The position numbers and the translations under genes are program-made. Positions 1 through 20,408 of a stretch of 20,408 bases of DNA are shown one piece after another. A model generated the notes under the pieces. The model ran no database searches. It saw nothing but the letters and a program-made list of their open reading frames with translations, and was not told the origin of the DNA. This DNA is from a virus (lineage: Duplodnaviria > Heunggongvirae > Uroviricota > Caudoviricetes): IMG/VR virus record IMGVR_UViG_2737471845_000026, positions 1 through 20,408 of that record. The stretch is one strand, 5' to 3'. Each line of letters opens with the position of its first letter. Positions within the stretch are counted from its first letter, which is position 1.

Positions 1-378
1 GAGCTGTGCTTCTTCATCCTGAGCTATGCCATCCTGGTCTGCAATATCCAGACACAGGCACAGCACATCAACCGCTTCAGCGGTTCCTGCCACATCAGCC
101 AGTTCACGCAAAGCCTGAGCATTCGCACTACGAGGCGACGCTTCATAACGGGCGCGGATATTTGCACTCATTTGTGCAATCTCACCGGAGAACGGCGCAA
201 AAGCAGGAAGTGCTGCAATGGTTTTCTCCAGTACCGCGATTTCTTTCGCGTCGCAGGTACCGTCAGCATATGCAATGGAATATGCACCCCAGATGGTCGC
301 TTCCACTGCATCACGGTTCTCCATCTTCTTCACTTCCGTGATGGCCTTGCGGGTTTTCTTTTTGAAAATACCTAACAT
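1..378 (-). CDS. TerB-like (tellurite-resistance TerB family) protein, N-terminal 126 aa only; C-terminus lies beyond the window start
   Basis: ATG at 376-378 (minus) preceded by AAAGGAAAAG. Translation MLGIFKKKTRKAITEVKKMENRDAVEATIWGAYSIAYADGTCDAKEIAVLEK...LCLCLDIADQDGIAQDEEAQL shows two ADG-x-D/E repeats typical of TerB-like domains. Not in the ORF track because it runs off the window. Confidence 0.5.
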   Translation of the reverse strand, partial: MLGIFKKKTRKAITEVKKMENRDAVEATIWGAYSIAYADGTCDAKEIAVLEKTIAALPAFAPFSGEIAQMSANIRARYEASPRSANAQALRELADVAGTAEAVDVLCLCLDIADQDGIAQDEEAQL

Positions 379-514
379 CGTGACTTTTCCTTTTAGTGGG
401 TGAGCCTCGCCCCGGGATGAGCAGCCCACAGAGAAAGTCACACTGACCATCCCGTAAGCTCTCCCCCTTGAAAGGCGCTGTGTTTTTTGATGTGCGCCTG
501 GCGTGGCTCAGATA

Positions 515-540
515 CAAAAAAAGCTCGCAGTAGCGAGCTA
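515..540 (-). terminator. Rho-independent terminator downstream of the 92-aa gene
   Basis: Minus-strand hairpin AGCTCGC-TACT-GCGAGCT (plus 523-539) followed by a run of 7 T (plus A-run 516-522). Confidence 0.5.
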
Positions 541-562
541 ACAGAAAATATGAAGCATGTTT

Positions 563-841
563 TTATCCACGAAGTATGACATTGAACTCATCCATGCCGA
601 CACGGCTAGCTATCTCGTTGTATTCCTCAACAAGAGCCTGCAATTCTGAATTAGCAGCCATGAACTCATCAAAAACCTTATGGATGGCATCACTATTTAA
701 TAAAACAATGTTCTTTCCTGAAAGGCGATCAGGGGTAGAAAATATAACTGTCAAACGACTAAAGGCCCTGGCTCGTTCAGCATTAACATCCTCAATACGC
801 TGTAACAAGCTGGAGCATCTGGAAATATCATCAATATTCAC
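563..841 (-). CDS. Hypothetical protein, 92 aa
   Basis: ORF with GTG start at 841 preceded by AGGAG (4 nt spacing); followed by the 515-540 terminator. No motif recognised. Confidence 0.45.
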   Translation of the reverse strand: MNIDDISRCSSLLQRIEDVNAERARAFSRLTVIFSTPDRLSGKNIVLLNSDAIHKVFDEFMAANSELQALVEEYNEIASRVGMDEFNVILRG

Positions 842-971
842 TCTACTCCTGCCATATGGATGATAATCATTTAACGCAAAGAGAAGAAACCCATTAAAAA
901 CACAAGTATCGATATCAGCACAGTAAATTTAATTTATCAACTATGAGAAAAAGGTACTTGTTTATAAAGAT

Positions 972-1700
972 TCATAAGATTGAAGCACAATTATGTAACG
1001 AAATATATTTTACAGGAGGTTCTCCATAATACCTGTGAAATACAGAAACGAAGTAAGATTTACTTGAGTAACCACACTCTTCTGCCACAGATCGCTTGAA
1101 GCAATATTGAAAATAAAGCATATTTACAGCAATTCGCATCCGTTCCTCAAGCAACAAGCGACTGAAACTATACCCTTCACCTTTCAATTTTCTTTTTAAC
1201 AAGCTTTCACTCATGTTTAACTGTATAGCAATTTCACCAAGCATCCAGTTCGCTGATATATCTGTTTGAATTATAGCCCTTACCTTAAAACTTACCCCCC
1301 TTAAACATCCTGACAAAAATAACGGTAACAGTTCATTTTTTGCAAACAAGGCAAGGCATGATAATCCAGTCATTATTGACAAATCATCGCAAGAATCCAT
1401 GTAAATACTATGATGATTGATTAAAGCCTTCGTCAATTCAGAATACTCAATGCCAGATATAAAATAAAGAGGAATATCAGTCTGATCACTAACATTCAAT
1501 TTGCACTCACGTTCAAGGTATTGGCTAACTACAAAGTCACTTATATCAGCAATTTTTACACTATCTGCATAAACACTGAACAAAGGCATTATATTTCTGG
1601 CAACCAACATAATGGTTCCAGGTGCCAGTGAAATCTTTTCTTTTTCAAGAAAAATATCTATCGGAAGACATACAAGGATAACGGAACAAGCAACATTCAT
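972..1700 (-). CDS. AraC/XylS-family transcriptional regulator, AppY-like (242 aa)
   Basis: C-terminal AraC-type HTH (ESLLKRKLKGEGYSFSRLLLEERMRIAVNML...AEECGYSSKSYFVSVFHRYYGEPP). N-terminus MNVACSVILVC resembles prophage-encoded AppY (MDYVCSVVFIC) as I recall it. Strongly AT-rich relative to its neighbours. Confidence 0.85.
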   Translation of the reverse strand: MNVACSVILVCLPIDIFLEKEKISLAPGTIMLVARNIMPLFSVYADSVKIADISDFVVSQYLERECKLNVSDQTDIPLYFISGIEYSELTKALINHHSIYMDSCDDLSIMTGLSCLALFAKNELLPLFLSGCLRGVSFKVRAIIQTDISANWMLGEIAIQLNMSESLLKRKLKGEGYSFSRLLLEERMRIAVNMLYFQYCFKRSVAEECGYSSKSYFVSVFHRYYGEPPVKYISLHNCASIL

Positions 1701-1736
1701 GATGGTTTATCCAGAGAAAGGTACATGGTTTATATC

Positions 1737-1765
1737 ATTATATACCCTAAATGATAATTTGCATG
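1737..1765 (-). promoter_or_regulatory. Candidate sigma70 promoter for the AppY-like gene
   Basis: Minus-strand TATATAAT (plus 1737-1744) about 37 nt upstream of the ATG at 1700; the -35 is poor (CATGCA/ATGCAA). Confidence 0.3.
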
Positions 1766-1786
1766 ACTGTTACATCAAGTTATTCA

Positions 1787-2836
1787 TCAAGAAAGTTTCT
1801 TCCGGATCTCCTTCAGTGTTTGTTGAAAACGCTCCGTCTCAAGCTCAACACCCATCGCCCTGCGGCCCAGCGACAATGCCGCTTTTATTGTTGAGCCTGA
1901 CCCCATAAAAAAATCCGCAACCACATCCCCCGGACGACTGCTGGCGGTGATTATCTGACGCAACATATCCGCCGGTTTTTCACAGGGAGGTTTGCCTGGG
2001 TAATACTGTACTGGCTTGTGCGTCCAGACATCCGTATACGGAACGGCAGCTGATACGGAAAAATAACGCCGCAGTGATTTATATTCCTCCAGCAGGCTGG
2101 CATATTGCCGGTTCAGTTCGCTGTATGTGCTGACCAGTCTGTGATGTTGCTGCTCCAGTTCACCGCGCTGATGCTTTTCTGCCGCTACACGTGCAAACAG
2201 CGCCTGCAGTTTACTGTAATCGGCCTCATTCGGTAACTGCCACTGACTGGTACCAAACCAGTGCGAAGCCATGTTTTTCTTTCCGGTGGCTTCCGCTATC
2301 TGTTTCGACGTTATCCCCAGTGATTCACGCGCATCACGAAAGTAAGAAATCAGCGGGGCCATGACGTGCTGTTTAAGTTCACGCCCCTTTGCCGCATAGC
2401 CGTCATTTTTTGGCTGGTATGGCCCCTGATAATGTTCGGCAAACAGAATGCGCTCTGTTGCCGGGAAATACGCCCGTAAACTTTCCTTATTGCACCCGTT
2501 CCAGCGTCCGCACGGCTTCGCCCAGATAATGTGGTTCAGCACATTAAAGCGTTCACGCATCATGATTTCGGTATCAGATGCCAGGCGATGACCACAGAAC
2601 AGGTAAAGACTTCCGGCGGGTTTTAATACCCGCCAGAACTGCGCAAGACACTGGTCCAGCCATTGCAGGTAATCAGCGTCGCCCTTCCACTGGTTATCCC
2701 AGCCCTCGGGCTTCACTTTAAAGTATGGCGGGTCTGTGACTATCAGATCGACGGAGTTTTCCGGTAAGGTCCGGATAAATTCCAGGCAATCAGCGTTGAT
2801 TAACTCACAACTGGATATTTTTACAGTATTAGCCAT
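1787..2836 (-). CDS. DNA amino-methyltransferase (N6-adenine or N4-cytosine, beta-class motif order), apparently orphan (349 aa)
   Basis: Motif IV DPPY near the N-terminus (LIVTDPPYF) and AdoMet motif I FxGxG near the C-terminus (DFFMGSGST). No restriction endonuclease candidate is adjacent. Confidence 0.85.
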   Translation of the reverse strand: MANTVKISSCELINADCLEFIRTLPENSVDLIVTDPPYFKVKPEGWDNQWKGDADYLQWLDQCLAQFWRVLKPAGSLYLFCGHRLASDTEIMMRERFNVLNHIIWAKPCGRWNGCNKESLRAYFPATERILFAEHYQGPYQPKNDGYAAKGRELKQHVMAPLISYFRDARESLGITSKQIAEATGKKNMASHWFGTSQWQLPNEADYSKLQALFARVAAEKHQRGELEQQHHRLVSTYSELNRQYASLLEEYKSLRRYFSVSAAVPYTDVWTHKPVQYYPGKPPCEKPADMLRQIITASSRPGDVVADFFMGSGSTIKAALSLGRRAMGVELETERFQQTLKEIRKKLS

Positions 2837-2975
2837 AGATCAGTAAGCACTTCTCTGATAGGCTCATACCGCTTTTGCGCAAAGCAGATGGGCCTGAGGT
2901 TTGCTTGTGACCCCAACGCATGAGCAGATGGCTGGCAGGTGCCGCTAACACCCACCAGCCGCCCATTACCACAAA

Positions 2976-3000
2976 TTAAAAAGCCTTCACTGCGGAAGGC
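2976..3000 (-). terminator. Rho-independent terminator overlapping the 3' end of the 65-aa ORF
   Basis: Minus-strand hairpin GCCTTC-CGCAGT-GAAGGC (plus 2983-3000) followed by TTTTTAATTT. Confidence 0.45.
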
Positions 3001-3184
3001 GTCTGTAACAACCGAACTGATAATCTGCCAGACCCGCCATAACAAGCTGGGTCAGTATTAACTGGCAGCGTTCGCGTGAAAGGTAAGTATTCTGCGCAAT
3101 TTCCCCGATGGTCGCCGGTTCGGTGACGCTTAATTCATTAAATACCACTCTGGCTGTTTCGGTCATATCCTGCTGTTTTAGCAT
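2987..3184 (-). CDS. Small hypothetical protein, 65 aa (possible DNA-binding fold)
   Basis: Internal ATG at 3184 preceded by AAGGGAAAAAG. The listed 111-aa ORF starts with TTG inside the upstream terminator hairpin, so the shorter start is preferred. Confidence 0.4.
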   Translation of the reverse strand: MLKQQDMTETARVVFNELSVTEPATIGEIAQNTYLSRERCQLILTQLVMAGLADYQFGCYRRLPQ

Positions 3185-3305
3185 GTCTTTTTCCCTTTTC
3201 TGGTTAACGTGACATACCAATAACTCTTGTCTGAAAAGCCAGCAAGCTGAAAGACCAGTATTCGCAACCACCAGCGCGTTTAACGTACTGCACCACTTTT
3301 CGGGC

Positions 3306-3330
3306 ACAAAAAACCCGCTCAATAGCGGGC
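3306..3330 (-). terminator. Rho-independent terminator immediately after the DUF2335-like gene
   Basis: Minus-strand hairpin AGCCCGCT-ATTG-AGCGGG (plus 3314-3329) followed by TTTTTTGT; starts 1 nt after the stop at 3331-3333. Confidence 0.55.
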
Positions 3331-3861
3331 TTATTCTTCTTCATTGGTATTAGGCGTCGGCATTTGTCGTGACAGACCAGATGCTCTGCCCATTATGAAA
3401 ACGGATGCCAATCCTATCAGATCAACAGTAATCAGCGTTCCAGCAAAAACAGTATTACCTCTCCAGGCAAAGACGGTTGCTATCAGCAAAATTAAAAGCG
3501 TTATCGAGTAAGCCATCCATTGACCACGCCTGTCTTTTTTTATTGTTCCCGTGACCGTTGTTTTCTGCATTTCATGACGATGAGCCTGCTCTTTCTCACT
3601 TCTTGCCATTATCCGCTCAGCAGCACCTTCAACTATATCATCGTATTCACGTAGCATTGATGGTGGAGGAAGCGGACCACGGAAATAGGTTTGACTTACT
3701 ATGGCTCTAAATTGAGGTCGCTCGAGGAGCCGTTCAAGAACATTTGGATTTTCAACCAGCTCCCCTTCTATCTCTTTAGCCAGCTGTTCTGAACTCTTAC
3801 ATGAATCGTTATCGTGCAGTGGCAAGCTGGCGTTTAAGTTTTCTTGCTCTGAGTCTTGCAT
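3331..3861 (-). CDS. DUF2335-like predicted membrane protein (176 aa)
   Basis: Central motif SQTYFRGPLPPPSMLREYDDIVEGAAERIMARSEKEQAHRHE followed by two hydrophobic helices (ITLLILLIATVFAW, LITVDLIGLASVFIM); recognised as the DUF2335 family from memory. Confidence 0.6.
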   Translation of the reverse strand: MQDSEQENLNASLPLHDNDSCKSSEQLAKEIEGELVENPNVLERLLERPQFRAIVSQTYFRGPLPPPSMLREYDDIVEGAAERIMARSEKEQAHRHEMQKTTVTGTIKKDRRGQWMAYSITLLILLIATVFAWRGNTVFAGTLITVDLIGLASVFIMGRASGLSRQMPTPNTNEEE

Positions 3862-4024
3862 ATGGCCTCATACTTGTCCGTAAGTCATCGCCTACAGCCT
3901 GGAAATCCGAACGTAAAGCATCAGCGTCAGATTTATGAACAACCAGTGCTGTATAATCAGTAGCAGGTATCAGGTCTATGATGCTACCTGCGGCGCGCAT
4001 GATTCTGCGAGTTGAGCGCAACAT
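3809..4024 (-). CDS. Hypothetical protein, 71 aa, overlapping the start of the DUF2335-like gene by 53 nt
   Basis: ATG at 4024 preceded by a near-consensus SD (TAAGGAGGTACGGT-ATG). Its C-terminal overlap region is Arg-rich. Confidence 0.5.
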   Translation of the reverse strand: MLRSTRRIMRAAGSIIDLIPATDYTALVVHKSDADALRSDFQAVGDDLRTSMRPYARLRARKLKRQLATAR

Positions 4025-4221
4025 ACCGTACCTCCTTACATAGTTAACATCTTATAGATCACCTTTGGGGTAATCTTAGAATGAGCCATGCAAGCTGTAC
4101 AGAATTATTTTATAGCGCACGACTTTCAAATTGGCGCACATAAAAGCAATTCCCCGTAAAAACACAGCAAACGAAGAAAGCAAACTATGCTGGAATCAAC
4201 TATGGACTTCACTGTTTTTCC

Positions 4222-4248
4222 GGCACAAAAACCCGCTCGTCGGCGGGT
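4222..4248 (-). terminator. Rho-independent terminator about 80 nt downstream of the Q-like gene (tR'-like)
   Basis: Minus-strand hairpin CCCGCCGACGAGCGGG (plus 4232-4247) followed by TTTTTG. Confidence 0.5.
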
Positions 4249-4296
4249 TGTAAAAATTATTTTAACGTCAGGCATAATACGCCCATCGTTGTGGAA

Positions 4297-4324
4297 AATT
4301 TACCACAGATTCGGGAAAAATCAA
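4297..4324 (-). promoter_or_regulatory. Candidate late promoter (PR'-like) directly downstream of the Q-like gene
   Basis: Minus-strand TTGATT (plus 4319-4324), 16-nt spacer, TAAATT (plus 4297-4302) with TG at -15/-14. With the terminator at 4222-4248 it would make a roughly 45-65 nt terminated transcript. Confidence 0.35.
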
Positions 4325-4329
4325 CAACA

Positions 4330-5151
4330 CTATCGCGTTACCTTCTTTAACTGCCACTCCGCCCATGCCTCTTCAATGTCAAACCGAACCACCAACGTAT
4401 CGTAAAAGCGCTTCACTGATTTTTTCCACGTATCAAGTGTAATAGCACTCGTCACTTTGCATATGGCATTAAATGCCTCCGTTGATGGCAGTCGTTCATA
4501 ACCACGACCGCCACAACGTTGGCAGTCCCTGATAACAGGCATCCCCCGTTTTTCCGACTCTTCACGATAAATGGCAACACCACGCCCACGGCAATCTTTA
4601 CAGGCAGTGGAAATCTCCCCCTTCCCTTTACATTCAGGACAGGAAACTTTCACCACCTCCCGGATTTTTTTCCATTCTTCCCAGTAAGACGGATACACAC
4701 CTTTCGTACACTTTGCCCATACTGGCGGCTTGCCATCCGGATACTGAACCTTGCTTGTAAAAACTTCGCTTTCAATAAATTTTTCCCCATGGCAACAGGG
4801 GCACTGCTTTTTACTCGCAGCACTACGGGCATAATCCTCAAAAGCATACGAAGCCATAATGCGCATCACTGCCGGTTTTATTTCTGCCGGAAGTTTTCTT
4901 AACGCCGCCACACTATCGCACTGACTTAATGCATAATCTGCCAGTAATTCTGTTGCCCGCACTCTGTCATTCATACTGATGCCCATTTTCCCCAGGAACG
5001 CAGAAAATCCCATCTCAGCCCGGTTCTGTGTCATGCCCTGTGCAGCCATCACATCAGTGATACTCAGTGCATCTTTTGATGTCGAGGCGGATGCATCAGT
5101 CAGGCCTGGCGATTTCGGGGAATAGTATTTCGGTAAATCTTCCAGCTTCAT
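4330..5151 (-). CDS. Late-gene antiterminator Q-like protein (273 aa)
   Basis: Sits directly downstream of rusA with an ATGA start/stop overlap, the canonical Q position. Multiple CxxC zinc-binding motifs (CPCCHG, CPECKGKG, CKDCRGRG, CQRCGGRG). Assignment rests on synteny and motifs, not alignment. Confidence 0.65.
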   Translation of the reverse strand: MKLEDLPKYYSPKSPGLTDASASTSKDALSITDVMAAQGMTQNRAEMGFSAFLGKMGISMNDRVRATELLADYALSQCDSVAALRKLPAEIKPAVMRIMASYAFEDYARSAASKKQCPCCHGEKFIESEVFTSKVQYPDGKPPVWAKCTKGVYPSYWEEWKKIREVVKVSCPECKGKGEISTACKDCRGRGVAIYREESEKRGMPVIRDCQRCGGRGYERLPSTEAFNAICKVTSAITLDTWKKSVKRFYDTLVVRFDIEEAWAEWQLKKVTR

Positions 5152-5522
5152 TTTTTGACCTGCCCGTCATGCATTATTTCGTAAATCTTCACGCCCAACC
5201 GACCACCTGGGACAAGCTGACCGCGCACAATATTGATTTCATCAAACTGCTCGTCGTCGATAAGCAACCCCGCATGCGTCAACGCATCCAGCGGTGCTTT
5301 CAGGATATTGTCCAGGTCACGACGGCGTTTATCCGGCGGCTCTGCGATAACCGTTATCGCCAGCCTTCCGGACAGGTTTAATTTCAGCCGCTGCTGGCGA
5401 ACGATAAGCGCCACATCACAGCGATAACGCTTACCGGCTTCCGATATAAAATATGTGCTGCCACGACGTCGCCAGTAAGTGTTCACCGTCGGCGGGTAAG
5501 GCAAAACAAATTCTATCCCCAT
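5148..5522 (-). CDS. rusA: Holliday junction resolvase RusA (124 aa)
   Basis: Matches the RusA pattern throughout (PYPPTVNTYW...PDKRRRDLDNILKAPLDALTHAGLLIDDEQ); SD AAAGAGG 7 nt upstream of the ATG at 5522. Confidence 0.9.
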   Translation of the reverse strand: MGIEFVLPYPPTVNTYWRRRGSTYFISEAGKRYRCDVALIVRQQRLKLNLSGRLAITVIAEPPDKRRRDLDNILKAPLDALTHAGLLIDDEQFDEINIVRGQLVPGGRLGVKIYEIMHDGQVKK

Positions 5523-5534
5523 CAGTAACCTCTT

Positions 5535-6584
5535 TTATCCGAGTACGCCAGTTGCAAAGGCGTGATCAAGAAAACGAAAAATTAAATCAACCTGAGAACC
5601 ATGCTTTTCTTCGAACGCCTGCGGATCTGCATGAAGTTCATTGTGATGTTCCCGGCACAGCGGCAACGTAAAAATATCGTGGGCTTTTGTCCCCATTCCG
5701 CCCTGACCGTGACCAATCAGGTGATGGGGATCGTCTGCTGGCTTACCACAACACGTACACGGCTGTGTCTTTACCCAGCGCGTGTATTTCTCATTCACCC
5801 AGCGGCGACGTTTAGGCCGCTTCATGAATGATTCCGGTGACTCCGGATCAACGGCAATGCTGACCACCGTCTTTTCCTGTGGTGCGTTCTGTTGCTGGTG
5901 GGCGTGAGGCAACGGCGCAAAATTTTTTGTGCGCTGCTTCAGTATGCTGGTGGCGGTCCGCTCTCCATGTACGATGTCGCTTTCGCGGTACACCGAGCGG
6001 ATTTTTTCCGCACGCAACCCCAGAGAACGACGTAATACTGACTCCGGTAGCGCGTCCGCTACCTGATTGCAGACCGCCCACCAGGATAATTCAGCCAGCG
6101 ACAATTCCCGTTCCTGTGTACTGCTTATTGCGTGACGTATGACGTCAATCATCCAGGCTGTCAGATTTTGTTGAGCAAGCTGCCCGAGTGATTCGGATGT
6201 CTGGTCACGCAGCTGGTTGTCACAGTGCCAGCACAACACCATCGCGCCAGTACCGTAACGATGTATGACGGTTTCACTGTGGTGATAGTCACCATGAGGC
6301 CACTGGCAGGATTTAACGTGGCGCAACAGCCAGTCAGAGAGTGCGCCAGCACCACCAGCGGCACGAATCACACGCTCATCGCTGAAAAATGGCAGTAATG
6401 ATTTATCTTCCGCCAGCGGCTGGCGAACGGCAGGAACAACTCCGGACGGCAAACATCGCATGCTTTTCGGTTCCGGTTCCACCAGCACTCGAGGGTTATG
6501 AAATACCTGCATGGATTCACGGCCCGGCTTAAGGACCACCAGCCCAAGTTCCGGTACCGGAACAGGTCGAAGTAATACCCGCAC
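5535..6584 (-). CDS. DUF968-family protein (YdfU-like) with a C-terminal HNH-like Cys/His motif (349 aa, GTG start)
   Basis: C-terminus CTCCGKPADDPHHLIGHGQGGMGTKAHDIFTLPLCREHHNELH. Size and position next to rusA and Q match Qin prophage YdfU as I recall it. The start is ambiguous (GTG at 6584 or downstream ATGs). Confidence 0.75.
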   Translation of the reverse strand: MRVLLRPVPVPELGLVVLKPGRESMQVFHNPRVLVEPEPKSMRCLPSGVVPAVRQPLAEDKSLLPFFSDERVIRAAGGAGALSDWLLRHVKSCQWPHGDYHHSETVIHRYGTGAMVLCWHCDNQLRDQTSESLGQLAQQNLTAWMIDVIRHAISSTQERELSLAELSWWAVCNQVADALPESVLRRSLGLRAEKIRSVYRESDIVHGERTATSILKQRTKNFAPLPHAHQQQNAPQEKTVVSIAVDPESPESFMKRPKRRRWVNEKYTRWVKTQPCTCCGKPADDPHHLIGHGQGGMGTKAHDIFTLPLCREHHNELHADPQAFEEKHGSQVDLIFRFLDHAFATGVLG

Positions 6585-6585
6585 G

Positions 6586-6858
6586 TTACCTCCAGATGCG
6601 TTGCTGGAATGTGCGGGATGAACGCGGTGGGCGTTCAGAATAAGGGAGCCTGACTGAAATTATCCAGTGTCGGAAGTCAGGACTGAGGTCTTTCTGAAAC
6701 TCATACCCACGTCTGCGGTAGTTCTGAATCAGCCATTCGGCCTGTTCTTCAGTGCATGGATCATGCTGGAACCAGTCGGTTTTAAATGCGCGTGAACGCC
6801 GCCATTGCCTGCTGGCAGGGGCGGTATCAGAATTGTTAAGTTTTGTGTAATGCACCAC
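6586..6858 (-). CDS. Hypothetical protein, about 90 aa (GTG start)
   Basis: ORF abutting the DUF968 start; GTG at 6858 preceded by ACGGGGA. Contains protein-like AEWLIQNYRRRGYEF but no ATG start. Confidence 0.35.
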   Translation of the reverse strand: MVHYTKLNNSDTAPASRQWRRSRAFKTDWFQHDPCTEEQAEWLIQNYRRRGYEFQKDLSPDFRHWIISVRLPYSERPPRSSRTFQQRIWR

Positions 6859-6918
6859 TACTATCCCCGTAATGGTGCGACAGATGTCAGTTGTTCAGGC
6901 TGACTTAACCAGTATAAT

Positions 6919-7086
6919 TTAGTCTTCTTTAATACAGAAGTGGCTAACAGAATCCATGTGCGCTTCTTTACTGATCAAAATGGCATCAGGTGGTAGTGGT
7001 ATTACAACAAAGTCGCCATTCTCAAAAGTTATCACTTCATAACTACCAGGAACAGAAAGCGTGGCAATTAATTCCTTATCGTTCAT
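6919..7086 (-). CDS. AT-rich small hypothetical protein, 55 aa
   Basis: Internal ATG at 7086 (MNDKELIATLSVPGSYEVITFENGDFVVIPLPPDAILISKEAHMDSVSHFCIKED) with a weak SD; lower GC than the flanking genes. Confidence 0.3.
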   Translation of the reverse strand: MNDKELIATLSVPGSYEVITFENGDFVVIPLPPDAILISKEAHMDSVSHFCIKED

Positions 7087-7242
7087 AACCAAAATCCCAT
7101 GAACTTTAAACACATCCCCTTAAGGGGGCCATCCCTCTTCTCCCTGCGCGCTAACTAAGTAATATGATTCTATTTACCCCAAACGGCCCCTCAAGAACCG
7201 CACCCAATGGAGTACACAAAAAGCTAATCAACTACGCCGCAC

Positions 7243-7268
7243 AATAAAAAAACCCGCCGAAGCGGGTT
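7243..7268 (-). terminator. Rho-independent terminator of the hok transcript
   Basis: Minus-strand hairpin ACCCGCTTCGGCGGGT (plus 7252-7267) followed by TTTTTTTAT. Confidence 0.6.
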
Positions 7269-7340
7269 AAGTGCGGGTGCGTTGAGGATGCCTGACACAT
7301 CAGAGGTGGCGGGGGATAAAAATCCCCCGCCAGGTCACCC

Positions 7341-7496
7341 TTACTCCTCAGATTCGTAAGCTGTGAAGACAGTGACCTCCGTCTGGCCGGTTCGGATTCG
7401 TACCTCGCAGAGGTCTTTCCTCATTACCAGTGCCGTCACTATGACGGTTAAACAGATGACGATCAGGGCGATTAACATCGCCTTTTGCTGCTTCAT
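7341..7496 (-). CDS. hok: Hok/Gef-family type I toxin (51 aa), closely HokD/RelF-like
   Basis: Translation MKQQKAMLIALIVICLTVIVTALVMRKDLCEVRIRTGQTEVTVFTAYESEE is a Hok-family hallmark. SD AAGGAG 9 nt upstream. The listed 70-aa ORF is an in-frame upstream extension. Confidence 0.9.
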   Translation of the reverse strand: MKQQKAMLIALIVICLTVIVTALVMRKDLCEVRIRTGQTEVTVFTAYESEE

Positions 7497-7834
7497 AGCC
7501 AGCTTCTCCTTGCCTTTCGGCACGTAAGAGGCTAACCTACATGTGTAAAGCATGAAATTGGCCTCAGATTAATGTTAAGCGTCTTGCCGGACGCGTAATG
7601 TTAACTGGGGCTTTTCTCTGTCTGCCTTACAGTGGCATGCCCGAGGCAGACAGCCTCAAGCACCCGCAACAATCTTACCGACACCGATAAGAAAACGCTA
7701 TTTTTTATTGCCAGAACCTTCTGCCCAGGCTAATGTATCCGCGTCAGAACGGCGCAATGCGCTCGCCTGAGATACGTTTACTTGTCATTGGTGGCAACAG
7801 ATAACGGCAATTGTTATTTCTGTTTGTTTCCTTC

Positions 7835-7866
7835 AAAAACCCCGGACCGTCAATCCGGGTTTTTTG
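7835..7866. terminator. Bidirectional rho-independent terminator separating the nin-region operon from the hok locus
   Basis: Hairpin CCCGGA-CCGTCAA-TCCGGG (7841-7859) flanked by an A-run (7835-7840) and a T-run (7860-7866). Confidence 0.55.
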
Positions 7867-7870
7867 TTTG

Positions 7871-7948
7871 CTATCCCCAGCGGCAAATCGAATACACCAC
7901 CACCGCCATTGCAATTCCTGCCGTTGTGAATGCTTCAGGCCAGGTCAT
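7871..7948 (-). CDS. Candidate small hydrophobic peptide, 25 aa
   Basis: ATG at 7948 preceded by AAGGA (about 9 nt); translation MTWPEAFTTAGIAMAVVVYSICRWG is a single TM-like segment; stop abuts the 7835-7866 terminator. Below the 60-aa cutoff of the ORF track. Confidence 0.2.
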   Translation of the reverse strand: MTWPEAFTTAGIAMAVVVYSICRWG

Positions 7949-8146
7949 CGCAAAACATCCTTCACACTTACCAGCCCGTTCTGTTTCAGATACGCCATCG
8001 CCTGTTAAGCCTCACTCGCCGATATTTATGTTCACATGCTCAGGGATAAATATGCCTTTACTCTTAAATGTCTGATTTCAATATTCGAGAGTTCTTGCCA
8101 ACGCCGCGCACGGTTCTATCTTATTACCATTATTTGGCACTTTGAC

Positions 8147-8446
8147 TCACTCACTGTTATCCTCCTGGAAAATAACCGCATGCCCCAGCTTCTCCGCCAG
8201 TGCCAGTTCTGCCTTAGCACCTGCTGACCGCTGCCAGCCTTTCAGCATGTAAATCGCATCCACGCAGCGTATCATCGCCATGCAAATATCCATGTAGTGT
8301 GGCTGTGTCAGCCCATCCGGAAGTACTGCCGGGTTTAAGACTGTATGCCCTTCACGTTTCAGTTCCTCTTCCGCCTTGTGAAACGCCTCACGGTTGAAAT
8401 TTTTATATCCCGTCATTGGGCCGGCAATATAAACTCTCACCCTCAC
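8147..8446 (-). CDS. DUF4406-like protein (nucleoside 2-deoxyribosyltransferase-like fold), 99 aa, GTG start
   Basis: N-terminus MRVRVYIAGPMTG is typical of this family as I recall it. GTG at 8446 overlaps the upstream stop (GTGA) and has AGGAG 9 nt upstream. Confidence 0.7.
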   Translation of the reverse strand: MRVRVYIAGPMTGYKNFNREAFHKAEEELKREGHTVLNPAVLPDGLTQPHYMDICMAMIRCVDAIYMLKGWQRSAGAKAELALAEKLGHAVIFQEDNSE

Positions 8447-8697
8447 TCCTGAACTCTCCTGTCGAAATAAACGTAGTTATTCACTGTGCGCAACGGCATT
8501 CCAAATTTTATGGCGATTTCTCTCCTGGAGACGCCACGCTGATGCAGTTTTCGCGCCAGCTCAATATCGCTCTGAAGATATTTTGCTGACTGGTGAAAAT
8601 CACCACGCAGAATCAGACTTATTCCCATCTCCCGGGCTTTCGTCCTGACCGCCGCCTCACTACGACCAATCAGACTGCCGATGCTTTTTACCTTCAT
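8443..8697 (-). CDS. Small HTH-containing DNA-binding protein, 84 aa
   Basis: ATG at 8697; helix-turn-helix-like segments (SLIGRSEAAVRTKAREMG and VSRREIAIKFGMPLRTVNNYV). Confidence 0.5.
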   Translation of the reverse strand: MKVKSIGSLIGRSEAAVRTKAREMGISLILRGDFHQSAKYLQSDIELARKLHQRGVSRREIAIKFGMPLRTVNNYVYFDRRVQE

Positions 8698-8753
8698 TGT
8701 TCCCGCGCACTGCCGAAGAATAAGGATTTCAGCCCGCACCCAGCCACGCCATC

Positions 8754-9299
8754 TCACTTCACATCCTCTCCGGAACAATTCATCTGCCGTATAATATCCC
8801 GGTGCTTGTTCAGCTCCTGCAGCGCGGCGCAGACACGTTCCCACTTCCGGATATGACTTTTTGCCCGGCGCAGTTCACGGTTTGCCATATGTAGCGATGG
8901 CAGCATTACATAGTCGGTATGTTTTTCGGTGAACGATGGCAGTGACCGCACAATATCCGCCACCGTTTCTGTTTTAATTTCTTCCTGTGTTGCCGCTTCC
9001 TGTACCGGTAATGCAACCCCCGCTGGCTGAGGAAAGGCTTTACCATCAGTTTCCGCTACCGATGCGGCTTTCAGTTCTGCTGGTAAATTCTCGCCTGGCA
9101 TGCAGTAACGAAATTTACCGTTCTGATTAACGCGTGCCAGCCGCCCTGTTGAGGTTACTACCGCCAGCGTGGAAGCAACCTTGCGAATGCTGACACCGAA
9201 CTTACCCGCCAGTTCCTCACACGTTTTAGCCCCCTCCTGGCCGATAAACTCAATCATCATGTCAGCGGTAACTTTTTGTTCGCCCACCCCGGTTAGCAC
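8754..9299 (-). CDS. Winged-helix-containing protein, C-terminal reading frame (181 aa from GTG), in frame with the upstream 49-aa ORF across a single TAG
   Basis: No credible RBS before GTG 9299 or ATG 9260. Same frame as 9366-9515, separated by TAG at 9366-9368 plus 22 stop-free sense codons. HTH-like KTCEELAGKFGVSIRKVASTLAVV. Confidence 0.4.
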   Translation of the reverse strand: MLTGVGEQKVTADMMIEFIGQEGAKTCEELAGKFGVSIRKVASTLAVVTSTGRLARVNQNGKFRYCMPGENLPAELKAASVAETDGKAFPQPAGVALPVQEAATQEEIKTETVADIVRSLPSFTEKHTDYVMLPSLHMANRELRRAKSHIRKWERVCAALQELNKHRDIIRQMNCSGEDVK

Positions 9300-9365
9300 A
9301 TCCGGTGCTTCAGATTGTACTGGCTGCTCTTCGGTTACCCCGGATTCACCTTCACCAGCCAGAAA

Positions 9366-9515
9366 CTAGGTATGACCTGTTTTATCAACGACGCCATTTC
9401 TTTTGAGTTCCCACAGCTCGTTCAGCACTTCTTCACGACTGATATCAAGTCGCGCGGCCAGTTCCACCGACGTGGCTTTTCCCATTACTTTCAGTGCGTC
9501 AAAAACAGTCTCCAT
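9366..9515 (-). CDS. Small winged-helix protein, 49 aa; possibly the N-terminal part of an amber-interrupted gene
   Basis: ATG at 9515 with SD GGGAGGAAATTTTA-ATG; translation [49 protein letters not shown]; ends at TAG 9366-9368. Confidence 0.5.
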
Positions 9516-9537
9516 TAAAATTTCCTCCCGGTAAAAA

Positions 9538-10284
9538 TTACTTCTCAATTCCTGGCTGGATGACATTCGTGCGCCAGCTCTCCCAGTTAAAATTCACCCA
9601 GCGACCACCGTTCATGGTCATGCGGTCCATCACGCGCTCGCCAAGCAGCGTATTCATCGCCGTATGGTTCAGGTTCGTCAGCATCCCGACGCTGTGCATC
9701 GAGGCCGTTCTGCGATCGACTATCTGGTTCAGTGTGACCTGTTCGTTACGCGTATCCCGCTGCATACCAATTTCATCCAGGACAAGCAGGTCAACCTCAC
9801 ACAACCCCTGCAAAAATTTTTCGCCCGAGTTTTTGTTGTCGTAGTTGCCGTGTAACGCCAGCATCACATCCGCCACCGTCACCACAATCACGCTGCGACC
9901 TTTCGCCAGAAGATGGTTGCCGATGGCTGCCGCCAGGTGATTTTTTCCGGTACCCGGCTTACCGCTGAACACAAAATTTGTGCACCCGGTCATCAGCTCG
10001 TCCGCGATGGACTTCGCCTGGCTGAGTGCATGACGCTGTCCGTCGTTCTGCACCAGGTAATTCGCAAACGAACATTTCTGGTGCAACGGCTGGATACCGG
10101 AACGATTCAGAATTTTTTCCACCCGGATCTGGCGATTCTGGCGGTTAATCTCCTCGCTACGCTTTCGCCCTTCTGCAAGCTGCCACTCTCTCCACTCGTC
10201 CACTGTCCGGTACGGCGCGGTTACATGCTGCGGGGCCAGCTTACGGATGCGTTCAAGAACACCACCTGCCGCAATATTTTTCAT
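9538..10284 (-). CDS. DnaC-like replicative helicase loader (IstB/DnaC AAA+ family; Rac YdaV-like), 248 aa
   Basis: Walker [18 protein letters not shown], Walker B LLVLDEIG, and strong resemblance to E. coli DnaC along its length ([41 protein letters not shown]). Confidence 0.9.
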
Positions 10285-10290
10285 AACCCG

Positions 10291-11400
10291 TTACCCCCTG
10301 AATCCCGGCGGAATTTCGGTGTCCGGTTCAGAAATGTGATTCACACAACGCTGGTTGTTCGTGCCGCTTACCGGAATCAACCAGGGGTTTTCAAAATTCC
10401 GGTCCGGTCCAAAAAACGTCGTCGCTCGCTGAACAAATTCCGTTCCCGTTTTCCCGGTAGCCGCCAGGTATCTTGCATAACGCCTCACACCATCCATCAT
10501 GGCCTCTGGTGGCACCCCCTCGCGTAATCTGGCCTTCCAGGCACTGAATGCGGATTTCTTCGGGTTTGCCCCGGCACGCAACGGGTATTCCCGCCAGACC
10601 TGTTCGAACACATCCGGATAATCCACCCGTCCCACAGGCTGCCCGGTGTTTTCCGGGACTACCCGATCGGCTTCCCGCTGAATGGCGGAATCGGCTTCAG
10701 GCTGCTGCAGTTGGTGTGATTGTTCCGGCCTTGCGGTCATCGCCTGCTGCACAGCGCCCGAATCGGCTTTCAGCGCATACGCTGAATCGGCTTCCGGTGT
10801 CGTGCCTGCTGGCTGACCAGAATTTACGGTCTGAACATCCCCTGCCTGGTTCATGGTGTTTTTTTCGCCATGAACCATAGTGTTTTTGTCCTGTTCCTGT
10901 TCTTTCTCCTGCTCCTGTTCTTGGCTTCGAAGCCCCTTAAAAGCCCCTTCGAAGCCCCTTACAGAATTTCGGCTATTATTCCGCCTCACATCCAGATGGA
11001 AATCCGTTTTATATCTGTCGTAAAACGCTGACAGAAAAGCGTTTTCAGGTAATGATGCATACTCATTCCTGACACCTGCACAACGGTTATCGCCAGGCTT
11101 CAACGTTTCCCCAACCTGCCAGGCTGCCATTTCATGGACCCAGACCATCTCTGCATCATGGTCATAGCTACAAAAACCAGCTTCAACAGCCCTTTTAAGC
11201 CCCTTTGAAGCCCCTTCCAGACCAAGCCCGGTTTCATGAGCAAGGTATAAAACTGGCAGGTAATACAAACCCAGCATATTTGCGTGAGGGGATGTCATCA
11301 GGTAAAAAGCAACAACTTGCGCTTCTGCACCCGCCTTTCTAAGTTCTCTCCCCGTTTCTCCCAGCCAGAATCGCGGAGAAACTTTTGCGTAATCACGCAT
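10291..11400 (-). CDS. Replication initiator (O-like/YdaU-like), 369 aa from the ATG at 11400
   Basis: Immediately upstream of the DnaC-like gene (6-nt gap). SD GAGG 6 nt before ATG 11400; the listed ORF extends to ATG 11511 but that start has no SD. Contains a QEQEQEKEQEQ linker and iteron-like repeats. Confidence 0.7.
   Translation of the reverse strand: MRDYAKVSPRFWLGETGRELRKAGAEAQVVAFYLMTSPHANMLGLYYLPVLYLAHETGLGLEGASKGLKRAVEAGFCSYDHDAEMVWVHEMAAWQVGETLKPGDNRCAGVRNEYASLPENAFLSAFYDRYKTDFHLDVRRNNSRNSVRGFEGAFKGLRSQEQEQEKEQEQDKNTMVHGEKNTMNQAGDVQTVNSGQPAGTTPEADSAYALKADSGAVQQAMTARPEQSHQLQQPEADSAIQREADRVVPENTGQPVGRVDYPDVFEQVWREYPLRAGANPKKSAFSAWKARLREGVPPEAMMDGVRRYARYLAATGKTGTEFVQRATTFFGPDRNFENPWLIPVSGTNNQRCVNHISEPDTEIPPGFRG
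10930..10960. repeat. Iteron-like direct repeats (three copies of AAGCCCCTT at 11-bp spacing) inside the O-like gene
   Basis: Plus strand ...GAAGCCCCTTAAAAGCCCCTTCGAAGCCCCTT...; encodes the peptide repeat GFEGAFKGL. Confidence 0.4.
11188..11216. repeat. Second cluster of the same iteron-like motif (two full copies plus one degenerate)
   Basis: Plus strand CAGCCCTTTTAAGCCCCTTTGAAGCCCCTT, about 240 bp from the first cluster and still within the O-like gene. Confidence 0.35.
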
Positions 11401-11478
11401 GGCTACCTCATCTGGTGCCGAACCTTCCTCCGGATATAATCTGTGGTTCCCAATCGACAGAACCAGAGGAGGTTCGAC

Positions 11479-11934
11479 ATGTATTTTTTGAAAAGCCTTT
11501 ATCAGGCTCATGTATTAAATGTTGCAGCAACAAACCGCTGGTGTAATAGCCCCGAAATGCTCCCGGATTACAGAGCCTGGCTGCGCGCAGAAACATACCT
11601 TCGTCTCGACATATTGATTAGCAAACTTCAAAAAGAGACTGCATCCATTCATAACCTTCAGGGTATCGACGCTGTTCGCATTCTGGTATCGCGCCATAGT
11701 GCTCTCTCAATAATTGAAGTGCGTCATCTCTCTTTTTCTGAACTGATTTTCTTGCTTCAACCAGCTCTGGAATCAGCGAATATCCCACCGGAAGTGATCC
11801 AATACCCACCTCATGTTGACGAGCAGTTACAAGATGTGCCATACAACCAGCGTGCTGGATTGACTCCCTGCTCAGAGGCTGAATGGGATCACTCTCTGCT
11901 GAAGAAATACCAAGATTTGTATAATCCTCAATAA
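11479..11934 (+). CDS. Hypothetical protein, 151 aa, divergent from the replication operon; antisense to the 169-aa minus ORF
   Basis: ATG at 11479 preceded by a near-perfect SD AGAGGAGG with 6-nt spacing; reasonable codon usage. Overlaps 11618-12127 on the other strand, so only one of the two is likely real. Confidence 0.4.
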   Translation: MYFLKSLYQAHVLNVAATNRWCNSPEMLPDYRAWLRAETYLRLDILISKLQKETASIHNLQGIDAVRILVSRHSALSIIEVRHLSFSELIFLLQPALESANIPPEVIQYPPHVDEQLQDVPYNQRAGLTPCSEAEWDHSLLKKYQDLYNPQ

Positions 11935-12127
11935 GCCCGGCACACGCTTCTGCATCAGCCAGCTTTATTCTGGTTTCCTTGCGCTGTTCTCTGGCTGACA
12001 AACGCCAGAGCAGCGCATTAACTTTATGTATCAACCACTCTGCCAGCTCCACATCAGATAAACCGCCACGCCAGATGTGCGGACTGTTTTCGTAAACGCT
12101 CAGTGTCAATTTTTTGTCATTACTCAT
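11618..12127 (-). CDS. Hypothetical protein, 169 aa, between the YdaT-like and O-like genes; antisense to the 151-aa plus ORF
   Basis: ATG at 12127 lies 14 nt after the YdaT-like stop and is co-oriented with the operon, but the SD is weak and several AGA codons are present. Ambiguous against 11479-11934. Confidence 0.4.
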   Translation of the reverse strand: MSNDKKLTLSVYENSPHIWRGGLSDVELAEWLIHKVNALLWRLSAREQRKETRIKLADAEACAGLIEDYTNLGISSAESDPIQPLSRESIQHAGCMAHLVTARQHEVGIGSLPVGYSLIPELVEARKSVQKKRDDALQLLREHYGAIPECEQRRYPEGYEWMQSLFEVC

Positions 12128-12140
12128 ATTTATTACCCAA

Positions 12141-12566
12141 TTAATGCACAGCCAGAGTGTTTCCTGCCGGGCCACCACGATTCATCTGATCGAACAGAAC
12201 TATCGCTGATGCAACTAAATCATCGATATCTTTCACCAGCCGTTCCTGCGTCTCCACCAGCTCCCGAAAATAAGCGGAACTGTGGCTGCGCATTCGGGCC
12301 ACCAGCGGAGGCGGCATCGCTTTTTCGATAGCTGGTAACAACGCCTGAATTTTTTTAACCGCGTCAGGGGTATCTTTCTCCAGCCAGCGGAAAATTTTCT
12401 GGGTATTACGGCCCAGGGCTTCCGGATGGCTGTCGTCGAACAGTTCAGGAAACGTCAGACCCAACTCGAAATAAGCCCGGGTTATTTCAGCTGCCGGAAC
12501 TTTTTCACCGTCCGGATATGCCCAGGCATTCATCGCCATGCGGATGTGTTCATGCTTGATTTTCAT
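12141..12566 (-). CDS. YdaT-like protein (141 aa), putative CII-like regulator of the Rac-type immunity region
   Basis: N-terminus MKIKHEHI and size and position (after the cro-like gene, before replication genes) match Rac prophage YdaT as I recall it. Overlaps the upstream gene by 17 nt. Confidence 0.65.
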   Translation of the reverse strand: MKIKHEHIRMAMNAWAYPDGEKVPAAEITRAYFELGLTFPELFDDSHPEALGRNTQKIFRWLEKDTPDAVKKIQALLPAIEKAMPPPLVARMRSHSSAYFRELVETQERLVKDIDDLVASAIVLFDQMNRGGPAGNTLAVH

Positions 12567-12834
12567 GAATCAACCCTATTTTTTTGGATCTGATAATTTC
12601 TTCTGGAATCCCACTAACTGGAGTAGGGTGCAAATCAGGCCGGAGATCATGCGGAGTAACAATCCATTCCCCAAGCTCACAAAGCCTAATAACCCTCTCA
12701 CTAGGAACCCTGTTCCTGATAATCCAATTAAAAATGGATTGAGGCGATTTGAAACCAAACATGCGACTTACAGCAGAGGGAGAACCAATAGCCATAACCG
12801 CCTTTTCTGTAATGTTTTTGTATGTAGTGCTCAT
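12550..12834 (-). CDS. Cro/YdaS-like HTH regulator (94 aa from ATG 12834)
   Basis: First gene downstream of the operator-containing promoter, divergent from the repressor. SD GGAG 6 nt before ATG 12834; alternative ATG at 12846. Confidence 0.65.
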   Translation of the reverse strand: MSTTYKNITEKAVMAIGSPSAVSRMFGFKSPQSIFNWIIRNRVPSERVIRLCELGEWIVTPHDLRPDLHPTPVSGIPEEIIRSKKIGLIHENQA

Positions 12835-12861
12835 CGTTAACTCCATTTCAAGAACGGAAGA

Positions 12862-12889
12862 ATGATACTACATAAAGTAGAATTTGCAA
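12862..12889 (-). promoter_or_regulatory. PR-like promoter with an operator palindrome in the spacer
   Basis: Minus-strand -35 TTGCAA (plus 12884-12889), 16-nt spacer, -10 TATCAT (plus 12862-12867). The spacer contains the palindrome CTAC-N5-GTAG (12868-12880). Confidence 0.5.
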
Positions 12890-12934
12890 CTACGCAAAAT
12901 AGAAATGACGAATCAAGGTAACTGCTTTAATCTT

Positions 12935-12947
12935 CTACATATGGTAG
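12935..12947. promoter_or_regulatory. Second operator-like palindrome CTACATATGGTAG, overlapping the repressor ATG
   Basis: Same CTAC-N5-GTAG half-sites and same GAA flank as the site at 12868-12880; centred 67 bp away. Confidence 0.4.
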
Positions 12948-13393
12948 AAAACGCACATAAACATCGCGCATTCGCAACAAGACTTAAGTCAGAAATGGAT
13001 AGAAAAAACAAATCCATCAAAGACTTAAGCTTATCCACGGGCGTCACATACGAAATGGCGCGGCGCTACACCCTAGGCACAGCTAAACCACGCGACGAAA
13101 AACTCGAACGAATAGCAGAATTTCTGGGAGTTGAACCTGCATGGCTGGAATACGGTCAGCTAACAGAGAAAGGAATTGAACCAGCAGAAGATTCATTTGT
13201 AACACAAAGATCTGGTTCCAATAGCAATGGTGAATTTACTGAGTTAAGTGAAGATGAAAAGCGACTGATACGAACGTTTCGGGAGTTTCCACCAGTTGAA
13301 GCCAAGAATATGCTCCTGGCTTTTGAGATGAGGCTCAAGAAACTTTACGATTTCTACGAGAAATACGCCAGCACCCCACCACCTTCTGAGTGA
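12941..13393 (+). CDS. Prophage repressor, XRE/HTH family (RacR/cI-like), 150 aa from ATG 12941
   Basis: HTH KSIKDLSLSTGVTYEMARRYTLG; divergent from the cro-like gene with operator palindromes in between. Start is ambiguous (ATG 12941 without SD, ATG 12905, or TTG 12884). Confidence 0.75.
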   Translation: MVENAHKHRAFATRLKSEMDRKNKSIKDLSLSTGVTYEMARRYTLGTAKPRDEKLERIAEFLGVEPAWLEYGQLTEKGIEPAEDSFVTQRSGSNSNGEFTELSEDEKRLIRTFREFPPVEAKNMLLAFEMRLKKLYDFYEKYASTPPPSE

Positions 13394-13409
13394 CTTTGTC
13401 TGTTAACAA

Positions 13410-13437
13410 CACCCCGGTATTGCCGGGGTTATTTTTG
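13410..13437 (+). terminator. Rho-independent terminator after the repressor gene
   Basis: Hairpin CCCCGG-TATTG-CCGGGG (13412-13428) followed by TTATTTTT. Confidence 0.55.
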
Positions 13438-13489
13438 CCTTAAAAAACAACTTTATATAGACAAAATACAACACACTCTACTTTTGGTG

Positions 13490-13517
13490 TTGACATATCT
13501 ACTTCAAGTAGTATCAT
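13490..13517 (+). promoter_or_regulatory. PL-like promoter with an operator palindrome in the spacer
   Basis: -35 TTGACA (13490-13495), 16-nt spacer containing CTACTTCAAGTAG (13499-13511), -10 TATCAT (13512-17). Same architecture as the PR-like promoter at 12862-12889. Confidence 0.55.
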
Positions 13518-13590
13518 TCAATCATCAAAGCACAACGGTGCGACAGGTCTTAGTTCCGCTACCCCGGCGTTAAGGGGAAATGAGGTCAGC

Positions 13591-13743
13591 ATGGATACTA
13601 TCGATCTTGGCAACAGCGAATCTCTGGTATGTGGCGTGTTCCCCAACCAGGACGGTACGTTCACCGCGATGACGTATACCAAAAGCAAAACGTTTAAAAC
13701 CGAAACTGGCGCGCGTCGCTGGTTAGCCAGAAACACTGACTGA
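13591..13743 (+). CDS. Small protein, 50 aa, first gene of the PL-like transcript
   Basis: ATG 13591 preceded by GGGGAAATGAGG; translation MDTIDLGNSESLVCGVFPNQDGTFTAMTYTKSKTFKTETGARRWLARNTD; stop TGA overlaps an ATG of the next ORF. Below the 60-aa cutoff of the ORF track. Confidence 0.5.
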   Translation: MDTIDLGNSESLVCGVFPNQDGTFTAMTYTKSKTFKTETGARRWLARNTD

Positions 13744-13754
13744 TGAGGTTGACG

Positions 13755-14393
13755 ATGGAATTTAAAGATTTACCAATATCAATACAGGAAATGGCCGCTG
13801 ATGTGATTCGCTCGCAACTGGCGCGGAACCCAATGATATTAGTAGATAAAGTGTTCATCATAAATTTATCAAATCATGTCCGCAATTCTTTTACCGGACT
13901 GTATTCAGATTCGTTCACAAACAATCATTGTGTAGAAAATAAAGCAAAGCCCATTGCAGAAACGATAACGCAAAACATCAATACGAAACAAACCGAAGAA
14001 GAAATTGACCAGTTTACCCGAGATACTGGCTTAAAATGCAGGAAAGAAAAATCGCCATATGCGGGGAATATGTTTGTTTATGACAACCTTATCCGAATTC
14101 GTGGCGAAATTCCGACTGAATACCTAGCAAGAATTCACCGGGCATTACTTAAAAATCTGGAAACGGAAGTATTTGATGGCAATACCAACGGCTCCTTCGT
14201 GGTGTCAACTCTCGCAAAAGAGTGGGATACAGATAATCGCTGGAATGTTGCCACATGGTTATTCAGCAACAAAGCTGCTGCCCTGGAAGCTGCGGCCTGT
14301 ATTTGCGACCTGCTAAGGACAGACCGCAAATACAACCTGGATGTGTATAGCTATATTTATGCTGAACACTATCCGCTATGGATTAACTGGTAA
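13755..14393 (+). CDS. Uncharacterised soluble protein, 212 aa, AT-rich, in the repressor-adjacent exclusion-gene position
   Basis: ATG 13755 with SD GAGG (7 nt); alternative ATG at 13743. No TM segments or recognisable catalytic motif; lower GC than the core phage genes. Confidence 0.65.
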   Translation: MEFKDLPISIQEMAADVIRSQLARNPMILVDKVFIINLSNHVRNSFTGLYSDSFTNNHCVENKAKPIAETITQNINTKQTEEEIDQFTRDTGLKCRKEKSPYAGNMFVYDNLIRIRGEIPTEYLARIHRALLKNLETEVFDGNTNGSFVVSTLAKEWDTDNRWNVATWLFSNKAAALEAAACICDLLRTDRKYNLDVYSYIYAEHYPLWINW

Positions 14394-14603
14394 TTACAAA
14401 GCTGCACCAGCAGGGCCACGGCGACCAGCGCCACGATTGTAATCAATGATGCCATTATAAAGCGCATTATTTAATTTATCGTCGAATGCCGATTCTGTGA
14501 GCCCTAGCACTGAATGAGTTTTTAATAACCCTGATTGCCTGAGTTGATTAACCAGGCATTCAATCTGTTTTTCAATAATCGGATGTATTGGCTTGTTTGG
14601 CAT
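14394..14603 (-). CDS. Hypothetical protein, 69 aa, convergent with and abutting the 212-aa gene
   Basis: ATG 14603 with strong SD GGAGGATAAA-ATG; the stop codons of the two convergent genes are adjacent (14393/14394). Confidence 0.5.
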   Translation of the reverse strand: MPNKPIHPIIEKQIECLVNQLRQSGLLKTHSVLGLTESAFDDKLNNALYNGIIDYNRGAGRRGPAGAAL

Positions 14604-15290
14604 TTTATCCTCCATTGAAGTTACTGGTTGAGAATGGAGACCACACGTGACAGCGTGTTGTCGTGCGCCGGACACGGATAAGAATCCGGCACTGACAGTT
14701 TACTGAAAGAATATATCCCTGAAAAGTCAGGGCATAACTCGAAAGCGCACGGCGGAGGTGTCTTTTCCTTAGAAGGCTTGTCGTTAGATTTCTTCGACCG
14801 TGCGCTTCCGGTTGTGGCACTCCGCGAAATGGCGCGGCGGTAAGTATGGCGGGGTTATCCTTACCCCATTAGTGGCACCGGGTTGTCAGGTTGACCATAC
14901 GCTTAAGTGACATCCCCGCTGCAACAACCCATGTTGATTACCTTTTGGCGGGTATCCGTTTTTTGTTTTCCCTTGTGATACCAGCCCTTTTTAAAGTGAA
15001 TTTTGTGATGCGGTGAATGCGGCTAAGCGCACGCGGAACAGTTAAAAAGGACAGTTGACATTCGTATTGGTTCTTATGGGTGGGTTATCTGTATCCGGCG
15101 TTAATTGTTAACTGGTTAACGTCACCTGGAGGCACCAGGCATCGCATCAACAAAATTCACTTCAGTGATGAAAGGTGAGAGAAAATGTTGAATGTAGCTA
15201 TTGAAAACCAGAACGGGTGGAATTATAGTGCACCTGCACCTCATAAAACGGGTGCCGGGATTTGCACCCCGATGATCACTAGAGCGCATA

Positions 15291-15312
15291 ACCGCGCCAA
15301 AGCGGTTTTTTT
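15291..15312 (+). terminator. Intrinsic-terminator-like hairpin plus U-tract inside the leader upstream of rha (possible attenuator)
   Basis: ACCGC-GCCAAA-GCGGT followed by TTTTTTT; embedded in a larger inverted repeat GCGCATAA...TTATGCG. Confidence 0.45.
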
Positions 15313-15478
15313 ATGCGTAAAGCGCAGCCACATTCAGATTATGGTGGGGCGTATGGGGCCGTTTTCGGGCGGGCCGGATTCTCTAGTGACCGGTAGTGCA
15401 AACCCTGTACGTCTCACCACCCATGAGATTTGCACCTACGGTGGTGAGTTTACCAACTTATCACTAGAGGCTGCCATC

Positions 15479-16033
15479 ATGGCTACTATCCCTACCCTGT
15501 CTCACCCTGACGTAACCATCGAAAACGGTCGCGCTATCACTACGTCTGTTGCGATCGCAGAGTTCTTTGGCAAACGACACGACAACGTGTTACGTGCCAT
15601 CGCAAACATTGAATGCTCAGAAAAATTTAACGCCCTCAATTTTGAGGACGTAACGTACACCGACGCCAAAGGCGAAAAACGTCCAATGTACCAAATCACC
15701 AAAAACGGCTTCGTTTTCCTGGTGATGGGCTTCACTGGCAAAAAAGCCGCTGCATTCAAAGAGGCCTACATTGCTGAGTTCGACCGCATGGAGGCAGAGC
15801 TGCGTCAGAATAACACCCCACCAACTGACAAAATAATTCCTGGCGATGGTCGCACTCTGGTTGTTCGCTTCGACGAACACGGCAATATCAAATTCACCGA
15901 AACCGTTCCTGATGGTGCAATGGTCTGTACTCTGGATACCTTCCAGTTTTATCTGGAGAAACAGGGATGGACACTTGTAAACCGGAGCGCAATTAGAAAC
16001 ATGACTGTCGAACAATTGCTGCGTATTAAATAG
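15479..16033 (+). CDS. rha: Phage regulatory protein Rha (Rha domain), 184 aa from ATG 15479
   Basis: Rha-domain signature VTIENGRAITTSVAIAEFFGKRHDNVLRAIANIE...ITKNGFVFLVMGFTGKKAAAFKEAYIAEFDRME; SD AGAGG 8 nt before ATG 15479. The in-frame upstream extension to 15185 is judged non-coding. Confidence 0.75.
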   Translation: MATIPTLSHPDVTIENGRAITTSVAIAEFFGKRHDNVLRAIANIECSEKFNALNFEDVTYTDAKGEKRPMYQITKNGFVFLVMGFTGKKAAAFKEAYIAEFDRMEAELRQNNTPPTDKIIPGDGRTLVVRFDEHGNIKFTETVPDGAMVCTLDTFQFYLEKQGWTLVNRSAIRNMTVEQLLRIK

Positions 16034-16078
16034 TTTTCTGGAATTTACTTCATATGACTAATTATTATGGAGATAATT

Positions 16079-16300
16079 ATGATTGCTCATCACTTCGGAA
16101 CTGATGAAATACCACGTCAGTGTGTGACTCCAGGCGATTATGTTCTTCATGAGGGCAGGACATATATTGCATCGGCAAACAATATTAAAAAGCGAAAACT
16201 TTATATTCGTAGCCTGACCACAAAAACATGCATAACTGGCTGCATGGTTAAAGTTTTCCTCGGTCGTGATGGATTACCTGTAAAGGCGGAGTCATGGTGA
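16079..16300 (+). CDS. Hypothetical protein, 73 aa
   Basis: ATG 16079 preceded by GGAG (7 nt); AT-rich; no motif recognised. Confidence 0.4.
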
Positions 16301-16413
16301 TAGACAGGAAAATAAAATGCGCTTACCTCCTTTGCAATAAAGGATTTGAAGAAAGCAAAAGTATTAAAAACCACTTCATTTCATGCGTGGCGTTATCCAA
16401 ACAACGGAAATGA
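16294..16413 (+). CDS. Candidate tiny Cys/His-motif protein, 39 aa, overlapping the stop of the upstream ORF
   Basis: ATG 16294 within ATGGTGA; translation [39 protein letters not shown] has C-x4-C-x12-H-x3-C spacing. Very speculative. Confidence 0.2.
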
Positions 16414-16551
16414 AAAAAAATATTGTAGTGAAATCTGTGCCGAAAAAGACCAGATGGCACATGAACTTTAATTAACTGACTGAACGAAACTGAATTTATG
16501 CCTGCAATGGCAGGGATTCGCTCAGCCTTAAAATAGTTATGAGGTTTATCA

Positions 16552-18987
16552 ATGAGTATTGATAAAGAAGAATTTGCACTATATTGCGAAGCAAAAAATG
16601 ACAAAGTCAGAAAACGCCTGGGAATTAAAGGCGGTTTTTACTGGACTACAGCAAAAAAATTATCTGTTGCAATCTCCCGCTGCATTACCGCAATGGATGA
16701 CAACGATTATGATGAAGACGACTTTAAAAAACCGGTCCGAGTCCATTTACCCGTTGTGAATGACCTTCCACCGGAAGGCGTGTTTGATACGGAATTCTGC
16801 AACCGATACGAAAAAGGCGGGGAAGATGGCATCACAATGGTATTTATCGCCCCATCTCCCTCTGCGCAGGACAACCAGGTCAGCACTGACAATACCAATG
16901 TTAATGGCGAAGACATGACGGAGATTGAGGAGAATATGCTACTCCCGATTTCCGGTCAGGAACTGCCCATTCGCTGGCTTGCTCAACACGGCAGCGAAAA
17001 ACCGGTAACGCACGTTTCACGCGACGAACTCCAGGCATTACACATTGCACGGGCTGAAGAACTACCAGCTGTTACTGCCCTGGCTGTTTCCCACAAAACC
17101 AGCCTGCTCGACCCGCTGGAAATTCGCGATCTCTACAAACTGGTTCGTGACACTGACAACGTTTTCCCTAATCCTGGTAATTCAGACCTGGGACTGATGA
17201 CTGCTTTTTTCGAAGCATACCTGGGCGCTGACTACACTGATCGCGGTCTGCTTACAAAAGAGTGGATGAAGGGGAATCGTGTTTCACGTATCACCCGCAC
17301 GGCTTCCGGTGCAAATGCCGGTGGCGGGAACAAAACCGATCGCAATCCGAATTTAGTACACACCTTCGATACGCTGGATGTGGAGATTGCAGCAGCCACA
17401 CTTCCGATGGATTTTAATATTTATGAAATTCCGGGCAGCGTTTATCGTCGCGCAAAAGAAATCGTCCTGAAAAGAGAAAGTCCGTTCAAAGAATGGTCCG
17501 CAGCACTTCGCGCAACCCCGGGTATTCTGGATTATTCCCGCGCCGCTATTTTTGCACTTATCCGGAGCGCATACCCTGAGTTTTATCATTACCCGGGACG
17601 CCTTCAGAGGTATATCAATGCCTATTTAACGGAGACTGATCACGAGAACCCTACCGAGGAAACTCTCACTGCTGCACGACATACACCGGAAAAAGATATC
17701 CTGGAAGAAGTTAACCGCGAACTGGCCGCTGAACGCGAAACAGAAGAAGAAAAAAATAATGAGGAAAAATCACAACCGTCTGACGCAATGGCAGATGAAC
17801 AGGCAACGACTGAAGCAATGGGACAGGATACAACTGAATATCGCCAGGACACTCAATCGCTGGATACTCAGGCACAGATAAATCCGGTTAATCAGGTAAA
17901 AGTTACCGCTGACGAAGTAAACAAAATTATGCAGGCAGCCAATATCAACCAGCCTGATGCCGACAAAATACTGGCAGTCCATCGCGGTGAATTCGTTGAC
18001 GGAATTAGCGACCCGAATGATCCGAAATGGGTTAAGGGGATTGAAACCCGCGATTCTGTGAACCAGAACCTGCCAGAATCGGAACAAAACAGCCAAAATG
18101 CGTTACAAAACGAGCCAGAAACGAAACAGCCTGAACCAGAAGAGCAACAAGAACCGGAAAAAGTCTGCACCGCCTGCGGTCAGACCGGTGGCGGCAACTG
18201 TCCTGACTGTGGCGCGGTGATGGGCGACGCAACATACAAGGAAACATTCGATGAAGAGAATCAGGTTGAAGTTCAGGAAAATGATCCGGAGGAAATGGAA
18301 GGCGCTGAACATCCACACAAGGAGAATGCTGGCAGCGCTCAGGACCACGCCAGCGATGATGAAACTGGCGAGGCGGCAGATCACTCAATTAAGGTGAACG
18401 GTCATCACGAAATCACATCCACCAGCAGGACGTGTGACCATCTAATGATCGACCTCGAAACCATGGGAAAAAACCCTGATGCCCCGATTATCTCAATAGG
18501 TGCAATATTTTTCGATCCGCAAACCGGAGATATGGGACCGGAATTTAGTAAGACTATCGATCTGGAAACTGCTGGCGGAGTCATTGATCGGGACACCATT
18601 AAATGGTGGCTGAAGCAATCACGCGAAGCTCAATCTGCCATTATGACCGATGAAATCCCGTTAGATGATGCACTGTTACAATTGCGAGAATTTATCGACG
18701 AAAACTCCGGTGAATTTTTTGTTCAGGTCTGGGGAAATGGAGCCAACTTCGACAACACGATTTTGCGCCGTTCATACGAACGGCAGGGGATCCCCTGCCC
18801 GTGGCGTTACTACAACGATCGCGATGTACGCACAATCGTTGAGCTGGGGAAAGCCATAGACTTCGATGCCAGAACGGCTATTCCATTCGAAGGTGAGCGC
18901 CATAATGCACTTGATGACGCTCGTTACCAGGCAAAATACGTTTCAGCTATCTGGCAAAAACTGATCCCGAGTCAGGCTGATTTTTAA
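16552..18987 (+). CDS. RecE-like (exodeoxyribonuclease VIII-like) protein with a C-terminal DnaQ-like DEDDh 3'-5' exonuclease domain, 811 aa
   Basis: Residues about 110-600 resemble the non-catalytic N-terminal region of Rac RecE as I recall it ([45 protein letters not shown]; zinc ribbon [16 protein letters not shown]). The last 180 aa carry Exo I (MIDLETMG), Exo II (GNGANFD) and Exo III ([10 protein letters not shown]) motifs. SD GAGG 8 nt before the ATG. Confidence 0.85.
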
Positions 18988-19051
18988 TGTTCAACCCCGG
19001 TCGTCGCCCACCAGCTATAGTGGTGGCGACCATGATTAGCGAACGACGCTC

Positions 19052-19300
19052 ATGGCAAGACTTATTCTGCTCACTGAGTGGGCAAAAGAGGAATTCAGCG
19101 ATCCGGTCCCGACTCCGGGCACGTTAAGTAAATACGCTAAAGCCGGAATGATATTTCCTCTCCCCAAAAAAGTTGGAAGACACTGGCGAGTGGATCCACG
19201 AGCTCGCTTTGTCGGAATGGTAAACAAGCCGGAGGTGATCGCCACAGATCACCCTGCTTTGAAGAGGATACTGGAAGATGGCGCGCCCGCGAAAATATAA
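19052..19300 (+). CDS. xis: Excisionase, lambda Xis-like (82 aa)
   Basis: LILLTEWAKEEF...MIFPLPKKVGRHWRVDPRARFVG parallels lambda Xis (LTLQEWNARQ...IFPPPVKDGREYLFHESA); overlaps the int start by 23 nt as in lambda. Confidence 0.7.
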   Translation: MARLILLTEWAKEEFSDPVPTPGTLSKYAKAGMIFPLPKKVGRHWRVDPRARFVGMVNKPEVIATDHPALKRILEDGAPAKI

Positions 19301-20408
19301 AACCGAAGTTCCGGGACTATCTCCGTATTTTGACAAAAGAAATAACAAAGTTTACTGGCGTTACAGGCATCCCATAACAGGCAAAAATCACGGTCTCGGC
19401 AGTATTGACCAGAAACTGGCAGAAACTATTGCAGCAGAAGCGAACAGCCGTCTTGCCAGGCAGCAAATGGAACAAATGCTCAGTCTGCAGGAGAAAATTA
19501 TTAATGATACCGGCGGTTCATCAACCGTTTCCATTTTTCTGAATAATTACAGAAAAATTCAACAGGAAAGATATGAAAACGGAGAGATCAAACTCAACAC
19601 GCTGAAACAAAAAGCGGCCCCTCTCAGGGTATTTGATGAACGTTTTGGCACCAGACCGTTAGATGCCATAACCGTAAAAGATGTGGTATCGGTGCTGGAA
19701 GAGTACAAGGCCAGAGGACATAACAGAATGGGACAAATTTTCAGGAAGGTACTGATCGATGTTTTCCGGGAAGCTCAGCAAACGGGCGATGTCCCGCCAG
19801 GCTTTAACCCTGCAGAATCGGCAAAAAAACCGCAGGTGCGGATATCAAGACAGCGACTGACTTTTGATGAGTGGATGATGATTTATAACGCAGCGGAAAA
19901 GGATGGTTATTTTTTACAGCGCGGCATGCTGCTGGCACTGGTGACAGGCCAGCGCCTTTCAGATATTTGCAAAATGCAGTTTTCGGATATCCGGAATGGT
20001 TATCTTCATGTCGAACAGCAAAAAACAGGAACCCGGATTGCCATCCCTCTGGCTCTGCGTTGCGATAAATTAAATCTCACCCTGGATGATGTGGTGTCAT
20101 CCTGTCGCGATAGCGTTCTTAGTCCGTGGCTATTGCACCATCATCACGCGAAAGGGACAGCTAAGCGCGGCGGGATGGTTAAGCCAGCAACGTTAACCGT
20201 TGCATTTAAAAAAGCCCGGGATTCTGTGGATTACAACTGGCGTGCTAATGGCACCCCACCCTCTTTCCATGAGCAGAGATCTTTATCAGAAAGATTGTTC
20301 AGAGAACAGGGAATTGATACCAAAATTTTGCTGGGCCATTCGAATCAAAAAATGACCGATATTTACAACGATGCACGTGGTAAGGAGTGGAAAAAACTGG
20401 TCATTTGA
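19278..20408 (+). CDS. int: Tyrosine integrase, lambda Int family (376 aa)
   Basis: N-terminal arm-binding-like region and a C-terminal catalytic region resembling lambda Int (LTFDEWMMIYNAAE, TGQRLSDICKMQFSDI, HEQRSLSERLF, LLGHSNQKMTDIYNDARGKEW). Stop TGA is the last three bases of the window. Confidence 0.9.
   Translation: MARPRKYKTEVPGLSPYFDKRNNKVYWRYRHPITGKNHGLGSIDQKLAETIAAEANSRLARQQMEQMLSLQEKIINDTGGSSTVSIFLNNYRKIQQERYENGEIKLNTLKQKAAPLRVFDERFGTRPLDAITVKDVVSVLEEYKARGHNRMGQIFRKVLIDVFREAQQTGDVPPGFNPAESAKKPQVRISRQRLTFDEWMMIYNAAEKDGYFLQRGMLLALVTGQRLSDICKMQFSDIRNGYLHVEQQKTGTRIAIPLALRCDKLNLTLDDVVSSCRDSVLSPWLLHHHHAKGTAKRGGMVKPATLTVAFKKARDSVDYNWRANGTPPSFHEQRSLSERLFREQGIDTKILLGHSNQKMTDIYNDARGKEWKKLVI

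Follow-up and report, generated by a model that had tools for sequence, protein, structure and literature searches.

An intact prophage gene joins a RecE-type scaffold to a DEDDh exonuclease domain

Within the window, that is, the whole stretch of 20,408 nucleotides that was analysed, we found a real and intact prophage exonuclease gene whose 811-aa product combines a RecE-type N-terminal scaffold and an acidic linker with a DEDDh nuclease domain, and which lies beside no RecT-type annealase gene. On balance we favour the reading that the protein would be a Mg2+-dependent, annealase-independent 3'-5' exonuclease acting on DNA 3' ends, made on prophage induction. The features of the locus are listed below.

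12884..13393, + strand: HTH repressor (DicA/RacR-like position), head of the early-left region; Pfam HTH_3
16067..16300, + strand: Kil-type septation inhibitor, 77 aa, upstream gene in the same operon; phrog_294, E 2e-36
16541..16544, + strand: Shine-Dalgarno GAGG, 7 nt 5' of the ATG at 16552; read from the sequence
16552..18987, + strand: whole gene, 811-aa modular exonuclease (RecE-type N-scaffold, acidic linker with zinc ribbon, DEDDh exonuclease); ORF list and translation
16561..16851, + strand: predicted N-terminal domain D1, aa 4-100, small alpha/beta
16720..17118, + strand: Pfam PF06630 Exonuc_VIII match, aa 57-189; E 4.3e-37
16933..17295, + strand: predicted helical domain D2, aa 128-248; AlphaFold2 pLDDT 81-93
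17338..17691, + strand: predicted helical domain D3, aa 263-380; AlphaFold2 pLDDT 75-94
17692..18441, + strand: acidic low-complexity linker, aa 381-630, mostly predicted disordered; composition, pLDDT
18166..18210, + strand: C4 zinc ribbon C539-x2-C542-x7-C550-x2-C553; motif positions
18388..18393, + strand: junction, last RecE-homologous codon (aa 613 = RecE 591) and first codon of the unrelated C-part; BLASTP end
18439..18954, + strand: DEDDh (DnaQ-fold) domain, PF16473 Rv2179c-like, aa 630-801; Pfam E 1.5e-67
19052..19300, + strand: excisionase xis; Pfam PF07825, phrog_629
19278..20408, + strand: lambda-type tyrosine integrase, running off the window end; Pfam Arm-DNA-bind_1, Phage_integrase

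The open reading frame starts with ATG and its translation contains no internal stop. An internal start at M632, which would yield a stand-alone nuclease, was rejected for want of a Shine-Dalgarno sequence at a usable distance. NCBI lists an identical protein under the name "exonuclease [Escherichia coli]", for which the Pfam matches PF06630 and PF16473 are precomputed, and homologues are often labelled "3'-5' exoribonuclease" or "3'-5' exoribonuclease domain-containing protein" there. In sequence terms there is nothing unusual about the gene, which already carries annotation and represents a domain-swapped version of known families. Searches of open-access papers and bioRxiv returned no paper on a RecE-scaffold/DEDDh fusion and no experimental study of the gene.

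Thousands of full-length variants are present among NCBI proteins, and the gene also occurs in phages whose sequenced genomes were submitted as those of isolates (HannyBb and vB_EcoS-640R1). When compared with E. coli homologues, dN/dS was 0.18-0.21 for the scaffold (aa 1-613) and 0.08-0.13 for the nuclease part (aa 614-811), showing that both halves are under purifying selection.

The scaffold is homologous to RecE up to the boundary of its nuclease domain

A sequence-only reading of this DNA had likened the N-terminal 600 aa to the non-catalytic region of Rac RecE. This held for aa 58-613, which align with residues 50-591 of the K-12 protein (335/564 identities, 59%, BLASTP), but not for the first 57 aa, which are unmatched in Rac RecE itself. 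Identity is unevenly spread over 40-aa windows, reaching ~90-98% at aa ~121-240 and falling to 20-65% in the flanks. The NCBIfam model NF007259 aligned aa 1-613 with its positions 1-602 of 877 at 909.5 bits, below its equivalog cut-off of 1269 bits.

The BLASTP alignment ends at 613/591 with nothing C-terminal of that. PF12684 was absent from the Pfam scan, and BLASTP, Pfam and NF007259 gave no counterpart of the RecE PD-(D/E)XK nuclease domain (~564-866) beyond aa 613. Since the nuclease domain of RecE comprises residues 564-866 (PMC11611040), the homology breaks at the boundary of the RecE catalytic fragment, and a DEDDh domain does stand in place of the RecE nuclease, as had been proposed. 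Rac RecE (exodeoxyribonuclease VIII, 866 aa, PF06630 and PF12684) is homologous in scaffold, acidic linker and zinc ribbon (59% over 556 aa), and occupies the same early-left operon slot, after kil and before xis and int. Its catalytic domain is a PD-(D/E)XK 5'-3' dsDNA exonuclease, whereas the DEDDh domain found here has an unrelated fold and presumably the opposite polarity.

According to the modelling, the scaffold consists of three predicted folded domains, D1 to D3, of unrecognised fold; for D2, neither PDB nor BFVD yielded a structural neighbour. D3, with the motifs RT..GA.AGG...TDR and PGILDYSRA, is conserved more widely than the rest of the scaffold, and even the most distant representatives still match this segment.

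The linker has pLDDT values below 50 at aa 400-440 in one model and at aa 440-640 in the other, a dN/dS of 0.2-0.5, and a conserved stretch at ~aa 450-500 common to RecE and YdfE-type proteins. Its acidic low-complexity character, noted earlier, was confirmed by windows around aa 377-421 and 564-607 with 15 D/E per 40 residues. The earlier reading had also described a CxxC-x9-CxxC zinc ribbon; the C4 ribbon is present, but its spacer is x7 and not x9. The ribbon is kept in the BLASTP alignment with Rac RecE and gives a weak Pfam DZR match, and the region was modelled by AlphaFold2 with low confidence.

The C-terminal domain belongs to the DexA/Rv2179c-like DEDDh family

The PF16473 match scores 227.2 bits against a gathering cut-off of 27 and covers model positions 2-177 of 177. 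The catalytic set is complete, comprising D634 and E636 of Exo I, D734 of Exo II, and H784 and D789 of Exo III, which bears out the full Exo I/II/III set with a His in Exo III that the sequence-only reading had described; they align with D7, E9, D119, H186 and D191 of T4 DexA and are conserved across homologues. Alignment against RecE and the DEDDh families, the check that had been suggested, assigned the C-terminal motifs to the DEDD type. A profile search of PDB with the C-domain returned T4 DexA (8KEL/8KEN) as the sole match (E 1.1e-18), phmmer against 8KEL gave E 1.8e-6, and Pfam also gave a weak RNase_T match. By Pfam and BLASTP, the domain matches lie many orders of magnitude beyond chance.

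In the AlphaFold2 model, the nuclease domain has pLDDT values of 60-88, and Foldseek ranked RNase T, 3'hExo and Orn highest, at a probability of 0.94-0.99 and an E-value of only ~0.03. The C-part is predicted, from a moderately confident model, to adopt the RNase H-like DnaQ fold. Family membership, together with DexA as the closest solved relative, points to 3'-5' polarity. The family takes its name from an exoribonuclease, M. tuberculosis Rv2179c, and the DEDDh fold alone does not predict sugar specificity.

T4 DexA (exonuclease A), the closest solved structure at ~30% identity and with the same DEDDh residues, is a phage-encoded 3'-5' DNA exonuclease (PMC12153337). Unlike the protein studied here, it is a stand-alone enzyme of 227 aa from a virulent phage, with extra loops and without scaffold, linker or zinc ribbon. 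Its proposed 5hmC-recognition residues W152 and D169 correspond to Y754 and A768, the alignment near D169 being uncertain, and its tetramer residue D90 is kept as D706.

The next characterised relative is EcD, or HREX (GenBank HAK9828821.1; Kang et al., NAR 2025), which is of the same Pfam family (38% identity over 183 aa). EcD is a stand-alone protein of 189 aa encoded in E. coli-associated viral contigs; we identified it as the 189-aa ORF with Ala at position 78, the counterpart of the DexA tetramer Asp that dimer-only variants have lost, and with a 3' end that equals the published primer bar one base. EcD protects E. coli from T4 and in vitro cuts only 5hmC DNA (PMC12153337). This defence activity has been shown for EcD only and is not transferable to the C-domain at 38% identity. 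In PADLOC-DB v2 the window protein had no match at E <= 0.01, and its relatives gave a weak match to a generic Cas-associated DEDDh model.

Among stand-alone proteins, the 190-aa Rv2179c-like exonuclease of phage mEp460 is closest to the C-domain, at 60% identity. It lacks the N-scaffold, and four residues precede its Exo I motif (MNNLMIDLET). Its gene, too, is found at the far end of the early-left region, where two small ORFs, along with two on the minus strand, separate it from the downstream int.

The YdfE-type exonuclease of phage HannyBb (823 aa) has the same linker, zinc ribbon and DEDDh domain from ~aa 440 onwards (68-100% identity per 40-aa window, 99% in the nuclease domain), and YdfE-type loci share the synteny dicB-ydfD-exo-xis-int with the DEDDh gene. 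The N-terminal ~260 aa of the HannyBb protein form another module (YdfE), and over aa 262-430 its identity to scaffolds of the RecE type is just ~39%. The K-12 Qin pseudogene ydfE, truncated by IS2 after codon 256, is a remnant of the YdfE-type N-module. K-12 DLP12 exoD was rejected as a remnant of the family, giving no tblastn match to the 811-aa or the HannyBb protein; by eye it resembles a lambda-Exo-type fragment.

A third set of scaffold proteins carries another C-domain, whose best Pfam match is a sub-threshold Rad52_Rad22 in 5/7 members (best E 0.0025); sequence and profile searches of PDB with this third type gave no match. Among 40 representatives of the scaffold proteins that have neither of the two known C-domains, many of them truncated, Pfam revealed no further nuclease domains.

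The gene ends an early-left operon that encodes no annealase

The exonuclease gene is the last of an early-left operon, and the order kil/dicB - (ydfD) - exo - xis - int is kept in 8/8 loci with three xis/int types, dicB and ydfD occupying the position of the Kil gene in related loci. No + strand terminator-like site was found between kil and exo by consensus scan. After the HTH repressor come a terminator-like site and the best + strand promoter-like site (13490-13517), the latter a candidate only, since site counts in the consensus scan were not above shuffled controls; the promoter and terminator scan around the gene likewise did not exceed shuffled controls and is uninformative on expression in the lysogen.

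It had been claimed that no RecT/Bet-like annealase lies between this gene and xis, and this proved correct: xis starts at 19052, only 64 nt past the exo stop at 18987, leaving no space for an annealase gene. In addition, Pfam and PHROG searches with the 30 larger ORFs of the window gave no RecT, Bet or Erf, and tblastn with Rac RecT, SPN3UB RecT and lambda Bet, Exo and Gam gave no match in the window.

We compared 15 loci, 8 of the DEDDh type (the window and 7 others) and 7 of the PD-(D/E)XK type. RecT adjoins the RecE-type PD-(D/E)XK gene in 7/7 loci, whereas RecT, Bet, Exo and Gam were found at 0/8 of the DEDDh loci. The absence of RecT is systematic and not a local accident. The locus also falls outside the SynExo definition, its nuclease being of DEDDh type and its operon without an annealase, as against lambda Exo/Bet and RecE/RecT.

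The DEDDh domain is abundant in E. coli

DNA encoding the DEDDh domain is present in 4069 of 5426 complete E. coli genomes (~75%), and DNA encoding the RecE nuclease domain in 1736 of the same genomes (32%). Counted as places, these genomes hold 8111 DEDDh domains, often several per genome, 1827 RecE nuclease domains and 1842 RecT genes, and across them RecT tracks the RecE nuclease domain and not the DEDDh domain. Far from being rare, the gene ranks with the most frequent lambdoid prophage genes of E. coli.

Protein searches also found the architecture in Salmonella, Citrobacter, Enterobacter and Atlantibacter at 31-60% identity. A contig pattern scan, with patterns built from a single protein, gave 11 loci, nearly all from Escherichia/Shigella. 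The C-domain has matches in 768 phage records, and in nearly all of these the RecE-type N-part is missing. Damaged copies exist, such as L017 and L018, cut by an IS, L020, which is frameshifted, and K-12 ydfE, cut by IS2.

Proposed function and alternative explanations

The reading that we favour describes a modular nuclease of a lambdoid prophage early-left (pL/dicB-type) operon, in which a RecE-type scaffold of three predicted folded domains and a ~250-aa acidic disordered linker with a C4 zinc ribbon are joined to a DEDDh domain that is of the DexA/Rv2179c-like type and retains its two-metal active site intact. The enzyme would be made at prophage induction, co-transcribed with the kil/dicB division inhibitors, and would degrade DNA from its 3' ends with the help of Mg2+. 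It would work without a dedicated annealase, which means that it is not the nuclease half of a two-component recombinase of the RecET/Red type. The scaffold may bring this nuclease of opposite polarity to its site or partner, probably linear DNA ends, by analogy with linear-linear recombination by RecE; as summarised in PMC11611040 (citing Fu et al. 2012), the N-part enhances such recombination in full-length RecE.

A DNA substrate is suggested by the two nearest characterised relatives, DexA (PMC12153337) and the 38% identical EcD, both of which cut DNA, and the fold prediction by Foldseek agrees with a DEDDh nuclease. A working enzyme is indicated by the low dN/dS in both halves, the thousands of full-length variants and the presence in isolate phages. 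The operon order (8/8 loci) and the kil-exo interval free of + strand terminator-like sites are consistent with co-transcription, and the distribution of annealases (0/8 DEDDh loci against RecT in 7/7 PD-(D/E)XK loci) with annealase-independent action. Against this stand the naming of PF16473 after the exoribonuclease Rv2179c, which makes an RNA substrate possible; the lack of an obvious recombination role for a 3'-5' nuclease, which destroys the 3' tails used in recombination by RecA or annealases; and a scaffold with no recognisable fold or partner, whose delivery to DNA ends is drawn from analogy. Induction-only expression is read from gene order, the promoter scan being uninformative, and confidence in the modelled C-part is no more than moderate.

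An unlikely alternative, though the one that survives best, is an inter-phage defence of the HREX type, in which the DEDDh domain would single out the modified DNA (5hmC or related) of invading T-even-like phages for degradation, as the stand-alone EcD is reported to do, so that the prophage would guard its host or itself against competitors. EcD, 38% identical to the C-domain, shields E. coli from T4 and is specific for 5hmC DNA in vitro (PMC12153337), and the extraordinarily wide occurrence and conservation of the domain in E. coli prophages are as expected of a host-useful gene. However, the 5hmC residues of DexA are replaced (W152 by Y754, D169 by A768), and the tetramer residue D90, lost in EcD, is kept as D706. 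Furthermore, the gene ends a repressed early-left operon and does not occupy the position of a moron expressed in the lysogen, a PADLOC match is absent, and a stand-alone EcD leaves the 620-aa scaffold unexplained.

Rather improbable, too, is annealase-free recombination, in which 3'-5' resection would expose complementary 5' tails that anneal spontaneously or with host factors, making the protein a polarity-reversed counterpart of RecET in the same genomic slot. Scaffold, linker and operon slot are indeed the same as those of RecE, and the cloning of short homologies inside E. coli cells requires the 3'-5' exonuclease XthA. The enhancement of linear-linear recombination by the RecE scaffold, as related in PMC11611040, speaks for the same idea, and the sub-threshold Rad52_Rad22 match on the third scaffold set suggests that the scaffold carries recombination effectors. 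Yet that Rad52-like assignment lies below the Pfam threshold with no support from PDB, and 3'-5' resection removes the very strand used by known phage annealases and RecA.

We give still less credence to an RNA-directed exonuclease that would act on the 3' ends of RNA, trimming or degrading transcripts of host or phage, sRNAs or ssRNA phage genomes, likened to Rv2179c or to the ISG20-like prophage "TONDO" nucleases with auxiliary domains. It could draw on the definition of PF16473 on an exoribonuclease, the weak RNase_T match, the frequent NCBI naming as "3'-5' exoribonuclease", and the structural neighbours of the model, namely RNase T, 3'hExo and oligoribonuclease. A preprint of 2026 (PMC13344964) describes defence against MS2 and Qbeta by prophage-encoded DEDDh nucleases that bear auxiliary domains, but these TONDO proteins were chosen as ISG20-like and shorter than 500 aa, and the authors set them apart from other defence-associated DEDDh domains. 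The PDB relatives detectable by sequence are only DNA exonucleases (DexA), the characterised E. coli relative EcD is a DNA enzyme, and sugar specificity is not predictable from a DEDDh fold.

Finally, a decaying, non-functional fusion, left when a deletion removed the RecE nuclease domain and recT from a defective prophage, is close to refuted: prophage early regions are deletion-prone and broken copies exist (the IS-cut L017/L018 and ydfE, the frameshifted L020), but dN/dS lies far below 1 for scaffold and nuclease alike, no catalytic residue has been lost, the architecture is kept at 31-60% identity in four further genera, the gene is present in deposited phage isolate genomes, and E. coli genomes hold 8111 copies.

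Implications for RecE-type scaffolds and E. coli prophages

RecET and lambda Red underlie recombineering, and the 560-600-residue N-part of RecE is still without a known function. The N-part is under selection here with the nuclease swapped for one of presumably opposite polarity and RecT lost, which implies that the scaffold has a function independent of both the RecE nuclease and RecT. We tentatively raise the possibility, which we regard as doubtful, that the RecE N-region is a general recruitment scaffold of enterobacterial temperate phages with interchangeable DNA-end effectors, the DEDDh version constituting a second pathway. With equal reserve, these effectors might be PD-(D/E)XK nucleases always paired with RecT, DEDDh nucleases never paired with RecT and, possibly, a Rad52-like annealase.

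If this is true, the DEDDh version would represent a phage pathway of DNA-end processing or recombination that has the opposite polarity and is independent of annealases, and that would be commoner in E. coli than RecET (75% versus 32% of complete genomes). The DEDDh version is among the most abundant uncharacterised prophage enzymes of E. coli. The identity of its substrate would tell annealase-free end processing from an anti-phage weapon like DexA/HREX and from an action on RNA, would also help to show what the RecE scaffold binds, and may bring a practical gain in the form of tools for recombineering or phage resistance.

Domain architecture of the exonuclease

The exonuclease gene (16552-18987, + strand) has 811 codons and an ATG start, with the Shine-Dalgarno sequence GAGG lying 7 nt upstream on the same strand. 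The sequence-only reading had likened the N-terminal part of the protein to the non-catalytic region of Rac RecE, and BLASTP bore this out: aa 58-613 are 59% identical to residues 50-591 of K-12 Rac RecE, and the remainder of each protein gave no significant match. PF06630 (Exonuc_VIII) matched aa 57-189 (4e-37). The C-terminal part, read earlier as carrying a complete DEDDh motif set, was matched by PF16473 (Rv2179c-like 3'-5' exoribonuclease domain) at aa 630-801 (1.5e-67), and alignment with T4 DexA placed all five catalytic residues (D634, E636, D734, H784 and D789). The expected acidic low-complexity sequence was found as two acid-rich segments, ~aa 377-421 and ~aa 564-607. The zinc ribbon is present as C539-x2-C542-x7-C550-x2-C553, its central spacer having seven residues and not the nine first counted; apart from this length, the earlier observation is confirmed.

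AlphaFold2, supplied with a 39-sequence alignment (29-96% identity to the query), predicted three confident blocks in the N-terminal part, with disordered loops between them:
aa 4-100, D1, alpha/beta
aa 128-248, D2, helical
aa 263-380, D3, helical

The segment ~aa 400-630 is predicted to be disordered, with the zinc ribbon weakly defined within it. The C-terminal domain was modelled with moderate confidence and matched RNase T, 3'hExo and oligoribonuclease structurally, and its sequence profile retrieved a single solved relative, T4 DexA (8KEL/8KEN, E 1e-18).

Genes surrounding the exonuclease in the prophage

The window corresponds to a lambdoid prophage's early region, with its genes arranged as follows:
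12884-13393, + strand, HTH repressor, first in order on this strand
after the repressor, + strand, PHROG-2151 protein of unknown function
between the PHROG-2151 protein and the Kil-type gene, + strand, Ash/Rha-type regulator
16067-16300, + strand, Kil-type septation inhibitor, directly before the exonuclease
19052-19300, + strand, excisionase (xis), after the exonuclease
after xis and running off the window end, + strand, lambda-type integrase
on the minus strand, YdaS/YdaT-like regulators, a replication module with a DnaC-like protein, DUF1627, DUF968 and RusA
on the minus strand, antiterminator Q, DNA methylase and AraC-type regulator

Several other elements were seen in this region. Rfam gathering-level matches to the isrK Hfq-binding RNA and the C4 antisense RNA (15236-15312 and 15337-15424, both + strand) fall in the 5' part of the Ash/Rha-type mechanical ORF (15185-16033), whose true start may lie downstream of them. 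They resemble a P1/P7 c4-icd-ant or Salmonella IsrK-type immunity/antirepressor module, which here precedes kil and the exonuclease within the early-left operon. A sok antitoxin RNA (7494-7665, - strand, 115 bits) and a small ORF (7341-7553, - strand), the presumed Hok-type toxin, would presumably form a hok/sok type I toxin-antitoxin module within the prophage; hokD is annotated in the corresponding region of the related E. coli prophage L001. A 406-aa ORF (10291-11511, - strand) without a Pfam match at E <= 0.01 occupies the replication-initiator position, with the DnaC/IstB-like gene (9538-10284) directly downstream; in the related E. coli prophage the equivalent position has a "DNA-binding protein" annotated. 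Downstream of antiterminator Q (4330-5151), in its direction of transcription, are genes for a DUF2335 membrane protein (972-1700), an N6/N4 DNA methyltransferase (1787-2836) and an AraC-family regulator (3331-3861), all on the - strand; GC falls to 36-38% at ~500-2000, and this region is probably cargo (moron) DNA.

RecT accompanies the PD-(D/E)XK version only

The absence of a RecT/Bet-like annealase between the exonuclease and xis held up. The exonuclease stop and the start of xis are just 64 nt apart, none of the 30 window ORFs submitted to Pfam or PHROGs belongs to the RecT, Bet or Erf families, and tblastn with Rac RecT, Salmonella phage RecT and lambda Bet, Exo and Gam gave no match in the window. 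We then compared 15 loci by local tblastn, seven carrying the RecE-type PD-(D/E)XK nuclease on the scaffold (K-12 Rac, Salmonella phage SPN3UB, and E. coli, Shigella and MAG loci) and eight the DEDDh domain. recT follows immediately downstream in 7/7 PD-(D/E)XK loci, whereas RecT, Bet, lambda Exo and Gam were found in 0/8 DEDDh loci within the flanks examined. All eight DEDDh loci share the order dicB or kil, (ydfD), exo, xis, int, with an exo-xis gap of 60-80 nt; three xis/int types occur among them. The exonuclease is fixed as the last early-left gene before xis, and the annealase is systematically missing. Genome-wide in E. coli, RecT counts track the PD-(D/E)XK domain nearly one to one, not the DEDDh domain.

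Occurrence in 5426 complete E. coli genomes
Whole exonuclease gene, at least 80% covered: 1275 genomes
DEDDh-domain DNA: 4069 genomes, 8111 places (up to 7 per genome; mostly 95-99% identity)
Rac RecE nuclease domain: 1736 genomes, 1827 places
Rac recT: 1749 genomes, 1842 places

Given both the locus comparison and these counts, the missing RecT is a property of the DEDDh version, not an accident of the window prophage. Compared with RecE, the exonuclease has no RecE nuclease domain, covers only the first 602 of 877 positions of the NCBIfam RecE equivalog model (909 bits, below the cut-off of 1269) and has no RecT partner; it is therefore not a RecE.

Selection, module exchange and decayed copies

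Against two E. coli homologues, dN/dS (Nei-Gojobori) was 0.18-0.21 for aa 1-613 and 0.08-0.13 for aa 614-811; the gene is functional. Identity profiles along the protein reveal module exchange. At ~aa 121-240 (window 16912-17271), protein identity to Rac RecE reaches ~90-98%, against 20-65% in the flanks, which reads as the signature of recent recombination between the window prophage type and Rac-like prophages. In the exonuclease of phage HannyBb (L004, 4269-6740), the first ~260 aa are unrelated to those of the window protein, but linker, zinc ribbon and nuclease are shared from ~aa 440, the nuclease domain being 99% identical. The K-12 Qin pseudogene ydfE (L008, 3079-3999) is the first 256 aa of a HannyBb-type exonuclease, 100% identical and truncated by IS2, so Qin formerly carried an exonuclease of YdfE-N, linker, zinc ribbon and DEDDh domain. 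By tblastn, neither the window exonuclease nor that of HannyBb matched the DLP12 pseudogene exoD, which by eye resembles a lambda-Exo-type fragment.

Decayed family copies were also observed. At 8001-9425 in L017 (E. coli ECMA0423) and L018 (Shigella flexneri SFBU1023), a RecE-type scaffold is cut by an IS after codon 474, and a lambda Gam-like ORF follows at a distance of 1.2 kb downstream; in L020 (Shigella flexneri, 9106-9671), the DEDDh domain is frameshifted.

Distribution and a third C-terminal domain

An identical protein is present in NCBI as "exonuclease [Escherichia coli]", and proteins combining PF06630 with PF16473 are found as well in Salmonella enterica, several Citrobacter species, Enterobacter and Atlantibacter, with 31-60% identity in the N-terminal part. 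The scaffold family is small: a search of 1.84 billion clusters at 50% identity gave 263 representatives at E <= 0.001. Phage records matching the C-terminal domain number 768, seven of them with the full-length fusion; the stand-alone nuclease domain is common in phages, and lambdoid phage mEp460 encodes a 190-aa stand-alone relative with 60% identity, whose gene lies close to the distal end of the early-left region. A dicB-ydfD-exonuclease-xis-int block was also seen on a 22.9-kb contig (L011, JAGZPX010000007.1) of a MAG assigned to Veillonella parvula; its exonuclease has 89-99% protein identity to that of the window, domain by domain, its other genes are near E. coli versions, and it is almost certainly a mis-binned Escherichia prophage contig.

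Scaffold representatives of at least 450 aa were sorted locally by C-terminal domain. About 22 carry the RecE nuclease and about 17 the DEDDh domain; the others have neither, many being truncated, and Pfam detected no further nuclease domain in them. Nine of the proteins with neither nuclease (P0128, P0178, P0196, P0197, P0200, P0213, P0235, P0255 and P0266) share a third domain of ~250 aa, PHROG 2489/7838, whose label "exonuclease" is a propagated annotation. It has the motif CDGEA.KKSLTDA.KKALS.LGF.AD..LGLYD, and in 5/7 members its best Pfam match is Rad52_Rad22, below threshold (best E 0.0025; 18.2 vs 20.3 bits). PDB sequence and profile searches with this domain gave no match. It also stands alone in Vibrio, Pseudomonas and Pectobacterium phages, labelled "exonuclease" or "DNA repair protein". 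In this third class the RecE scaffold may have been joined to an annealase, a lead and not a result.

Relation to DexA and proposed function

No paper on a RecE-scaffold and DEDDh fusion was found in the searchable literature. The exonuclease is common, already in every database and annotated, but appears unstudied as a system. It belongs to the DEDDh/PF16473 family, and the most fitting description is a domain-swapped variant that combines two known families. In the most pertinent study (Kang et al., NAR 2025, PMC12153337), T4 DexA is a 3'-5' DNA exonuclease of the DEDDh type, and a stand-alone E. coli homologue, EcD, cuts 5hmC DNA only and protects against T4, a defence termed "HREX". Using the published EcD primer, we located a 189-aa ORF in six IMG/VR contigs; as it has Ala at 78 and its 3' end differs from the reverse primer at one base, this ORF is EcD itself or an allele almost identical to it. 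Its identity to the DEDDh domain of the exonuclease is 38%. A 2026 preprint (PMC13344964) reports a different, shorter group, namely prophage ISG20-like DEDDh nucleases that bear auxiliary domains and protect against RNA phages.

The three-part protein, its intact DEDDh active site and the selection on both halves are observed; the mechanism is a proposal. We give somewhat better than even chances to a 3'-5' DNA exonuclease that is induced with kil/dicB, acts alone and is delivered by the scaffold. The enzyme would be Mg2+-dependent and made after induction, and would work on its own, not as half of a SynExo pair. DNA is the presumed substrate because no relatives other than DexA and EcD have been characterised, and both of these act on DNA. 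The scaffold would take the nuclease to its RecE target; linear DNA ends are plausible, because linear-linear recombination works better with full-length RecE than with the nuclease alone, according to the passage of PMC11611040 citing Fu et al. 2012. The enzyme might serve to trim 3' tails of intermediates in replication or recombination, to recombine DNA without an annealase through 3'-5' resection, or to attack the DNA of competitors or of the host.

An HREX-like defence, suggested by the kinship with EcD, seems unlikely: DexA W152 and D169, tied to 5hmC recognition in PMC12153337, are Y754 and A768 in the exonuclease, and the tetramer residue D90 of DexA, lost in EcD, is kept as D706, so HREX specificity is not transferable. 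The exonuclease is a relative of the DexA/HREX functional group, not a demonstrated member. That annealase-free recombination is its specific pathway we consider rather improbable, and an RNA substrate is more doubtful still. A dead fusion is hardly credible, being contradicted by the selection on the gene, its conservation across genera and its occurrence in deposited phage isolate genomes.

Three aspects would surprise specialists in recombineering and phage defence and are directly testable: the DEDDh version is more abundant than RecE itself, RecT co-varies cleanly with the nuclease type of the scaffold, and there is evidence that the RecE N-terminal part is selected independently of its nuclease. 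If the Rad52 reading of the third domain is true, the scaffold would bear recombination effectors of three kinds.

Follow-up and report, generated by a model that had tools for sequence, protein, structure and literature searches.

What does a strong stem-loop do in the short gap that separates the exonuclease gene of a lambdoid prophage from its xis gene, and does it act as RNA or as DNA? The stretch of DNA analysed here (hereafter the window, 20,408 nucleotides or 20.4 kb in all) belongs to a lambdoid prophage inserted beside ompW, and the records of its close relatives are annotated as PPompW-type phages and prophages. Its genes fall into a rightward and a leftward operon (Table 1), and the element under study lies in the latter, within the 64-nt spacer that separates the exonuclease gene from xis, starting 12 nt past the exonuclease stop codon. 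Many EHEC and UPEC strains carry the ompW prophage. Untimely expression of Xis or Int destabilises a lysogen, so that elements separating xis–int from upstream early transcription matter for prophage stability.

Table 1. Coordinates and sequence elements of the window and of the alternative xis–int modules
Feature	Position	Strand	Content or basis
Rightward operon	1 to ~12,800	minus	CII-like protein, replication genes, nin region, RusA, Q, methylase
Leftward operon	from ~12,900	plus	repressor-like HTH protein, ydfA/ydfB-like small ORFs, Rha/Ant-like regulator, Kil, exonuclease, xis, int
Kil homologue	16067-16300	+	leftward operon
Exonuclease gene, 811 aa	16552..18987	+	ORF list; PF06630, PF16473; PHROG exonuclease families; PDB 8kel
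Last shared stretch, TAATGTTCAAC (stop codon + 8 nt)	18985..18995	+	match ends; five module types diverge after it
Stem-loop	18999..19031	+	folds, shuffles, pair counts on 14 variants
Chi octamer, 5'-GCTGGTGG-3'	19008..19015	-	pattern search
Weak second stem, CATGA/TCATG + GCG/CGC, enclosing the xis AUG	19031..19054	+	MFE structure
xis, lambda-type excisionase	19052..19300	+	PF07825, PHROG 629, homologues
int, tyrosine integrase with arm-binding domain	19278..20408	+	Pfam, annotated relatives
All Chi positions	2952, 3268, 5894, 5946, 6352, 6479, 6536, 12254, 12299, 18419, 19008		often pairs 45-57 bp apart
A3 hairpin arms			ATCGCCGCC-C-AC / GTGGCGGCGGT
B hairpin arms			TTGCCGCTAAC / GTTAGCGGCGG
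C1 hairpin arms			CGCCGGTTG / CAACCGGCG
C2 hairpin arms			CGCCAGTTG / CAACTGGCG

The exonuclease gene is the last gene 5' of the hairpin. The first-pass annotation of this DNA had called it 'recE-like', a description that fits the N-terminal, non-catalytic Exonuc_VIII region and fails for the C-terminus, where Pfam places an Rv2179c-like 3'–5' exonuclease domain with weak PDB matches to exodeoxyribonuclease 8kel. Rv2179c-like domains are of the DEDD type, and the nuclease domain of RecE has a different fold. In ST64B, mEp460 and others, the Rv2179c-like domain forms a stand-alone gene of ~190 aa at the same pre-xis position. On the other side of the hairpin, int is followed by ompW in complete genomes, and annotated relatives place att beyond int, adjoining ompW. 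On reading the sequence, we recognised no Shine–Dalgarno sequence ahead of the xis start; relatives in other genera, unlike the window, have a strong GGAG there.

The near-perfect 10-bp inverted repeat that had been pointed out between the two genes is indeed present: positions 19003–19030 read GTCGCCCACCA-GCTATAG-TGGTGGCGAC, forming 10 bp and leaving a surplus C in the left arm. In a 36-nt folding window, RNAfold preferred a somewhat wider register, 18999–19031, with 12 bp, a bulged C19009, an 8-nt loop and an energy of -19.2 kcal/mol. Here the lower stem pairs 18999–19008 with 19022–19031 (10 bp, two of them G·U), the upper stem consists of A19010–T19021 and C19011–G19020, and the loop spans 19012–19019. 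The register of the first-pass annotation (19003–19013 with 19021–19030) is the alternative. The arms are built of triplets (GTC GTC GCC / GGY GGC GAC), so that a second register, shifted by the GTC–GTC repeat, is possible; when the 3' arm is slid by 3 nt either way, 63–88% of cells still pair, and several registers can form. The energy of -19.2 kcal/mol was reached by only 4 of 1000 and, in a second run, none of 200 dinucleotide shuffles of the 64-nt spacer, and the stem-loop ranks among the five strongest plus-strand 36-nt hairpins of the window. The fold of the whole 76 nt gives a z of only -1.3, the signal appearing with the local-hairpin statistic, and a gapless inverted-repeat search did not report the element because of its bulge.

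The sequence after the stem, ATGATTAG, contains no U-tract (a run of U, at least ~5 of 8), and the terminator/promoter scan returned nothing at the hairpin site, on either strand in the case of terminators, in agreement with the earlier view that this is not a typical intrinsic terminator. Rfam searches over 18900–19150 yielded chance-level matches only (E ≥ 0.8), with gathering-level matches elsewhere in the window. A boxA-like CGCTCTTA is absent from 18960–19000, and the left operon begins ~6 kb away from the hairpin, whereas a nut site lies near the operon start; the element is thus not of the nut type. Elsewhere in the window, the arm sequence does not recur within 2 mismatches beyond chance, and with a median of 1 and a maximum of 3 places per E. 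coli genome it does not behave as a REP/BIME-like dispersed repeat.

The exonuclease stop codon also overlaps an ATG (TAATG, from 18985 on), which opens a 46-aa frame (18987–19127) that traverses the hairpin and extends past the xis start. We rejected this ORF as a gene, as several variants carry 1-nt indels that throw it out of frame and its substitutions are mostly non-synonymous. In the other junction types described below and in the 1-nt-indel variants, the frame beginning at TAATG stops in the arm or loop after 7–18 codons, and the protein is not conserved.

We then consider variation among close relatives. The xis–int module with this spacer was found in 1725 of 5426 complete E. coli genomes, always with the exonuclease gene upstream. 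Copies of the window's type (A-type) are 95–100% identical among E. coli genomes, and at such near-identity conservation alone is uninformative. All 24 junction variants (18 of the window's type together with those of the B- and C-types introduced below) fold at -15 kcal/mol or better. Across an alignment of 14 A-type variants, the 18999–19031 register pairs 97.6% of cells, compared with 91.2% for the register first proposed. Of its 12 pairs, seven show changes confined to one side, always via G·U or U·G, and one pair shows a double change from G–C to A–U; covariation within the A-type is not significant (70 of 500 shuffles). At 19024 the window has the minority allele T where most copies have C, and many copies have T at 19005. 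A fixed T·G asymmetry of the arms is found in 12 of the 14 variants, the arms pairing as RNA. When hairpin-only segments are folded, 12 of 13 hairpin types are more stable on the sense than on the antisense strand; when flanks are included, many variants have a minus-strand fold that equals or surpasses that of the plus strand. The preservation of pairing through sense-strand G·U wobbles makes an mRNA structure more likely than a DNA operator.

The first-pass annotation was silent on the mosaic junction just 5' of the hairpin, and likewise on a Chi octamer within it. Alignments with other phages, and with ~2,350 further E. coli genomes, end at 18995–18997, placing the mosaic junction at 18995/18998. 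The same exonuclease gene, identical through 18995, is joined to at least five xis–int modules: A, that of the window; A3 (L087), with an 80-aa Xis; B, with a 67-aa Xis and an integrase next to tRNA-Ser; C1, found in phage Tritos, with an 83-aa Xis; and C2, with a Xis of ~88 aa. Each module opens with its own GC-rich hairpin of 9–13 bp, 4–8 nt past the shared stretch (arms in Table 1), and all five hairpins are without a U-tract. The shuffle z ranges from -3.2 to -4.7 for the spacers of A (window), B, C1 and C2, and is -1.85 for A3. Between the C1 and C2 hairpins there is a double change from G–C to A–T, while A3 and a B variant have a common stem base, ATCGCCGC/GCGGCGGT, and different upper stems. 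A further locus, L066 (IMGVR_UViG_2698536677_000011), has a hybrid hairpin ~10–45 nt past the exonuclease stop codon, in which the left arm of C2 (CGCCAGTTG) faces the right arm of C1 (CAACCGGCG), followed by the C1 module, with an A·C mismatch in the stem. This locus looks like a recombinant inside the hairpin, with a putative crossover in the loop. The comparison with related prophages that the first-pass annotation had proposed found the hairpin conserved, and other modules with hairpins at the same spot. The presence of different hairpins at one position in unrelated xis–int modules, together with this conservation, favours the earlier expectation that the repeat is likely functional.

Hairpins also precede xis in more distant phages. 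We compared 17 species-level loci encoding relatives of the window's Xis. In Kluyvera and an enterobacterium, TGGCCCA-(GCAA/GCGA/ACAC)-TGGGCCA stands at the pre-xis position; in Enterobacter bugandensis (L013) the hairpin is TGGCCCT-GTGA-AGGGCCA followed by TTATTT, an A–T to T–A swap relative to the Kluyvera form; and a Rahnella locus (L021) has an 11-bp stem with z = -5.8. Taken together, the unrelated pre-xis hairpins of Kluyvera, Enterobacter and Rahnella have z values from -3.6 to -5.8. Mangrovibacter and another Rahnella instead have GCCGG-(T)GTGCAG-CCGG(C/T). We found no hairpin ahead of xis in five loci (L010, L012, L018, L022 and L023), and in three others (L015, L019 and L020) the genes overlap; with several relatives lacking it, the element is not obligatory.

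Distant homologues of the exonuclease led to the same CCGG-type hairpin. In ST64B, PhiR47_1 and Flotzy, CCGG-GTGCAG-CCGG lies between the exonuclease stop and the start of the next gene, and in mEp460 it overlaps the annotated start of the next ORF. Some hairpins of the CCGG type are followed by TTTT, and U-rich tails are found in PhiR47_1, L013 and lambda. The 14-mer CCGGGTGCAGCCGG of this type forms a hairpin of 5–7 bp with a conserved GUGCAG loop. A scan of IMG/VR viral contigs for CCGGGTGCAGCCGG recovered at least 120 stretches (L197–L316), and the 14-mer is also present in L009, L017, L189, L190, L193 and L194. Among the matches listed, 88 of 123 instances lie 0–10 nt past a stop codon and are followed within 16 nt by GGAG and ATG, so placed that the 14-mer sits 2–8 nt from the strong Shine–Dalgarno sequence of xis-like ORFs; again among the matches listed, the ORFs behind it encode 63–111 aa, and most are then followed by an integrase. 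These ORFs belong to at least four Pfam families at gathering score (Exc, DUF4224, DUF1233 and PrtN), along with weaker HTH_17/MerR-like matches and unclassified families. In the matches listed, the first pair flanking the 14-mer covaries: 49 of 58 distinct contexts pair where 31 are expected, a number reached in 0 of 2000 shuffles, with counts of 26 for A–T, 13 for C–G, 9 for G·T and 0 for A·C. Because hairpins recur at the same position in distant phages, a predicted hairpin before xis is a widespread, position-specific feature of many lambda-like phages. In the literature searched, we found no description of the CCGGGTGCAGCCGG element, of the other pre-xis module hairpins or of the window's element.

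The nearest described counterpart is in lambda, where GCCGCC-TGAT-GGCGG followed by TTTTTTC stands directly upstream of xis and is listed as the predicted Rho-independent terminator t5-lambda (Bloch et al. 2014, PMC4195576). The window's element agrees with t5 in position and strand, both being GC-rich stem-loops after the stop of the last leftward-operon ORF and before xis, whereas their construction differs: t5 has a stem of 6–7 bp, a 4-nt loop and TTTTTTC, the window's element 12 bp with a bulge, an 8-nt loop and no U-tract, and reading the two side by side reveals no sequence similarity. Judged by these features, the window's hairpin is the positional counterpart of the lambda pre-xis terminator t5 without its U-tract, and an ordinary member of the class. 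As compared with intrinsic terminators in general, it has the GC-rich sense stem-loop after a gene but not the run of U. The hairpins of the other modules and phages (A3, B, C1, C2, CCGGGTGCAGCCGG and TGGCCCA-GNRA-TGGGCCA) share with it the location between stop codon and xis start and the sense-strand pairing with G·U; their sequences are unrelated to the window's except that A, A3, B and C have a TCGCC...GGCG stem base in common. The CCGG type further differs in its shorter stem and in the close, strong Shine–Dalgarno sequence that follows, the window's xis having no clear one.

Two other classes of RNA element invite comparison. Intercistronic mRNA stabilisers, or 3'-exonuclease barriers, are exemplified by the REP hairpin in malE–malF. 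The window's element resembles this stabiliser in that it is a stable sense stem-loop, has no U-tract and separates two cistrons of the same operon; it differs in being single-copy per prophage rather than a dispersed repeat. The sib retroregulator of lambda is an RNase III site downstream of int and att, with a long duplex of ~20 bp or more. The likeness to sib is that of an RNA structure proposed to tune int/xis expression, and the difference is that the window's element precedes xis and is limited to 12 bp. On these two counts, retroregulation, which the first-pass annotation had offered as one option, does not fit if taken strictly as in sib, the stem being too short for RNase III.

Our leading, if tentative, interpretation, to which we give slightly less than an even chance, is that the repeat forms a stable sense-strand stem-loop that would act in the leftward-operon mRNA as a boundary, whether as a 3'-exonuclease barrier, a pause site or a weak attenuator. 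As the U-tract is missing, efficient termination is not expected. Stable 3' stem-loops protect upstream mRNA, and hairpins without a U-tract mark processed or Rho-terminated 3' ends; we infer a barrier or insulator role because such stem-loops generally protect the mRNA segments upstream of them. The hairpin would block 3'-to-5' exonucleolytic decay, or would pause or weakly attenuate RNA polymerase, such that the exonuclease mRNA and the xis–int mRNA would be handled separately and xis–int kept low relative to the upstream genes; the same spot is the joint at which alternative xis–int modules are swapped. Of the options that the first-pass annotation had raised, an RNA-level element fits best, given the sense-strand G·U wobbles, the better sense fold in most hairpin types and the excess of G·T over A·C in the CCGG type.

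A second reading, which we consider unlikely, takes the hairpin as the vestige of a lambda-t5-like terminator that lost its U-tract in module recombination and persists only because the prophages are recent and near-identical. The ancestral role of the class may simply have been termination, since some of its members (PhiR47_1, L013 and lambda) have U-rich tails, and the window's copy may be a decayed terminator without function. The hairpins of lambda, of the PhiR47_1/mEp460 type and of L013 stand at the same position with U-rich tails that the window's lacks, and the 95–98% identity of A-type copies means that their conservation proves little. This account does not readily accommodate the fact that A3, B, C1 and C2, behind the same gene, are also strong hairpins without a U-tract: five independent losses of the U-tract, with stems of 9–13 bp retained throughout, are improbable. 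Moreover, the variants preserve pairing via wobbles and one-sided changes, and the stems of different types differ by compensatory changes.

The Chi octamer raises a third reading, at the DNA level. Its plus-strand complement, CCACCAGC at 19008–19015, spans the top of the left arm and the beginning of the loop. The window holds 11 Chi sites where 0.6 are expected, 9 of them on the minus strand, the copy in the hairpin being co-oriented with the eight others. In related loci the rate is 0.43 per kb in this orientation and 0.06 per kb in the opposite one. Chi is recognised from its 3' side, so that minus-strand Chi would be read by RecBCD moving plus-ward, entering from the Q/late side and crossing the early genes on the way to int. 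In this third reading, Chi would be the functional unit of a recombination signal, with the palindrome possibly aiding and the hairpin secondary: RecBCD arriving from the late region would stimulate RecA-mediated exchange in or after xis–int, leading to module swapping or DNA protection. We hold this to be distinctly improbable, although it is compatible with a boundary role for the hairpin in the mRNA.

Over-representation of Chi is a published phenomenon: it has been reported in lambdoid phages without recombinases, with the sites concentrated between the replication origin and cos, and lambda itself is without Chi (Bobay, Touchon and Rocha 2013, PMC3784561), whereas the window's hairpin carries one. 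We noticed no recombinase among the annotated genes of the relatives or the eight ORFs scanned in the window. The window resembles the phages of that study in its exact octamer, strong over-representation and strand bias, and differs in that this copy heads the integration module at the far left and is embedded in a hairpin. The mosaic joint lies 10–13 nt upstream of Chi, and the recombinant in L066 falls inside the hairpin, both in keeping with a recombination signal. CCACCAGC is also found in the last 25–30 nt of distant exonuclease genes, just before their hairpins, and among the matches listed 47 of 88 CCGG-type loci have it in the 200 nt upstream, the opposite orientation being absent there.

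Against such a signal, most of the upstream Chi sites in relatives are not independent, since homologous exonuclease coding sequence accounts for them, and Chi is so dense here that one in a 33-nt element is little surprise. The Chi sites of the window share no common hairpin context. Because the hairpins of B, C1 and C2 are without Chi, and about one-fifth of the A-type loci examined have lost the octamer but kept the hairpin (L127, L123, L124, L140, L151 and L153), the predicted hairpin class is not defined by Chi. The CCCACCAGC in the last codons of distant exonuclease genes may instead reflect common ancestry of that stretch, and the Chi-bearing arm of the window's hairpin may derive from an ancestral exonuclease 3' end. 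The window (18962–19016) and the ST64B locus L189 (1137–1166) both read CTGATCCCG ... CCCACCAGC; in ST64B the two pieces are adjacent and coding (LIPPTS), and in the window they are 37 nt apart, with the stop codon and the left lower stem between them.

An extension of the boundary reading, which we also rate as rather improbable, generalises it across phages: the pre-xis hairpins, including CCGGGTGCAGCCGG, would be a portable module-junction signal, a sense RNA read by a common host or phage factor that insulates xis–int, with the stem base (here carrying a co-oriented Chi) as the preferred crossover for swapping integration modules and hence attachment sites. If so, the L066 hybrid and the stem base common to A3 and B would be traces of such exchanges. 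The cross-phage pattern, in which integration modules are swapped exactly at the hairpin and one 14-nt hairpin stands ahead of several unrelated excisionase families, is in our view more interesting than the window's hairpin itself, and it gives a concrete, testable approach to the exchange of attachment specificity among lambdoid phages.

The weakest reading, and one we think very unlikely, is that the repeat is a palindromic operator bound by a dimeric phage regulator and/or a promoter for xis–int whose -10 element is the loop TATAGT (19016–19021): E. coli-type loops do hold -10-like hexamers by eye (TATAGT, TACAGT, TATATA/TATAGT and TGnTATTCT), the phage encodes a CII-like activator (PHROG scan), and the CII-dependent pI promoter of lambda lies just after the lambda pre-xis hairpin, but the promoter scan finds no plus-strand promoter at the site, no acceptable -35 lies 16–18 bp upstream (TTCAAC is 19–20 bp away), the half-site is not repeated elsewhere in the window, the arms are asymmetric as DNA in nearly all variants (the fixed T·G) but pair as RNA, the 4-nt GNRA loops of the Kluyvera and Enterobacter types leave no room for a -10, and hairpins of unrelated sequence precede unrelated xis families. 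The proposal that Xis, Int or IHF binds here fares no better, as the single copy of the arm in the window, the unrelated hairpins before unrelated xis families and the position of att beyond int all speak against it.

Elsewhere in the window, two further sets of RNA genes were recovered. Gathering-level Rfam matches to isrK and C4 antisense RNA (15236–15312 and 15337–15424, plus strand) lie directly upstream of the ORF of the Rha/Ant-like regulator (15485–16033), an arrangement within the left operon that resembles the antirepressor control cassettes of P1/P7 or Gifsy style. On the minus strand, a sok antitoxin RNA (7494–7665; Rfam, 115 bits) was found, and at the matching place in relatives a gene of the hok/gef family is annotated.
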